Shown piece after piece: positions 1 through 64,000 of a stretch of DNA of 64,000 nt (positions within the stretch are counted from its first letter, which is position 1; each line of letters begins with the position of its first letter). The notes beneath the pieces were generated by a model. That model searched no databases and was not told where the DNA came from. It worked only from the letters and a program-made list of their open reading frames with translations. This DNA is from a virus, in the IMG/VR virus record IMGVR_UViG_3300005731_000127, positions 1 through 64,000 of that record; one strand, written 5' to 3'. Made by a program: the position numbers and the translations under genes.

Positions 1-264
1 AAAACTGATCGTCGTTATATATTCGATATCATCGCATTGCTTGAGCGTCAAATTTTCGATGTCGTCATTGATAACTTTTCTTTTATTGTTATCTTGTGCG
101 ATCCTTTTATCTCCGAGTATTTGCATTGCTCGATGCATTATGGTTCCAAGAACAGCTTTTTTATTTGTCTTCCCTTTAAAACCTAAAGTGTACTGAAAGA
201 AATATTGCATTTCGCACATACCTAAAGTCCCTATCGAGGAACTACGGAGATAACATACTATCAT
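1..264 (-). CDS. PD-(D/E)xK / Cas4-RecB-like exonuclease, N-terminal part (runs off window)
   Basis: Manual translation MIVCYLRSSSIGTLGMCEMQYFFQYTLGFKGKTNKKAVLGTIMHRAMQ matches the SxS..C...Y...GT.MH N-terminal motif. Confidence 0.7.
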   Translation of the reverse strand, partial: MIVCYLRSSSIGTLGMCEMQYFFQYTLGFKGKTNKKAVLGTIMHRAMQILGDKRIAQDNNKRKVINDDIENLTLKQCDDIEYITTISF

Positions 265-265
265 A

Positions 266-1135
266 TTATAATTCTACCTGTTTTTTGACCATGTTGCCAA
301 TCGGGTCAATGATTTTGTTTTCTATTAATCCGTTTATAAAAGCATCACATGACTCTTGAATCGTCATTTCTCTATTGTCGATAATAAGATCAAACTTTGT
401 ATATTTGTCGCATTCCGTTTCGGAGTTATGATTTTGGTTCAGCGGATTACGCAACAGACGAACCGTAAAAGCGTCTTTGTTTTTTAACGCTTCAACTTCG
501 TTAACAAAACGGCAATCGGTAATTATCGAGATTGGCGACTGCGATGCTTTAATTCTCTTTATACAATTGTTAATCCATACTGAATCATACATTTTTCGCA
601 TAATTTCCGTGCCAAAGAATTGCAATACTTCACGAATTGACATTTTTCCGGGGTTATGATATATAACACCTAACTCATTTTTAAGATAGTCTTTATAGTG
701 ATTAAGGGTAAATCCATTACTACCAACTCCGGCATTAATCATATCTTTTGCACATTGTTCTGGAGTTACTACTGACGGCATATCTTCCCACATAAGATTA
801 GTTATTTTATTCTTGTCATCATTTGTTCCGTATAAATCTTCTATGTTAATTTCAAATAAAACGGAAACAATTTCTTTTAAAGAATCGGCAAAGTTAAATT
901 TCTTAATAAATGGATATATTATATTCTGAGCGTAGTTTTCAAACTCTTCCGTTTTTTGATCAAGATTCAAAATACCCATCTCGTCATTACCAACATCAAC
1001 AACAAGATCGCCGGTTTTAGAAATAAAATACTTTTTGATAACATCGTTTCTAACAAGCTCATACCCATGCAAAAAATTACACATAGTATCCTTACCGGAT
1101 TGCGCTCTTCCTGATAATGCGATAATTTTATTCAT
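266..1135 (-). CDS. deoxynucleoside monophosphate kinase (T4 gp1-like)
   Basis: P-loop GRAQSGKDT, FADSLK, REVLQFFGTE, ITDCRFVNE. Confidence 0.9.
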   Translation of the reverse strand: MNKIIALSGRAQSGKDTMCNFLHGYELVRNDVIKKYFISKTGDLVVDVGNDEMGILNLDQKTEEFENYAQNIIYPFIKKFNFADSLKEIVSVLFEINIEDLYGTNDDKNKITNLMWEDMPSVVTPEQCAKDMINAGVGSNGFTLNHYKDYLKNELGVIYHNPGKMSIREVLQFFGTEIMRKMYDSVWINNCIKRIKASQSPISIITDCRFVNEVEALKNKDAFTVRLLRNPLNQNHNSETECDKYTKFDLIIDNREMTIQESCDAFINGLIENKIIDPIGNMVKKQVEL

Positions 1136-2162
1136 TTATTATTTCCTCTATCTCTTTTTTAATTGTTCTTTGTATTTCTTCTATGCTCATGTCTTCTATA
1201 TCGTTTTTAGTTGATCTAATATCATAGATATTTAGTTGCCCTTCAAACCTATCCCTAATATCCTCTCTACATCTCTCTCCCGCCTTATCATTGTCTGTAA
1301 TTATGATGATATTATCGACGCCCATCTTTTGAATTAAAAACTCTTGAGTATCACTCATTCTCGACCCAAATAAGCCGACAACATTTTTTATACCGGATTC
1401 CCATAATCTTAGAACGCCGCCTTGCCCCTCAACGACTATTACTGTTGATGACTCTGTTATTATATCTATCGCTCGACCGTGATTGTACAAATAATTCGTA
1501 ACATTAAAACCTTTTTGGTTTTTCCATCTAAATTCGTGGTCGGTTACTGTCCTGCCAACACAACCGACCATAAATGAATCAGACTCGTCATATACAGGAA
1601 ACACAACGCGATTAACCATTTCCGATCCAGCTATTGAGCACAAACCAACATCAAACTCGTTTATAGTCTCCTCTTTAAATCCTCTATCGATATACTCTTG
1701 TGCTGGAATTGATAAGTATTTTCTTATATGCTCTCTCGTATGAGACTTATTTATTTCTCTTGCTGTTCTTTTTACAATCTTCTGCGTCCTTCTTGGTTTT
1801 TTCTTGTTTTTACAGAATTTCTCTAAAAAAACAACAACATCCTTAAATGAACATTTCTCTTTAGTATTTTTTGACAGAAGAACTTGTATTAATGCCAAAA
1901 TATCTCTTCCACAAGACTCGTGACATTTTTTTGTGTTGCAAAACCATATTCCGTAAAAGTCGCTACTTTCATCAATATTGATATTAAAAGCTGAAAAATT
2001 GTCACCATCATGCACAGGGCATGTAGACACTAGTAATTGACCACTTTGATAAAAATTATGTATTTCAAAAAATTCAAATATATCAAAAATTCTCCCCATC
2101 GCCATCTTCTTCAAAAGGGCAATCTTCTTTGTCTGGGAATCCTTGCTGTACATTGTCCGCAT
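1128..2162 (-). CDS. dnaG: DNA primase (Zn finger + TOPRIM)
   Basis: CPVHDGDN zinc-binding motif, VVEG and DNDKAG TOPRIM motifs; true start may be slightly downstream. Confidence 0.88.
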   Translation of the reverse strand: MRTMYSKDSQTKKIALLKKMAMGRIFDIFEFFEIHNFYQSGQLLVSTCPVHDGDNFSAFNINIDESSDFYGIWFCNTKKCHESCGRDILALIQVLLSKNTKEKCSFKDVVVFLEKFCKNKKKPRRTQKIVKRTAREINKSHTREHIRKYLSIPAQEYIDRGFKEETINEFDVGLCSIAGSEMVNRVVFPVYDESDSFMVGCVGRTVTDHEFRWKNQKGFNVTNYLYNHGRAIDIITESSTVIVVEGQGGVLRLWESGIKNVVGLFGSRMSDTQEFLIQKMGVDNIIIITDNDKAGERCREDIRDRFEGQLNIYDIRSTKNDIEDMSIEEIQRTIKKEIEEIINE

Positions 2163-3549
2163 TATTTTTTATACTCCTGATTGTACCGATTTCTTTAATT
2201 TTCGCTAATGATCCATGAGATTCAAGACATATATATCCTTCGTCTTCAATGCCCGGACCATGACGGGCGACAATAGGTATTAATTTCTTGTTACCGTTTC
2301 TATGACCGTCCGTATTGATTTCTTCTTGAGTCTTGTCTTTGAATATCGTAAAACTTGTACAAAGCCATACAAGTCTATCAGAGCCAGAAACAACATCTGT
2401 AGACTCTTTGGTAATTCCGTCTCGATTAAGCTGAACAAACGCCACACAAGGACAATCATTCTCGACGCAAAAATTATGCAAAGCGGTAATTTGAAAACCT
2501 AGAACTTGGAATTCAGCAAGATTGTTATTAATATTTGCGGCACTCATTAACTTCAAATAATCAAACACGATCAAACAATCATTAAGAACACCATTTTCAT
2601 CATACCCTACTTCTTTGAGTAGCCATCTTCTAGCTGTAGAGAGTATCTCGTCAAATTGTTTACCGGCGATACTGATATAAGAATACGGGATTTCCTCTAA
2701 CAAGTTTGCCGCCTGTCTCACTCTATCAATATGGTCTGGGTTGTTTTGAAAATTACCATTTGATATATCATTTATTTCTATTCCACTAATATTAGCTAAT
2801 AATCTATTGTGATGATCGACCTTGCTCATTTCGGTATCCAACATTAGAACCGGTATATTTAATTCAGAACTAATATTTAGGGCAAAATTATCAGCTAGAA
2901 TACTTTTCCCGGTTTTGGGTCGAGCAGCTATGAGGTCAACGCATTTTCTTCTGAATCCACCACCAATAGCTTTATCGTATTCGTTGTAACCGCTAGGAAT
3001 ACCAACAGCGGTAGGTTTATTTGACAGTAGATGCTCAATATATTCTTGAATGTCTGAACCAATTAACTGAGGAGTTGTTTCGTCCTCTTTCATATAAGAC
3101 AAAGAAATCTTCTGAATTGGTTCTTCAGCAATAGACAATATTTGACTTAAATTTTCTTCGCCAGAGACTTTTTCTACATTGTCGTATATCGTTTTACATT
3201 CGGACTGAATTTTTCTAGCAAACTCTAGTCGGCAGATTTTTTTAGCGTGCTCTCTAACCGAATCAATACTAACAGACAAATTAAGTAACTGATTCATTTT
3301 TTCTGTTGTTGATTCTTTTACCATAAAGTCATTGAGAGAAAGACTTTGGGCGGAAGACATAATCATAGAGTAATCTACTTTTGCCCTCTCGGATTTTAGA
3401 ACATCCTGCAAACACCTAAAAATAACCCGATTATCATTATTAGTAAATGTCTCCTCTTTAACCAAGCTCTCAATATCTAAATAAGCGTCTGTACCATGCT
3501 CTATTAACCCTATTAAAACAGCATCCTCTGAAGCTAAATTTTTTATCAT
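2083..3549 (-). CDS. dnaB: replicative DNA helicase
   Basis: Walker A ARPKTGKS, DTEM, VFDYLKLM, QLNR, ARHG. Confidence 0.93.
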   Translation of the reverse strand: MIKNLASEDAVLIGLIEHGTDAYLDIESLVKEETFTNNDNRVIFRCLQDVLKSERAKVDYSMIMSSAQSLSLNDFMVKESTTEKMNQLLNLSVSIDSVREHAKKICRLEFARKIQSECKTIYDNVEKVSGEENLSQILSIAEEPIQKISLSYMKEDETTPQLIGSDIQEYIEHLLSNKPTAVGIPSGYNEYDKAIGGGFRRKCVDLIAARPKTGKSILADNFALNISSELNIPVLMLDTEMSKVDHHNRLLANISGIEINDISNGNFQNNPDHIDRVRQAANLLEEIPYSYISIAGKQFDEILSTARRWLLKEVGYDENGVLNDCLIVFDYLKLMSAANINNNLAEFQVLGFQITALHNFCVENDCPCVAFVQLNRDGITKESTDVVSGSDRLVWLCTSFTIFKDKTQEEINTDGHRNGNKKLIPIVARHGPGIEDEGYICLESHGSLAKIKEIGTIRSIKNNADNVQQGFPDKEDCPFEEDGDGENF

Positions 3550-4010
3550 TAAGACACTTCCTTGTAAGCACATCTTTCACATTTGTAAGCATCGCCATCT
3601 TTGATATATCTTAGATAGACCTTATGAGTTTTTTGACACACAGAACAAGTCATCATTTTTGACGGAGATTTCATTCTTTTGCTACGAATTATATAATTAT
3701 CATCAATAGAGTCATAGCCATCTTCTTTATCAACTTTTATTTTTTTAGAATCCTTAAATTTATTTCCGGTAAATTTAACTTGATTTTTGCCTCTTGGGGT
3801 TTTTATTACACCATCATAATCCCGAGGAGTTTCAACGACAACTTCCGGCTTTTTCTTTGGTCTTCCTCTCTTTCTTTTTACTGGTTTTTCTTCAATAACC
3901 TCTTCGTCCTCTCCAAGCATTTCATTGATTAACCTAACAGCTTCTTGTTTATCGTCAATCTTTATCGCGGTTTTGATTTTTCGTAATGCTTTTAATATAT
4001 CACCTAACAT
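3549..4010 (-). CDS. hypothetical protein with AT-hook and C-terminal Zn ribbon
   Basis: KRKRGRPKK; CSVC...CERC. Confidence 0.6.
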   Translation of the reverse strand: MLGDILKALRKIKTAIKIDDKQEAVRLINEMLGEDEEVIEEKPVKRKRGRPKKKPEVVVETPRDYDGVIKTPRGKNQVKFTGNKFKDSKKIKVDKEDGYDSIDDNYIIRSKRMKSPSKMMTCSVCQKTHKVYLRYIKDGDAYKCERCAYKEVS

Positions 4011-4491
4011 TATAACTCCTACTTTTACCTAAATCTTGAAGTAAAGACACCCGTTTTTTAATATCTTTACATGAATTTTCCAATAAATTTATTCCAGTTT
4101 TCATCTTATGATACGCCTCATCAAGCAATTGCCCATATGAGTTATCAGATAATATTGATTGTTTTCTAACATCGGAAGTTAAAAACTTATCATAATTATT
4201 CCATTGCTCTCTATACAAGCAATTCATTAGCCTGTTGCACCACTCAAATTCGCTCTTAATTGAATCTAACCGGCTTTGTAGTAATGACGCATAATTCATT
4301 AATATTAAAGCGTTCGCGTAACACTCTTCTGAGGTTAATGACATTAATTCATTATATTCCATAACCAAAATATCATCAGCTTCATCATTAAACTTATAAA
4401 AAGGAACATGATGTTCTTTTAAGAAACCATCTATCCATAGACGAAATTCGGCTATTGGATCGGTCTCGCATTCTGTAGTATCTTCTTCCAT
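4000..4491 (-). CDS. UvsY-like recombination mediator (putative)
   Basis: Helical 163 aa protein next to RecA; size and context only. Confidence 0.4.
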   Translation of the reverse strand: MEEDTTECETDPIAEFRLWIDGFLKEHHVPFYKFNDEADDILVMEYNELMSLTSEECYANALILMNYASLLQSRLDSIKSEFEWCNRLMNCLYREQWNNYDKFLTSDVRKQSILSDNSYGQLLDEAYHKMKTGINLLENSCKDIKKRVSLLQDLGKSRSYNVR

Positions 4492-4883
4492 TCTTTTTTC
4501 CTGTTATATGGTAACTCAACAACATCTATATTATTCAACTCGCACCATTCTATTTTATCTTTGTCTCTTTTTCTACACTTAAAGTAGTGCATCTTAGATT
4601 TATGGAAAAATGGCGTATATTCATAATGCTGTTTTCCATGAACTTCAATAACAAGTGCTAATCTTGGTAAATAAAAATCAGTAAACAATAATGACTCATT
4701 AACGCTTTTTCTTGATCCGGGTAAAGTCACTTCTTCATATACTGAATACTGAGAAAACAATTCTTTTATAATCACCTTTGCCTCTTTGTGCAAGGATGAT
4801 TTGTTCGTATTATTTCTTCTGCTTTCGTTTTTAATGTAATTAAATAGGTGTTCTTTACCGTCAAAACCCGTTGCTCTAGACAA
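4452..4883 (-). CDS. DUF559/Vsr-like endonuclease
   Basis: DFYLP..VIEVHGKQHY..RDKDK..WC..VVELPY pattern. Confidence 0.75.
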   Translation of the reverse strand: MSRATGFDGKEHLFNYIKNESRRNNTNKSSLHKEAKVIIKELFSQYSVYEEVTLPGSRKSVNESLLFTDFYLPRLALVIEVHGKQHYEYTPFFHKSKMHYFKCRKRDKDKIEWCELNNIDVVELPYNRKKEWKKILQNARPIQ

Positions 4884-5907
4884 AAATTTCCCTTATCTTT
4901 GTTTTCATTATATCATAAATATCCTGATTATTATTAATCAGCTTGTATAATTTTTCCTGCCCTTGAACTTTAGGCGGAGTAGTGTAGTCTAATTCGTTTT
5001 CTAAGAATGTCGCTGTATACCAAGACCCGCCTTTGTCTATCAGGCCGATTAATTCAGCCAATTCTATCATTTCCTGAACTTTATCAAGACCGACTCCATA
5101 TCTCAAGTAGCTAGTTACCTCGTTACCAGAAGCCCCCATAGACGAACATCCTACAGTCCATATTATTTTTTGTCCAATCTTTTTTCCGCCTTCTTCCCAG
5201 TCTTCATTTTTTAATATATCTAGTCTTGTGTCGGCTTGATATTGAATTTGAACACCGCAATCCGGGAGTTTGAATTTTCCATAACCACTTGTATTTGTGA
5301 TGTAATGAGTTATTACTAAAATTATCAACTTGTTTTGAGTTACAGTATGAGCGTTCTTTTTTACCCAATGAGTTAATAGTTTGGGTAAAGTAGCTCTAAG
5401 GCTAGATGACGGTGGTGACTCTAAATCCGCTCTAGTCACTAAAGACGAACAGGAATCAATAACGACAACAGCACCCTTGTTCTTAGGCATTTTCATCATA
5501 GCTTCTGTCGCCTCCAAAAAGTCTTCGGCACACAAAGCGTCACCGTCCTCTTCGCCATGAATGACCTGAAATTTATCTAGATCAAGCCCTGTTACACCAA
5601 CTAAGTTATAATCCTTTAATCTACTTTCGGCATCAAGATAAACAACATTTCTTCCTTCTTCTTGTGCGTTCTTGCATATCTGAAGACAAGTTGAACTTTT
5701 CCCCGTCTTAGGGTTTCCGCTAATCACTGTCCAGCTACCCTCACGAATTCCTCCGTTTAGCCCTAAATCCATATTAGGACTTACGCTTAGAACTTTATAA
5801 TCCTTCATCTTTTTTCTAAGTTCTGTTCCGGTTGAAATTATTTTCCCAAAATGTTTTTTTATAGCAGCTTCCGTACTTAAGTCTGTTTTCTTTTTATCTT
5901 TCGCCAT
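4876..5907 (-). CDS. recA: RecA/UvsX recombinase
   Basis: GNPKTGKSS Walker A, YLDAE, VVIDS, KGGSWY C-terminal motif. Confidence 0.92.
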   Translation of the reverse strand: MAKDKKKTDLSTEAAIKKHFGKIISTGTELRKKMKDYKVLSVSPNMDLGLNGGIREGSWTVISGNPKTGKSSTCLQICKNAQEEGRNVVYLDAESRLKDYNLVGVTGLDLDKFQVIHGEEDGDALCAEDFLEATEAMMKMPKNKGAVVVIDSCSSLVTRADLESPPSSSLRATLPKLLTHWVKKNAHTVTQNKLIILVITHYITNTSGYGKFKLPDCGVQIQYQADTRLDILKNEDWEEGGKKIGQKIIWTVGCSSMGASGNEVTSYLRYGVGLDKVQEMIELAELIGLIDKGGSWYTATFLENELDYTTPPKVQGQEKLYKLINNNQDIYDIMKTKIREIFV

Positions 5908-6375
5908 CTACAATTCTCCAAACATATTTTTTTTCTTACTTAATGGTTTTCGTGGTTTCTCCATAATCTTTTCTTCTTTTATTAGCTCTTTTTCTTTATG
6001 ATTAGCTTCATACTCTTTTATTAATGGGATTAATTTTGCGTTTTGTAGCTTTAAGATAAAATTAGCCCTGCTGTCTTGCAGGGCTTTAATTATTGACGAA
6101 TCCCTATATGTTTTTAACAATCTATTAGCCGCAATCACTTGACCTTTAAATTGTCCAGTATATTTCTTATCATTCCAAAAATTCTCAGGAAGTTTCCCCG
6201 AATTAAAAGCTATACTACGTTTTTGAAAAATCAATTCAGAGATATACGCTCCTTTAGTGATATACCCTTCTTTATAAATTGATTTATATGGTCTCTTATC
6301 GCTTCTTGATGTAGTGGATGCTTTTTGCGGGTCCGTTTGATTGTTCTTTTTGGGATCTTTTTTTGGCAACGTCAT
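5908..6375 (-). CDS. hypothetical protein
   Basis: ORF packed in operon. Confidence 0.6.
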   Translation of the reverse strand: MTLPKKDPKKNNQTDPQKASTTSRSDKRPYKSIYKEGYITKGAYISELIFQKRSIAFNSGKLPENFWNDKKYTGQFKGQVIAANRLLKTYRDSSIIKALQDSRANFILKLQNAKLIPLIKEYEANHKEKELIKEEKIMEKPRKPLSKKKNMFGEL

Positions 6376-6640
6376 CTCCTAATTGAGCGGCTTCTTTTGT
6401 CATAATAACAACGCCATAATCTTTGTTTTTGACCATCAAATTATCCGCCGTGATCTCGCTTTTTTGCTCTTCGATTTTTTGATAGTTATTAAATACAGCT
6501 TCAATATCAGTAGATTCGCGTTCAAGATCAGAGGCTACAACATCAACGCCTTTACTGATATTATGCTGAATATAAAATTCTTCAGCTTTAGTAATTGGTG
6601 CTGGTTTTTTTGCTCTCGATGTAGTTTTCTTTTCAGACAT
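6296..6640 (-). CDS. hypothetical protein
   Basis: ORF packed in operon. Confidence 0.6.
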   Translation of the reverse strand: MSEKKTTSRAKKPAPITKAEEFYIQHNISKGVDVVASDLERESTDIEAVFNNYQKIEEQKSEITADNLMVKNKDYGVVIMTKEAAQLGDDVAKKRSQKEQSNGPAKSIHYIKKR

Positions 6641-6884
6641 CTATAGTTCTCCTAGAGTTGTTAAGATAGTGTTCTTTTTTAGTTTGTAAATATTGCAAAT
6701 AGTAATTGAATGATTTCTTAGAAACCAGTCTTAGTTTGTATGTCGTGTCTTTTTTATTGTATTTTTCTAAATTTATAGGATCAATACCATCACATAGAAC
6801 GTAATAGTTTATACCTATTTTTTTAGCGAACAACAAATCTCCTTCGTCACATTCTTCACCTTTTATATTATATAATTCCTTCAT
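6633..6884 (-). CDS. hypothetical protein
   Basis: ORF packed in operon. Confidence 0.6.
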   Translation of the reverse strand: MKELYNIKGEECDEGDLLFAKKIGINYYVLCDGIDPINLEKYNKKDTTYKLRLVSKKSFNYYLQYLQTKKEHYLNNSRRTIDV

Positions 6885-7209
6885 TTATAAATTTCTCTCG
6901 TTTAGATTCATCGGATTTGCCTATTTTTTTGTAAAGTTCTTTTTGGGCTTTACTCATTGCCTCTTTCTTGCCTTCTTTGTCTTTTAGGTCTCGCTCCTGA
7001 ACTTCATTTTTACCCATTCTTTTTGCGTTTCGTTCAGCTAGTTGACCAACAGTAACAGCGTCTTGTCTAACAAAAGATGCTGGCGCCGATAAGAATATTT
7101 TCTCTAATTTATTTTCTCCGCATTTTGGGCATTTTCTTTTAGTTGTTTTTATTCCATGATCTATTTCATGGATGCTATTACAAGAGGAGCACTGGTAATC
7201 ATATCTCAT
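6868..7209 (-). CDS. FmdB-family zinc ribbon protein
   Basis: YDYQCSSC...CPKCG..LEKI. Confidence 0.8.
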   Translation of the reverse strand: MRYDYQCSSCNSIHEIDHGIKTTKRKCPKCGENKLEKIFLSAPASFVRQDAVTVGQLAERNAKRMGKNEVQERDLKDKEGKKEAMSKAQKELYKKIGKSDESKREKFINEGII

Positions 7210-7215
7210 AAGCCT

Positions 7216-7890
7216 TTAACCCCTTTCATCTTCTACAGCCTCTAAAAAACTAGCGAGTATTCCATTTCTTTGAATGTCGCTCTTGCCAAATTCTGTTAAA
7301 CTTATTCCGGGAACATCACAAGTTTTTTCTATAACTGATGAGAATCCGCTATTTCTAATATCATACTGTCTAATATCACCATTGATGATAACTTTTGAGT
7401 TCATGCCCATTCTTGTTACTAACATGATGATTTGTTCTTCTGTGCAGTTTTGAGCTTCATCCAATAGGATTATAGATTCATCATAGGTTTCGCCACGCAT
7501 TAATTCAAGAGCCTCAAACACTATTTGTTCGGAATTTAAATATTTACCATACAGCGCGTTTCCTAGAAAAAATCTTAAATTTTTCTTCATAGGTTTTAAG
7601 TATGGGTCAATCTTATCTCCTAGCTCTCCCGGTAAAGCCCCTATACGCTCTCCTGCTGAGACCAATGGTCGTGCGATTATTATGTTACTAATATCACCTC
7701 GATGCAGCATACTGCAAGCTATGCCCGCCGCTATGTACGATTTTCCCGATCCGGCAGGACCGGTACAGTATATAATTTGATTTTCTACAATCGCCCTAAT
7801 ATAGTCTTTTTGGTTTTGTGTTTTTCCTGTTAATGGCTTTACGCTTAAGTTTTCTTGAGTTACTTGTTGTCTTTTTCTTCGTTTAGTCAT
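7216..7890 (-). CDS. phoH: PhoH-family ATPase
   Basis: GPAGSGKS, GALPG, MRGET, LDEAQN, TRMG, GDIRQYD. Confidence 0.93.
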   Translation of the reverse strand: MTKRRKRQQVTQENLSVKPLTGKTQNQKDYIRAIVENQIIYCTGPAGSGKSYIAAGIACSMLHRGDISNIIIARPLVSAGERIGALPGELGDKIDPYLKPMKKNLRFFLGNALYGKYLNSEQIVFEALELMRGETYDESIILLDEAQNCTEEQIIMLVTRMGMNSKVIINGDIRQYDIRNSGFSSVIEKTCDVPGISLTEFGKSDIQRNGILASFLEAVEDERG

Positions 7891-8309
7891 TTACCCGAAC
7901 TCCCAAAACCATTTGCCCCTCTTTCGCTTTTAGAAAGAGTTTTAACTTTTTTTATTTCAACTTCCGGTATTGGAAGTATTACCATTTGTGCTATTTTGTC
8001 ACCTTTTGCTCCACTAAAAACTTCAAACCCTGTATTATGAATGATAACTCCAACTTCTCCAGTGTATCCGTAATCAATCACTCCGCCAAGAATATCGATT
8101 CCATGCTTGTTTGAAAGACCGCTTCTTGATTTTATGATTCCAACATGATTGATAGGAATCCCCATAGCTATATCTGTGTGAACTAATTTTCTTTCATCAA
8201 CACCGACAGAAAAATCTTCAGAAGAATAAATATCCAAACCCGCATCTGTTGTAAAATTTTTGGTTGGTAGTTTTCCTTTTTTACTTAATAGTTGAACTTC
8301 TATTTGCAT
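7887..8309 (-). CDS. dut: dUTPase
   Basis: AGLDI, RSGL, GVIDYGYTGE, RGANGFGSSG. Confidence 0.95.
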   Translation of the reverse strand: MQIEVQLLSKKGKLPTKNFTTDAGLDIYSSEDFSVGVDERKLVHTDIAMGIPINHVGIIKSRSGLSNKHGIDILGGVIDYGYTGEVGVIIHNTGFEVFSGAKGDKIAQMVILPIPEVEIKKVKTLSKSERGANGFGSSGK

Positions 8310-8310
8310 A

Positions 8311-10581
8311 TTAAATCCTTGTTATTTCGCATTGACCGCCAGAACAACTCATTGCACTATATTCTGAAACATCTTTATAAGTAGGCTTTTCTAAAATTGA
8401 TTCAAAATCCACTTCTTTGATTTGCCTTAAAATTGTATTCCATTTATGACAAAGATGAACGTCCTTCAAGCAGTATATTAAATTAGTCATATCGTTTTTA
8501 AAATAATTTTTAGAAAAAGTTTTTGCTCTCTTTATCCAGTATTTTTTTAGAAGCACTTGTTCTTTTGTTCCGTGTAGTTGAACTTCTTTCTTGGACAGGG
8601 CGTCACACGCAGCCCAAAGATTATTATCAAAATAATGTAGAGCGTCAACGATCAACCCGGAAACAAATAATGATCCGTCTCCATACTTTTCATGAATTTT
8701 ATCAACGGATAGCACCGACGTAAAAGGAGCTTGATTAAAATCCTTATCTCCATAATCAGATAGAAAACTAACCGCAGTAAAGTCACTTCTATTCTCCCAT
8801 ATGTAATCTATTATATCCTTCTTATTGTCTATAATGACAGTGCATGAGCAATTGTGAGTAGTTTTTTCGCAAATACCTAGTTCCGGTCTAGTTCCGGGAA
8901 CAACCCAATTCTGCTGAACCATTTTAATAATTTCTAAATGCTTAACACCTTTCATGTCCTTTTTAAACAATCCGTTTTTATCATTGACTATAGGGACGAA
9001 CACAACGTAATCGGAATTACTTGCACTCCATACACTCTCTTCGAGTAAAAATGGCATGTTTTCTGCAACCCATATAGCTACATCAGAATCTTTGTTTAGC
9101 TGCATGACCCTAAAAAACATTTCAGAGTGATCGGGATGAATTCCAGAAGCGGTTCCTAAAACGACACTTGCATTTCCTGATGGCTTGACGCAAGTCGCTC
9201 TAGCTGCGGCGTTTATGCCAATTATCTCTGCTATTTTTTTATTTGTTTCTTTTACTAAATCAGCACCTTCACGTAACCATTCTTCATTAAATAATTTTGG
9301 ATTATTCATCCATCCCGTAATACTTACGCCAAGCAATGCCTCTCTGCGTACTAGGTTCTCTGTGCGTTCTCCTAAGTATGGAAAGTCAGTATAGCCAGCC
9401 TGAAGTGTTCCAACAACAGCAGCATCCTCACAGGCTCTAAGAAATGACGCTTTTGTTTTGCATTTCTCTGCATTAATCTCATTAAGATTACACATTTGAA
9501 CGCCGAATAAATCAATATTGTTTTTTGACCACTCTTCGATTTGATCATATTCTATTTTAGATAAATCATCATGAGTATCTACTGGCGTAAATGAAATTTC
9601 AAAACACGGATTTAATACATCAAAATAAGTATTACCAAAAACAAAGCCAATATCACTATCGCCTTCATTTAATTCAACTATTTTCTTAAAATACTCTTTG
9701 TCATTATCGCTTCTTTGTATCAATACGGAATTATTTGATCTAGCTCTTTGTGGGTTATGTTCTCTCCAATCGCCCATCTTTGCATTAATCATTTCTTCAT
9801 CATTAGAATCAACTATCATAGATAACGCTGAACGCCTGACGCCACCACTAAGAACAGCATCAGAAGCATGACAGATAATATCATACGCAAGAATTGGACG
9901 AACCGTATCGCCTTCTTCGTAAATCCATCTTTCTATAAGCTTCTCTATTCTTTCTAGAGATTGCTGAAGACCATCCGGTCCCGGAGCCTTAAAACCACCA
10001 GAAATTTTTGCCCCTTTTTCTCTTATTAGTGAGTAGTCGAATTTGATTTCATATCCAGAATATTCCGGAAACGGTTGATTTTGATCAAAATAAGACGATA
10101 ATAACACGCCAAGTGAATCAGCCCATCCTTCTATGGTATCTGGAACTACAAAGGTTTTAGTTCCTTTGTCGCGTGTTTTTATTTTTGGTAGAAGCGAGAC
10201 GAATGGTTTTAATAGAGATATACCAACACCACAGCCAGAAAGACCGAGGTAGAGTATTTTTTGAAAAAATTCAGGCTGCGTAAGATGCAAAACTGTACAA
10301 TTGTACATGCGAGAATTATGTGCCATTATTTGTTCATGTCTGAACTGTAAATTACGTTGAGAGGCTAGAACCGTTTGCGTTTGTAAAGAATTTAACGCAC
10401 TCTCAAAAGAATCTTGTAATTTTTTATTGTTATTGTATTTTTTTCTGTGACCATTGATTATGTCCTCACAAGCCTCTTCCCAATTTTCATAACGTTCTTT
10501 TTTTTCATTCCATTTAAAGTAATCAGAATATAATTTTAAATTAGATAGAAACTTTTTACCCAGCAATTGATTTTTATTCAT
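8311..10581 (-). CDS. nrdJ: ribonucleotide reductase, RTPR/class II-like
   Basis: GGVRRSA, NPCFEI, CNLNEIN, TCVKPSGN, C-terminal CSGGQC; no beta-subunit gene adjacent, so class is inferred. Confidence 0.8.
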   Translation of the reverse strand: MNKNQLLGKKFLSNLKLYSDYFKWNEKKERYENWEEACEDIINGHRKKYNNNKKLQDSFESALNSLQTQTVLASQRNLQFRHEQIMAHNSRMYNCTVLHLTQPEFFQKILYLGLSGCGVGISLLKPFVSLLPKIKTRDKGTKTFVVPDTIEGWADSLGVLLSSYFDQNQPFPEYSGYEIKFDYSLIREKGAKISGGFKAPGPDGLQQSLERIEKLIERWIYEEGDTVRPILAYDIICHASDAVLSGGVRRSALSMIVDSNDEEMINAKMGDWREHNPQRARSNNSVLIQRSDNDKEYFKKIVELNEGDSDIGFVFGNTYFDVLNPCFEISFTPVDTHDDLSKIEYDQIEEWSKNNIDLFGVQMCNLNEINAEKCKTKASFLRACEDAAVVGTLQAGYTDFPYLGERTENLVRREALLGVSITGWMNNPKLFNEEWLREGADLVKETNKKIAEIIGINAAARATCVKPSGNASVVLGTASGIHPDHSEMFFRVMQLNKDSDVAIWVAENMPFLLEESVWSASNSDYVVFVPIVNDKNGLFKKDMKGVKHLEIIKMVQQNWVVPGTRPELGICEKTTHNCSCTVIIDNKKDIIDYIWENRSDFTAVSFLSDYGDKDFNQAPFTSVLSVDKIHEKYGDGSLFVSGLIVDALHYFDNNLWAACDALSKKEVQLHGTKEQVLLKKYWIKRAKTFSKNYFKNDMTNLIYCLKDVHLCHKWNTILRQIKEVDFESILEKPTYKDVSEYSAMSCSGGQCEITRI

Positions 10582-10618
10582 GTTTTCCTTTTCGTTTTAC
10601 ATTAATGAGACATGAGTA

Positions 10619-10942
10619 TTATACTCCAATTTCTGAATACATCAATGTAAAATCTGGAAATTTTTCAATCAAAAACACGACTCTATCTTTATAAAATGAA
10701 ACACCGATTAATTTTCTAGTTAAGTTCGGTCTCGCTATTACCCTTTTTCCTATTTTGACTTCATGAGTATAATTCACAAAAGGCAGTCCGTTCTTTTCAT
10801 CAAAAATTAACGACAAATCCGACTCTCCAGCCCTGATGAGCATTTGAGTCGGATTCATTATTTTGATATTTATGTTATTATATGTATATCCATTATTTGT
10901 AAAAATTTGTCTAAATAAATCAAACTGCTTGCTAAGGTCCAT
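10619..10942 (-). CDS. hypothetical protein
   Basis: ORF in operon. Confidence 0.55.
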   Translation of the reverse strand: MDLSKQFDLFRQIFTNNGYTYNNINIKIMNPTQMLIRAGESDLSLIFDEKNGLPFVNYTHEVKIGKRVIARPNLTRKLIGVSFYKDRVVFLIEKFPDFTLMYSEIGV

Positions 10943-11525
10943 TTGATATCTCCAGTATTTTATTTAACAAAAAATCCGCACTTTGATACCCTTTAGCAAA
11001 CGAGCGAATCTTTCTTTCTTTTGTATCACATATCATGAATGATGGCAAAGAAGTTATTTTGTATTGACTAATAATATTTGGATTTGCGTCAGAATCTATT
11101 TCTGTAATACCAACCCCAGCGTTATTAAGTTTTGCTTCTTCGTTATTTTTCCATGTTTGGCATGGAGCACACCATGACGCAGTAAATTTAATAACATAAT
11201 ACTGCTTATATATCTCGTCTAATAAAGGGTCTTTTTTTTTAAAATCACCCATTGAGCCGGTTCCATCCTTCGGAGTACATTTACAATCATCTCCACATGG
11301 GCATTTTGTTAGATTTCCGTTGTCACCAACGTACTTTGTGCCACCACATGTACATTCAGAGACAACTTCAGGACTAACCTCTGTTGAATTAACAATATAC
11401 GCGACATAACCTTCTGCCGCAAGAAGATCGGTTGTTCTAATTACCGTATCAGATTTAGATTCTGGAATCTGAACAAATAAAAGAAAAACGATAACCAAGA
11501 AGAATAAAGAATAATATTTTTTCAT
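10932..11525 (-). CDS. exported thioredoxin-domain protein with Cys-rich linker
   Basis: N-terminal hydrophobic signal; CTC..CPC..CKC; FTASWCAPC. Confidence 0.85.
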   Translation of the reverse strand: MKKYYSLFFLVIVFLLFVQIPESKSDTVIRTTDLLAAEGYVAYIVNSTEVSPEVVSECTCGGTKYVGDNGNLTKCPCGDDCKCTPKDGTGSMGDFKKKDPLLDEIYKQYYVIKFTASWCAPCQTWKNNEEAKLNNAGVGITEIDSDANPNIISQYKITSLPSFMICDTKERKIRSFAKGYQSADFLLNKILEISNGP

Positions 11526-12433
11526 TAGAACCACCCCAATTTAAGTTTTTGAGGCTTGAACCCCTCATATCCACTGATTGCCCAACAGTCTCCACTTCGA
11601 AGCACACGTCTTTCTATTTCATCAGCATCAACCCAAAAAGAACCTACAGGTTGATTATGTCTTGTTGGTCCGGCGTTCCACGCCCCCCACGAATTTTGAA
11701 CTAAAACGCCCGGACGACGATATTCATCATCAACGCCCAATATACACATTTGATGCGCCCAACTTCCTTCTGGACGAGCAAACCCCTCAGAGTCTCGTCT
11801 TGACGAGAACCCCTGATTACTAGCTATTGTTACCGCGTATCCGTTATTAACTAAGTCTCTAACTTCTGCATAAGAACGAACCTGCGATGCTGTTAGTATT
11901 GGGTGCTGCTTAGCTTTGTCTATAAAGCTTTGCGGTAGCATAAAACCGCGACGACCCCAACTTCTCGCCTTTGCTCCGGAATAAGTAGTTAGATCAACTT
12001 CTCCGTATTTACCTCTTGGAACCGCCCCGTAATCAATTAGGTACTTAGCCATCCAAGCTCCGATTGAACCGTCAGAATTACCTAACCTGCCTTTACCGAT
12101 GATGTTACGACTACCCCAATAGAGGTCTTCTGTAGCCGTTTCAGCAACCCATTCTTCAAAATCTTTATTTAGGTAAATATCAACAGATTTTGCTGCATCG
12201 ACAGCGTATGCCGCTCCTTGACTAACACAATCTCCGACAGTTTGATGTCTATTAGGAAACAAGCCACTGTTTACCTTACGAATTATTTCATAAAGTAATG
12301 TAACTTTTCCTTTGCCAGTATTTTTTATTGGAGTCCATACGTCAGAAAAAACGGGAAATGGAAGTTTATTCATTACGTCTTCCACGCCCCGCTTATCGTC
12401 TACCCATCCTTGTAGATGTGAGTAATCAGCCAT
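11525..12433 (-). CDS. papain-like (C1) cysteine peptidase
   Basis: QTVGDCVS catalytic Cys, HQM His, QNSWG Asn. Confidence 0.85.
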   Translation of the reverse strand: MADYSHLQGWVDDKRGVEDVMNKLPFPVFSDVWTPIKNTGKGKVTLLYEIIRKVNSGLFPNRHQTVGDCVSQGAAYAVDAAKSVDIYLNKDFEEWVAETATEDLYWGSRNIIGKGRLGNSDGSIGAWMAKYLIDYGAVPRGKYGEVDLTTYSGAKARSWGRRGFMLPQSFIDKAKQHPILTASQVRSYAEVRDLVNNGYAVTIASNQGFSSRRDSEGFARPEGSWAHQMCILGVDDEYRRPGVLVQNSWGAWNAGPTRHNQPVGSFWVDADEIERRVLRSGDCWAISGYEGFKPQKLKLGWF

Positions 12434-12434
12434 G

Positions 12435-12872
12435 CTATTCCTTTACTTTAATCGCGTTTTTTAAATCCACGAAGATATTACGAAACCAGACACGATTATC
12501 TTCTTCTTTTAATGACCTTGGAACATCAACGCCTTGGCTGATTAGATACTTATCAACAGCCGAATCAAATGCTGGATATTTATCTTGCTGCCACCCAAAA
12601 TCTGATTGAACACGATTAAGTAACGGACCCCATTCCGAGGTCGAATTTAGATTCTTTGCGTGATCTAAAAACTCAACCGCTCCAGCAATTTGCTTATAGA
12701 TATTATCTTGATCATCTTCTGACATTTTATTAAACTCAGTTCTTATGTCAGCGAGATCATTAGTAAGAACAAAATTTTCTGAAGGAATAGAAGCTTCTTC
12801 ATATACGGATTTAGGTTCTGGTCTTTCACAGCCAAAAATCACTAAACATAATAATAGTATATACTTATTCAC
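12435..12872 (-). CDS. lipoprotein
   Basis: Signal peptide with lipobox IFGC. Confidence 0.7.
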   Translation of the reverse strand: MNKYILLLCLVIFGCERPEPKSVYEEASIPSENFVLTNDLADIRTEFNKMSEDDQDNIYKQIAGAVEFLDHAKNLNSTSEWGPLLNRVQSDFGWQQDKYPAFDSAVDKYLISQGVDVPRSLKEEDNRVWFRNIFVDLKNAIKVKE

Positions 12873-13227
12873 TTTTAATCTCCGCTTTGTACTCTAAATC
12901 GCGACTAAACAAAATAGCATTTAATTGTTTTAACGTATCTAGACCCTCATTAGAGCCAAGAGTATTCATTCTCTTTTTTAGATAAGTTAAAGCTTCAAAG
13001 TCTTTTTGTTCTAACTGAGATGGCGTGAGTTTCTCTTTACTTGTTCTTTTTAAAAAGCCAATCATGGGAAAAAATTCATATCCTAAAACTCCAAGTCCGG
13101 AAAGACCGGATACTGATACTTTTACCCAGAATAACCAATCGGCTACAAAATCCGGATTAAGATACCAATATCCGTACAATCCTGCTGAAATCAACAATAG
13201 AACTAATCCTATTATTTTATTAAGCAT
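12865..13227 (-). CDS. membrane protein (2 TM)
   Basis: Two N-terminal hydrophobic segments. Confidence 0.65.
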   Translation of the reverse strand: MLNKIIGLVLLLISAGLYGYWYLNPDFVADWLFWVKVSVSGLSGLGVLGYEFFPMIGFLKRTSKEKLTPSQLEQKDFEALTYLKKRMNTLGSNEGLDTLKQLNAILFSRDLEYKAEIKSE

Positions 13228-13432
13228 TTGTATTATCCTTTGCCCACTTCATAACGGCGTTTATTACTGGAATAGCTACCGCTATGATCATTGGTCCGTA
13301 TACGCCCATATCTAGCGTATGAATGTTTGTTGTTACATACGACAGACCAGCGACAAGAGCTACAAGCCCTGCGTTTTTACCAATGTCTGCCAAATCTGTT
13401 TTGTTTAATTCTTTACTCTTTGAAGTTGCCAT
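13220..13432 (-). CDS. small 2-TM holin-like protein
   Basis: 70 aa, two hydrophobic helices, charged ends. Confidence 0.5.
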   Translation of the reverse strand: MATSKSKELNKTDLADIGKNAGLVALVAGLSYVTTNIHTLDMGVYGPMIIAVAIPVINAVMKWAKDNTNA

Positions 13433-13967
13433 TATTGGCTCCTTTATCTAATTTGTCTATTGAAAGATGGTACTTTAGAATATCGTAAGACTTAGTAGCT
13501 AAAGTAGAATTTTTCTTTATTTCTGCTGAGTTATTCGATATTGCAGACTCAAGCTTATCTCGCTCGTATTTAAAATCATCTTTTGTAAATCTATTATTTC
13601 CAGTTTCAACAAAAAGCAAATGATCTTTTATACTCTTGTCATTTTGTGCGGATATTTCTTTTGCGTGATTTGCTCTTAATTCAGACACATTCGCGTTTGA
13701 TTGCATTATCACCCAAGTTAAAGAAGCACCCATACTTACCAAAAGAACAATAAAACCACACAAGCTTAATAATAGGCTGTAGTTAGGTTTTTTAGCTTCT
13801 TGGTTAGAAGTCACAATAATATCAAGCTTATTATTAAATTTGTCAAGCGATCCTTCAATTGACGAAAATCTCTGATCTGTACTTTTTGCAAATGTTAAAA
13901 ATTCATCCCTATGAACAACATTTTCGTAACCTAAAACTGATTTTGATTTTGATGTTGGTTCAGTCAT
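13413..13967 (-). CDS. coiled-coil membrane protein
   Basis: N-terminal coiled coil, one TM segment. Confidence 0.6.
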   Translation of the reverse strand: MTEPTSKSKSVLGYENVVHRDEFLTFAKSTDQRFSSIEGSLDKFNNKLDIIVTSNQEAKKPNYSLLLSLCGFIVLLVSMGASLTWVIMQSNANVSELRANHAKEISAQNDKSIKDHLLFVETGNNRFTKDDFKYERDKLESAISNNSAEIKKNSTLATKSYDILKYHLSIDKLDKGANNGNFKE

Positions 13968-13981
13968 TGATCACCTCATTT

Positions 13982-14006
13982 AAAAACCCCCTAAATTAAT
14001 AGGGGG
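13982..14006 (-). terminator. intrinsic terminator
   Basis: CCCCCTA-TTAATT-TAGGGGG followed by a T-run, after the 14014-14634 gene. Confidence 0.7.
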
Positions 14007-14013
14007 AAGAATA

Positions 14014-14634
14014 TTAGCCAGTAATTGCTTTATATTCATCTTGAAGTGGGTCAATAGCCCCATACATGTAAACAAGTTCACCGGGAACTGTTCTGTATGT
14101 ATTAAAGATAGCATGATCATCCGCTTGAGTGGTATTATCTGTTGGTAGGTAATAAGCTCCAGTAGCAGAAGCTGGAGATGTACTCCAGTTGGTTCTTTGT
14201 CCAGAAATCCCAAGCGGATTCCAATATCCAGCAACCATAGCTGTAACTGTTTTTGCACCTTTTTGTTGCAATGCAATTGGTCTTCTAACAATACTATCTT
14301 CATTGCCATTATTAAAGATGGCGAGATTTGCAATATTGTTAATCTTAGTAGCAATACCACGAATCATGAATTGAGATTGATTGTAATTAAACGTTCCGCC
14401 AGAAATTACAGATTGAGCGTTATATGCATGACCAACACCTGTTGCAGAAACTACGCCATTTGGATCATTGATTTGCACAGAATTTTGCGTAAACGGAAAT
14501 GTCTGGGTCAAGGGGCTTCCGTCTGTAACGGTTGTCGCACTTGTGATACCAACAACAACTCCACCAACCTTTTCTGTAGGTGAGCTACTATTGCCAGTTG
14601 TACCATAAATTTTTGTATTAGGAAGTAAAGCCAT
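14014..14634 (-). CDS. Thr/Ser/Gly-rich putative virion protein
   Basis: Composition typical of structural proteins; GGAG SD, own promoter motif and terminator. Confidence 0.55.
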   Translation of the reverse strand: MALLPNTKIYGTTGNSSSPTEKVGGVVVGITSATTVTDGSPLTQTFPFTQNSVQINDPNGVVSATGVGHAYNAQSVISGGTFNYNQSQFMIRGIATKINNIANLAIFNNGNEDSIVRRPIALQQKGAKTVTAMVAGYWNPLGISGQRTNWSTSPASATGAYYLPTDNTTQADDHAIFNTYRTVPGELVYMYGAIDPLQDEYKAITG

Positions 14635-14694
14635 TTTTATTTCTCCAAATAACTTTTACTATTTTCCATTATTTTCCTTAAAGTATTGTCCATT

Positions 14695-14715
14695 CCTATA
14701 AATATATACGCCATT
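14695..14715 (-). promoter_or_regulatory. putative phage late-promoter motif AATGGCGTATATATTTAT
   Basis: Near-identical copy at 40865-40886; both are intergenic and upstream of minus-strand genes. Confidence 0.5.
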
Positions 14716-15301
14716 AAGTGTTATCTGACCTAATAAAACACCCATTAGGTATTTCTTTTAATTTTTTAATTTTTTCTTCAAACTCTTCTTTTGACATTTC
14801 ATCAGCTTTTACGATAGTTTTTCTTTCACCGTCATTACCCAAAAACATAGCCCAAGAACTATTTTTATAATTCAAATGATCAGGTTTTTTACATATTTTT
14901 TTATCAATGTCTATTCTTACGTTTTTGAATTCAAACATTTTAGCAACGCCAATAAAAAACCTATATTTTGACATAACTTTTATCTGTTCAATACCATCAA
15001 TTTCATTTTCTAGAACATTAATATCAGAATCCATAATTCTAAAATTAGTATGACCAATCCAGCAGTCATACATATTACTTGGAGATAACGGTTCGTTTAA
15101 TTCATATACGCCAAGCGGTGTGTTTATTTTTAGAGGCTGATGATTAAATTCAAAGAATTGCTCAAAATTACCTTCTATAAATTCTTCTTCGTTATTAAAC
15201 ATGTCCTTTTCAGAATTATCGTCTCCGTCTAAAATTATACTAGAATTATTCTCTTCTGGAAGAATATCTATCCATTTTTCCCAAGTTATTGACCGCTTCA
15301 T
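14714..15301 (-). CDS. hypothetical protein
   Basis: 195 aa ORF. Confidence 0.6.
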   Translation of the reverse strand: MKRSITWEKWIDILPEENNSSIILDGDDNSEKDMFNNEEEFIEGNFEQFFEFNHQPLKINTPLGVYELNEPLSPSNMYDCWIGHTNFRIMDSDINVLENEIDGIEQIKVMSKYRFFIGVAKMFEFKNVRIDIDKKICKKPDHLNYKNSSWAMFLGNDGERKTIVKADEMSKEEFEEKIKKLKEIPNGCFIRSDNT

Positions 15302-16389
15302 ATCAACTCCTTAATTTTTAATGCAGAATTATTCCATGTAAATTTTTTAACAGAATCTATAGCTTTAGTATTTTGCTCTAAGTCGTTATCTTTATTGAGT
15401 TTATGAATTTTTCTCATATATTCTATCATCTGTTCTTCTTCATCTTTTCTAATAGAATTCCATTGGTGTGCGCCGTTAAAGAACTTACCATCATAGGCCG
15501 ATTCTTTTGGGGAAACCATATCAACTAACATAGAATTTTCAGAATTACAAAATTCAGTATGACCTGTGCAATTTGTAATAATTAAATATTTACCGCAAGC
15601 CAACAACTCTAAAGCCTCTAAATTCCACCCTTCTGCTCTTGCTGGAAATATACCACAGTGTATATCTTTCATGATATTATACACCATTTTATGCGAACTC
15701 ACTCTATTCACAAACTTAATTTTACCACCAAGTGGTGTATTTATAAAGCTTTTTACCCATCTATTTGTTTCGTTTTGATCAAGAAAAAAATTATGAGGCA
15801 TCATAATTAGCTCAACGTCATCATCTTTTGTGAATGCTTTATTGAATATTTGCGGTAAAACATCATGACCTTTTCGTACTTCGAATTTACCAAAGTTAGC
15901 AAATCTAGTAGTACCGATTGGCATTGGTGCTGGTTTAAATATTTCAGGGTCGTACCCCAAAGGTACAACTTCAACATTATATTTGTTACGATTAGGTATA
16001 TTGTTTATTATAACTTCTTTAGCCCATTGAGAACAAACAAATAAATCATCAGGATGAGCTAAAGATATTTTTTCAATTTCAGAGAATGTCTCTAGTTCAA
16101 ATATCGGAAAACCTACATGCCTATTTCTATCATAATAATCACTGACGCCACCAGAAAATATACTCGCAAGATCATGCTGATGCCATATTTTGATGGATGG
16201 CGATTTAGGATCGAACCCAACAGTATTTTTAAACAAATCAACTTCGAACATATCGTCAGGCATACTATTAGATATACCTAGATGATATATGTCAACGCCG
16301 ATACGTTTTAGTTCACGCAATAGATAAGACGACACATATCCATATGATGTTGTGTTTATCGGGCTATGCAAATTAATCTGAGTCATCAT
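15298..16389 (-). CDS. GT4-family glycosyltransferase
   Basis: GKFEVRKGHD, RAEGWNLEALELLACG. Confidence 0.88.
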   Translation of the reverse strand: MMTQINLHSPINTTSYGYVSSYLLRELKRIGVDIYHLGISNSMPDDMFEVDLFKNTVGFDPKSPSIKIWHQHDLASIFSGGVSDYYDRNRHVGFPIFELETFSEIEKISLAHPDDLFVCSQWAKEVIINNIPNRNKYNVEVVPLGYDPEIFKPAPMPIGTTRFANFGKFEVRKGHDVLPQIFNKAFTKDDDVELIMMPHNFFLDQNETNRWVKSFINTPLGGKIKFVNRVSSHKMVYNIMKDIHCGIFPARAEGWNLEALELLACGKYLIITNCTGHTEFCNSENSMLVDMVSPKESAYDGKFFNGAHQWNSIRKDEEEQMIEYMRKIHKLNKDNDLEQNTKAIDSVKKFTWNNSALKIKELI

Positions 16390-16519
16390 TTTCCTGAACT
16401 AATTTTTCGATTTCCTTCTCAAGTTTTTTCGTGACTATCTTGAGTTTTTCTTTTTCAATTCTTTTATCTCTTTTTTGCTTCGCTTTTTTGCGGCGTCGTT
16501 GAGATTCTTTTTTACTCAT
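16373..16519 (-). CDS. small basic protein (48 aa, below ORF-track cutoff)
   Basis: Manual translation MSKKESQRRRKKAKQKRDKRIEKEKLKIVTKKLEKEIEKLVQENDDSD; overlaps both neighbours. Confidence 0.5.
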   Translation of the reverse strand: MSKKESQRRRKKAKQKRDKRIEKEKLKIVTKKLEKEIEKLVQENDDSD

Positions 16520-16868
16520 CATACCAAGTAGTCTCCACATCTTTATTTTGCGTTACTGGCTTTGCTATTTTTCTCACCCATGTTGTGATTATAGCAAATT
16601 TTATAAACGTTGTTCCGTCTTCTTTTTTGTAAGAGTCGTCGACTAATCTACCCTCAATAGATATTCTGTCTCCTTTTTGAATATCGTAATATCTGGCATC
16701 AGCAAGACCCTTTTTAAAGAATTTAACATCAAGATATAACGTCTCCTTGGTTTCTTTGTACCCGTTATCAACCGCTATTCTAGCGACTCCAAACGGGTTC
16801 CCCTTATCTATGATCTTCATATCTGTGACCATATTACCAAAAAACCTACATACGTTATTCTCAAACAT
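16512..16868 (-). CDS. ssb: single-stranded DNA-binding protein
   Basis: OB-fold pattern FFGNMVTD..RIAVD..KGDRISIEGRL..YKKEDG. Confidence 0.8.
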   Translation of the reverse strand: MFENNVCRFFGNMVTDMKIIDKGNPFGVARIAVDNGYKETKETLYLDVKFFKKGLADARYYDIQKGDRISIEGRLVDDSYKKEDGTTFIKFAIITTWVRKIAKPVTQNKDVETTWYDE

Positions 16869-17160
16869 CGCTACCCAATACGTTAAGCATTTGACCTCTG
16901 ATAATTTGAGCATGTCCTCGATTTGATGTAGACTGCATAGCTTTAACTAACGCATCACTAAGTCCTAGTTGTTCGCCAGCTTCTTCGATTGTATCGTAAC
17001 CTCTTTTTCTGAGGGTACGAGCAACAGCCTGAGCCGGTGTGTAAGATGTTCCTCTTGTCGAGCCATACTTGGCGATTCCAATAAGTTGATTATTTTTGTA
17101 AATCCACTTGTAAGAATCTTGAACTGAGTTAAGTGCTTGTACGAATTGTGTTTGTGTCAT
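16861..17160 (-). CDS. hypothetical protein
   Basis: Strong GGAGG SD; first gene of the leftward unit. Confidence 0.65.
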   Translation of the reverse strand: MTQTQFVQALNSVQDSYKWIYKNNQLIGIAKYGSTRGTSYTPAQAVARTLRKRGYDTIEEAGEQLGLSDALVKAMQSTSNRGHAQIIRGQMLNVLGSDV

Positions 17161-17552
17161 TGTAGACCTCCGTTAAAGTAATAAAAAATGTACTGTCGAA
17201 ATATTATATCCATCTTTTTACTCGGTTTTGACAAAAAAACGTTCGGTTTTACAAAAAAGGCAGATATTATCAAAATAGTCGGTTGCTGTTCATCCGGCTT
17301 ACATAGTCAATTATTCGACACTAAAAAACAGAGTCAGCTAGTCGTAGGCGAAATATATTAGGTAAAGAACCTCCAACGATAGTTAATCCCTTTTAGGTTG
17401 TGTGCAGGCACGTAATGATAGCTATCACGCTAGTTGATAAAAAAATTTTTTTGAACAAAGTGCATCCTTTCTGATCCTTTAAAACTAAAAACAAATAAAA
17501 GAAAAGGTATAATAAGTTTCTTAGTAACCTTTCTTTTTTAATTGGAGAAAAC

Positions 17553-18419
17553 ATGAACTTTCTTTTTATTAGTGACTATTCCCTACAGCATACAATTGGT
17601 GGAGCGCAACGTAGTAATGACATAATACTTCGGGAAGGAAAAAACCGTAATCACGATATTACTGTATTACATATTGATACTGACGAAGGTGATATACTAC
17701 AAAAGGACTATGATATAGTTATATCTTCTAACTTAGAAGCGTTCTATAGACATAAGCCTCATGTAATAAAGTACCTTCAAAGTTTGACAAACCATGTACG
17801 GCTAGAACACGACATGTGTAGGTATCTATCTACGGAAGATAGAACTTTGCTATATGGTAATTGTATCAAAAGTTTCTTCTTAACACAATACCACTATGAC
17901 CGTTTTAAGGAAGAATATGGAAATATCTTTAAAAATGTAGAAATAGTTCCGGACCCTATTGACACTTCTGTATTTTATGATAAAAACATGGAACGTATCG
18001 ACAGAGTTTTGTATGCGGGATTTTTACACCCACTAAAGGGTTCCGATCATTTTGCGAAGTTCGCAGAAGATCATCCGGAAATGGGGTTTGATATTATTGG
18101 ATGGGGCGACCCTAAATACAAGGCATTTTTTGATAAGTTAGAGAACGTAAATTATCTTGGCGGCGTTAGATATGAGGATATGCCGTTGGTCTTTAATTCC
18201 TATCTTTCTTTTTATTGTTGCCCTATTATCAGTGAGCCGTTTTGCAGAACTTTTGCAGAAGCACACTTATGTGGAATCAAAAATTTGTATTGTAATGATA
18301 TGATCGGAAGTCTGCACGACATAAAGACTTATGGAAATGAAGAGTTTAAATCACGGTGCGGAAAAGCACAAGAAACATTTTGGGAGAAAATAGAAAATGA
18401 AATCAATAAAATTAAATAA
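17553..18419 (+). CDS. GT4-like glycosyltransferase
   Basis: GGAQRS, YAGFLHPLKG, EPFCRTFAEAHLCG. Confidence 0.8.
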   Translation: MNFLFISDYSLQHTIGGAQRSNDIILREGKNRNHDITVLHIDTDEGDILQKDYDIVISSNLEAFYRHKPHVIKYLQSLTNHVRLEHDMCRYLSTEDRTLLYGNCIKSFFLTQYHYDRFKEEYGNIFKNVEIVPDPIDTSVFYDKNMERIDRVLYAGFLHPLKGSDHFAKFAEDHPEMGFDIIGWGDPKYKAFFDKLENVNYLGGVRYEDMPLVFNSYLSFYCCPIISEPFCRTFAEAHLCGIKNLYCNDMIGSLHDIKTYGNEEFKSRCGKAQETFWEKIENEINKIK

Positions 18420-19212
18420 TGGTATGGACTTTTATTATTATGACAGAGAAGACCCCGTAATAAATGCTCTAAAAAACGGTAATTTATTTGGTTTGCAAAA
18501 TTGGAACACGTTATCATCACTGGTTGATTTATTCGATAGAAGCGGATGTATTGTAGATGCAGGTGCTCATATTGGAACTTTTGCTGCCGCGTCTTTGTTT
18601 TGTGACGTGGAATTCGTCTTAATAGAAGCCGACGAAGAAAATATTGAATGTTTACAAAAAACATTTGGTAGCAGAAAAAATGTGGATATTGTTAACACTA
18701 TCATTCATAACAAGAATGGTCGAGCCGACTTTTCCGAAAGAAGAGGTCCATTCGGCTGGATAGTTGAGAACGAAGAAGGAAAGTATCAAACACTCACTCT
18801 TGATTTTATACTTAAAGACAGAGAAGTCGCTGCGATAAAATTAGACATCGAAGGGAATGAAATAGCTGCTATTGATGGATGCTCTGATACTCTTAAACAA
18901 AAACCTGTTATGATGGTAGAGGTTAATGGTTATTGTCTCATGCAGCAAAATAAAACATCAAATGATCTTTTGAGAAAATTGTATTCTATAGGGTATGATT
19001 GCTTTATTCAGCTTGGCGAATCTGTATTAAAGATCAACCCAAATGAATTCTTTCCGTTTTGTGTAATAGATGTTATCGCTATCCATAATAGTCAATCGAG
19101 TGTAATCGATTCAATTGACATGACAGGTGATATAGCTAATAATATTTACTCAAAAATTAAAGACCAAATGAATGGTGATTGTAAAAGTTATTTTGATTGG
19201 ATTGAGTCATAA
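18397..19212 (+). CDS. FkbM-family methyltransferase
   Basis: VDAGAHIGTF, IKLDIEGNE. Confidence 0.9.
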   Translation: MKSIKLNNGMDFYYYDREDPVINALKNGNLFGLQNWNTLSSLVDLFDRSGCIVDAGAHIGTFAAASLFCDVEFVLIEADEENIECLQKTFGSRKNVDIVNTIIHNKNGRADFSERRGPFGWIVENEEGKYQTLTLDFILKDREVAAIKLDIEGNEIAAIDGCSDTLKQKPVMMVEVNGYCLMQQNKTSNDLLRKLYSIGYDCFIQLGESVLKINPNEFFPFCVIDVIAIHNSQSSVIDSIDMTGDIANNIYSKIKDQMNGDCKSYFDWIES

Positions 19213-19907
19213 TGATTAGCCTACTTTGTCCAACAAGAAATAGAGTTGATATGTTGCGTAGGATGTGGACTTCCGCATGTGATACGGCTGATAATCCGGA
19301 TTCTCTAGAACTTGTTCTGTATGTCGATAAAGATGATACTGAAACGTTGACGCTTAATCCTATGCAGCATCGTGGATCAATTAAACATATCATGGAAGAC
19401 AAGAAAGAACTTTACGGAAACCTTCATAACATATGCGCTGCGAACGCAAGTTATGATATACTAATGGGTTGTGCCGATGATGTCATTTTTAGAACTAAAG
19501 GATGGGATACTAAAATACTTGCGGAATTTAACAAGATTCCCGATAAAATCGGGTATGTTTATCCGAACGACGGTCATCACGGAGAAAAACTTGGAACGCA
19601 TGGATTTTTTCATCGAAATTGGTTTGATGTTCTTGGTTATTTAGTTCCTCCTATATTTTCTGTTGATTACTCCGATAATTATGTTATGGATGTATCTAAA
19701 GGTATTGATAGAGCTATTTACTTAGGTGATGTTCTTGTAGAGCATATGCATTGGACATTCGGAAAATCCGAGTTCGATAAAACATCTCAAGAGGCTCATG
19801 TTCGCAGAGGCAGGGATGATAATGGTAAAGTGTACAGAGAATCACAAGAACAAATAAAAGAAGATATAAGGAAATTGAATGATTATACACTTACATATAT
19901 ACGATAA
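19212..19907 (+). CDS. GT2-like glycosyltransferase
   Basis: LLCPTRNR, ADDVIF, YSD..EHMHW. Confidence 0.8.
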   Translation: MISLLCPTRNRVDMLRRMWTSACDTADNPDSLELVLYVDKDDTETLTLNPMQHRGSIKHIMEDKKELYGNLHNICAANASYDILMGCADDVIFRTKGWDTKILAEFNKIPDKIGYVYPNDGHHGEKLGTHGFFHRNWFDVLGYLVPPIFSVDYSDNYVMDVSKGIDRAIYLGDVLVEHMHWTFGKSEFDKTSQEAHVRRGRDDNGKVYRESQEQIKEDIRKLNDYTLTYIR

Positions 19908-20775
19908 TGCAGTGATGCCTGTTCATGACAATGATCGAGTTTATAGGAATACTGTGCCTTTTTGCTTTGATGGTCTTTACCAGCATACGGTTAATACGCC
20001 AATACTTAATGACGTTGATTATTATATGGGGCAGTTTAATGATAGCTCTAAACTAAGTCTAGATTATTTAGAAACTAATTTTAAGAATTTTAATAAATGT
20101 CCAGAAAGACATATTCTAGATATAGAAGGTGATTGGGCGTATCGTGATGTTCCAGAAGAGATATTTAAAACTGGATGTAAATTTATAATGAATGGCGTTA
20201 AGTCTAATTATAGTGAATACTTGCATAATATTTTTGTTCGCCCGACCTTTTCTAAGAATCTAATGAGCCTTGTTAAGAAAAAAGCGTTTTATCATCCTAA
20301 TTACAATCGCGTTTTTTCGTTTCGAGGACTGCCAGACCCACACGGAGTTAGAAATGAAATGAAGTGTTTTTTTGATGATAATGGTTTTGATAATAATATT
20401 CAATTTACTCATTCATGGAAAGGGTCGTCAAATGATAAAAAGGATCATTATAAATTTGCCGAAAATATTTTAGGCGGAACATTCAGTTTATGTCCGAGGG
20501 GAACAGGTGTTGATTCGGTTAGATTTTTGGAATCATGTTTTTATGGCAGGATTCCTATTGTAATTTCTGATAATATATGTTTTGGTCATGATTTTAATAA
20601 GCCATTTTACTTTCAAATGGATAGAATAGATAGTGCTGCAATAAACGAAATATCAAAATTGCCAATTAATGTAATTAATGAATACTCTAGAAACGCTGTT
20701 GAATTTTTCAATACTTATGTTAAAGAGTATTTTGCGGACCCAACATTACAATTTATAAAATGGAATAGTCGATGA
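19879..20775 (+). CDS. exostosin-family (GT47-like) glycosyltransferase
   Basis: FSLCPRGTGVDSVRFLESCFYGRIPIVISD. Confidence 0.85.
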   Translation: MIIHLHIYDNAVMPVHDNDRVYRNTVPFCFDGLYQHTVNTPILNDVDYYMGQFNDSSKLSLDYLETNFKNFNKCPERHILDIEGDWAYRDVPEEIFKTGCKFIMNGVKSNYSEYLHNIFVRPTFSKNLMSLVKKKAFYHPNYNRVFSFRGLPDPHGVRNEMKCFFDDNGFDNNIQFTHSWKGSSNDKKDHYKFAENILGGTFSLCPRGTGVDSVRFLESCFYGRIPIVISDNICFGHDFNKPFYFQMDRIDSAAINEISKLPINVINEYSRNAVEFFNTYVKEYFADPTLQFIKWNSR

Positions 20776-21380
20776 AAAATATCCTTTATAATGCTATGGA
20801 TAAAGAAGCTTCAAAACTACCGAATGGTGGCAAAATAAGCGATGGTGACCTGACTGGTCACGACATTAGAAATATAGTTAATAATATTTGTTCTAATTTT
20901 AAAATAAGGTATTTGGAGATAGGTCTTTATCGCGGTGGAATATTCTCCGCAGCTTTGTATAAAAATAAGATTGAAGCGGTTGGAATAGATAACTGGAGCC
21001 AAAACTGGTCATCACAAGATTCTAGATTAGTATTTATGGACCGCCTTAATGAGAATAGGGGTGAGAATACTGTTGAGATAATTGAAAGTGATTGCTGGGT
21101 TCCTAATCTTCTTGGCGACAAAAAATTCAACGTATATACATTTGACGGACCTCATGGTTGGCAGGACCAGTATGACGCTTTAGTTAAGTATATTGATAAT
21201 ATGGATGATAGATTTATTTACATAGTTGACGACTATGATATAGAAAAGTCTCCCGAAGTTGTTGATGCTGTGCAGCAGTCTATTAAAGACTTGAATTTAA
21301 AAATAACAGATGATTATACCTTTAGAGCCGGATACGGTTATCACGAAGGTGTCTATTTTGCAAGCTTGGAGAAAGAATGA
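20772..21380 (+). CDS. class I SAM-dependent methyltransferase
   Basis: YLEIGLYRG, IDNW, FDGPH, IVDD. Confidence 0.8.
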   Translation: MKNILYNAMDKEASKLPNGGKISDGDLTGHDIRNIVNNICSNFKIRYLEIGLYRGGIFSAALYKNKIEAVGIDNWSQNWSSQDSRLVFMDRLNENRGENTVEIIESDCWVPNLLGDKKFNVYTFDGPHGWQDQYDALVKYIDNMDDRFIYIVDDYDIEKSPEVVDAVQQSIKDLNLKITDDYTFRAGYGYHEGVYFASLEKE

Positions 21381-22291
21381 AAATTTTAACAGTATATAAT
21401 ACATGCGGAATTAATGGCGATAAAATTGATTGGTATATTCAGTGTATTGAAAGTATTTTAAGACAAGATTATAAAAACCAAAAAGTTGTTGTTTCTTCGT
21501 GTCTTAATTCGGAAGACTGTATGCGAAGATTAAAGAAGAAATTTGGCGATAAGATTATTGTTTGTTTATATAGAGATAGGTATATAGTTAATACCACTTT
21601 TAATAAGACGGTTCTTGAGTTTGGTAAAGATTGTGATGCTTACTTTTTCTTGGATTCTGGAGTTGATTTAGGTGATGACACTTCCGTCCTAAGTCAAATG
21701 GTAGAAAGGCTTTCTGACAGTTCTATGGTTTCTGTTCAAACAGATACTGATACTGGTTTTGAGTCTATTGGGTTAAAGCAAGATAGTGACATAAGTCAGG
21801 TAAAAGAAGATATAGAGATTCCTGTTGGAAAAGGCATCAATCTTCATTGTCAGCTATTTTCTAGAGATATATTAGATACTTTTGGTCTAGTCATTCCTGA
21901 TGTTTTTGCCGCTTATTGTACTGAAAGCACTTTTTCGTTTCTTAATGCCTGCGTGGAGAAAAAATGGAAAATAATTAAGGACGTAATTGTTCATCACAAT
22001 AAAGCCGTTGACGGTCCATCATCGTCACAACCCCATTGGTCGCCAGTACATAGAACTCCTTGGAATAATTTACTTTATGGCAGGGATGCTAGAGATTTTA
22101 TTCATGATCCGCAGGCTATTAGCGCCGGATTAGGTTACGAAGAATGTGGCAAAATAATGCTTCATGATGATTCGGCTTATTCTAACGGAATACCAAAACA
22201 CAAACAAGAATTAATAGACTCAGTTAAAAAGTATTTTTATTCAAACAAAGAAGAACTTAATTATGCCATCATCAACACGACAATATTCTAA
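21377..22291 (+). CDS. GT-A fold glycosyltransferase-like protein
   Basis: IESILRQDY, YFFLDSG. Confidence 0.6.
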   Translation: MKILTVYNTCGINGDKIDWYIQCIESILRQDYKNQKVVVSSCLNSEDCMRRLKKKFGDKIIVCLYRDRYIVNTTFNKTVLEFGKDCDAYFFLDSGVDLGDDTSVLSQMVERLSDSSMVSVQTDTDTGFESIGLKQDSDISQVKEDIEIPVGKGINLHCQLFSRDILDTFGLVIPDVFAAYCTESTFSFLNACVEKKWKIIKDVIVHHNKAVDGPSSSQPHWSPVHRTPWNNLLYGRDARDFIHDPQAISAGLGYEECGKIMLHDDSAYSNGIPKHKQELIDSVKKYFYSNKEELNYAIINTTIF

Positions 22292-22742
22292 ACATATAGA
22301 AAATCGCGGATCAATATATACGACTTATAATGAATCTGATTTTCCGACGATCAAATTTGTTCAGGATAAGGTGTCCGTTTCTAAAAAAGGCGTGATTCGC
22401 GGATTTCATGGTGACGACAAAACTTATAAACTAATAACATGTCTTCATGGAGTGTTTGATTTAGTAGTATTTGACATGGATAAACAAATAACTCAAAAGT
22501 ACCATTTGAATTCAGAAGATGATTTTTGTAACTCCATTCTTGTTCCGCCGCGACATCTTAATGGTCATCAGTGTTTATCAGAAGAATGTGTGCTACATTA
22601 TAAATGGAGCGAGTATTATAATCTCGGAGGACAATATAGCGTGTATTATAATGATGAAACAATAAATCCACAATGGAGGCGTCTTAACAAAACGCTTGTT
22701 TCTGAACGAGACATGTCAGCACCTAGTTTTTTGGATTTATAA
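22263..22742 (+). CDS. rmlC: dTDP-4-dehydrorhamnose 3,5-epimerase family
   Basis: RGS..FVQD..S.SKKGVIRGFHG..KLITCLHG. Confidence 0.88.
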   Translation: MPSSTRQYSKHIENRGSIYTTYNESDFPTIKFVQDKVSVSKKGVIRGFHGDDKTYKLITCLHGVFDLVVFDMDKQITQKYHLNSEDDFCNSILVPPRHLNGHQCLSEECVLHYKWSEYYNLGGQYSVYYNDETINPQWRRLNKTLVSERDMSAPSFLDL

Positions 22743-23407
22743 TGTTATCAGTAATAGTTGTGAGTAAAAACCGGCACTCTATCTTACAAAGATGCTTAAA
22801 ATCAATAGTTGATAATAGCACAAATATAGATTTATGGGTTGGTTATGACAATGATGACGAACTAACAAATGAAATAGGATTATTTTTTGGAGCTAAAACA
22901 GCCTCGTCAAAAGAATCAGGAAATAGGCATAAGTATCTATTAAACCCAATATCTAATGCGTGTAGTGGTGACTATGTTATTTCTATAAATGACGATGTCG
23001 AGGTAATGACGAAAGATTTTGACATCATTATAAATGATACGATGCATAGTAATTTCTGTAAAGGTATTGGTTATGGTATTTGTAAAGAGTCTTGGTCTAT
23101 AGGAAATGCAAAAAAAGACTGGGAAGAATCTTTAGGTCATCCATATGCGTGTTATCCGGTTTTAACAAGATCGTTAATTAACGCACTTGGATATTTTATG
23201 CCTCCACAGATATCTGGTCCCGGAGCCGATATAGCTTTGTCATCAGTTATTTTTGGTGCTGACAATCCACAGTTTTGCAATATTAGTGTCGATATTTTTG
23301 ATCACGCTTATGTGTCTGATAAAAACCAATCCAGACATTATAATAATTATACAAATCAAGACCTAAATAAAGATATTGAGAAAATAAATGCACATACTAA
23401 TAATTAA
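22742..23407 (+). CDS. GT2-like glycosyltransferase
   Basis: LSVIVVSKNR, GDYVISINDD. Confidence 0.75.
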   Translation: MLSVIVVSKNRHSILQRCLKSIVDNSTNIDLWVGYDNDDELTNEIGLFFGAKTASSKESGNRHKYLLNPISNACSGDYVISINDDVEVMTKDFDIIINDTMHSNFCKGIGYGICKESWSIGNAKKDWEESLGHPYACYPVLTRSLINALGYFMPPQISGPGADIALSSVIFGADNPQFCNISVDIFDHAYVSDKNQSRHYNNYTNQDLNKDIEKINAHTNN

Positions 23408-24896
23408 TCCTAGTTCAGCAAGTTTGTATCAGGATTTAAAAAAAGATTTTTCAGCAAAAGAGCCGAATATATGGGCTGGTCTTTTAGCAAACGCGGTACG
23501 GTCTCGGCATAAAGTTACAATCTACGATATGGAGATAGAGAAGCCCTCCGCTCATAAGTTTGCATGTGATATTAAGTCGATTGATCCTGCTTTTCTTTTA
23601 TTTGTTGCTACGGGGCAGAATCCAAATGCTTCGACAGCAGCAATGCACGGAGCTACTTTAGCTGCTAAAAGTTTACGTGATTATGGGGTTCGAGAAAAGA
23701 TAGCATTTATCGGTCCTCACGTTAATGCCCTGCCTTACGAAACTTTAGAAAAACATGAAGATATTGATATCGTTTTTTGTAATGAAGGAATTTATGCTCT
23801 CAAAAATTTACTTAATACAGATTTGTCCGATGAGTCGCTAAAAAGCGTTAATGGTATTTATTGGAAAAATGAGGAACGGGAAATAGTAATGAATCCTCCG
23901 GAGATGATCGTTCCTCAAGATATGTTAGAACAAGATATGCCGGGTATAGCTTATGACTTAATGCCTTCTCTTGATAAGTACAGAACTAGTCCGTGGCATA
24001 CTAATTTTAAAGGCGGGACTTCTCCGTTTGCCAGTATTTATACTAGTCTTGGGTGTTTTTCAAGATGTTCGTTTTGTATGATTAATTCAATCAATAGAAT
24101 ATCAAATGACACAAAAGATAAAAAGTATTCCGCTGCTGACTTTAATATCTTTAGATATTGGAATCCAGAGTTTACAATTAAACAACTAGAGTATTTATCC
24201 GAGAATGGCGTTTATAATCTAAAAATTGCTGATGAAATGTTTGTTTATAGACCAAAGCATTTTATGAGATTATGCGAATTAATAAAAGAAAGGGGTCTTG
24301 ATTTTAATATTTGGGCTTATAGTCGTGTCGATACAGCAAAGCCTCATTATCTTGAAACTCTAAGAGAAGCTGGTGTTAGGCATTTGGCTTTAGGTATAGA
24401 GTCTGCAAATCAAACAGTAAGACAGGAGATAGACAAAGGCAGATTCAAGGAAATAAACATTAGGGATATTGTTGATGAAATAAATAAAAGCGATATAGGG
24501 GTTGGTGGAAATTTTATAGTAGGATTGCAAGGTGATTCGTATGAAACAATGCAGCAAACAATGAATTTAGCATTTGAATTGGATTTAGCGAATATGAACG
24601 TTTACTGTTCTACAGCGTTGCCGGGGAGTCCTTTGTATTTGCAGGCTAAACAAGAGGGGAGATTTTTGCCAGAAAAATATTCTGAGTTTGGTTTCTTAAG
24701 TTATGATCATATTCCTGATAGTACAGAATTTTTAACTTCAAAAGAAGTTTTACAATTTCGTGATTATTTCTTTGATTCGTACTTTACAAATCCCGGCGTT
24801 CTTAATAGAATGAATAAGAAGTATGGTGAAAAATCCGTAGAAAACATAAACAAGATGACATCAATAAAACTCAAAAGAAAATTGTTAGGTGATTAA
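23388..24896 (+). CDS. B12-binding radical SAM enzyme
   Basis: N-terminal cobalamin domain (GPHVNALP), CFSRCSFC, LGIES. Confidence 0.9.
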   Translation: MHILIINPSSASLYQDLKKDFSAKEPNIWAGLLANAVRSRHKVTIYDMEIEKPSAHKFACDIKSIDPAFLLFVATGQNPNASTAAMHGATLAAKSLRDYGVREKIAFIGPHVNALPYETLEKHEDIDIVFCNEGIYALKNLLNTDLSDESLKSVNGIYWKNEEREIVMNPPEMIVPQDMLEQDMPGIAYDLMPSLDKYRTSPWHTNFKGGTSPFASIYTSLGCFSRCSFCMINSINRISNDTKDKKYSAADFNIFRYWNPEFTIKQLEYLSENGVYNLKIADEMFVYRPKHFMRLCELIKERGLDFNIWAYSRVDTAKPHYLETLREAGVRHLALGIESANQTVRQEIDKGRFKEINIRDIVDEINKSDIGVGGNFIVGLQGDSYETMQQTMNLAFELDLANMNVYCSTALPGSPLYLQAKQEGRFLPEKYSEFGFLSYDHIPDSTEFLTSKEVLQFRDYFFDSYFTNPGVLNRMNKKYGEKSVENINKMTSIKLKRKLLGD

Positions 24897-25415
24897 ATGA
24901 AAAAATGTTTGATTATTACGTGGGAAAAATTTCAGGACCATGAGGTTATTTACCCATATTATTCTGCTAAAGAGCATGGGTACGAAGTAACTGTAGCAGC
25001 AAATAAACCCGGAAAAATTTTTGGAATACTAGGCTGTCATATCAATTGTGATATTCCATGCGATTCGCTTTACAATAAGAGTGTAGATGATTACGATTTA
25101 GTAATTATTCCCGGAGGCGTTAAAGCTCTTGAAAAATTAAGATTGAATAATCCAGCGGTTGAGTTTGTTAAAAAATGGATGAATGCCGATAAGCCGACTT
25201 TTGTCCTGTGTAATGGTCCTCAACTGCTGATTACGGCAGATGTTCTTAAAGGAAGAACTATAACCGGGTATTATGCTATCGAAAAAGATATAGAAAATGC
25301 CGGTGCTACATATAGTCATGACGATGTTGTTGTTGATGGTAATTTAGTTTCTTGCCCTCATTACGATTTTATGGGCGAATGGCTACTAGCTGGGTATGAG
25401 TCAATTGATAGTTAA
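24897..25415 (+). CDS. DJ-1/PfpI family protein
   Basis: FQDHE, IIPGG, LCNGP, VVVDGNLVS. Confidence 0.9.
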   Translation: MKKCLIITWEKFQDHEVIYPYYSAKEHGYEVTVAANKPGKIFGILGCHINCDIPCDSLYNKSVDDYDLVIIPGGVKALEKLRLNNPAVEFVKKWMNADKPTFVLCNGPQLLITADVLKGRTITGYYAIEKDIENAGATYSHDDVVVDGNLVSCPHYDFMGEWLLAGYESIDS

Positions 25416-25995
25416 AAAACCTTGGGGTTACGAGTATCCTGCTTTCGAGAATGATGAAGTAGGAATATGGATTCTTCGTATTAAGAGCGGGGAATCTACA
25501 TCCTTACACTGTCATCCAAATAAAGAAACGGGGTTGATTGTGTTGCAAGGTATTGTGGCTATTGACTTTATGAATCACAGGATTATTAAATATAGTGAAG
25601 AAAAAACGATGCTTCGTCGTGGATTATTTCATAAATCTACTGCAATGAATGGTGATGCCGTATTGTTAGAAATAGAAGCTCCTAATAATAAGACGGATTT
25701 AGTAAGGCTTGAGGATAAGTATAATAGGAATTCAGACTACGAAGAATCATCGGAAGAACCTTCTGAGTTAGACCTTTCAAGACCTTGCAAATTTAATTTG
25801 TCGGAGTTTAACTATCACAAAGTAACAAATAAAAAAGAAATAGGATGGGCTAAGTTATTCATATTTACTAAAGGAGGGCTTAAGTGTGGTGACGATATGA
25901 TTGTCAAAGCTGGTGATGTTCTAGAATTTAACACACTCAAAAGACTCCTTGACAAGTTTGATTTAATTGACACGGAGTATATTACAATATGCTAA
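25396..25995 (+). CDS. cupin (mannose-6-P isomerase-like)
   Basis: KPWGYE, TSLHCHPNK, DLVRLED. Confidence 0.8.
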   Translation: MSQLIVKKPWGYEYPAFENDEVGIWILRIKSGESTSLHCHPNKETGLIVLQGIVAIDFMNHRIIKYSEEKTMLRRGLFHKSTAMNGDAVLLEIEAPNNKTDLVRLEDKYNRNSDYEESSEEPSELDLSRPCKFNLSEFNYHKVTNKKEIGWAKLFIFTKGGLKCGDDMIVKAGDVLEFNTLKRLLDKFDLIDTEYITIC

Positions 25996-26792
25996 AAATT
26001 GATAAAAATAAAATTATAAAAAGGGCTTTATTTTGTAGGTCTTTTGAGGACTGTTTGTATGATCAGATTAAAAAAGGTAATATAAATATTCCGGTTTATC
26101 TTTCTGCTGGACAAGAAATAATTCCCGCAGTGATAAGTAGCATCTGTGAAAAAATGAATATCAAACCTATGATATTTGCTCAACATAGGTGTCACTCTAC
26201 TTATATATCTTTTGGCGGCGATTATATACGTCTCATTCATGAGTTGTTAGGTCTACCAACTGGATGCTCTAATGGTATGGGTGGATCGGCATCTATTCAT
26301 GATCAGAAAATAAAGATGTTTGGTCACGATGGTATGATGGGCAGCAATATCCCAATAGGTACAGGGGCGTGCCATGCCTCTAAGCAGCCAACGATTGTTT
26401 TTGCCGGTGATGCCGCAGCCGAAGAGGATTATGCATTGTCGTCATATGGATGGGCGGCGACTCACAACCTTCCTATTTTATTCGTTGTCGAGGATAATAA
26501 TCTTTCTATCTTAACAGAAAAATCCGTTAGGCGAAATTGGGAAATAGCACCGGTATCTCAGGCTATGGGTGTAGAGTCTTATTCTATAATAGATACACAA
26601 GAGCAGATAATTAAGTATTCACAAAATTTCTTTAAAGGTCCGGTTCTTCTCAATATTGAGACGGTTAGAAAGTATTGGCATTCTGGAGCCGGAACTGATG
26701 GAGATCAATATGATCATCTAAGAGATTACGACTTAACTCCATTTAAGAATGTTATTAATCAACAATGGGAAAAGGCTTTAAGGTTACTATGA
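25989..26792 (+). CDS. TPP-dependent dehydrogenase E1 alpha-like subunit
   Basis: YLSAGQE, HRCH, GMGGS, GDAAAEE..EDNN TPP motif. Confidence 0.88.
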   Translation: MLKIDKNKIIKRALFCRSFEDCLYDQIKKGNINIPVYLSAGQEIIPAVISSICEKMNIKPMIFAQHRCHSTYISFGGDYIRLIHELLGLPTGCSNGMGGSASIHDQKIKMFGHDGMMGSNIPIGTGACHASKQPTIVFAGDAAAEEDYALSSYGWAATHNLPILFVVEDNNLSILTEKSVRRNWEIAPVSQAMGVESYSIIDTQEQIIKYSQNFFKGPVLLNIETVRKYWHSGAGTDGDQYDHLRDYDLTPFKNVINQQWEKALRLL

Positions 26793-27682
26793 AACTAAAA
26801 GACAAAATATCTGAGATAACAAAGAAGCATTTACTTGACGGTAATTTGCTGTATGGTCAATGCCTCACTGCTGTTGGGAATGTTGGTGGAACAGTTCCGG
26901 ATATGGAGGATAACCACGGAATAGTTGAGCTATCAATGGCTGATGTTGCTGGTGGCGCTTTTGTTGTTGGTGGCGGTCTTATGGGGAAAAGACCGATCTA
27001 CGTCATTAGGTATCAGGGGTTTTCTTGGTACAATATGATTAGTATAGTTAATTATGCCGCAAAAAGCAAAGAGATGTGGGGTGTCCCTTGTCCTATTTTA
27101 GTGCGGTCTATTGCGATGGAAGGTGCTATCGGTCCTGTTGCCGGAAGTTCTCATCATAGTGCGTTTTATAGAATGCCGGGGATCAAGATATATTCGCCAA
27201 TGACTCCGGGCGAATATCAGTCTATGTATGATGATTTTATGCAGGATGATTCTGTCTACTATGTTTCAGAGCATCGCGGAGCATATGACGTGGATTATGA
27301 ATTAAATAACATTACATTTGAAAAACCGGACGTGTGTTTGTATCCTGTTTCTATAACTAGACTTGCGGCGATGGAGGTGTCGAAGAGATTACAAGACGAA
27401 GGTATCAATGTCGCCGTATATCATCAAAGAAAACTTACAGATCACGCTCAAGACGAGGAAGTTCAAGCTGCGGCACAAGCTAAAGTATCACTTGTTTTAG
27501 ATGATGACTATTCTCAGGGTGTTGCTACTAATATAGCTTATAACATACAAAAAGAAAGTGATATCAAATTAAACATATTCCCACTAGGACTAGAGAAAAA
27601 ATCGGCGGGATTTGCTAAACATTTAGATAATCTTCCTCCGGACGCTAATAAGATTTATGATTATATAAAGGGGTTGCTATGA
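26789..27682 (+). CDS. TPP-dependent dehydrogenase E1 beta-like subunit
   Basis: Follows the alpha subunit; GSSHHS, PGIKIYSPMTP, EHR. Confidence 0.85.
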   Translation: MKLKDKISEITKKHLLDGNLLYGQCLTAVGNVGGTVPDMEDNHGIVELSMADVAGGAFVVGGGLMGKRPIYVIRYQGFSWYNMISIVNYAAKSKEMWGVPCPILVRSIAMEGAIGPVAGSSHHSAFYRMPGIKIYSPMTPGEYQSMYDDFMQDDSVYYVSEHRGAYDVDYELNNITFEKPDVCLYPVSITRLAAMEVSKRLQDEGINVAVYHQRKLTDHAQDEEVQAAAQAKVSLVLDDDYSQGVATNIAYNIQKESDIKLNIFPLGLEKKSAGFAKHLDNLPPDANKIYDYIKGLL

Positions 27683-28260
27683 AATATTTTTGTGTGCTTT
27701 TTCTTTTACTTGTTAGCACCGTAGGTGCATATGCCGAATCACCATATGTCCAAATATTAGATGAAAATTGGAATAATCATTCCGGGGTAGTAATTAAGTC
27801 CGGAAAAATTATTGAAGTTCTAACGTGTTCGCACATGGTTATGCTTAACGAGTCAAAACGTATTAATGTTAAGTTTTTTAACGGTGAAGAATACATAAGC
27901 CTTCCGGCTAAAATTAAAAAAATAGATCATTCTAGGGATTTAATGCTGCTATCCGTTGAGAACAGGGCTACTATAATAGTAGATTCTGTTAAAATAAGTG
28001 ATTCTGTTGAGAATGTCAACTGTATTATATATGGGTATTCTTTTAAGGATAGAAAAATTATTCAGGCTACATACAGTCCGGTGGTTGCTACAGCGGATGG
28101 TCACGAACTGTATTCATTTAAGGGGTTTGGTGTTTCTGGAATGTCGGGGTCGGCTATATTATCAAACAATAAAATTATTTCAATTCAATCCGCTGGAAAA
28201 AACGGTAGTATTATTGGAGCAAGTATTAAAGAGATTAAGGAATTTTTAAAGGAAAAATAA
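27679..28260 (+). CDS. exported trypsin-like serine protease
   Basis: Signal peptide; LTCSH, DLMLL, GMSGS triad. Confidence 0.8.
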   Translation: MKYFCVLFLLLVSTVGAYAESPYVQILDENWNNHSGVVIKSGKIIEVLTCSHMVMLNESKRINVKFFNGEEYISLPAKIKKIDHSRDLMLLSVENRATIIVDSVKISDSVENVNCIIYGYSFKDRKIIQATYSPVVATADGHELYSFKGFGVSGMSGSAILSNNKIISIQSAGKNGSIIGASIKEIKEFLKEK

Positions 28261-28727
28261 TGTTAACACAAGAACAAGAATCTACAAATTATCATACTTT
28301 TAGGCATATTGAAAGAGTTCGTAATCTTTTGGGTCGAACTATATCTAAACTATTAGTGCGTGCTGAAAAACATGATCAGTCTAAACTAGAATCGCCGGAA
28401 GTTGAATTATTTACAGAGTTTACAGATAAATTAAAGGATTGTGAATATGGAAGTGATGAATACAATGGTTATCTAAAAAAGATGCAAGTCGCATTAAATC
28501 ATCATTATGCAAATAATTCTCATCATCCGGAGCATTACGAAAAAGGAATTAATGATATGAGTTTGATGGACTTGATTGAAATGTTTGTGGACTGGAAAGC
28601 TGCTAGTGAAAGACATAATACCGGAAATATTCTTAAGTCAATTAAGGTTAACGCCGACAGATTTGGCATGAGTCCTCAGTTAGTAAAAATATTTGAAAAC
28701 ACAGCAAAGGAATTTGATGGTGAATAG
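28260..28727 (+). CDS. DUF5662-like (HD-related) protein
   Basis: HDQSK, HHYANNSHHPEHY, EMFVDW. Confidence 0.8.
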   Translation: MLTQEQESTNYHTFRHIERVRNLLGRTISKLLVRAEKHDQSKLESPEVELFTEFTDKLKDCEYGSDEYNGYLKKMQVALNHHYANNSHHPEHYEKGINDMSLMDLIEMFVDWKAASERHNTGNILKSIKVNADRFGMSPQLVKIFENTAKEFDGE

Positions 28728-29850
28728 AATAGAATTCGGTGAAGTCAGAATAGGCGAAAAAGCATTAGATAACCTAAAACATTGCTGTGAAACCAATTGG
28801 GTATCTGGTGGGCCAAAAGTTAAAGAGTTTGAAAGAAAGTGGAATGATCTTTTTGATTACGAGGATAGTGTCGCCGTAAGTTCTGGTACGGATGCTGTAA
28901 TAAATGCATGTTTAGCATTATACGATTTTGGTGCAAAACGTGGTGATGAAATTATTGTGCCAGCACTTTCTTTTATAGCAACTTCTAATGCTGTACGTGC
29001 TGCCGGATTTACTCCTGTATTTGTTGATGTAGATATTGAGACTCTCAACATTGATGTGTCTAAAATTAAATCCGCTATCACAGATAAGACTGTGGCTATT
29101 ATTGCCGTTCATACAATGGGTAAAATGTGTGAAATGGATGTTATCTGTGGAATTGCGGAAGATTATGGCTTTAAAGTCATAGAGGATGCCGCAGAAGCTC
29201 ATGGTGCGTCCTATCAGGGCATTAGGGTAGGCAAATGGGGTGATGCATCAACATATTCATTCTACGTTGCTCATCTCGTTTGCTGTGGTGAGGGCGGAAT
29301 GGTTTCGTGCAATACTCAAGAATACGCCAACATAATAAAATCAACACGATCTCATGGAAGACCTCATGACTCAATTTATTTTAATCATTTAAGAACTGGT
29401 ATTAATTCTAAGATGAATGACTTGGAGGCTTCTATTGGTCTTGAGGCGATAGATGTTTTTTGGAAAACTTTTAATACTCGACATAAAACAATGCTAGATA
29501 TTAGAGAAGCATGTCGCGGATTTGAGGATGTGGCAATTTTCTCTGAACAGGAAAGTGGCGATGTTAATTGTCCTCATGGTTTTAGCGTCACATGTGTAGA
29601 TACTGGAAGAATTAATATTATAAAAACCACTTTGGATAAATACAATATTCATCATAAGAGAAATTTTGGATGTATTCCAACTCAACATAAAGCGTTCTCA
29701 GATATGGGATATTCTTTGGGTGATTTTCCCGCTGCCGAGTGGATTGGCGATAATGGTATTCATATAGGTTGCCATCAATATTTGACTGAAGAAAATATAG
29801 ATAGAATTAAAATAGCACTTAAAGAAGGACTATCTCAATGCACACTGTAA
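28717..29850 (+). CDS. DegT/DnrJ/EryC1/StrS PLP-dependent sugar enzyme
   Basis: VSSGTDA, IEDAAEAHGA, SFYVAH (His in place of catalytic Lys, ColD/E1-like), GEGG. Confidence 0.9.
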   Translation: MVNRIEFGEVRIGEKALDNLKHCCETNWVSGGPKVKEFERKWNDLFDYEDSVAVSSGTDAVINACLALYDFGAKRGDEIIVPALSFIATSNAVRAAGFTPVFVDVDIETLNIDVSKIKSAITDKTVAIIAVHTMGKMCEMDVICGIAEDYGFKVIEDAAEAHGASYQGIRVGKWGDASTYSFYVAHLVCCGEGGMVSCNTQEYANIIKSTRSHGRPHDSIYFNHLRTGINSKMNDLEASIGLEAIDVFWKTFNTRHKTMLDIREACRGFEDVAIFSEQESGDVNCPHGFSVTCVDTGRINIIKTTLDKYNIHHKRNFGCIPTQHKAFSDMGYSLGDFPAAEWIGDNGIHIGCHQYLTEENIDRIKIALKEGLSQCTL

Positions 29851-30260
29851 TGAAAACTTGGGGGTATGAGAAATGGATAGAGAACAATTCGGAATATTGT
29901 TGTAAGCTATTGCATGTGCTGCCGAAAAAGTTTTGCTCAGTTCATTTTCACAAAAAAAAGAAAGAAACATTCTATATTACAAAAGGTTCGTTTTTTTTAA
30001 AAGTTTTTGTGCCAGATAAAAAAGATATTGAAGTATTAAAAAATTTTGACGGCATAAACCTTAATGATGAACTTACTGCTATTTTGTATAAATTTGATAA
30101 CAGTCCTTGGAACTATACTTTAACTGAAGGTGAGTCATTTTCTATAGATAGATATACATTACATACATTTTCGTCGGCATCAAAAATGCACTGTGAATTT
30201 ATTGAAGCATCAACGTATCACGAAGATTCGGATTCATACAGATTAAGGAAAAGTACGTGA
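29838..30260 (+). CDS. cupin (sugar isomerase-like)
   Basis: KTWGYE, SVHFHKKKKETF, DSDSYR. Confidence 0.75.
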   Translation: MHTVMKTWGYEKWIENNSEYCCKLLHVLPKKFCSVHFHKKKKETFYITKGSFFLKVFVPDKKDIEVLKNFDGINLNDELTAILYKFDNSPWNYTLTEGESFSIDRYTLHTFSSASKMHCEFIEASTYHEDSDSYRLRKST

Positions 30261-31231
30261 ACATTTTAATAACTGGTGGAGCCGGATATATCGGCACGAA
30301 ATTAATATCACATATTAGTGATGTACATAATATTGTAGTATTTGATAACTTGTACTATGATCAAGACAATATACAATATAAAAATAACTCAATTGCAAGT
30401 ATTAGTAAATTATTTTCTAGAAAGCGAGTTAAGTTTTATCAGGAGGACGTTACTGAATGGTCTGATAATCTAATAAAAGAAGTTATAAGAGCAGATGTAA
30501 TTATTCCTTTAGCCGCTTTAGTTGGTGCTCCACTTTGTGACAAGAACAAAGAACAAGCTTTAGTCTTGAATCAGATTTTTATAGAAGAACTAACTGGCTC
30601 CGTTAGAGATGATCAATTGATCATTTACCCAAATACTAATTCCGGATATGGCTCAGTAGAAGGTATTTGCACAGAAGAGACTCCGACTAAACCATTATCT
30701 CTTTATGGGGAAACTAAACAACGTGCGGAAGAGTATCTATTAGCAAATCACAAAAATTCTATCGTGTTTAGATTAGCGACCGTTTTTGGAATATCTCATA
30801 GAACCAGAGTTGATTTGCTTGTGAATGATATGGTCCACCGATCTATGAATGGTCCGGTTGAATTATTTGATGGTCATTATAGACGTAATTATGTTTACGT
30901 ATCAGATGTCGCTAGAGCGTTTTTGTTTGCTATTGATAATAAAGATAAGATGGTCGGGCAGGTGTTTAATTTAGGTGCGGACAATCTTAATATGACAAAG
31001 AAAGAATTGGTCTCAACTATTTGTGATGTTACTAATGGAAGCTTTACGGAGGTTAGCGACAGAACAGACCCCGATAAAAGAGATTATATGGTCAGTAGTA
31101 AAAAGCTTTATGATATTGGTTTTTATCCTTTGTGCAATAATGAATTAATATTTCCACAACTTATAGCACAGCTTGAATATTTTTATGAGGAAGTTTGTCC
31201 GGATGATAAGACTCAATTGAGGAATTACTAA
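30257..31231 (+). CDS. NAD-dependent epimerase/dehydratase
   Basis: TGGAGYIG, YGETK, FRLATVFG. Confidence 0.92.
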   Translation: MNILITGGAGYIGTKLISHISDVHNIVVFDNLYYDQDNIQYKNNSIASISKLFSRKRVKFYQEDVTEWSDNLIKEVIRADVIIPLAALVGAPLCDKNKEQALVLNQIFIEELTGSVRDDQLIIYPNTNSGYGSVEGICTEETPTKPLSLYGETKQRAEEYLLANHKNSIVFRLATVFGISHRTRVDLLVNDMVHRSMNGPVELFDGHYRRNYVYVSDVARAFLFAIDNKDKMVGQVFNLGADNLNMTKKELVSTICDVTNGSFTEVSDRTDPDKRDYMVSSKKLYDIGFYPLCNNELIFPQLIAQLEYFYEEVCPDDKTQLRNY

Positions 31232-32214
31232 TGATTTTTTCAAAAACTCCATTTAGGATTTCTTTGTTTGGTGGTGGAACTGATTACAAGGAGTATTATT
31301 CTAAGTATGAATCTACTCTGATTGGTTTTACTATTAATAAGTACGCTTATTTAGGGGTAAGGGAAACTCCAAGTATGTTTAATTATCATACTAAGGTCAC
31401 ATACTCAAAAACAGAACAGGTTGATGACAATAGTAAAATTCAACATAATGGAGTAAGGGGGGTTCTTGATCATTATAATATTAAGGACGCTATGGAGATA
31501 AGCCATTTCAGTGATCTTCCAGCACAAACAGGGATTGGCTCATCTTCTTCTTTTATTGTAGGTTTAATCAATAGTATTTGTGCTATGAGTGATAAAAAAA
31601 TAAGTAAAGAATATCTAGCGTTAACAGCTATTAATATAGAAAGAGAACTGCTAAACGAAGCTGGTGGAATTCAAGATCAAATTTGGGCGGCTTATGGCGG
31701 ATTCAATGCTATACAGATTTATAATAGCGGTCGATTTGAAGTCATTCCTTTGCTTACTCACGAGAGGCGTAAGAAGTTTTTGTCTCGCATGTTTATGATC
31801 TACACTGGTAAGACAAGACAATCCTACGAGATATCAAAAACATATAAAAAAGAAAGCAACGAAAATTACCTTAACGAGATTCAGGGGATAGCGGAAGAGG
31901 CTTACCATTGGATTAATAAAATAAAAGATATTGATAAGATAATAGATCGTTTGGCGTTATTGTTAAAGCTCTCATGGGAAGAAAAAATGAAACTTTCTCC
32001 TCTTATCTGTTCTGATCATGTTGGTAATCTAATGAACGAGTTATATTCAGACGGAATGATTGGCGGTAAGTTGATAGGTGCTGGCGGATCGGGCTTTATA
32101 GTCGGAATAACAAATACTAATTTACAAAAACAATTAATAGAACAAAAATTCAAAAAACAATACATACCAATTGATTTTTCATTTGGTGGATCGGAGATTA
32201 TACATGTCAGTTAA
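31231..32214 (+). CDS. hddA: GHMP kinase, heptose-7-phosphate kinase-like
   Basis: PFRISLFGGGTD, GIGSSSSF, GIQDQ, GAGGSGF. Confidence 0.85.
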   Translation: MIFSKTPFRISLFGGGTDYKEYYSKYESTLIGFTINKYAYLGVRETPSMFNYHTKVTYSKTEQVDDNSKIQHNGVRGVLDHYNIKDAMEISHFSDLPAQTGIGSSSSFIVGLINSICAMSDKKISKEYLALTAINIERELLNEAGGIQDQIWAAYGGFNAIQIYNSGRFEVIPLLTHERRKKFLSRMFMIYTGKTRQSYEISKTYKKESNENYLNEIQGIAEEAYHWINKIKDIDKIIDRLALLLKLSWEEKMKLSPLICSDHVGNLMNELYSDGMIGGKLIGAGGSGFIVGITNTNLQKQLIEQKFKKQYIPIDFSFGGSEIIHVS

Positions 32215-32560
32215 AAGAAAAACTATTTTTATGGATATTGATGGCACTATAGCTAAACATCAGGAGACACTTTCTTCGATGCTTGATAATCCTATTGAGC
32301 TTAATGATGGTGTTCTCGATAAGATTATAGAATGGAGATCAAAGGATTACTACCTCGTCATCACTACGGCACGTCCAGAAGGCACGAGATCGACCACGGT
32401 GCGTCAATTGGCTGAAGCTGGTATATTCTATGATCAGTTGGTTATGGGGCTTCCTACGGGCAAGAGGATAATCCTTAACGACAAAAAGCCAAACGGTAGT
32501 TTAACCGCTGGCTCAGTGAATTTAGAAAGAAACGAAGGATTTTCATCTCTTAAGTTTTAA
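32204..32560 (+). CDS. HAD-family phosphatase
   Basis: MDIDGT, TTAR, YDQLVMG. Confidence 0.8.
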   Translation: MSVKRKTIFMDIDGTIAKHQETLSSMLDNPIELNDGVLDKIIEWRSKDYYLVITTARPEGTRSTTVRQLAEAGIFYDQLVMGLPTGKRIILNDKKPNGSLTAGSVNLERNEGFSSLKF

Positions 32561-32657
32561 TTTAATCCAGTCTATAAGTAGACACGAATAGAATACTATT
32601 GCCGAGAATAATATGAATGGGGAAAACAGAATAAGAATTGCGGCAGTTTGAATTTTT

Positions 32658-33008
32658 TCAAGCATTGATTGTTCTTTCTAAGATTTTTGCGATTACCCAT
32701 TTAACGATAGAGCTAACAATCCAACTAAGAACCCACCCTTGTATAAAACCAACTGGTTCGCCATCGTTGAATTTGGTTTCGTCGATGTTGTTGTAGATAT
32801 AGTCGTTGAGTCGGCGTTTTAGCTCTTTTCTTTTATTTGTTCTTTTGCTCCTAGAATATGCTTTGATTACCTCTGGATGCAGGTGATTGATGCACTCAAC
32901 ACCCTTAGATAGAGTTTCCTCTAAGATAATCCTCTTTAGATTTGATTGTGATCCGCTAACTACGTTTTCGATTTTGGATTCCGCTAGTATTTCGTCATAT
33001 AAATTCAT
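32658..33008 (-). CDS. hypothetical protein
   Basis: C-terminal amphipathic helix. Confidence 0.55.
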   Translation of the reverse strand: MNLYDEILAESKIENVVSGSQSNLKRIILEETLSKGVECINHLHPEVIKAYSRSKRTNKRKELKRRLNDYIYNNIDETKFNDGEPVGFIQGWVLSWIVSSIVKWVIAKILERTINA

Positions 33009-33438
33009 CTTGATCTACCTCTATGAGTTGAATGTGTGCTTCTTTTAGTAATTTTCGTGATTTTTCAAATGACTCATCCCATTTTCCACCAGTATATTTT
33101 GGTGAAATGATTTTTGTAATTCCGGTTTGAATAATTTTAGGGCAGCATTTATGGCATGGCATCATAGGGTAAGTGTATAGTGTGCAAAAGGTTAGGTCTT
33201 TTTTAGCCTCAAGTAACGCATTCTCTTCCGCATGAATAGTTAGTTCTAGCTTGACTTCTCTATCGAGAAGCCTTTCTGTACTATCCTCAATTCCTGCTGG
33301 AAAACCGTTATATCCAATAGAGACTAATCTCTTCTCGAACGGTTCCGCTATAACTGCACCAACTTGAGTTGATGGGTCTTTTGACCAAGTGCTGACTTCC
33401 TTAGCTAATCTTAGCCATCTCTTATCCCATTTATTCAT
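32995..33438 (-). CDS. dCMP deaminase
   Basis: SKDPSTQVGA, HAEENA, PCHKC. Confidence 0.93.
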   Translation of the reverse strand: MNKWDKRWLRLAKEVSTWSKDPSTQVGAVIAEPFEKRLVSIGYNGFPAGIEDSTERLLDREVKLELTIHAEENALLEAKKDLTFCTLYTYPMMPCHKCCPKIIQTGITKIISPKYTGGKWDESFEKSRKLLKEAHIQLIEVDQDEFI

Positions 33439-33881
33439 ATGTTTTCCAATAACTTGCTTGATGATTGTGTTTTTTTGCCACCTACGTTAAATACTTGTTT
33501 AATGCCGTACTTCTCGCAGACTTTGTTTTCTTTTGAGTTTTTGTTGTCCGGGTTTCTGTCTCCGCCGTTAGCAAATATAAAATTTAAAGTTTGGTACTTA
33601 TTAGAATAAATATCAAATACAAACTCTATAGTTGAATCGACGCCCACCCCTTTATCATACGCCACAATAGCCTCGTTTACACACCGTAATGCTTTTACGA
33701 TTCGCATTCTTTCAAATTCATCCATAAAAGCCTTTGATCCTTTAAGTTTTACTTGGTGGTCGCTATTAATAATTACCACAAGATAATCACCTAGAGACTT
33801 TGCTGCTTCTAGATAATCAACATGTCCAGAGTGGAGCGGGTTAAAATAGCCACTACACACCACTATTGTCTTGCTGTTCAT
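33435..33881 (-). CDS. cytidylyltransferase family (TagD/RfaE-like)
   Basis: SGYFNPLHSGH, ANGGDR, QSSS. Confidence 0.88.
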   Translation of the reverse strand: MNSKTIVVCSGYFNPLHSGHVDYLEAAKSLGDYLVVIINSDHQVKLKGSKAFMDEFERMRIVKALRCVNEAIVAYDKGVGVDSTIEFVFDIYSNKYQTLNFIFANGGDRNPDNKNSKENKVCEKYGIKQVFNVGGKKTQSSSKLLENI

Positions 33882-34080
33882 AATACTTGTCCATAAATCT
33901 ATCAAATGTATTTGCGTGTCGCAGTTCTTTCCTGATCATAATTAATAGTTCTTTTGGAAGACATATCATACCGTCTTCTTCGAATTTTGCAATAGAGATT
34001 TTCTTTTTCTTCTTGTCATTTTTTGCAAGAACCCCGCCTTTTTGCAAAGACAGGGTCCAGTTCTCAAATTTTACCTGCAT
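33853..34080 (-). CDS. hypothetical protein
   Basis: ORF in operon. Confidence 0.5.
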   Translation of the reverse strand: MQVKFENWTLSLQKGGVLAKNDKKKKKISIAKFEEDGMICLPKELLIMIRKELRHANTFDRFMDKYYEQQDNSGV

Positions 34081-34081
34081 A

Positions 34082-34426
34082 TCATTCTGATTCCTCTTCC
34101 TGCATAAGCTTGTTAATTGATTTCTCTACAGTAGAATATATTTTCCACATAATCAATAGTATAATACCAAGAGGCACAAAAAACCCCGACGCTAAACAAA
34201 AGATTAAGCAGGCGAATAGCATAACGACAAGCATAAGAAACACTTCAATTGGTAGAGTAGCCGTGCTTGAAGCGAAAATGAGAAAATTGTATTTATCTAA
34301 TATTTTAGTAATATTATTATCGTTTCTAGCATGATACACGTTAACAAAAGCGAATAACACATAAATAGGAGTCAAAATAATTAATGACAGTATAAAAGTA
34401 AACTCAATATATTGATTAATAGACAT
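34082..34426 (-). CDS. membrane protein
   Basis: Multiple hydrophobic segments. Confidence 0.55.
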   Translation of the reverse strand: MSINQYIEFTFILSLIILTPIYVLFAFVNVYHARNDNNITKILDKYNFLIFASSTATLPIEVFLMLVVMLFACLIFCLASGFFVPLGIILLIMWKIYSTVEKSINKLMQEEESE

Positions 34427-34913
34427 ACTCTTTCCATTCTTTAGGGGGGTTATGGATATTTAACAAAGAAATAGGCTCTCTTGGTTTACTCTGTAAATGT
34501 AAACCGCATTTAGCTAGGGACTTGTCTCCCTTCTTGGCGTTGCATGATCTACAGCAAGCTACCATGTTTTCCCATGTGTTTGCTTCTTTTTTGTTATCAA
34601 ACTTACTTACGGGCGTTATGTGGTCAATGGTAGCGTCCGCTCTAGTTAGTTCGGCGTTACAGTATTGACACGTATACTTATCTCTTGACAAGATAGTTTT
34701 CTTAGTAGGTTGTCTGTTCTTGTGGGGATTGATGAACTTCGGATAAACCATTACTGCTGGTAGAGCGAAGCTCTGAGTTTCCGACCAAATACTTTCTTCG
34801 TAATAAGACAGGACTCTCATTCCATTATCTTTAAAAGATAACAGCAAACCTCTTCTTACATTGATGACTGTTAAAGGCTGATACGCCACGTTTAAAATTA
34901 ATGTCCTTTTCAT
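34416..34913 (-). CDS. HNH endonuclease (McrA-like)
   Basis: RDKYTCQYC, TIDHITP, WENMVACCRSCN. Confidence 0.9.
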   Translation of the reverse strand: MKRTLILNVAYQPLTVINVRRGLLLSFKDNGMRVLSYYEESIWSETQSFALPAVMVYPKFINPHKNRQPTKKTILSRDKYTCQYCNAELTRADATIDHITPVSKFDNKKEANTWENMVACCRSCNAKKGDKSLAKCGLHLQSKPREPISLLNIHNPPKEWKEYVY

Positions 34914-35227
34914 GAGTATAGCTGGTACTTTCCTAGTTTGTCCCTAGTCGCTTGATCCAGTATAGGTTCTGTTGCTATGGATGTTAGTTGATGTCCGATG
35001 TCAGGTTCCCGGAATTCCGAAAATCCTATGTTTTCTTCTTTTAGGTGTTGTTGTATTCTAAGCAGCCTAGCTTCGCTCCTAGAGGCGATCAGTATAACAG
35101 ACGGGTGTTCAGTCAAATTATACTTCTGAGACATCTCAATGGCTGCGTGGCACGATTGTACCGCTATCTGTGGTGTTGTCAAGTCTTTTCGTGTAAAAAT
35201 ATACACATACGGGTGAGTCTAGAACAT
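34910..35227 (-). CDS. peptidyl-tRNA hydrolase II-like protein with in-frame TAG at codon 3
   Basis: YIFTRKDL..QIAVQSCHAA..FREPD..LTSIA; AAGGA SD then ATG TTC TAG ACT CAC CCG TAT GTG in frame. Confidence 0.7.
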
Positions 35228-35257
35228 TGCTTCTTTCCTTAATTTCATTAAACATAC

Positions 35258-35282
35258 GAAAAAAGCCACATTGCTGCGGCTT
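35258..35282 (-). terminator. intrinsic terminator downstream of the tRNA array
   Basis: AAGCCGCA-GCAA-TGTGGCTT followed by a T-run. Confidence 0.7.
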
Positions 35283-35312
35283 AAAAAATACTGGTGTGCT
35301 GTCCAGTTAAAG

Positions 35313-35387
35313 TTGAGACCGGAGCTATCGAGACTCCATACGTTCCGTGATCATCGGATGCTTTACCAATACTTAAGCTAGGTCTCA
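35313..35387 (-). tRNA. degenerate tRNA-Ile(GAU)-like
   Basis: 7-bp acceptor TGAGACC/GGTCTCA, D arm, 4-bp anticodon stem, loop ATGATCA, aberrant T loop. Confidence 0.55.
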
Positions 35388-35388
35388 T

Positions 35389-35583
35389 TGTGAACAGTAG
35401 GATTCGAACCTACATTGTCAGTCTCGCATTTACAGGTCAAACTCTTGACTCGTCGCAAATTTCCCGTCAAGGAAGGGTCTAAGGCGTCGTTTCGCAACCC
35501 GTGGGGGTCAAAATAACTGTGCTGAAGTACATAATATCTAACAATCATCAGCCGTGTGCGTCTGCCAGTTTCGCCATGTTCAC
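35389..35583 (-). ncRNA. tRNA-like RNA with ~120-nt structured insertion
   Basis: Perfect acceptor GTGAACA/TGTTCAC, Leu-type D arm, T arm GTAGG-TTCGAAT-CCTAC; 195 nt total. Confidence 0.7.
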
Positions 35584-35599
35584 ATAAAAAATACAAGTA

Positions 35600-35683
35600 G
35601 GTATACGACGGGAATTGAACCCGCATGTCCGAAGACCCCTGATTCACAGTCAGGTATGGCAAACCAATATCCATCTCGTATAC
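35600..35683 (-). tRNA. tRNA-His(GUG) with long variable arm
   Basis: CCTGA-CTGTGAA-TCAGG; G-1 pairing; V arm GTC-TTCG-GAC. Confidence 0.85.
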
Positions 35684-35685
35684 AG

Positions 35686-35753
35686 TGGAGAGTACGGGTA
35701 ATGCTCCCGTTAGTCAATATTGCAAGTATTAACACCAACCTTTTGGACTCCCC
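35686..35753 (-). tRNA. tRNA-Ala(UGC), compact
   Basis: Loop CTTGCAA; G3:U70; noncanonical T loop. Confidence 0.7.
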
Positions 35754-35757
35754 TCAT

Positions 35758-36036
35758 TCATGAGCTAATTAATGTTTTCCCACCATTTACATCGTCTGCA
35801 ATTACTGCACCGGGAACAAAAGTTAATGCTTCCGCTATATTATCTCCTTGCTGAGTAGTGACTTGAACTACACACCCCATAGGAGTTTCCATTGCCTTTG
35901 CTGATTTCATCCATCCTTGTGACTTTGAAGATGCTTTGCATAGTAACTGGAACATATCCCCGTTACCAACTACTTCAATATCGTTGATTTTTTCTTTAGC
36001 GTCTTGAACAGTTCTAACATCTAGTGTTTTTTTCAT
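35758..36036 (-). CDS. conserved-looking phage hypothetical protein
   Basis: GAGG SD; GWMKSAKAME..GCVVQVTTQQG. Confidence 0.7.
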   Translation of the reverse strand: MKKTLDVRTVQDAKEKINDIEVVGNGDMFQLLCKASSKSQGWMKSAKAMETPMGCVVQVTTQQGDNIAEALTFVPGAVIADDVNGGKTLISS

Positions 36037-36092
36037 TTTGTTTTTCCTCTTTTTTCATTATAGTTTATTATAAACAATTTCACCATAGCCCC

Positions 36093-36326
36093 CTATTTTC
36101 TTCCGTATTTTACTAATTTATTGATTTTATCTTCTACTTTAAAAATCAAAGATAATTCAGCTATAAATATAAAGCAAAGAATTAAATTTACAACTGGAAT
36201 AATTGCAAGAAAAACAACCCATAAAAAAGTATCAAAGTAAAAGTCAATCTTACCGTACCTCACCGTCAATAAGTATAAAAATAAACTCAATATTAACAAT
36301 GAGATCATAATGATCATCCAGTCCAT
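36093..36326 (-). CDS. small membrane protein
   Basis: GGAG SD; two TM segments. Confidence 0.55.
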   Translation of the reverse strand: MDWMIIMISLLILSLFLYLLTVRYGKIDFYFDTFLWVVFLAIIPVVNLILCFIFIAELSLIFKVEDKINKLVKYGRK

Positions 36327-36354
36327 ATTTTGCTCCTAGTGTTGCAGAATAAAG

Positions 36355-36429
36355 TCGGCGTAGAGGGACTCGAACCCCCGAACTCTTCCTTGTAAGGGAA
36401 GCACCATAGCCGCTAGGTATTATACGCCG
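36355..36429 (-). tRNA. tRNA-Val(UAC)
   Basis: CTTCC-CTTACAA-GGAAG; T loop TTCGAGT. Confidence 0.85.
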
Positions 36430-36710
36430 TTAATTTCATCCCATACTCTGTCAAGATTCTCAACTAAATTTTGAATAATTACAGAATGCAGATGAGGATT
36501 TTTACGAATTCTAGAACGTAACTCTTTGTAGTCCTCCTTATTACCATCAAAGTTTCTAATTTCTTCGGAAAATCGACCGTCTAGTATTCGTATTCCACCC
36601 GGAGTATAGAAGGCTTGTACAAAGCCGTTGTTGTCTCTTTGTTGGTCTACATAAATATTATCAATTCCTCCAAAATCATCAATAGTGAATGGTAATGTGT
36701 TTTGAGTCAT
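36420..36710 (-). CDS. hypothetical protein
   Basis: ORF; its 3' end overlaps tRNA-Val. Confidence 0.55.
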   Translation of the reverse strand: MTQNTLPFTIDDFGGIDNIYVDQQRDNNGFVQAFYTPGGIRILDGRFSEEIRNFDGNKEDYKELRSRIRKNPHLHSVIIQNLVENLDRVWDEINGV

Positions 36711-36749
36711 TGAATTTTCTTTTTGAAAAATTTAAAGAATTACCTTAAG

Positions 36750-36824
36750 TGCGGGATAACGGATTTGGACCGTTGTTTCTTGGATGGAAACCAAGCGTCG
36801 TAGACCGGACTAGACCAATCCCGC
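36750..36824 (-). tRNA. tRNA-Gly(UCC)
   Basis: CTTGG-TTTCCAT-CCAAG; GCGGGAT acceptor. Confidence 0.85.
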
Positions 36825-36836
36825 TAAAAACTCCGA

Positions 36837-37298
36837 TTACCCACAATACGACATTTTGATTGTTTCGAAGTGTGAAGACCAAGACCATTCATCTTCGATA
36901 TAACAAACAAATTCTGGTTGAGTTAGTTCTATCTCTTTACGAGTATCCCATTCAATAATATTAATAATTGAATCATATTCTTTTGAATAATTTTTTGGAA
37001 CAGGGTTTCGGAATTCAATTGCACTAACTAAGTTAACATATTCTGGAAACTTTTCAAGTTCTTTATCAGAGCTTTCAGAAATTTTACTTTCCATTTTCTT
37101 ATAGTTTTTGGCTAGTGTTTCTTCTGCTGTGATTTTTGCTTTTTCTAAATTAGACATCAATGTTGAACGATATCCTTTTACAGCTTCTTTGTATTCACCG
37201 ATATGGTTTTCTTTGTTGTAACGCAGTTTTTCTAAAAGCTTATCTTTTTCAACAATGACTGTACGATTTTCCATGTGTGCTTGTGCAATTCTCGCCAT
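36837..37298 (-). CDS. hypothetical protein
   Basis: AGGAG SD; 153 aa. Confidence 0.7.
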   Translation of the reverse strand: MARIAQAHMENRTVIVEKDKLLEKLRYNKENHIGEYKEAVKGYRSTLMSNLEKAKITAEETLAKNYKKMESKISESSDKELEKFPEYVNLVSAIEFRNPVPKNYSKEYDSIINIIEWDTRKEIELTQPEFVCYIEDEWSWSSHFETIKMSYCG

Positions 37299-37329
37299 AA
37301 TATTCTCCTTTTAAAATCCTAAATTAAAA

Positions 37330-37400
37330 ATACCCATAAAAGATTTGCACTTTTTCTTCAAAAACCAAAATTTTGCGTGCTGCTGTTACACTAATGGGTA
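37330..37400 (-). tRNA. tRNA-Gln(UUG), AT-rich/degenerate
   Basis: CAAAA-TTTTGGT-TTTTG; TACCCAT/ATGGGTA. Confidence 0.6.
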
Positions 37401-37470
37401 AGACTACGGAGAGAATCGAACTCTCAGAAACTGATTTTGCAGATCAATCTTCCGTCCACGAATCATAGTC
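37401..37470 (-). tRNA. tRNA-Cys(GCA)
   Basis: TTGAT-CTGCAAA-ATCAG; U73. Confidence 0.8.
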
Positions 37471-37475
37471 ATAAA

Positions 37476-37546
37476 TGCAGTATAGGAGAATCGAACTCCT
37501 GTTTCTTGCTTGGCAAGCAAATGTAATACCATTATACCAATACTGC
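37476..37546 (-). tRNA. tRNA-Gly(GCC)
   Basis: TTTGC-TTGCCAA-GCAAG. Confidence 0.88.
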
Positions 37547-37552
37547 TAAAAC

Positions 37553-37682
37553 TAGCCACTTTTTTTTGCGTTGCTATGCTACCGTTACATCACACCCCCG
37601 TAGTTTTTAATGGGGGCGGAAGGATTCGAACCTCCACAAGTTCTTTTACAGAGAATTGCTAATAATTTGCTGTAAGTGGCTA
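37553..37682 (-). ncRNA. Y-RNA-like (YrlA-type) RNA 1 with permuted tRNA domain
   Basis: Terminal stem TAGCCACTT/AAGTGGCTA, ACAGCAAAT, GUA loop, T arm, loop-closed acceptor CGCCCCC/GGGGGTG, then D arm. Confidence 0.75.
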
Positions 37683-37684
37683 TA

Positions 37685-37760
37685 TGTGATTGGTAGGGCT
37701 TGATCCTACATTACGAGAGGCTCTATAACCAATATTGCGTTTTCATTAAACTACAATCAC
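37685..37760 (-). tRNA. tRNA-like, anticodon undetermined
   Basis: Acceptor GTGATTG/CAATCAC, D and T stems intact, anticodon arm irregular. Confidence 0.5.
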
Positions 37761-37764
37761 AAAA

Positions 37765-37838
37765 TGCCGCTGGTGGGAATCGAACCGCACACATCTCCCA
37801 GTAAAACGTGGGAGGCTCTACCGTTGAGCTACAGCGAC
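37765..37838 (-). tRNA. tRNA-Lys(UUU)-like with 8-nt anticodon loop
   Basis: TCCCA-CGTTTTAC-TGGGA; bulged T stem. Confidence 0.6.
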
Positions 37839-37939
37839 TTGTGATAGTCTCTCCTATCAGTCACGTCCTATCACTTTTGGGTTGCATACCCCGCTATCCC
37901 TGCCGGGAAACATGACTTCGACGTTCAAGGGTCCGTTTC

Positions 37940-39589
37940 TTATACTTCTACAAGATGCAGAAGCTCTTGATCCATTGCTGCATTGAACAAGTCCGCAGCA
38001 GTTTCAATTTTTCCGTCCATGATGAATTTCACGTTCGAGGCTGAGTATCCAGACATGTAGAATACGTTTCGTGTATTTCCGAATGTCTCGAATTTAGTTC
38101 CACTTCTTCCTCCATAAAACGAATTAGGGATATTCCATAGTACGATCTTAAACGAGTTAACATAGTCGTCTGAAAATCCCGCGTTTCTTAGCTTTCGCAA
38201 TGCAGACTCTACATTAGTCTTTCCTAAATCTGCCGGATTAAATTCTCCGTCACTGATACACAGAATTCCTTCTGGAAAATCAGCTTCTGGAGTTCCGGAG
38301 TTTAACAAGTCGCAGAAAAGACTGATAACACTTTGGAAGTTTGTTCCGCCATAAGAATTACCTCTGTCGTTATGCCATTTTTCTGATGGCGTTCCGCCTC
38401 TCCATTTTTTCATTGCCGCTTTATTTGCAAATTCAATATAGTGATCAGTAAAATCACCAGTCAAGAATTCGTTGAAGTATAAAGCAATCGCCTTAGAAAC
38501 ATCGTATGATGAATACTTAGTTCCGGTTGCTGTACATTCCATTGATGACGAAGTATCGCGAACAACAATAAATCGAGTTAAGTTTTCGCTATCCTTAGCT
38601 TTATTAACAATTTCGTAAAACTGCTTATCGACAGTCTTTGTGAAATTCGCATCATGGTTAAAATTTAGCTCACAAAGTAGTTCGTGAACATAACCAGTAT
38701 ACTTAACTGTTTCTTCTTTGTCAACCCATCCTGAGTATTTATCTGACAATCCTTGGTTTTTCAAGAATTTGCTTCTAACAAGAAGATTTAATGCACGACC
38801 ATGAATTTTAGCAAAGTCGATCTTGTCAAATTTTGACTGAGAAATCAACTGCTGCCACTCATGAGCGGTTCCGCTAGACTTAAGTTTGCGGTATTTTTTG
38901 TAAGTTCTGCCATCGTTTTTCTTTCCGAATAGCCTAGAACAAATCCACTTAGCAATTTGGTTATTTGCTTCAGCTTCAATTGTTGTAACTTGTGAGTTAG
39001 AACGGATTTGCGGCAAATACTTCTTCATCAAGTTGACTGTTTTGTCATTCTCAAGTAAAGAAAGAAGCAGATCACCGAACCTTGACCAGTTCAAAATACT
39101 ACCAGACCAGTCATGGTAAACCAAGTCAGCACGCAACATCACAATCAGGTCTTTACAAGACCCAGCCGATAAGAAGAGTCCAATGTTTTTCCAGAAAAGA
39201 CTTTCATCTTTTTGGTGCAACCAGATCATTCTCATGATTGATTCGTGCTTGAGTTCCGCACCAGACTGAGCCTCTTTAGTCTTAATGCCCATCCCGATAA
39301 TGTCAGTCTTACGACTAATCATTCTCATGTAGATAGTAAACTTAACAAAAAGTTCCGGATTATCCGCGAACAATACAGAACAATCTTTAGCGATATCGGA
39401 ATATCTACGTGGAGATTTGTATTCTCCAAGCTTACCAAACTGGTCTACATATTCGTTTCCAGTCGTCGAAAATTTTTCCGCACCGTTACCACTTAGTGTA
39501 CGAGCGGAGTTTTTCATTCCGGCGTTGACGAATGAGTTGTTCGAAGTTTGCGTGCTTTTTCTTTTAATTGTTCTCTTTGTGTCAAACAT
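37940..39589 (-). CDS. DUF2828-type protein with C-terminal vWA domain (Ro60/TROVE-like architecture)
   Basis: N-terminal NGA..FSTTGN..VDQF; helical middle; MIDAS-like VVRDTSSSM, GGTNFQSV, ISDGEF, IVLWN, SGYS. Confidence 0.8.
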   Translation of the reverse strand: MFDTKRTIKRKSTQTSNNSFVNAGMKNSARTLSGNGAEKFSTTGNEYVDQFGKLGEYKSPRRYSDIAKDCSVLFADNPELFVKFTIYMRMISRKTDIIGMGIKTKEAQSGAELKHESIMRMIWLHQKDESLFWKNIGLFLSAGSCKDLIVMLRADLVYHDWSGSILNWSRFGDLLLSLLENDKTVNLMKKYLPQIRSNSQVTTIEAEANNQIAKWICSRLFGKKNDGRTYKKYRKLKSSGTAHEWQQLISQSKFDKIDFAKIHGRALNLLVRSKFLKNQGLSDKYSGWVDKEETVKYTGYVHELLCELNFNHDANFTKTVDKQFYEIVNKAKDSENLTRFIVVRDTSSSMECTATGTKYSSYDVSKAIALYFNEFLTGDFTDHYIEFANKAAMKKWRGGTPSEKWHNDRGNSYGGTNFQSVISLFCDLLNSGTPEADFPEGILCISDGEFNPADLGKTNVESALRKLRNAGFSDDYVNSFKIVLWNIPNSFYGGRSGTKFETFGNTRNVFYMSGYSASNVKFIMDGKIETAADLFNAAMDQELLHLVEV

Positions 39590-39620
39590 TTTGTTCTCCT
39601 TGTGAGGTTCCTAAAAAATC

Positions 39621-39674
39621 AGATTACGTTTTATTTTTACCAAAAAAATTTTTATAATTTGCTGATTGTAATCT
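39621..39674 (-). ncRNA. short Y-RNA-like RNA 2 with UGG anticodon-like hairpin
   Basis: Stem AGATTAC/GTAATCT, ATCAGCAAAT, ATTTT-TTTGGTA-AAAAT. Confidence 0.6.
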
Positions 39675-39679
39675 TATAC

Positions 39680-39801
39680 GGATTTCGTTTTTCGTTGCTC
39701 TACCAATTGAGCTACCTCACCTTGAAAGCAAAAGCGATGAGGATTGGACTCGAACCAATAACCTACGGCGTGAAATGCAAATAAATTGCTGTATGAAATC
39801 C
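39680..39801 (-). ncRNA. Y-RNA-like (YrlA-type) RNA 3 with permuted tRNA domain
   Basis: Stem GGATTTC/GAAATCC, ACAGCAAT, TTTCAC, T arm ATTGG-TTCGAGT-CCAAT, loop-closed acceptor CCTCATC/GGTGAGG, D arm GCTC-AATTGGTA-GAGC. Confidence 0.75.
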
Positions 39802-39806
39802 TTTAA

Positions 39807-39891
39807 TACTTCTGGAGGGAGTTGCACCCATTGATATCTACCCCACTGTTTTATATCGCTGGCTTCGTAGACCAGTGTGGGAACCAGAAGC
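39807..39891 (-). tRNA. D-armless tRNA-Arg(ACG)-like
   Basis: Acceptor GCTTCTGG/CCAGAAGT, CTGGT-CTACGAA-GCCAG, long V arm, 3-bp T stem. Confidence 0.65.
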
Positions 39892-39899
39892 AAAAAAAC

Positions 39900-39960
39900 A
39901 AGTCTCATTATTAAAAAATTTTACAGATTTTCTTTTTAAATAATTTGCTGTATGAGACTT
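39900..39960 (-). ncRNA. short Y-RNA-like RNA 4 with GUA anticodon-like hairpin
   Basis: Stem AAGTCTCAT/ATGAGACTT, ACAGCAAAT, AAAAT-CTGTAAA-ATTTT. Confidence 0.65.
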
Positions 39961-39982
39961 TATGCATAGCTAAAGCTACGAG

Positions 39983-40057
39983 TGACACATACGGGAATCG
40001 AACCCGTGAACTTCAGATTGAAAGTCTGAGATTTCTGCCAGCAGAAACTAATGTGCC
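39983..40057 (-). tRNA. tRNA-Glu(UUC)
   Basis: TCAGA-CTTTCAA-TCTGA. Confidence 0.85.
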
Positions 40058-40845
40058 TCATTGTTCTTCTCTAAAAAAATCTTAATCGCCTCAATATCTT
40101 CTACTGAATACGATTTTTGTGGTAATATTCCCATATCTTGTAAAGGAGATATCAAGTCTAAACCAAAGTATTTATTGAGTATTAGTATAATCAATACCCC
40201 CCAAAATGGGTACATGTATTTTTTATTCTCTGTAGTGAATGTTTTTATAGTGTATCCGAAACTGTAGATTAAGTCAACAATTGTTTTTCTATTTACTTGT
40301 TTTTCTGAAATACTTTTTACCGCATCTACTGTTTCGTGAACAAGTTTTAATGATTCGCTCACCTTGTTGTTTGTTTCTATTTGTGTTTTTAGTAGATGGT
40401 AGTTCTTTTCATTTATCTTGTTTACTTCCTCGATCATAGAAAAGTGGGTACTGTCTGAAGGATGAAAACTTACTAAAAAACACTCAAATTCTTCTTCTCC
40501 GCCTTTTGATGGAAATCTTTGCACAAAAATGAATCCAGAAACCGGATAATGTTCTTTATGTCTATAAGTTTTTGAAAACTGATAGGACTGTCTTTCACCC
40601 TTCATGGTCTCTATCGCTAGAGCTGAATCCAGCTTTAGATCATTACTGTTTATAGTTATTTCACTCCACTTGACACCATTTTGATATTCGATATCTGTAT
40701 ATCCAAGCGTACTTTGCCAAGATTTATTACAATAAAGAACCCTTCCGTCAGGTAAAGTTGCAGCCATTGGATGCGTTGTATTGTTTATCCATTCTTCTAA
40801 TAGTTGTCTTTCAGAATTTGATAACCATTTTTTCATTATGTTCAC
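40048..40845 (-). CDS. PAS-domain protein with C-terminal TM helix
   Basis: DGRVLYCNKSWQSTLGYT..SYQFSKTYRHK PAS pattern; TM PFWGVLIILIL. Confidence 0.75.
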   Translation of the reverse strand: MNIMKKWLSNSERQLLEEWINNTTHPMAATLPDGRVLYCNKSWQSTLGYTDIEYQNGVKWSEITINSNDLKLDSALAIETMKGERQSYQFSKTYRHKEHYPVSGFIFVQRFPSKGGEEEFECFLVSFHPSDSTHFSMIEEVNKINEKNYHLLKTQIETNNKVSESLKLVHETVDAVKSISEKQVNRKTIVDLIYSFGYTIKTFTTENKKYMYPFWGVLIILILNKYFGLDLISPLQDMGILPQKSYSVEDIEAIKIFLEKNNEAH

Positions 40846-40864
40846 CTATTTATGTAAAATGTTT

Positions 40865-40886
40865 CTACATATATAGATACGCCATT
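40865..40886 (-). promoter_or_regulatory. putative late-promoter motif AATGGCGTATCTATATAT
   Basis: Second copy of the motif at 14695-14715. Confidence 0.5.
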
Positions 40887-40995
40887 TTTGGTAGCTTGCT
40901 TTTTAATAATTTTTCAAGCTTTTGAGTTTTTTGTCCTTTCAAAAATTTGCTCAAGGTTATTATATCTAGCCTGACGTAGTGGCTCACTGAGTTCG

Positions 40996-41505
40996 TTAGC
41001 TAACTGGGAATAAATTTCCGCGACATATCGAATTGGTGTCTAAAATTGCGATCCCCTTTTTATCCCCTCGAACAACTACTATAATTGAATCACGCGAATT
41101 GTCAATACCAATTATATGATTTTTAGGAATATCACATTTTACTTCTTTATATATTGAGTCCATTTTGGTCTCGTTGTGCAAAATTGTAGATAACTCTCTA
41201 CGTACTGAATTACGTCTAAATCTCAAATTCATTTTTGCTATTAAGTTATTTAAATTTGTAGAATTCTCTTTATGTAATTCTGATGCCAATAATACTACGT
41301 CAAGTAATTTTGTCTCAATATCGTCTATTTTTAACAATGGGACAGTAAAATAATAGCCCGGAGTTGCTATTTTTGCTTCTCCGTCCTCATCAATATACGC
41401 AACTGAATTTTTCTTTTTATGTCCGGGAGCTAACAAATCCAAAGGAAATTCGGGGGTAATAGATTCCTGTATCCTAAGAATTTCAGCAATGTTTAGTATG
41501 CTCAT
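40996..41505 (-). CDS. hypothetical protein
   Basis: 169 aa ORF with AGGA SD. Confidence 0.6.
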   Translation of the reverse strand: MSILNIAEILRIQESITPEFPLDLLAPGHKKKNSVAYIDEDGEAKIATPGYYFTVPLLKIDDIETKLLDVVLLASELHKENSTNLNNLIAKMNLRFRRNSVRRELSTILHNETKMDSIYKEVKCDIPKNHIIGIDNSRDSIIVVVRGDKKGIAILDTNSICRGNLFPVS

Positions 41506-41536
41506 TTTGTTCCTAATTTTGTTAAATTTTTATAAG

Positions 41537-41633
41537 TGTGAACGGCTGGATTCGAACCAACATCTACTTGCCAACTTTAGAGTCAACTTTCGTAGGATGC
41601 CTCCCTAGCGTTTGCCAATTTCGCCACGCTCAC
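41537..41633 (-). ncRNA. tRNA-like RNA with noncanonical central domain
   Basis: Acceptor GTGAGCG/CGTTCAC, Leu-type D arm, T arm; no standard anticodon arm. Confidence 0.6.
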
Positions 41634-41637
41634 TTAA

Positions 41638-41722
41638 TACCGGAGGCGAGATTCGAACTCGCAAGCCTATTACGGCACTGGTTTCTAAGACCAGCGTGTA
41701 TTTCCATTTCCACCACTCCGGC
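41638..41722 (-). tRNA. tRNA-Leu(UAG)
   Basis: CTGGT-CTTAGAA-ACCAG, long V arm. Confidence 0.92.
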
Positions 41723-41728
41723 GTATAA

Positions 41729-41812
41729 TGTCTACGGAGAGACTCGAACTCTCAATCCTCGAAGGCACGAAATTTTAAGTTTCGCGTGTATTGCCATTTC
41801 CACCACGTAGAC
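41729..41812 (-). tRNA. tRNA-Leu(UAA)
   Basis: CGAAA-CTTAAAA-TTTCG, long V arm. Confidence 0.92.
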
Positions 41813-41839
41813 GTTCAAAAAACCCTCTTTATCTGATAG

Positions 41840-41913
41840 TCGGGGTGACAGGACTCGAACCTGCAACCTCTGGTATCCAAGACCAGCCCTCTTCCAATTG
41901 AGACTACACCCCG
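41840..41913 (-). tRNA. tRNA-Pro(UGG)
   Basis: CTGGT-CTTGGAT-ACCAG; CGGGGTG acceptor. Confidence 0.92.
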
Positions 41914-41928
41914 TTATTTAAAAAATGT

Positions 41929-42312
41929 TTATTCTATTATTTTGTTTCTACTATTATAAGTTTCAATTCTATGACAATTAGAGCAAAGCACGATACATTT
42001 TTCAATTTCTTTTTTTATTTTTTCTATAGAATGTCCAGCATTAGCCATTTCCGATACATTAAAAAGTTTTTTAGTTGAGTCCATATGATGAAAATCTAAT
42101 ACTCTGTAATCATCATTTTTGCATTGTGAGCATTCTAAATTTTCTTTATATTTTATATACCAATCTTGTAAAGATTTTTTGCGTTTTTGTTTTTGACTAT
42201 AATAACATTTTTTACAGTAATGCCTCCAATATTTCACACCTTTAATCTTTCCTGCATTAGCAAAATATTCTATATCTTTTGTTTGTTGGCACTTTCTACA
42301 AATTCTTTTCAT
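41929..42312 (-). CDS. HNH homing endonuclease
   Basis: CRKC..CKKC; CSQC..LDFHH..CIVLCSNCHR; sits inside the tRNA array. Confidence 0.85.
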   Translation of the reverse strand: MKRICRKCQQTKDIEYFANAGKIKGVKYWRHYCKKCYYSQKQKRKKSLQDWYIKYKENLECSQCKNDDYRVLDFHHMDSTKKLFNVSEMANAGHSIEKIKKEIEKCIVLCSNCHRIETYNSRNKIIE

Positions 42313-42346
42313 AATTCAGCCCTTACCAAATTAGCCTACACCCAAG

Positions 42347-42421
42347 CACCCCCGACGAGATTTGAACTCGCAATCTCTACATTGACAATGTAGCGTGTTA
42401 GCCTGATTACACTACGAGAGT
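42347..42421 (-). tRNA. tRNA-Asp(GUC)
   Basis: CTACA-TTGTCAA-TGTAG; G73. Confidence 0.85.
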
Positions 42422-42504
42422 ATATTTAATGGACCCGACTCCACCGAAATGACTAGTTAAGGGTTAACGTAATCCATTAATTTAAATTCTAATTTTTAAG
42501 TAAG

Positions 42505-42576
42505 AGGCTGATACAGGATTTGCACCTGTATAACTAATTTACAAGATTAGCATGTTTCTAATTACATCAATCAGCC
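42505..42576 (-). tRNA. tRNA-Thr(UGU)
   Basis: CTAAT-CTTGTAA-ATTAG. Confidence 0.85.
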
Positions 42577-42587
42577 AGTATTATTAA

Positions 42588-42659
42588 TGCTCCCGCCCGG
42601 ATTCGAACCGGGATCGAAGGTTTAAAAGACCCATGTGTTAGCCGTTACACCACAAGAGC
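42588..42659 (-). tRNA. tRNA-Lys(UUU)
   Basis: Loop CTTTTAA; canonical D and T arms. Confidence 0.88.
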
Positions 42660-42847
42660 GTGTATCGCTATATATTTCCTTCCCCTAGCGATCAAGGGGT
42701 GTTATAAAAACAAAGAATACAGTCGTTTCCGATATTTATAGGCTACGTCGCACTTTTTATCACCAGTACCTCACTTTCGTGTCTGGTGTTTATTTGTGTG
42801 TGATGGCTACGGTATTTAGCTTCCTATTACATTAACCTTTGTCTGAG

Positions 42848-42921
42848 CGAAGTGTACGGGATTTGAACCCGCAATCTCTTGATCGACAATCAAGCGTGTT
42901 ACCAGATTACACCAACACTCC
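42848..42921 (-). tRNA. tRNA-Asp(GUC)
   Basis: CTTGA-TTGTCGA-TCAAG. Confidence 0.9.
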
Positions 42922-42941
42922 GTGCGGGATAAAACCCGAAG

Positions 42942-43012
42942 CACCTTAACCCCGATTCGAACGAGGAATTACTGGTTAACAGCCAGTCGTGATACCATTT
43001 CACTACAAAGGT
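42942..43012 (-). tRNA. tRNA-Asn(GUU)
   Basis: ACTGG-CTGTTAA-CCAGT. Confidence 0.85.
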
Positions 43013-43027
43013 GTAAAAAATATTGTA

Positions 43028-43099
43028 TGACTCGTATGGGATTCGAACCCATTTCTTTAAGTTGAAAGCCTAAATGTCCTTCCAGTAGACGAACGAGCC
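43028..43099 (-). tRNA. tRNA-Glu(UUC)
   Basis: TTAGG-CTTTCAA-CTTAA. Confidence 0.88.
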
Positions 43100-43100
43100 G

Positions 43101-43186
43101 TGGCAGATGTCGGTACTGCCCCGACCAACTACTTTCGTAGTAACCAGCTTATGAGGCTGGCGAGAACTCTATGCCTCCCATCTGCG
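43101..43186 (-). tRNA. tRNA-CAU (fMet-like, long V arm)
   Basis: CCAGC-CTCATAA-GCTGG; C1:C72 mismatch; V arm ACTAC-GAAA-GTAGT; aberrant T loop. Confidence 0.7.
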
Positions 43187-43215
43187 TTGTATCATACTTG
43201 CTATCGCAAGTTAAG

Positions 43216-43287
43216 TAGGAATAACGAGAATCGAACTCGTATAGTCAGCTTATGAAACTGATGGATTTGCCATTATCCTATATTCCC
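43216..43287 (-). tRNA. tRNA-CAU (Met or Ile2)
   Basis: TCAGT-TTCATAA-GCTGA. Confidence 0.85.
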
Positions 43288-43290
43288 ATG

Positions 43291-43362
43291 CACCAACGGC
43301 AGGAGTTGCACCCGCCCACCTTGATTTGGAGTCAAAGTCGCCTCTACGGAACATTCGCTGGT
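43291..43362 (-). tRNA. tRNA-Trp(CCA)
   Basis: TTTGA-CTCCAAA-TCAAG; G73. Confidence 0.85.
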
Positions 43363-43369
43363 ATAAAAG

Positions 43370-43436
43370 CGGCCCCACAGGGAGTTGCACCCCGACCATC
43401 CCCGCCGGGACGCTCTATCTATTAAGCTATAGGACC
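43370..43436 (-). tRNA. tRNA-like RNA lacking an anticodon loop
   Basis: Acceptor, D and T arms present; anticodon arm is TCCC-GGCG-GGGA. Confidence 0.6.
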
Positions 43437-43458
43437 AATACTTGCCAAAAGGCAAGAG

Positions 43459-43529
43459 TCGCCGCACATGGAATTGAACCACAATCTTGCTCCCCTCTGG
43501 AGCATGTCCTAACATTGGACGATACAGCG
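43459..43529 (-). tRNA. tRNA-like, noncanonical loop CAGAGGG
   Basis: Cloverleaf intact; no U33. Confidence 0.55.
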
Positions 43530-43633
43530 TAATAGATATGATCATTGATACTTGTTTCCCGTTAGCTTCTTTTGTCGTCACAAAATACTAATTCTAACAT
43601 TGTCTTCCCGCAGAGAAATAATCACACCTACGA

Positions 43634-43711
43634 TACCCGATTGTGGATTCGAACCACCCCTTATAGGATTTGCCTTATCAGAGCAAACTCGCCGCCAGAC
43701 GAACATCGGGT
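43634..43711 (-). tRNA. tRNA-Ile(GAU) with Sec/allo-tRNA-like arms
   Basis: 6-bp D stem with 4-nt loop, 6-bp anticodon stem, loop CTGATAA, 4-bp T stem. Confidence 0.65.
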
Positions 43712-43713
43712 TT

Positions 43714-43808
43714 AACACTGACGGGATTCCATACCCGCATTACCACCTTTTGCGGTGGCGTCCTTGTCTGGCGACCAAACCAGCGGTCAGGATATTAGAC
43801 GACAGTGA
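43714..43808 (-). tRNA. tRNA-like RNA with expanded D loop and 6-nt anticodon loop
   Basis: CCACC-GCAAAA-GGTGG; ~33-nt D loop. Confidence 0.4.
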
Positions 43809-43809
43809 G

Positions 43810-43890
43810 TGGTAGGAGAGGGATTTGCACCCCCACAGTCTTAGACGCTTGATTTACAGTCAAGGGAACTCGCTAATGTTCAGTCCTACC
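43810..43890 (-). tRNA. tRNA-Tyr(GUA)
   Basis: CTTGA-CTGTAAA-TCAAG, V arm. Confidence 0.88.
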
Positions 43891-43913
43891 GTTGATTAGT
43901 TGTTATATAGTTA

Positions 43914-44315
43914 TTATAGCCTAATATTTTCTTCCGTCAACTCTTTTTTATTTAATTTTTTGCGAATCATGTTTGCTTTTAATTGGTATAAGTGGAGTAA
44001 AGGCTTGTAGTACATATATTTCTGAAATTCAGTAATGCATTCTATTAGAGCTTTTTCCTCACACCCAATATGAAAATGAAACTTATCATTGTTATTAAAA
44101 AAATCATATCGGTCGATATTATCAGTGATCTTTATCTCACTAAAATAAGGCTCAATCATAGCTGTTTCATGAATTTCATAAATGGTACGCCTACAATCAT
44201 CATCAGTAAGTTTTTCCCCACAATAATCGCATATTGTGTAGTCGTACGCTTGATGTTTGCCTTCTTTTTTACCTGTAGACTTGTTGTATAGGTCTGCTAA
44301 TTTAAAAATATCCAT
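43914..44315 (-). CDS. hypothetical protein
   Basis: GAGGA SD; CDYC..HIGC. Confidence 0.55.
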   Translation of the reverse strand: MDIFKLADLYNKSTGKKEGKHQAYDYTICDYCGEKLTDDDCRRTIYEIHETAMIEPYFSEIKITDNIDRYDFFNNNDKFHFHIGCEEKALIECITEFQKYMYYKPLLHLYQLKANMIRKKLNKKELTEENIRL

Positions 44316-44341
44316 TAATTAGTCCTCGTCTTTTCCTAAAG

Positions 44342-44426
44342 TGCGGGGCGTGGGAATCGAACCCTAGACCTCCAGATGACACGTTAAGGTCGATAGCTTA
44401 GAAGGCTATTGCCACTGACGCCCCGC
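44342..44426 (-). tRNA. D-armless 9/3 tRNA-Arg(UCU)-like
   Basis: 9-bp acceptor GCGGGGCGT/ACGCCCCGC, ATAGC-CTTCTAA-GCTAT, long V arm, GGG-TTCGATT-CCC. Confidence 0.7.
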
Positions 44427-44436
44427 TTGTCTCATT

Positions 44437-44464
44437 ATTATATGATGTTAATCCTGAATGTCAA
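44437..44464 (-). promoter_or_regulatory. sigma70-consensus promoter
   Basis: TTGACA-N16-TATAAT, about 10 nt upstream of the tRNA-Arg(UCU)-like gene. Confidence 0.8.
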
Positions 44465-44495
44465 CCACTTTTCCATAAATTTTATCTTCCGAGTT

Positions 44496-44702
44496 TTATT
44501 TTTTGGGGTACATCAATAACCCGCCGTATGGTCCACTATTACAAACTGGGCATTTGTTCCAAGAAAAACTTCCTCCTTCTCTTATGTCGTGTTGAATATC
44601 GTTCATTTCACTTTCAGTCCCTTCCACTATAGATTTACACGATCTACATTCACCTGTCCAAATTCTTTCTGAGGCGGTCTGTCCTCTTTTAATTATTTTC
44701 AT
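44496..44702 (-). CDS. small Zn-ribbon protein
   Basis: CRSC..CPVC. Confidence 0.6.
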   Translation of the reverse strand: MKIIKRGQTASERIWTGECRSCKSIVEGTESEMNDIQHDIREGGSFSWNKCPVCNSGPYGGLLMYPKK

Positions 44703-44730
44703 TTTGTTCCTTTGTAGTGAGCATATTAAG

Positions 44731-44813
44731 CGGCAGGGACAGGAATCGAACCTGCTACCCGTATTTCAGAGCGACGGTTTTCAAGACCGTTTGTCACCAT
44801 TGACCTCCCTGCC
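44731..44813 (-). tRNA. tRNA-Ser(UGA)
   Basis: ACGGT-CTTGAAA-ACCGT, long V arm, G73. Confidence 0.88.
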
Positions 44814-44823
44814 GAATTGTAAG

Positions 44824-44907
44824 CGGAAGTAGAGGAATTCGAATCCCCAAGACATTTCTGCCCTACTTAGTTAGCAACCAAGCTCCTCATCCAACCGGAT
44901 TACTTCC
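44824..44907 (-). tRNA. tRNA-Ser(GCU)
   Basis: CTTGG-TTGCTAA-CTAAG, long V arm. Confidence 0.88.
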
Positions 44908-44934
44908 GTGTGATCTTTTACGGGAATTATCCCG

Positions 44935-45411
44935 TTAATACAATTTAATCCTAGTGTTTCTAATTTGCTTTAGCAAGTATTTGAGTCCTATGTCTTTATT
45001 GTACCACCAAGTGACTTTAGTTCCAAGAATTTTACGCCATATATAACCATATTTGATAATTCCGTTAATCTCTACTGCGTAACGCGGATCACCAAAAAAT
45101 CTGCCCACTTCTACAAATTCACGAACAATAATGTCTTCAGTAGTAAAAGGGATTTTGTTTTCCTCAAAATACTCAGTTAAGTACCATTCGTTTAAGTATT
45201 TGTATTCTAGTATAATTGAACGCTTTGTAAAGTCTTTTTCACGACAATATTGTGTTTTCCTTTTGTTTTTCCAACAGTTATCATGATGGACAGCAGGAAA
45301 TTCCCAATAAATATCGGACATAAGATTTTTACCTCTTTTTGCCCTGTGCCAATTTTCTTGGTTAGCACGTAACTCTTGTGTTGTTTTTGGACTACGATAG
45401 TAGTGTTTCAT
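44935..45411 (-). CDS. hypothetical protein
   Basis: AGGAG SD; YRSPKTTQE. Confidence 0.6.
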   Translation of the reverse strand: MKHYYRSPKTTQELRANQENWHRAKRGKNLMSDIYWEFPAVHHDNCWKNKRKTQYCREKDFTKRSIILEYKYLNEWYLTEYFEENKIPFTTEDIIVREFVEVGRFFGDPRYAVEINGIIKYGYIWRKILGTKVTWWYNKDIGLKYLLKQIRNTRIKLY

Positions 45412-45498
45412 CTTTCTCTCCTAAGTTAAGTAATAAACTAGACTGGAGAGTCCTTGTAATAATTTTTCATAATATTTCCTGTATCGCACAAAGTGCGT

Positions 45499-45522
45499 AA
45501 AAAAAGGAGACCTAAAGTCTCC
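45499..45522 (-). terminator. intrinsic terminator
   Basis: GGAGAC-TTTAG-GTCTCC followed by T7. Confidence 0.75.
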
Positions 45523-45634
45523 CGATATGAACATATATACATACCGGGGTAGCTACCATCTTAACGGGCTATTAGTATAATCGGATTTTAGTGTTTGTTC
45601 AATCATTGTTTTGCTTTTCTTTTTAATTGTTTAG

Positions 45635-45705
45635 CGCCCCAATCAGGATTCGAACCTGAATAGCAACTTTTTCAGAGTTGTGACTTTCCTATCGTCCATT
45701 GAGGC
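45635..45705 (-). tRNA. tRNA-Phe(GAA)
   Basis: CAACT-CTGAAAA-AGTTG. Confidence 0.85.
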
Positions 45706-45707
45706 AG

Positions 45708-46080
45708 TCGCCAGATTGGGTAATAAGGTTCTGACAAACCCCATGACTACTTACGCAGCCAAACTAACATTTCTGTTTGCATTTACGTTTTGATACGTTT
45801 TTAGGTAGCCTCATATCATCTACCGCATGCAGTTATCACCTACGTGACCAGTCGATACCATTCGTTCCCGTATATGTACTGGCTTCTTTTTAACTTTTAT
45901 ACCTAGTACGAACCCTATTTGCACTTCTTTATGTGTTTTACAACAGGGGAAATGGAAACGGCGAGAATTGAACTCGCGTGTTGTATCATTTCAACAATAA
46001 CCTCTACATGCTTATCCTACTTCAAGCAGGAAAAGTCTGGTTATGTGTCCAGAGACGTGATTTCGTTACGCCCACTTAAT
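45708..46080 (-). ncRNA. ssrA: circularly permuted two-piece tmRNA
   Basis: 3' TLD (GCGAG-TTCAATT-CTCGC-CGTTTCCA, ending 45953) precedes 5' TLD GGGAACGAATGGTATCGAC (starting 45869); G3:U70; tag ANRNVSLAA* at 45751-45780; outer ends approximate. Confidence 0.88.
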
Positions 46081-46268
46081 CCTAAGACCCGTAGTCACGC
46101 TGTTGTTAGGCAACAGCACCTTTGATACCGGCACGCTGTTTCGCATTGATTTATACGGCAACAATCGCTTGTTGGACTTCCCGTAATCTCCACACCCTAT
46201 GCTTTATCCGTTTAACTTAAGCCATCACAGGCAGTCAACCTATTCTGGATGCTGTTAAACTTCAGTAT

Positions 46269-46493
46269 CTACTTTGCATAACGATTTGCATCAGCCATGC
46301 CATTGTCTATACGCCATTTATCAGTAATATAGTTAAATTTTCTGTCAGGATCATAACAAATTACTTGATTTTCGCTTATTTTATCACGATCTGGATGATT
46401 TTCAAGTTCTTCTTCTGAAATTATCATACTTTTGTGACTACCATAAGCTGAAGGCGTCGTAATTATTGTACCCGTTTGATTTTTTTTTGCCAT
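46269..46493 (-). CDS. hypothetical protein
   Basis: ORF in operon. Confidence 0.55.
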   Translation of the reverse strand: MAKKNQTGTIITTPSAYGSHKSMIISEEELENHPDRDKISENQVICYDPDRKFNYITDKWRIDNGMADANRYAK

Positions 46494-47491
46494 TATTTTA
46501 TTACCCTTTTTGAATATTTTGTTAAAACTTCTTCAGTTGTTGAATAATCTGCACTTCTCAAGAGCCTCTTTCCAGATTTAATTTCTTCATCAACTCTTCT
46601 TTTATAATTTTCGAATTGCTCCTCACCAGCAGAGGCGTATGTTATCGCTTCAAGTGTATTAGAGCTATCACTAAAATCATTTAACTGTATAAGAGGAGTT
46701 TTTGATATTTCGGACAGACTTTCCCAAAAATCATTTGCGGCTTTATAATATCCTTTTCTTAAACACTGAACGCCCATTACTGTGATATTCTTTGCAAGCA
46801 ATGACCGTAACTCTTTTTTCCAGTCAAGCTCTTTCTGGGATGATCGCTGATCATGTGGATTCGCGTCACCAATCATGATAAAGGTTCCTTCCCCTTTCCA
46901 ATTCATATACCCAACTTGATTAAGGACATACTCATAACACTCAGGTGTGTCACCACCATATGTTTCTGGCGTAGTTCGAACAAAAGTAGTAATCTCATCA
47001 ACATCCTTTGTAAAATTAAGAATATTAATACAGTCACGACCATCACAATAATCGCCATGAGCAACAATCCCGATTTCAAGATTCGGAATGTCCTTCATAT
47101 ACTGTTTCACTTGAGTTTGAATTCTTTTTCTAACGTCCTTAATACAACTATGCATTGAACCAGTAGTGTCAAAACTAAAAACAATTTGAGAAAGCTTAGC
47201 GGTCGAGCAGTCTTGCTTGGGAGCTTCAACCGGCTTATCTAGGAATTTAAGCTTTTGCCTTCCTTTGTAGACAGGATCAAAATAAACCTGAACCCATTTA
47301 CCATCTTGAACTTTCCATAATGTGCAGTCCGTATTAATCTTTCTATCGTTAAAACCGTCCCCAAAATATTCAGAATGAGCCTTAAGTCTTGCCGTAGCAC
47401 GACCTTGCGACTCATGAACAATAAAACTTGGGCTTGCTGCTGGAATGTAAGTCGCCCACTGACCATCTTGTAATTCGTTTGGATTAAACAT
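46493..47491 (-). CDS. vWA-domain protein
   Basis: FSFDTTGSM, HGDYCD, GGDTPECYE, IGDANPH. Confidence 0.88.
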   Translation of the reverse strand: MFNPNELQDGQWATYIPAASPSFIVHESQGRATARLKAHSEYFGDGFNDRKINTDCTLWKVQDGKWVQVYFDPVYKGRQKLKFLDKPVEAPKQDCSTAKLSQIVFSFDTTGSMHSCIKDVRKRIQTQVKQYMKDIPNLEIGIVAHGDYCDGRDCINILNFTKDVDEITTFVRTTPETYGGDTPECYEYVLNQVGYMNWKGEGTFIMIGDANPHDQRSSQKELDWKKELRSLLAKNITVMGVQCLRKGYYKAANDFWESLSEISKTPLIQLNDFSDSSNTLEAITYASAGEEQFENYKRRVDEEIKSGKRLLRSADYSTTEEVLTKYSKRVIK

Positions 47492-47501
47492 AATTTTTCC
47501 T

Positions 47502-47885
47502 TTATAATGTTTTGATTTGAACTTCTACTTCTGTTACTAGAATGTTTATGAAATTGTTTTTTGTGTCGTGAATGTAATAAGCGTGTAATGAGTCACTCTT
47601 TAAGATATGACCGGAAGCATCCAATATCCGGCGTTTAATCCTGCTAAAGTCTTTCGGGTCTCCCGCCTCTAAAGGGATAGGAAACATCGTATCTCCATTA
47701 TGATAGTAGGGTGACCCAGATTTAAACTCAAATTTATGCGTCGTTACTGTGATCCATCGTCGTCTTGACTTATTGTAGTATAATTCTTGGTCGGTGTCAA
47801 TATCTACTTTTTCTTTTATTTGTGTTTTTGCAAAAAGACCCGTTGGTGCTAGGAGGGATAGTGCTAGAAATAATCTTCTATTCAT
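47502..47885 (-). CDS. hypothetical protein with Tat-like signal
   Basis: MNRRLFLALSLLAPTGLFA. Confidence 0.6.
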   Translation of the reverse strand: MNRRLFLALSLLAPTGLFAKTQIKEKVDIDTDQELYYNKSRRRWITVTTHKFEFKSGSPYYHNGDTMFPIPLEAGDPKDFSRIKRRILDASGHILKSDSLHAYYIHDTKNNFINILVTEVEVQIKTL

Positions 47886-48083
47886 TTAAAACCCTTCATA
47901 ATCGGTTAAGTCTATTCCTTGTTTGGTTATACAGTCTTCAACTATAACAATCATACCAATGCTTGTAGGGGTAAAACTATATGTAAATCTCCCACCAATA
48001 GCCCCGGTATATTTATCCGGAATATTCTCTTTAATCCATTTATCTAATTTTTTCTGTTGATTGTCGTCTAGTTTAAAGTTCAT
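47886..48083 (-). CDS. hypothetical protein
   Basis: GAIGGRFTYSFTPTSIG motif typical of small phage proteins. Confidence 0.65.
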   Translation of the reverse strand: MNFKLDDNQQKKLDKWIKENIPDKYTGAIGGRFTYSFTPTSIGMIVIVEDCITKQGIDLTDYEGF

Positions 48084-48129
48084 GTTTTAATCTTTTCAAT
48101 TTGTGGCAAATCATTATTCCCAGTTTCAA

Positions 48130-48546
48130 TCATAATCTTCCCGCCAGTTCTTCAACAATTATTTTTTCTAGTTCTTCTTCTTTTATATCTATATCTATAA
48201 AATATTCTTTATGTCTTTTGTAATCATAAACCCTTATCACGTCTTCTCTTCTTGGACTTTGATCAAAATGTCTAGAGTCTGGTTTTACAAGAATTGTATC
48301 ATACATAAGTTTATACATCGATTCTTTTTTATAAGATAAATCGCAAATTAATTTACCATCATGTTTTGTAATTTCAAAATCTTTATCCTCACCAACAACA
48401 TTTTTTAATGTATCCATAAATCTTAAAAATATATTTTCTTTGTGTATTTTCTTTTGGTTTTCTATTTCTGCGATTTCTCTCAATCTCTTTTCTTCTTTTT
48501 CTTTTTCTGACTTTTTGAATTCTTTTGCTTTGTCTGTAAGACTCAT
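48130..48546 (-). CDS. hypothetical protein
   Basis: ORF. Confidence 0.55.
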   Translation of the reverse strand: MSLTDKAKEFKKSEKEKEEKRLREIAEIENQKKIHKENIFLRFMDTLKNVVGEDKDFEITKHDGKLICDLSYKKESMYKLMYDTILVKPDSRHFDQSPRREDVIRVYDYKRHKEYFIDIDIKEEELEKIIVEELAGRL

Positions 48547-49064
48547 TTTTTCTCCAAAGTTAAACCATGTGGCACACTTTTATTATTATACATAGACACA
48601 AACACAAATTTACCTTCACAAATCTTCTCTCGTTCACCTTTAGAGTTTTCTCGCTCGCCGGTGATCTGTATATCGATTCGTTTATTGCCGAGTTTAACTA
48701 CTTCAGCATTTAGAAAGATAATATCTCCAAGCATAGCACCGACGAAGAAAGTTACATCTGTTACGTTTACGGTAACGGCTGAGTTTGCCGTAAGAGAAAA
48801 TTTGTTAATAGTATTTTGATACATACGTTCAAATTCTACATCAGTTAAATTACTTTCAAGTTTTATTGCTTGTGTATATCCTTCTTCTTCTTTTGTGGGT
48901 TTATATTTTTGTGATACAGCATCATACAGCAATCTTCGACTACATTCCGCCGCACATCTATCCATCATCATTAAAGCATATCCACCGTGAAGCATTTTAC
49001 CTTCTTCGTAGAAGTTGCACATTTCTGGATAGACTGTAAATGAAGTTGAGTGTTTAAGATTCAT
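48543..49064 (-). CDS. hotdog-fold acyl-CoA thioesterase-like protein
   Basis: MLHGG..MMD..AA, AVTVNV..VTF..GD, GKFVFV. Confidence 0.8.
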   Translation of the reverse strand: MNLKHSTSFTVYPEMCNFYEEGKMLHGGYALMMMDRCAAECSRRLLYDAVSQKYKPTKEEEGYTQAIKLESNLTDVEFERMYQNTINKFSLTANSAVTVNVTDVTFFVGAMLGDIIFLNAEVVKLGNKRIDIQITGERENSKGEREKICEGKFVFVSMYNNKSVPHGLTLEKK

Positions 49065-49081
49065 AGCTCATCCTTCGCGTT

Positions 49082-49642
49082 TTAATGCCCATAGAAACTT
49101 TTCCATTCTGAATAATTTTTAAATTTAGAATAATATTTCTTACCATCTAGTAATAAACACCATTTACCCCAAGGAACGCATGAATTTTCAGTTGAGTAAG
49201 CACTAACCTGAAAAGTGTTACAATTTAATGAATTACCCAAGTATAATGTACCAAAGAAACATTGCAAGTTATTTTCGGAAAGAATTTTGAATCCATGTTC
49301 TAATATTTCTATAACTTCTTGTTTTGATTTTTCTTTACCTAAAATATGTGCTAGTCTGCCCGAATGTATAAAGTTATGACAATAATGACATAGTGGAACT
49401 ATAGATTTAACTTCACAGACTCCTGTTTGATAGTTAATATCGAAATTTTCATGCCCTTCTAGCCACTTATGCTTTTTAGCTTCTTCTTTTTTAATTCCAC
49501 AAGCGTAGCATGTATAATTAGTCTGTGCTTGAGCGGCAAATCTTTCTTTATCCCACCATTCTTTACCTAAAATAGTTCTAGGGTTTAGACCGTGTAGAGG
49601 TTTTGGTATATTAGGATGAGTTAATATTTGCGGATTCATCAT
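49082..49642 (-). CDS. HNH-like endonuclease
   Basis: CYACG..LEGHE..LCHYCHNFIH. Confidence 0.75.
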   Translation of the reverse strand: MMNPQILTHPNIPKPLHGLNPRTILGKEWWDKERFAAQAQTNYTCYACGIKKEEAKKHKWLEGHENFDINYQTGVCEVKSIVPLCHYCHNFIHSGRLAHILGKEKSKQEVIEILEHGFKILSENNLQCFFGTLYLGNSLNCNTFQVSAYSTENSCVPWGKWCLLLDGKKYYSKFKNYSEWKSFYGH

Positions 49643-49703
49643 ATGTTAATTCGATACCTAAAATCATTTTTTGTTTAACATTAATTCCCATTGTTTAATC
49701 CTT

Positions 49704-50078
49704 TCACGGAAGCTCTCGTTCCACTCTAACGCCGAAAACTGAAAAATATGAACCATAAGAAATATCTCCATAGTTATACGACGCATCACACTCTAAACGT
49801 ATTTCATATAGAGCTTGTTCATAATCAATAGGTGATAACGTAATGCTCTTAACTCCACTGCGGCTTAGATTATGGAAGAATTCTTTCGAATATTTATGTG
49901 GAGATGTTGATGGAAAATAGAGAGTTACCTTGTTCTTGTTTGTTGGATACTCCCATCGGTCTTTGATTTTCTTAATTTTTCCATCTGGCATTTTTCTTAG
50001 CACATGAGTTGCTCCATATACTTTTTTGTCTGCACCATCGTCCTCATGTTCTAATACTAATACTTTATATTCTTGCAT
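49704..50078 (-). CDS. hypothetical protein
   Basis: ORF. Confidence 0.5.
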   Translation of the reverse strand: MQEYKVLVLEHEDDGADKKVYGATHVLRKMPDGKIKKIKDRWEYPTNKNKVTLYFPSTSPHKYSKEFFHNLSRSGVKSITLSPIDYEQALYEIRLECDASYNYGDISYGSYFSVFGVRVERELP

Positions 50079-50425
50079 TATTTACCTTTCAAGTATTCGA
50101 CTATATCTCTCAAGTCTTTAATATTTTGTTCTTTTTGACCTATCTCAAATAATAAACTATCATGAATATGATTTAGGGTTTTTATACATTCTTCTTCTGA
50201 AAAATCGGACAGCTTTTTGTTTTTTGGATAGTAGGAATCGTCAGCACCTGCACTGTCTGTCCATGCATTACCAGCTAACTCCATTCCGAATAAATCTTGC
50301 GTGTTACCTAATAATGTAGCGAATTTAGACGTAAGGTTTTGTAAGTCACGAAGCGTATCTGGAGTATTTATTACCACACATCCGTCGTCTATTTTGTATT
50401 TATTGTTCCGTTTAGTTATCCACAT
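50078..50425 (-). CDS. hypothetical protein
   Basis: ORF; start moved to the ATG with GGAGG SD. Confidence 0.5.
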   Translation of the reverse strand: MWITKRNNKYKIDDGCVVINTPDTLRDLQNLTSKFATLLGNTQDLFGMELAGNAWTDSAGADDSYYPKNKKLSDFSEEECIKTLNHIHDSLLFEIGQKEQNIKDLRDIVEYLKGK

Positions 50426-50747
50426 TTTTAAAATATTCCTCCATCGACTTGTATGAACAACAATATATGTTGTAGTCACTAAATTCTACCGATACAGTAT
50501 ACTGATCTTGATCCACAACCACGTATCTATGACCTTTCTTGAAATTCATATCATTGTCAACAGATAGGTTCTTGATACAAATAACATCTCCAATGAGTCG
50601 TTTACCGCAATATGGACAGTATATAATATCTAATATAAGATTTTCAACATCTAAATCTAATTCTGCGGAACTTCTATCTTCTTCGTATGTTATTTTGCAG
50701 TTATTTACTGCTTTGCAGTTATGTTTCTTCATTTTTAGCTCGTTCAT
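50412..50747 (-). CDS. hypothetical protein
   Basis: YCPYCG. Confidence 0.5.
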   Translation of the reverse strand: MNELKMKKHNCKAVNNCKITYEEDRSSAELDLDVENLILDIIYCPYCGKRLIGDVICIKNLSVDNDMNFKKGHRYVVVDQDQYTVSVEFSDYNIYCCSYKSMEEYFKNVDN

Positions 50748-50976
50748 AAATTTCTTTCAATAGCTTTCTATGTTCTTCTGTAGAGCAAAATGGTAAAAGA
50801 TTATTATACCAAATGTCGGGCGATGAATAAAATTTACTCTGCTCTTCGTAATAATCACAGTCTTCGCATGGATAAGATTGTTTTTTAAGACCAAGCTCTA
50901 CCGGGCAATTATCATCACAATATTTGCAGCCATGATCTACACAACAATGTTCAGTATGAACGTCTTTATATTTCAT
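50719..50976 (-). CDS. Cys/His-rich hypothetical protein
   Basis: HTEHCCVDHGCKYCDDNCPV. Confidence 0.55.
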   Translation of the reverse strand: MKYKDVHTEHCCVDHGCKYCDDNCPVELGLKKQSYPCEDCDYYEEQSKFYSSPDIWYNNLLPFCSTEEHRKLLKEIYERAKNEET

Positions 50977-51134
50977 ATTTATTTATACGCCCTTCCCAAT
51001 AAACTTTACATGCTTCACATTTATGCGAGATCAATCCCGGCAAGCATTTGATTACACTACATTCTTTAACTTGCTTTGTATCTCTACATACAGGGCAGAG
51101 TGGCAAGTTCGAGCTAATTTTTAACCATTTATAT

Positions 51135-51353
51135 TCACTCATCTAATATCTCGAATTCACTATAACAGCAAACTTCTTGATCATCTCTTTCTGATCCAAT
51201 TGGAAAGTTTGCTTCGGCTGGTGGATGTTCGCATACTCTTATGCCTTGAAATAATCCAACTTGATCTCCATCGTCGGCAGTATAGTAATAATCGATCAAC
51301 TTAGCTTCCGTTCCTTCTTTAAACCATGTGTCTTTTTTTGCTATAAATTTCAT
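51135..51353 (-). CDS. hypothetical protein
   Basis: ORF. Confidence 0.55.
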   Translation of the reverse strand: MKFIAKKDTWFKEGTEAKLIDYYYTADDGDQVGLFQGIRVCEHPPAEANFPIGSERDDQEVCCYSEFEILDE

Positions 51354-51407
51354 TCACTGGTTCCAATTAAAGTAAAAATATCATCATCCGTTGGCACAGT
51401 ATACATT

Positions 51408-51674
51408 TTAACACCATTTATTCTTTCCTGTGCCATCGCACCATCCACACATAACGCTTGCATCTTTTGCTGCTAGACCGGATTCATATCCTGAGCCAAA
51501 CCCCCCATTGCCGTAGCAATGAAGACAGGACTGTTTCATATATCTTCTTATTGCCGCGATGCATATGTCTTCTGGATGAACACAGTCCCATGCTCCAAAA
51601 TGAGACTCGACATCTATACACACATCCATAACAAAGTCTCTATCAACTACTTGTTTTACAATATCATTACTCAT
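51408..51674 (-). CDS. hypothetical protein with CxxCxGxG motifs
   Basis: CLHCYGNG..CGWCDGTG. Confidence 0.55.
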   Translation of the reverse strand: MSNDIVKQVVDRDFVMDVCIDVESHFGAWDCVHPEDICIAAIRRYMKQSCLHCYGNGGFGSGYESGLAAKDASVMCGWCDGTGKNKWC

Positions 51675-51874
51675 TCTTTTATTAAATCCTCTGTAGATAG
51701 TAAACTATAAAAAAGAGAAGGAATATCCGGGTCTTGATCTTCTTCCTCAAGTACAAACTGAAATTTCAATCCTGCATCATATAACGCTTGGTTAACTGAA
51801 TTTAAAATATCTAATGCTTGATCTTCATAAGATACTTCTACTGTGTAGTCTACTCCGTATGATTTTTCACTCAT
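51671..51874 (-). CDS. hypothetical protein
   Basis: ORF. Confidence 0.5.
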   Translation of the reverse strand: MSEKSYGVDYTVEVSYEDQALDILNSVNQALYDAGLKFQFVLEEEDQDPDIPSLFYSLLSTEDLIKE

Positions 51875-52125
51875 ATTTTACCTGATATTGTTATCATTTT
51901 CTTGGGAACGTTAATTATTGTTTCAATCGATCCACCATCAAACACGCCTATCGTTGTGTTAAAAGTAATAATATCATAGTGATGCTTATACTCAACATAA
52001 TCATAAATAGGAAAATCAACATCAACTTTTGGAGCGATAATTCTTCTTTTGATAGAGCCACCGGTAAAATCAATTTCATTTAATTCGACTATAAAATGAC
52101 TCTCTACTTTAAATCTAGCTGTCAT
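51871..52125 (-). CDS. hypothetical protein
   Basis: ORF. Confidence 0.5.
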   Translation of the reverse strand: MTARFKVESHFIVELNEIDFTGGSIKRRIIAPKVDVDFPIYDYVEYKHHYDIITFNTTIGVFDGGSIETIINVPKKMITISGKI

Positions 52126-52337
52126 GCGTTATCCAATTGTTTTTGTAGTTTATCTATTGACTCTTTCAAAAATTGTGTACGACCATCTTTAGCTGACTGT
52201 AAAAGTTCTATCACTTTATCTACGTCTTCATAGGATATAGATATGGATTTATCACATGATATATCAGGATGATATTGATACTGCAAGTTAATCATGTCAG
52301 AATAGTAATTTATTTTCCAATTTTCTTCTTCATTCAT
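52122..52337 (-). CDS. hypothetical protein
   Basis: ORF. Confidence 0.5.
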   Translation of the reverse strand: MNEEENWKINYYSDMINLQYQYHPDISCDKSISISYEDVDKVIELLQSAKDGRTQFLKESIDKLQKQLDNA

Positions 52338-52339
52338 AC

Positions 52340-53002
52340 TTAAAAACCAAACGCTTCTAGAGTATATTTGAATGGGTTTCCTTCGATATTTTTAATTTCT
52401 TCGAGCATCATGTTGGCTATACCTTGAATCTCTAATTGAGCGGCATCATCCGACCTAAGATTATAAAAATTATGAAAACAACTCATATTCATCATTACAG
52501 ATAAAGTAATTTGGCTATTGAATGTTTTAAAGAATCTTGCTGACTCTTTTGCTCTCTTTCGTCCCAGTATTGGAGTTAAATCTTCTAGACATTTATGATA
52601 TAATTTATTACTATCTTGAGAAAACATATCTAGCTCTCTAGCCCAATAATCTAATTCTATATTACTTGGAGATATACTAGAATCCCAATCTTCCGGAAGC
52701 AAGTATTTATCTCCCTTTAACTCTTTATATCTGGCGCTCTCTCCATTGATATTTGCCAGCCTGTGTTTTAGTAAGTGAATATGACTAGCTTGGTCTACTG
52801 TGACATTGAACTCTACAATACCACGTTCAAATGGCGTTTTATGTGCTTTTCCTGTCCCGTTATTCCATAATTTATTGACGATTAAATCTTGGATTTGTTC
52901 GTCTGTCTTTTTCTCTACATCTATTTGCGTGGAGGTCCAAGCCGCTCTCGCTATAGCAATATCTCCACCATACCATCCTATTAATTCTGCTTTATTATTC
53001 AT
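52340..53002 (-). CDS. thyX: flavin-dependent thymidylate synthase
   Basis: ARAA, HKTPFE, KHR..INGESARY, ESARF, LRS..AQLEI. Confidence 0.9.
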   Translation of the reverse strand: MNNKAELIGWYGGDIAIARAAWTSTQIDVEKKTDEQIQDLIVNKLWNNGTGKAHKTPFERGIVEFNVTVDQASHIHLLKHRLANINGESARYKELKGDKYLLPEDWDSSISPSNIELDYWARELDMFSQDSNKLYHKCLEDLTPILGRKRAKESARFFKTFNSQITLSVMMNMSCFHNFYNLRSDDAAQLEIQGIANMMLEEIKNIEGNPFKYTLEAFGF

Positions 53003-53007
53003 TAATC

Positions 53008-53481
53008 CTAACCTATCTTATGCTCGTATATGTTTCCAATAACTTTGCAGTGATCTATAGTAAATCCGCGAATACCATAGTTCTTTCTCTCTGGATAATC
53101 TCCAATATTTGTTATAGTATTTTTACCATCCAGAGTTCTAGCAGCAAAACCATTAAAAGGGAATGAGTATTCGCCGCTCGTTCCACAGTCGCTTTCTCCA
53201 GCATGGTATATTACCTCTACGTCCTCATAGTAATCTTCAAGAGTCCAGTGTTTTCTTAAAATATCACCTTCATAGATTTCAACCCCGTTTTGATCTTTTA
53301 ATCCGGTATATTGCTGAATTATTTGTCGGTCGCTAGGATGAGGCTTTCCTAATAAGTAGAACGTAATACCCTCTATTCTTTTTTGTCTATTTATTTCCGT
53401 AGGGACGCAATAGCAAATTTCCTCATTTGATAAGAACTTTCTTACGTCCAAGGCCCAAATTCTAAATTTAATTTCTCTCAT
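53008..53481 (-). CDS. YopX-family protein
   Basis: REIKFRIW..QYTGLKDQNGVEIYEGDI..VIGNIYE. Confidence 0.9.
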   Translation of the reverse strand: MREIKFRIWALDVRKFLSNEEICYCVPTEINRQKRIEGITFYLLGKPHPSDRQIIQQYTGLKDQNGVEIYEGDILRKHWTLEDYYEDVEVIYHAGESDCGTSGEYSFPFNGFAARTLDGKNTITNIGDYPERKNYGIRGFTIDHCKVIGNIYEHKIG

Positions 53482-53930
53482 TATTCGTCCTTCATCGATC
53501 TCTGATCGTGTATGTTCCCAATCACTGTAAACCTCTTCTGCGTGCCTTTACTTAGCTGAAAACCCGACGCTGGACGATCATGTTCAACATAAGGATCAAA
53601 TAGAGACAGGCTGCAAGTGTTCTTGCATCGCCTTACCTCTCTACGAGTCTTACTTGCATTAGAATAGGATGACTGTCCTGTGTTTTTACATTCTAATATA
53701 TCACCCTCGTAAATTTCTACACCTTCTTTATCGGCAAATCCGGTGAATTGTTCTATAGTAATATGTTCTGGTGGACCATTCTCGTTTGTATAATCTCCAG
53801 TTTTTCTACTATATCTGTACACCTCGCAGCCATCACCGTAATCCTTTAAACACAACATAGGGTCTTCTTCTGCCCAAGCGTCAAGATATCTTTTTTCTAT
53901 TTTGTGCCATACCCTAAATTTAATTTTCAT
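53481..53930 (-). CDS. YopX-family protein
   Basis: KFRVW..QFTGFADKEGVEIYEGDI..VIGNIHD. Confidence 0.9.
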   Translation of the reverse strand: MKIKFRVWHKIEKRYLDAWAEEDPMLCLKDYGDGCEVYRYSRKTGDYTNENGPPEHITIEQFTGFADKEGVEIYEGDILECKNTGQSSYSNASKTRREVRRCKNTCSLSLFDPYVEHDRPASGFQLSKGTQKRFTVIGNIHDQRSMKDE

Positions 53931-53932
53931 AC

Positions 53933-54184
53933 TTACAGACCCACATTATCTTTTGGGGTTCCTTGTTGTTCGTATAGATTATAGACAAACAAATCATTAG
54001 AATGCATCCTTAGATCAGTAGCTATTTGTTTGGTCGTTAATTGTTTTTTAATTTCTAGTATACCTTCAGAGTACGACTCCATAGAATTACTTAAATTTTT
54101 TATTTTGTAGAGTCTAACACCTAGACATTTGTATAACAAAAGACCTGTATCTCTATAACAAGCAGTGGTTACTAATTTATCCAT
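53933..54184 (-). CDS. hypothetical protein
   Basis: ORF. Confidence 0.4.
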   Translation of the reverse strand: MDKLVTTACYRDTGLLLYKCLGVRLYKIKNLSNSMESYSEGILEIKKQLTTKQIATDLRMHSNDLFVYNLYEQQGTPKDNVGL

Positions 54185-54365
54185 CTTTATTCCTTGTGTT
54201 CCAAGTATCTATAGCTTCTTTGTCGGTTTTTGCAGTTAATAATAATGTGATACCACACTCGCAATCAATCCATCTAGGCTCCGATCCACAACAATATTCG
54301 TCGCAATAAATGATTTTTATATTCGATCCGCCACAGAATGGGCATGGCTTTGCATTAAGCGTCAT
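54177..54365 (-). CDS. Lar-family restriction alleviation protein
   Basis: KPCPFCG...AIDTWNTR. Confidence 0.8.
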   Translation of the reverse strand: MTLNAKPCPFCGGSNIKIIYCDEYCCGSEPRWIDCECGITLLLTAKTDKEAIDTWNTRNKDG

Positions 54366-54781
54366 TCTACCACTTTCCTTTTATGTGTCAAGATCGTGAT
54401 CTTGTTATTTTTAGGATTAAATTCTCTCCAAGTATCTTCCCACGGACCACGAAAAGTTAAAGCGTAAGTCGTTTTGTGGGCGACCACTTTATGAAAGCAT
54501 TTCCGTTTAGTGATCTTAGGCTTGATTGATGGCTTAAAATCCTTTTCTTCGCCGGAAATCATTTTCTCCGTCACTGATCCCCATAACCACCAAGTAATGG
54601 CATTAAATGCGTGAGAGTGGTAATTCTCTCTTGACCCCTTGTTGAATCTCAAAACACATAAAGAGAAAACAGGTTTCCATTCTAGTAGACAATAACCGGT
54701 TACGCCGGAGTTTGGTCCACCGTCTTGTTTTTTGAAGAATAATCGCGGGAACCATTTACTGTGGTAAATTTTCATCTTCAT
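54362..54781 (-). CDS. cupin-like phage protein
   Basis: YHSHAFNA..FHKV..FRGPW. Confidence 0.6.
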   Translation of the reverse strand: MKMKIYHSKWFPRLFFKKQDGGPNSGVTGYCLLEWKPVFSLCVLRFNKGSRENYHSHAFNAITWWLWGSVTEKMISGEEKDFKPSIKPKITKRKCFHKVVAHKTTYALTFRGPWEDTWREFNPKNNKITILTHKRKVVE

Positions 54782-54947
54782 TCTCTTTTCTAAAAGTGAT
54801 ATTTGCTATATATGGCACTTTTATCTCATTGCTCTCATGATCATCCATAATGTAATCAGTCCACCCTAATTCCAGCGACTCTACATTGTCTGGATAATTT
54901 AATTCCCAAGCCATTTCATCCCGAATAAATAAACTTAAATTTGCCAT
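54756..54947 (-). CDS. hypothetical protein
   Basis: ORF. Confidence 0.4.
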   Translation of the reverse strand: MANLSLFIRDEMAWELNYPDNVESLELGWTDYIMDDHESNEIKVPYIANITFRKENEDENLPQ

Positions 54948-54952
54948 ATTTT

Positions 54953-55249
54953 TTATATCCTTTCAAGATATTCTTTTATTACATCACCATGACAAGCAAG
55001 AGGTTTACAAAAACACCCTAAAGTTTTACCTTTAAGATCATCTACCGCTTTCTTAAATTCTGGATCAGTTTTAATTCTATTGTAAAAATACTCTCGGAAT
55101 TTTTCTATACAACCTTCTCTCCCATATTTGCCGACAAAAAACGGATTACCTAAAAATCCAAATGCAGGAGGATCGGGAATAGAATGGTCTGGTTTTCGAG
55201 TAATTTTAAAATCACATTTTTCTTTGGTCAAATTTACAATTTTAGTCAC
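54953..55249 (-). CDS. DUF4326 protein
   Basis: GNPF..GREGCI..LKGKTLGCFCKPLACHGDVI. Confidence 0.88.
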   Translation of the reverse strand: MTKIVNLTKEKCDFKITRKPDHSIPDPPAFGFLGNPFFVGKYGREGCIEKFREYFYNRIKTDPEFKKAVDDLKGKTLGCFCKPLACHGDVIKEYLERI

Positions 55250-55477
55250 TTAATTCTCCTGCGTTCTGTTGTCTTGATTGTATTTGACAATTTGCTTTCC
55301 TCTTTTGTTTAATTTTTTCCACTTAATCTTAAATGAGGTCGATTCGATACCTCCGAACATTTTTGCGTTAGCATGAAGCTCACAGAGAGCAGCAACAAGT
55401 AAAGAAAAAGCATGTTCACTACTCCACTCAGACAGCTTCGTCGCCAGTTGATCCGCCGTGCAGGTGTGCAACACCAT
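55250..55477 (-). pseudogene. probable C-terminal fragment of a larger phage protein
   Basis: Conserved-looking ELHANAKMFGGIESTSFKIKWK; no SD; upstream frame closed by TAG and TAA. Confidence 0.35.
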
Positions 55478-55570
55478 ATCATTCTAATAATTATAATGTT
55501 AGAGATATTCATGCCTTTTTTCTTTTTTCCCGATTATTCGCTGTCTCTATTGATTTTTTAATTCTTAATT

Positions 55571-55858
55571 CTATTTTCCTGATTTAAAACCATGTTCAGA
55601 AAGTTGAGAAAGCCATTCTTCGTATTTTTCTTTTCCTAGTTTTTTCCCATATTTGTCGACTAAAACGTCCTTGAATTTTTTCCCGGTTCGACCATTTTTT
55701 AAACCTTTGTTTTTGTCAGGCTCTTTTTCATACTGCTTCTTGGTTGTACATGATCGACAAAACTTATTGTTTTTTACCGCGTTTTTATAACTATGTTTAT
55801 GTTTGTAGGATAATTCTTTTTTACAGGCAGGACATTTTCTTTTGTATTCTGTTTTCAT
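55571..55858 (-). CDS. truncated homing-endonuclease-like Zn-finger protein
   Basis: CPAC..CRSC, GLKNGRTGK, KYGKKLG; no nuclease domain before TAG. Confidence 0.5.
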   Translation of the reverse strand: MKTEYKRKCPACKKELSYKHKHSYKNAVKNNKFCRSCTTKKQYEKEPDKNKGLKNGRTGKKFKDVLVDKYGKKLGKEKYEEWLSQLSEHGFKSGK

Positions 55859-55891
55859 GTCTGGTCTTTTCGTTACAAAAAAATACAATAA

Positions 55892-55964
55892 TGCTCCCAC
55901 AGGGACTCGAACCCTGAACATTCCGTTTTAGAGGCGGCTACTCTACCAATTGAGTTATAGGAGC
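55892..55964 (-). tRNA. amber suppressor tRNA (CUA)
   Basis: Canonical acceptor, D and T arms; loop CT-CTA-AA; anticodon stem has only 3 Watson-Crick pairs. Confidence 0.75.
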
Positions 55965-55973
55965 AAGAGCATA

Positions 55974-56492
55974 TTACTCTACATTTCTAATTAGTTCTGG
56001 AGGCGTAGACAGCTTAAGCGGTTTATCAGCAAGCATATATTCTCCTGCCCATTCTACATAAGTGCCATCTGTTGTAAAGAAGAAAATCGCATCACCGTTG
56101 GTTCCGTAACTACCGTCTTCTGCCGGACTTGGAATTACTCCAGAAACATAATCATAACCTGCACTTCGCCTTACAGTACGTCCAGATATCTGACTGGGGT
56201 TCGTAATTTGAGAATTTACAGAACTAACTTTTCCTTTTACTGTATAGAAAGCCATAACTTTTCCATAAGAAACAAGATAGATGTAGCTTACTTTTGCGGA
56301 ATCATTCCACAAGTTTGTTCTTTTATTGATATTTTCTCTCTCTAAGGAAAAATCGAGAGACACAGGTGGCTGCCTTTTTAGTAATTTTGATTGATTAGCT
56401 TCTGTTTTTTCTTGTTCTAGTTGAGCGGTTCCCGGCTTATAGTCACATCCAGTAACTAATAGCAAACATGCGATAATTGTAAAGTTTTTCAT
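55974..56492 (-). CDS. lipoprotein
   Basis: Lipobox VTGC; EDGSYGTN..IFFFT. Confidence 0.75.
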   Translation of the reverse strand: MKNFTIIACLLLVTGCDYKPGTAQLEQEKTEANQSKLLKRQPPVSLDFSLERENINKRTNLWNDSAKVSYIYLVSYGKVMAFYTVKGKVSSVNSQITNPSQISGRTVRRSAGYDYVSGVIPSPAEDGSYGTNGDAIFFFTTDGTYVEWAGEYMLADKPLKLSTPPELIRNVE

Positions 56493-56992
56493 AGTTTGAT
56501 CCTTTCGGGTAGTTCTACATCACCCATTTTGAAAATTTTCCTGTTTACCATACGTGATTTTGCGTTATATTCTCCGGCTAAGTCAGATTTTTGCTGTTTT
56601 AGACCTAGCAGGATTGATTGTAGCCTAGCATATTCTTCTTTATCTGCCCAGTCCCAATTTTTCCTTTCTCCTAATTCTTCGGAAAAAGACTCTACGGACA
56701 TTTTAGCTCCGGCAATTTTATTGTCAAGAGCATTAATGCTTTCATGGCGTAACTTAAACCATTCATAGTTGTAAATCATATTATCAGCATCAATCGTCTT
56801 ATTAACAACTCTTCCGGCTTGACGCAATGGGTTCATTACAAACGAACAACCTCCTATAGCAACAACTCCAACAAACACAATAAACCCTACAGCAAACATT
56901 GCCGAAAATGGTCCTCGATCAAATTTTCTCTCTAAACTTTCCCAACTCACACTAGTTTCCTTTTTTAAATTTTCCAATTCCAGTTTCCGCAA
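56489..56992 (-). CDS. membrane-anchored coiled-coil protein
   Basis: TM segment, IYNYEWF, EYNAKS; adjacent to the lipoprotein. Confidence 0.65.
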   Translation of the reverse strand: MRKLELENLKKETSVSWESLERKFDRGPFSAMFAVGFIVFVGVVAIGGCSFVMNPLRQAGRVVNKTIDADNMIYNYEWFKLRHESINALDNKIAGAKMSVESFSEELGERKNWDWADKEEYARLQSILLGLKQQKSDLAGEYNAKSRMVNRKIFKMGDVELPERIKL

Positions 56993-57109
56993 TGATCTCT
57001 GCTACTGCTTTTTCTTTATCTGTCATGTCTTCTAAATTTGTTCCAGCAAGTATACCAGCTATTCGAATTAATGCAAGAGCAAACTCGCTTCTTTCTTTAC
57101 AACACTGTT

Positions 57110-57592
57110 TCATAAATTTTCCTCAATTGGATGAAGGTCTTGTATCTTTATATTATAGCAATTTGCCTTTACTGTAAACCAATTATCTCCCTGCCGTTGC
57201 CCCTTTCTCAAATATTCCGCATCATTAAAATAATCCTCTTTCGGATAACACCCTAAAACCCATCCAACGGAAAGATCATTTTGTATACGAACGAATACAT
57301 AATAATCACACTTCTGGATCGTATTGTATGCGGCAACACTACAGTCGTAATAATCCTCTGGTTTTCCTTTGCATTTTTTGGTTTTTACGTCACAGGTTCC
57401 CCATTCAGTTACTATATCATAATCATACGTATTTTCAATACGTCCTTTTATAACGGTGTTTGCAAGTATTTCTCCTAAAAAACCTACAACATTACCTTTT
57501 CCTTTGGTAATAGACTTTTTAAGTTTTCCCATCTCCTGAGACTTTTCTTCCGCTTCGCGGATCATATCTTGTGTTACCTTGACTTCAATCAT
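57110..57592 (-). CDS. PD-(D/E)xK-like hypothetical protein
   Basis: GFLGE..YDYDI..DVKTK. Confidence 0.6.
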   Translation of the reverse strand: MIEVKVTQDMIREAEEKSQEMGKLKKSITKGKGNVVGFLGEILANTVIKGRIENTYDYDIVTEWGTCDVKTKKCKGKPEDYYDCSVAAYNTIQKCDYYVFVRIQNDLSVGWVLGCYPKEDYFNDAEYLRKGQRQGDNWFTVKANCYNIKIQDLHPIEENL

Positions 57593-57848
57593 TCTTCATT
57601 CCACTAAAACCGCGAATCTTAGTTGTTATATAGTTGTTAATTTTATCTCTTGACCTATCAAGTAAAGTACATGCCATGGCAATCGTTCCAACAATAGGCA
57701 AAAATGCTATAAAACAAGCAAAGACAGTATCGGAAATATCAAACTTTCTATGACCACATACAACATCATATACTTCCATAGTTATTGCGATGGCAATATA
57801 AAATAATGATGACAACACATACAACGCTACGCAAATCCAAAATAACAT
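57585..57848 (-). CDS. membrane protein
   Basis: 2 TM; paralog of 58287-58559. Confidence 0.6.
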   Translation of the reverse strand: MLFWICVALYVLSSLFYIAIAITMEVYDVVCGHRKFDISDTVFACFIAFLPIVGTIAMACTLLDRSRDKINNYITTKIRGFSGMKND

Positions 57849-57893
57849 AATTACTCCTTAACGTCTAGTGAAAAATTAATATCAGCTTCTGCT

Positions 57894-58286
57894 TCATTTA
57901 ACATAGCCATCCAATTTATAAGAAATTTCTCTTAGCTGATTAGAATCTAAATTACCATCTCTTGCACAAAAATGGTTTTTTAATTTTCTTTCGTCTAAAT
58001 AAATATCACCAATATAATTCCCATCCATATACACTTCCTCAAGAACAGAATCTTCCCTATCTTTTTTATATGTGATAGTACCTGTCTTTTTTGACTTGGG
58101 GTGCATGTAACCCCATATATGACCACATATATATCCTACAACAAAAACAATTGTTGGAGCAGACGATCCAGAGTCCTGCATAAAACGACTTATAGAACTT
58201 TCAACTCCACCAGTTGATACTGCGTAAAGATCATAAATACCTAAAGCTATTACACAAGCGGTTATAATTTTTGCTGTTAAAGTCAT
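57894..58286 (-). CDS. membrane protein
   Basis: TM segments; GYICGH. Confidence 0.55.
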   Translation of the reverse strand: MTLTAKIITACVIALGIYDLYAVSTGGVESSISRFMQDSGSSAPTIVFVVGYICGHIWGYMHPKSKKTGTITYKKDREDSVLEEVYMDGNYIGDIYLDERKLKNHFCARDGNLDSNQLREISYKLDGYVK

Positions 58287-58559
58287 TTATGACACCTCCT
58301 TATCTTTTACGCCAGCAAAATCATAGATTTTTTTTGTTAAAAAATTCGAAATATCAAATTTGAATATGTAAAAACAAAAACTAATAAATCCAATCGTTCC
58401 AAACACAGGTAGTAATGAGCATACTATTCCACAAGAAATATTATTGAAATCGATATCGCGTTTACTTGATATTACACCGTAGATTTCAGCCGCAATAAAC
58501 AAAAACCAGTAAAACAAAACCGATAGGATATACAATCCAAGACAAAGATAAGATAACAT
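58287..58559 (-). CDS. membrane protein
   Basis: 2 TM; paralog of 57585-57848. Confidence 0.6.
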   Translation of the reverse strand: MLSYLCLGLYILSVLFYWFLFIAAEIYGVISSKRDIDFNNISCGIVCSLLPVFGTIGFISFCFYIFKFDISNFLTKKIYDFAGVKDKEVS

Positions 58560-58713
58560 AATTTCTCCTATTTTCTTAATTCGTACCATATTAAGGCACA
58601 GTTCGCAGTAAAGTATGACAAGTACATTATACCCATTGGGTAGTCTTTAGTCCTCAAATTATTTACGCCAGCTAATAAATAACAGAAAGCGGCAACAAGT
58701 AAAGGAAAAACAC

Positions 58714-59211
58714 TCACGGGTATTCACAAACGATTACGTCAAACGACGGACACCAAATTTCCTCAATCAGTTCTTCAATGAACTGCCAATTACCACCGGC
58801 ACGTAGAGAGCCAAACTTTGGAGCTACTACAGTATCAGCTTCTGATAGAGAGTCCCTTATGGAAGTCATACAGGAAACAAGATGCTCGTACCTAATAGGT
58901 TTTTGAGTGACCTTAGAGCGATCTCCTGTGCTGATAGATCGTATTCCAGTTTGAGCGTACATATTTACAACAGTGATCAGTATTGATGTATCATTGTGTA
59001 TGTTTATATAATCACATTGCCCTAGTTTTTTACTAGAATTCCTGAATTGTTTTTCTGGCTCTCCCCATTCTTTTGACAGAGCCATCACGAATCCGCTCCC
59101 CCAAGCTTTTATGTCGTTTACGATATGCGGGATGATAACCCAATTGTCGTCACTTGCTAGGTATTTTGCCGTTTTAATGGCATCGCCTTTAACGTATTGT
59201 AATTTTGACAC
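58714..59211 (-). CDS. macrodomain (Poa1p/TARG1-like ADP-ribose processing)
   Basis: YVKGDA, PHIVND..AWGSGF, PKFGSLRAGGNW. Confidence 0.85.
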   Translation of the reverse strand: MSKLQYVKGDAIKTAKYLASDDNWVIIPHIVNDIKAWGSGFVMALSKEWGEPEKQFRNSSKKLGQCDYINIHNDTSILITVVNMYAQTGIRSISTGDRSKVTQKPIRYEHLVSCMTSIRDSLSEADTVVAPKFGSLRAGGNWQFIEELIEEIWCPSFDVIVCEYP

Positions 59212-59449
59212 TAGCTTTTACCTCTTTAAATTTTGTATCTGCGTCAACTCTTGTATATTCTAAGTCATTATTTTCTGTATTGTTTTTTAGCATAAAAACA
59301 GCATCATCAAAGAGTCCTCTAAGGGAACAGACTAAACTGCCTATAAACTTTTTATTTTCGCAATATACAACTTCATAAACAACCCCCCGTTCTAATTCAT
59401 CGCATGTTAAAATTTTTTTATCTTTTATCTTCACTTTTACTTTTGTCAT
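59189..59449 (-). CDS. hypothetical protein
   Basis: ORF. Confidence 0.5.
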   Translation of the reverse strand: MTKVKVKIKDKKILTCDELERGVVYEVVYCENKKFIGSLVCSLRGLFDDAVFMLKNNTENNDLEYTRVDADTKFKEVKASVKITIR

Positions 59450-59687
59450 TTTTTTTTCTCCTTCTAGATGATTCGATTTTACCTACAAAACAATAATAAC
59501 ATAAAGGCGGCGGAAGGAAATCAAATTTTCGCTTAAAATGCCGGATTCTTCCATTTTTATCCCGCAGGAGATAATGTTTGATATTCCGTCCTTTTGGTCC
59601 CGGCTCAGAACCCATAGTGAACACGTCTCCGCCGTAAAATACTCGCAGAGTATAAGCCCAAATGTAACAATTACCTATAAAATACAT
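59418..59687 (-). CDS. hypothetical protein
   Basis: ORF. Confidence 0.5.
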   Translation of the reverse strand: MYFIGNCYIWAYTLRVFYGGDVFTMGSEPGPKGRNIKHYLLRDKNGRIRHFKRKFDFLPPPLCYYCFVGKIESSRRRKKNDKSKSEDKR

Positions 59688-59838
59688 TATTCTGTCCTAG
59701 TTTTAACTTTTCCACATTTAATGCAATATCGTTCTTGATGATAATACACTTTTCCAACTGTGGTCCATTTACCCCATTTATGATTACATATTTTAAAACC
59801 AATGATGTACTTGATTATTACGTAGAGGATATATCCGA

Positions 59839-60039
59839 TCATTTTTTAGCCTTGGTTAATCCTAAATCTATCATTTTGTCAGTACAGGAGTTACATAAAG
59901 TTCTTCTTTGCATTAGTCCGGCAGAAGCGGTTCCTTGTGCGTATGGGTTTAACTTTTCTTCAGTATAACACCAAAGCTCATAAACCGCCTCAACTTTTTC
60001 TTTATTTGTTGAGCATCTATCACAAAACGGTTCACGCAT
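59839..60039 (-). CDS. small Zn-finger protein
   Basis: CDRC..LCNSC. Confidence 0.5.
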   Translation of the reverse strand: MREPFCDRCSTNKEKVEAVYELWCYTEEKLNPYAQGTASAGLMQRRTLCNSCTDKMIDLGLTKAKK

Positions 60040-61747
60040 TAACTCTCCCCCTAATTTCGCTCAGTGAAGTCTCTCGTAAGAGAGTACCATCTTCGAACAC
60101 AGTTGTCAATAGTCCTTCCTCCTCTTCTTCCCATGTGCATTCGTCCATAAATGTTAGGTCTTCGTTAACCCGGAGTAGACCGCGAGCAGAATTCTTCATG
60201 CCTGAATCAGTTTTTGGTTGTTTAAAGATCGGTCGTGATTCGACTTTTCCTTCAATAGTAACTTCGCCATAAGTCGCTTTAACCGCAAGACCTAGCGTGT
60301 CTCTAGTGTTCATATTGTATGTAAAGCTACCAATACCTAACACGATATTATCAGAAGCGAACCCTTTAGCCTTTAATCGCCTTAGAATCTCTTCTTGGCG
60401 ATCAAGTGTGATAGCGTCACCATAGATCAACCCAATGTGAGAGTCAAGAGTTTTGTATCCCTTTTCGTTTGCTGTTCCTCCAAACATATCCCATAGAATC
60501 TCGATAGAGCCTTTTTGTTCTGGAGTGAGTTCAATTTCTTTTAACTCTTTCTTCCAGATACCATCAATGTAATAATACTGTTTATCATAACGATTCCAAT
60601 CTGGCTCAATATAGCATTCGTAGTATTTATCTCGGAATTTAAATTTCATCGTTAAATCACCACCGTATTCTCCATGTGGCGTATCTTCTCTGATTTTTTC
60701 TTCCATAATCTCCGCACACCAATCCTTTAGTGCAGCATTATCTTTGTGGTATTTACTATACTCTTCCGTTATATCTGTAATTTCTTCACCACAGATGATT
60801 TCTACAGGGTCTCCACTGTCGGGCCTAACCACGTACTTACCATCTCTCGCCGTAATTCGATCTTTAAATTTTGGGAGTGTCTCGGTGATCATCTTCCAGT
60901 AATCAAATCCATCACTGACAACAGATACAATACCTTCAGGATAAATGTTAAGCATAGTTTCGACGTAAAGGTCTTCATCAATATGACCCTTTACCAAAGA
61001 ATTGAGGCACTGCACTGAATGCTCTGTAGCGGCGACTGAATACGCTACATCATCGATAGGGGCATTATAGTATTCTTCGGCAAACATCAATACAGGAACC
61101 GTGTCAGACCCCTTAAATGCAGTAACGTGACCCAAGGCACTTAAGCACGCACCTTCTACACCAACCATTCCCCGCATAGAGAAGTCATGACCTTGAAAAT
61201 CGATAAACTCTTTGTTCGCACCGGTTTCTTCCGCATACTTTTCAAACTTTTGACGATACAGGTCAGCAATTGTAGCAGAAACAATTGGCTTCCAAACAAT
61301 ATCACTCAATAAAGTTTCTAAAGAGTTGGTCAACCATCCAAAATCTGGATGTGTATTATAGATCGTCATACTTGGCGTTCGGATTGGGACGCGAGACCCT
61401 TCCGGCAGAGCTTTGATTTTAATAGGAAGGTATCCGAGATCATGTAACGCAGCGATGTGTTCAGTCTCCATAGGAGAACCAAAATGTGCTGCTGTCACAC
61501 GTTTGACTTCTGCGATGACTTCTTCTTTATCTCTATCAAAAAAGTTTTCATTGAATTGATCAATTAGGTACTCTTTAATAAAATACTGCAAACCGCAAAA
61601 AACATGAGAATCGACATCATAACAACGCTTGCTTGATCTTGCTGTTAAATTTGAATAAACCAAGCTGATACCGGCAGGGTATTGTTTGTAGTGCGATAAC
61701 TTATAGCTATCCAAAAGAAGAACGGTGATAAAATCTTTAATTCTCAT
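60032..61747 (-). CDS. nadV: nicotinamide phosphoribosyltransferase-like (NadV/Namat)
   Basis: DSYKLSH, HDFSMRG, ATEHS, SVVSD, RPDSGDP, YGDAI, GIGS. Confidence 0.92.
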   Translation of the reverse strand: MRIKDFITVLLLDSYKLSHYKQYPAGISLVYSNLTARSSKRCYDVDSHVFCGLQYFIKEYLIDQFNENFFDRDKEEVIAEVKRVTAAHFGSPMETEHIAALHDLGYLPIKIKALPEGSRVPIRTPSMTIYNTHPDFGWLTNSLETLLSDIVWKPIVSATIADLYRQKFEKYAEETGANKEFIDFQGHDFSMRGMVGVEGACLSALGHVTAFKGSDTVPVLMFAEEYYNAPIDDVAYSVAATEHSVQCLNSLVKGHIDEDLYVETMLNIYPEGIVSVVSDGFDYWKMITETLPKFKDRITARDGKYVVRPDSGDPVEIICGEEITDITEEYSKYHKDNAALKDWCAEIMEEKIREDTPHGEYGGDLTMKFKFRDKYYECYIEPDWNRYDKQYYYIDGIWKKELKEIELTPEQKGSIEILWDMFGGTANEKGYKTLDSHIGLIYGDAITLDRQEEILRRLKAKGFASDNIVLGIGSFTYNMNTRDTLGLAVKATYGEVTIEGKVESRPIFKQPKTDSGMKNSARGLLRVNEDLTFMDECTWEEEEEGLLTTVFEDGTLLRETSLSEIRGRVNA

Positions 61748-61907
61748 GAGTTAATCCTAAATTTGTTATTTTGTTAATTTCAATCATATTCTTACCTATT
61801 CATACGGTAACTGCATATCTGTTATATAACCACAGTTCGTACAAAACTCAATCCAACCGTCTTCGAAAAGACGGTATAGCTGACGAAATTCATCCGGGTG
61901 CTTGCAC

Positions 61908-62345
61908 CTATTTTGCGACATACTTAGTGCCTTCAACGATCAAGTATTTAATCGTCCTGTGATCGACCTGTCGCAAACTCTTCTCAACCCTCTTAGGGTC
62001 ATCCTTAAGTGATGCTAAAAGGTCAAGGTCTTCACAATAACTACGACCCATCAATGGTTCGTGACTCATCAATCGTCCACGAAGGACTCTTTCGTTACCA
62101 TTCGCTTTAACGAAACATACTGTAAAGACGACATTGTAGCACTTAATGAATCGTTCTGCAAGTGCGGTCTTTGTCACTTTCTTTTCTTTTTCGAAATCAT
62201 CTGACGAATTCAATTCTTTAATGAGTGCATCACCTTCGATTTCGAATTTAAGTTTTGTGTGAATATTTTCTACAATTACCGAGTCTTTTTTGGCTGAAAT
62301 AACTTTGCAGAATTCTACTGTTGAAACCAAATCATCTTTTTTCAT
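61908..62345 (-). CDS. hypothetical protein (SH3-like fold possible)
   Basis: FTVCFVKANG.ERVLRG..RQVDHRTI. Confidence 0.65.
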   Translation of the reverse strand: MKKDDLVSTVEFCKVISAKKDSVIVENIHTKLKFEIEGDALIKELNSSDDFEKEKKVTKTALAERFIKCYNVVFTVCFVKANGNERVLRGRLMSHEPLMGRSYCEDLDLLASLKDDPKRVEKSLRQVDHRTIKYLIVEGTKYVAK

Positions 62346-62389
62346 TTTTTTCTCCGTGTTAAGTTTATAAGTATTCGTCTATTTGTAGA

Positions 62390-63214
62390 TCAAACCACTC
62401 GCTTAATAATCATTTTGGTTGTTGGTTTTAAATCATCTCGGTACGAGTTGGTCGTATAAATTTTGTCGACCCCCTCTAATTCTGTTCCTTTAGAGAATAT
62501 ACCGTGGTAAACCACTAAGTCAACCCTTTTTGCTCCACTTTCGCGAAGTTTTCCTGCTAATCCTGAGAAAGTTCCTCCACCATCACAGAGGTCATCAATG
62601 ATAATACAGTGTTCTGGCACTTCCGCAGGACAAGAAAACCCAGATAAACTACCGTCCTTCATATTTCTATGCTTAGAGCATTCCATAACAATAGGACTAA
62701 CAGACATATATTTATGATGATCATTCCAGTACCGCTTTACAGCACCAGCGTCCGGCAGACAAATACACCATGACTTCTCTTTAGTCGATTCTGGTATTGC
62801 ATTTTGTTGATGAACATCCAGTAATAACTTTAAAGCGGAATTTATAAAAGCCCCCTCAACCGCAGTATGCGAATAAGCATCAAGTCTATCGTTAGTTGAT
62901 TGAGAATGAGACCATACGGTGGAAATCTCACTAAACCCCATTCCATTAATGATATCACAAACAACCTTGAGTGTATTTGGGGATTGCATGTCAATAGCAC
63001 GATCCATTCTTGACCCAACCAGATAATGCAGTACAAGTGAAATATTCTTAATACCTTTTCTTTTTTGAACGTCAACGAGTTGCCCCAACTCGATTAAGTC
63101 CTGAAAAGATCGAATTGACGCAATTACTGAGTTGTCTAGACCAAGATCGCCACTTCTGAACGACATTCCGTCAGGAAAACTTTTTCGTTCAAGTTTATTA
63201 AATAGTATTGTCAT
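62390..63214 (-). CDS. prs: ribose-phosphate pyrophosphokinase-like (Adps)
   Basis: FPDG, RMDR, PDAGA, IIDDLCDGGGTF, HGIFSKG. Confidence 0.88.
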   Translation of the reverse strand: MTILFNKLERKSFPDGMSFRSGDLGLDNSVIASIRSFQDLIELGQLVDVQKRKGIKNISLVLHYLVGSRMDRAIDMQSPNTLKVVCDIINGMGFSEISTVWSHSQSTNDRLDAYSHTAVEGAFINSALKLLLDVHQQNAIPESTKEKSWCICLPDAGAVKRYWNDHHKYMSVSPIVMECSKHRNMKDGSLSGFSCPAEVPEHCIIIDDLCDGGGTFSGLAGKLRESGAKRVDLVVYHGIFSKGTELEGVDKIYTTNSYRDDLKPTTKMIIKRVV

Positions 63215-63223
63215 GAGAATTCC

Positions 63224-63385
63224 TTAAAATTTGTTAAGCCAATGTGATCTTTTTTTAGCCGTTTGTCTTTTTCTTTTTATAGCGTTTTCTAAACGAGATT
63301 TATCACGACAGTCTACAAAGTCAATACAAATCTTAGAAACAATATAAAGAAAAATGTACGAAACTATAATGAGGACAACAAGCAT
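63224..63385 (-). CDS. small membrane protein
   Basis: N-terminal TM; AGGA SD. Confidence 0.45.
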   Translation of the reverse strand: MLVVLIIVSYIFLYIVSKICIDFVDCRDKSRLENAIKRKRQTAKKRSHWLNKF

Positions 63386-63386
63386 A

Positions 63387-63941
63387 TTATTCCTTTTTCT
63401 CGTTAAATTCCTTGATAGTAACTGGAGGGCAATTATCTTCATACAGATTTGAAATAGTATCAACTACAATTGAATAGAATCCGTTAGATTTTTCAATCGT
63501 ATATTTTGATGCTGAGCCAATAATATCAAAAAACTTAAAAATATGATCTTTAGGAAACGACTTTATGACGACGAATCCAATTCCAGTACCAATAATTACT
63601 AACCCAACGACTTTAATGGCGAAGAATGCAGCGTTGATAACATCAGTAGCCTGTATTGCAAGAGAATATTGCGTAATATATTGCGACACATAAAAAACAA
63701 CACCAGCAAACCACCATACAACAAACAGACTGGCGACCCCTAAGACCACATAGAACGCATAGAGAAACAGATACATTAGAGACTGAGCGTAGCTGATTAG
63801 TCTGTAAATTCTGTTCTTTAGCTGTTCGTTAACTTCCTTTTTGACAATAACAACATCTTCAGTAAATTTTTCTTTTTCGGGCTTCGCTCTATAAGCCGAC
63901 TCAAGCTCACGCCAAAGCGAATAGTAATCAAAATCACTCAT
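63387..63941 (-). CDS. membrane protein
   Basis: Hydrophobic central segments. Confidence 0.55.
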   Translation of the reverse strand: MSDFDYYSLWRELESAYRAKPEKEKFTEDVVIVKKEVNEQLKNRIYRLISYAQSLMYLFLYAFYVVLGVASLFVVWWFAGVVFYVSQYITQYSLAIQATDVINAAFFAIKVVGLVIIGTGIGFVVIKSFPKDHIFKFFDIIGSASKYTIEKSNGFYSIVVDTISNLYEDNCPPVTIKEFNEKKE

Positions 63942-64000
63942 TAGTAGATTATCGTAATAACCTAAAAAACTAGCGCAACTACAATTACGACGAATGTCTT

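Follow-up and report, generated by a model that had tools for sequence, protein, structure and literature searches.

Can a gene that has a complete arginine anticodon arm and no D hairpin still encode a functional tRNA, and what would then take the place of the missing arm? The question is raised by an 85-nt gene on the minus strand of the IMG/VR virus record IMGVR_UViG_3300005731_000127 (44342..44426; G1 at 44426, discriminator A at 44342, CCA not encoded). The record is about 83.7 kb long and about 62% complete, and its first 64 kb (64,000 nucleotides) are referred to here as the window. To our knowledge, the cloverleaf is treated as universal for tRNAs on bacterial ribosomes, the shrunken mitochondrial tRNAs being the only well-known exceptions. 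A sequence-only reading of the locus had proposed a 9/3 tRNA-Arg(UCU) in which a pseudoknot replaces the D arm. The analysis presented here indicates that the UCU gene is probably a functional tRNA-Arg(UCU) with a non-cloverleaf fold; it would be an elongator tRNA for AGA, and probably for AGG too, from a conserved, mostly phage-borne family of non-cloverleaf tRNAs.

Read along the minus strand, the full order of the gene is GCGGGGCGT / CAGTGGCA / ATAGC CTTCTAA GCTAT / C / GACCT TAACGTGTCATCTGG AGGTC / TA / GGG TTCGATT CCC / ACGCCCCGC / A. The 5' strand of the acceptor stem, GCGGGGCGT (44418..44426), forms 9 bp with ACGCCCCGC (44343-44351) and is followed by the 8-nt strand CAGTGGCA (44410-44417), which contains no hairpin and replaces the D arm. 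The anticodon arm ATAGC-CTTCTAA-GCTAT (44393..44409) carries UCU at 44400-44402, with U33, C35, U36, A37 and A38 present. A single C separates this arm from the variable region (44367..44391), where the 5-bp stem GACCT/AGGTC closes the 15-nt loop TAACGTGTCATCTGG. The T arm GGG-TTCGATT-CCC (44352..44364), preceded by TA, has a 3-bp stem. Every element that had been listed in the sequence-only reading was found in the sequence at 44342-44426, on the minus strand.

Standard tools do not recognize this layout. ARAGORN called neither the UCU gene nor a second gene of the same design (see below) in its standard and mitochondrial modes, and the UCU gene was unmatched by the Rfam tRNA model RF00005 at the gathering score. 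Where a canonical tRNA has a D stem-loop and a 7/5 branch, the UCU gene has only 8 nt between the acceptor and anticodon stems. The best Rfam match was tRNA-Sec (RF01852; 33.2 bits, cut-off 47 bits), in whose alignment the D arm appears as a deletion. A long acceptor stem, a short T stem and a long variable arm are common to both, whereas tRNA-Sec has a 6-bp D stem and the anticodon UCA, and the UCU gene has no D stem and the anticodon UCU.

The match to tRNA-Sec would speak for a recoding (missense) tRNA of the allo-tRNA type, charged with Ser or Ala through the variable region or the acceptor stem and misreading AGA. Allo-tRNAs have a 12-bp branch split 8/4 or 9/3 and a long variable region, some occur in phages, and the 9/3 forms include anticodons for AGA/AGG; they keep, however, a Sec-like D stem-loop (long stem, tetraloop), a free V arm and Ser or Ala identity (Mukai et al., PMC5389517). 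The analogy with allo-tRNAs that had been drawn for this locus therefore holds for the 12-layer acceptor branch and fails at the D arm: the UCU gene has no D hairpin, its V loop is engaged in a pseudoknot and it carries Arg marks. Since allo-tRNAs retain the D stem-loop (PMC5389517), the UCU gene is not one of them. Their identity elements were also missing from it, with no G3:U70 and no free long V arm; pair 3 is G-C in the UCU gene and U-A in its companion. Moreover, the discriminator is A, in contrast to G73 of E. coli tRNA-Ser (PMC9976931), and reading AGA, the commonest Arg codon, as Ser would change most phage proteins. Recoding is thus a highly improbable function for this gene.

The companion gene, a tRNA-Arg(ACG) of the same design, lies at 39807..39891 on the minus strand and was identified from its sequence and from a covariance model of the family (R2, see below). 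Its order is GCTTCTGG / TTCCCACA / CTGGT CTACGAA GCCAG / C / GATAT AAAACAGTGGGGTAG ATATC / AA / (T)GGG TGCAACT CCC(T) / CCAGAAGT / A, with the 8-nt strand and the 15-nt loop of the UCU gene. The strand CCCAC (39877-39881) is complementary to GUGGG (39842-39846) in the same register as GTGGC:GTCAT of the UCU gene, and the unconstrained minimum-energy fold of the ACG gene predicts the long-range helix. The two genes are 50% identical and each is nearer to genes on other contigs, so they are not recent duplicates.

Some features of the ACG gene deserve mention in their own right. Its T loop TGCAACT (39820-39826, minus strand) has G in place of U55, and the end of its variable loop (39838-39840, minus strand) reads A-G, against G-G in the family. 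A similar double change, G-A in the loop together with the T loop TTAGATT, occurs in another family member (L052:3806-3890). The changes in the ACG gene may represent a co-change at a contact resembling the 18:55 elbow contact. Additionally, the 12-mer TAATAATGAGAC is present on the minus strand at 39902-39913 and 44429-44440, the only two copies in the window. The distance to the gene downstream is 10 nt for ACG and 2 nt for UCU, and at the UCU gene it overlaps the -10 hexamer; at that position the ACG gene has TTTAAT, and a -35 match is absent. The 12-mer could be a shared processing signal or a promoter remnant.

In the UCU gene, CAGTGGC of the D-replacement strand can pair with GTCA(T)CTG of the V loop, as had been claimed. 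The core of this pairing consists of 5 bp, GUGGC:GUCAU, joining gene positions 12-16 with 47-51; the 5' strand lies within CAGTGGCA (44411..44415, minus strand) and the 3' strand occupies variable-loop positions 7-11 (44376..44380, minus strand). In the register of the family (strand positions 3-7 with variable-loop positions 7-11) the pairs are C-G, G.U, G-C, U-A and G.U, so that two of the five are G.U and the helix is weak. For this gene alone, the complementarity between strand and loop amounts to -7.9 kcal/mol, a marginal value that was equaled or bettered by 5.3% of shuffled loops, and the anticodon stem was not formed in the minimum-energy fold. Complementarity barely above chance is what would be expected of a pseudogene, that is, a decayed tRNA gene without a D arm whose complementarity arose by chance, and close relatives of the phage do have an ordinary tRNA-Arg(UCU). 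The weight of the strand-to-loop pairing comes from covariation in the family and not from the UCU gene's own complementarity.

Relatives were sought in several ways. Blastn searches of the GenBank phages with the UCU gene, the ACG gene and a 4-kb stretch remained without a match, and the exact T-arm/acceptor pattern found only unrelated short fragments in viral contigs (L002-L005). With the vWA neighbour protein as query, related loci were not found. The phages related through the Ro60-like protein (L006-L030) had ordinary tRNA-Arg and no family member, and for this reason the search was carried out by sequence pattern instead. Apparent D-armless Ser(GCU) genes in L006 and L019, picked up by a first model (R1) and a descriptor scan, proved to be ordinary tRNA-Ser read in the wrong register and were rejected. 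The IUPAC patterns were built from the positions common to the UCU and ACG genes, leaving the pseudoknot columns free save for the closing C:G pair. These scans yielded 9 viral contigs, 19 metagenome contigs and 3 Verrucomicrobia genomes. When the anticodon positions were freed as well, 18 of the 19 metagenome matches had Arg anticodons (UCU 14, UCG 3, ACG 1) and one had UAU.

The R2 covariance model, built from 24 sequences, gave 55-99 bits for members, 42.6 bits for one relative with a Tyr anticodon and at most 43 bits for canonical tRNAs; it found further members with CCU, UCU and GUA anticodons. The UCU gene matched this model over its full length (67.2 bits, E 1e-23) and the ACG gene scored 83 bits. 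Altogether, 36 related genes with the same layout were found in unrelated viral contigs, cultured phages and three Verrucomicrobia genomes. Their common order is an acceptor stem of 8 bp, a strand of 8-9 nt, an anticodon stem of 5 bp with a 7-nt loop, 1 nt, a stem with a 15-nt loop, 2 nt and the T arm. The segment lengths of the UCU gene are those of the family, except that its 5' strand is one nucleotide longer and the segment preceding the T stem one nucleotide shorter. Conservation extends to the loop context CU-NNN-AA and to the T loop TTCRA. The discriminator varies among the members (A 14, U 8, G 8, C 1), a point against the reading as tRNA-Arg; CCA is encoded behind it in most of them, and the members are located in tRNA arrays.

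Blastn with the member from Escherichia phage Av-05 brought up look-alikes in 337 phage records of GenBank (Vibrio 298, Acinetobacter 32, Aeromonas 3, Escherichia 2, Salmonella 1, Salicola 1), and annotation under the match was absent in 24 of the 25 records listed. R2 confirmed the layout in Vibrio phage vB_ValS_X1, Acinetobacter phage vB_AbaM_Kimel and Salicola phage SCTP-2. The member in Kimel (NC_049492.1, L065; 75820-75909) is covered by the CDS of a 29-aa "hypothetical protein" on the opposite strand, with a homing endonuclease gene directly after it. Within 1.3 kb, the metagenome contig L049 (7347-8638) has three members (UCG, CCU, UCU) beside a canonical tRNA-Arg(UCU). Members with ACG and UCU anticodons were also observed inside the tRNA arrays of the three Verrucomicrobia genomes (L061, L062 and L063), among them the complete chromosome of Oceaniferula spumae NT6N (NZ_AP026866.1; L062 7613-7697), so the design is not restricted to free phage genomes.

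Covariation was analyzed in two alignments, A2 (MAFFT, 24 sequences) and A4 (model-fitted, 31 sequences). In A2 the pseudoknot was 99.2% paired, with double changes in 4/5 pairs, and the whole structure was 93.3% paired, as against 69.3% in shuffles (0/500 reached the observed value) and 39-48% with the partners slid. In A4 the pseudoknot was 97.4% paired, again with double changes in four of the five pairs, and the whole structure 95.3%. One of the two middle pseudoknot pairs of A4 was CG 17, GC 5, AU 4, GU 2 and UA 1 times, and the other was AU 16, CG 8, GC 4, UA 2 and GU 1 times. The pseudoknot support is on a par with that of the anticodon stem, which was 99.4% paired in A4 and doubly changed in 5/5 pairs; the acceptor helix was 99.6% paired, all 8 of its pairs being doubly changed. 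In the V stem, G-C, A-U and C-G are conserved and the fourth pair is mostly mismatched (22/31); this pair is standard in both genes of this phage (C-G in the UCU gene). The covariation analysis of homologues that had been suggested as a check thus gave 97-99% pairing, with four of five pairs covarying. Since this covariation is as strong as that of the anticodon stem, the long-range helix is real in its 5-bp core.

These results bear directly on decay of the gene. Fixed segment lengths and compensatory changes recur in dozens of unrelated contigs, several cultured-phage families and three bacterial genomes, and the UCU gene keeps nearly all of the family-invariant single-stranded residues and a perfect promoter. 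A pseudogene with chance complementarity is therefore an explanation to which we give almost no credence, and a functional tRNA-Arg(UCU) is the reading pursued here.

The pseudoknot proposed in place of the D arm was thereby borne out in its 5-bp core, which covaries across the 31 members, and not in its 3-bp extension (CAG:CUG). This extension, past a bulged U, is specific to the UCU gene, has no counterpart in the family and would consume one G of a near-invariant GG. An alternative extension, which would join the GG to the U and C on the 5' side (columns 10:58 and 11:57), was 92% pairable, mostly as conserved U.G and C-G, and may prolong the pseudoknot. The two Gs, which follow the pseudoknot strand, are kept in 29/31 and 30/31 members and the A after them in 26/31. 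In ordinary tRNAs U8 is conserved, and in the family the T after the 8-bp acceptor, a U8-like residue, is kept in 28/31 members. The invariant unpaired residues comprise this T, the A that precedes the anticodon stem, AA(A) and GG at loop positions 2-4 and 14-15, respectively, and the A that precedes the T stem; the UCU gene holds all of them except loop position 4 (C, not A).

The conserved residues suggest how the core may be rebuilt. The 5 nt before the anticodon stem would substitute for the D-stem 3' strand (positions 22-25, then 26), a place suggested by the single conserved A that links them to the anticodon stem. Their variable-loop partner would be the equivalent of the D-stem 5' strand, and in the putative three-dimensional arrangement the pseudoknot would stack on the anticodon stem. 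The N-U-G-G-A after the partner strand probably serves as a short D loop, in which G18 and G19 would make the elbow contact to the T loop and A20 would be the determinant for ArgRS. In the UCU gene, the U-G-G-A right after the pseudoknot 3' strand (44371..44374, minus strand) is, from its conservation, the candidate for the relocated G18, G19 and A20.

The 9/3 description is one way to read the acceptor and T stems. Nine and three standard pairs are indeed present in the UCU gene, whereas the family is 8/4 and the first T-stem pair, the fourth pair of the family, is A.A here. This pair is mismatched in both phage genes (T.T in the ACG gene), and an A of the A.A mismatch in the UCU gene can instead pair with the U8-like T, which gives 9/3. 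Twelve stacked acceptor/T layers would result in either case, as 8 + 4 in the family and as 9 + 3, or 8 + a non-standard pair + 3, in the UCU gene.

Several lines of evidence point to arginine. The bacterial Arg identity set includes C35, U/G36 and A/G73 (PMC9976931), and the UCU gene fits it with its anticodon UCU, C35, U36 and discriminator A. The main determinant for E. coli ArgRS is A20 in the D loop (PMC9976931). A D loop is absent from the UCU gene; the residue next to the conserved GG on its 3' side is A in this gene and in 26/31 members, and this A may be equivalent to A20. Compared with a canonical tRNA-Arg(UCU) (RF00005; for instance that of a relative, L006:6255-6328), the UCU gene shares the CU-UCU-AA loop, C35/U36, the discriminator A, the T loop TTCGA, the 12-layer acceptor/T branch and the place in a phage tRNA array. 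It differs in having no D hairpin, the D-stem equivalent being a pseudoknot between a strand that precedes the anticodon arm and another from the 25-nt variable region, and in the acceptor/T split, 8/4 or 9/3 in the knotted family and 7/5 in the canonical tRNA.

The coding needs of the phage are consistent with this identity. ARAGORN, its mitochondrial mode and Rfam together found tRNA genes for every amino acid except Arg, and in this phage Arg anticodons occur in the UCU and ACG genes only. UCU and ACG form the usual minimal anticodon pair for Arg codons. Among the Arg codons of 87 ORFs, AGA is the most frequent (362/845), followed by CGT 155, AGG 127, CGA 106, CGC 57 and CGG 38. The large arrays of L033 and L052 likewise have Arg tRNA of this design only. 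The anticodon loop, the C35/U36/A73 set, the codon usage and the missing canonical tRNA-Arg all agree with the Arg(UCU) assignment of the sequence-only reading, which is thus supported in part.

The same arrays help to judge another possibility, namely a tRNA-like decoy or regulator acting off the ribosome. It might, for example, sequester or block a host enzyme directed against tRNA-Arg, such as an anticodon nuclease or a defence toxin, or bind a modification enzyme or ArgRS. In L048 (UCG) and L049 (UCU) the odd gene is adjoined by a canonical tRNA-Arg that has the same anticodon, so the two kinds may not be equivalent; a second decoder would be redundant there. This phage also has several further unusual tRNA-like RNAs, along with a Ro60-like RNA-binding protein, and the T loop of its ACG gene has G for U55, all of which would suit a decoy. 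However, no other Arg tRNA is present in the otherwise full arrays of this phage, L033 and L052, and the conserved acceptor/T branch, the discriminator, the encoded CCA and the 7-nt anticodon loop exceed what a decoy of the anticodon arm would need. Moreover, the anticodons follow the ordinary Arg set UCU, CCU, UCG and ACG. A role as decoy is therefore considered unlikely, and decoding of AGA by a functional tRNA-Arg is retained as the preferred function.

The promoter that had been noted directly upstream of the gene, together with a prediction of strong expression, is present. The sigma-70-type sequence TTGACA-N16-TATAAT runs from 44464 to 44437 (44437..44464, minus strand), and the -10 hexamer ends 10 nt before G1, a spacing that would leave a leader of about 4 nt. 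It is the sole perfect match in the window, where 0.13 are expected. Sites with at least 11/12 matches numbered 17 genome-wide, as against 5.0 +/- 1.9 by chance, and 15 of the 17 are on the minus strand. In the whole record there are three perfect promoters, at 44464, 64627 and 65454. Near-consensus promoters were also found 12-14 nt upstream of the family members L037, L038, L042 and L060.

The UCU gene sits in a 180-bp gap flanked by two small minus-strand ORFs, and an ORF of 133 aa begins 26 nt downstream of it. Family searches with the neighbouring ORFs returned nothing informative. No terminator was found between the UCU gene and the 133-aa ORF, so the UCU tRNA is probably the 5' part of a longer transcript. 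Starting at the gene's own promoter, the host RNA polymerase would probably make a transcript that opens with the tRNA and continues into the next ORF, and the tRNA would then be excised by RNase P and 3' nucleases, receive CCA from a host enzyme and be charged by the host ArgRS before any decoding. None of the 30 tRNA genes of this phage encodes CCA, so its absence from the UCU gene is normal here. Genes for ArgRS or a CCA-adding enzyme were not found in about 83.6 kb (about 62% of the genome); with no ArgRS gene in that sequence, a host enzyme would have to charge the UCU tRNA.

The surrounding region is rich in small structured RNAs. A minus-strand tRNA array with a permuted tmRNA extends over 35.6-46 kb, and a further tRNA occurs at 55.9 kb. 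The permuted (two-piece) tmRNA gene (45751-46011, minus strand) matched Rfam RF04321 over its full length with 68.9 bits. Several tRNAs of this phage are off-consensus. The tRNA at 37765-37838 (minus strand; Rfam tRNA 49.5 bits) has an 8-nt anticodon loop in which ARAGORN reads the four-base anticodon UUUU, and it is possibly of the frameshift type or related to Lys. A tRNA of the amber-suppressor type with the anticodon CUA lies away from the main array (55891-55965, minus strand); TAG is the rarest stop codon in the 87 ORFs (TAG 11, TGA 31, TAA 45). Standard ARAGORN also skipped tRNA-like genes that were found by Rfam or by its mitochondrial mode, namely Ala-UGC, Thr-GGU, Trp-CCA, Cys-GCA, Tyr-GUA and two others; the seven positions are 35687-35755, 37684-37761, 41537-41633, 43290-43362, 43370-43436, 43713-43787 and 43809-43890. 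Directly downstream of the ACG gene, amid these small RNAs, a 549-aa protein (37940-39589, minus strand) matches PHROG 850 "RNA-binding protein" and DUF7788.

Other RNAs with an abnormal D region or a pseudoknot resemble the UCU gene only in part. The D-armless mitochondrial tRNAs (animal mt-tRNA-Ser(AGY) and nematode tRNAs; PMC4394434) likewise have no D hairpin and are often missed by standard finders. They are truncated and served by adapted mitochondrial factors, whereas the UCU gene has a full length of 85 nt, with the helix apparently rebuilt from a relocated strand, and the knotted family would have to work with the ordinary bacterial machinery. Plant RNA viruses carry tRNA-like structures, and tmRNA a tRNA-like domain, that have pseudoknots or an abnormal D stem and are nevertheless recognized by tRNA enzymes. 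In the plant-virus structures, however, the pseudoknot builds the acceptor stem and not the D stem, and they are located at genome 3' ends; the tmRNA domain has no anticodon arm, whereas the UCU gene has a complete arm with a sense anticodon. Full-text literature searches, with most subscription journals outside their coverage, gave no description of the present layout, and the knotted D-hairpin-less design, found in no paper, is apparently undescribed.

The family thus comprises full-length tRNAs that appear to break the cloverleaf topology in that one D-stem strand, and probably the D loop as well, has its place behind the anticodon arm. Members occur in cultured Vibrio, Acinetobacter and Salicola phages and in an E. 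coli phage, and are unannotated in the records checked. If these tRNAs are charged and used, tRNA gene finders and Rfam will need a new model, and the Arg tRNA complements of phages, together with analyses of their codon usage, have been undercounted. ArgRS, RNase P, EF-Tu and the ribosome would also have to accept a rewired core, a point of relevance to tRNA engineering and to orthogonal pairs. A more speculative idea, which we regard as possible and rather doubtful, is that bacterial ribosomes, EF-Tu, RNase P and ArgRS routinely use knotted-core tRNA, and that phages keep the design to escape host enzymes that recognize or cleave ordinary tRNA-Arg, such as anticodon nucleases and defence toxins, while decoding AGA and CGN. 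If charged and used, the family would make it possible to test whether conflict with tRNA-targeting host defences has shaped phage tRNAs.
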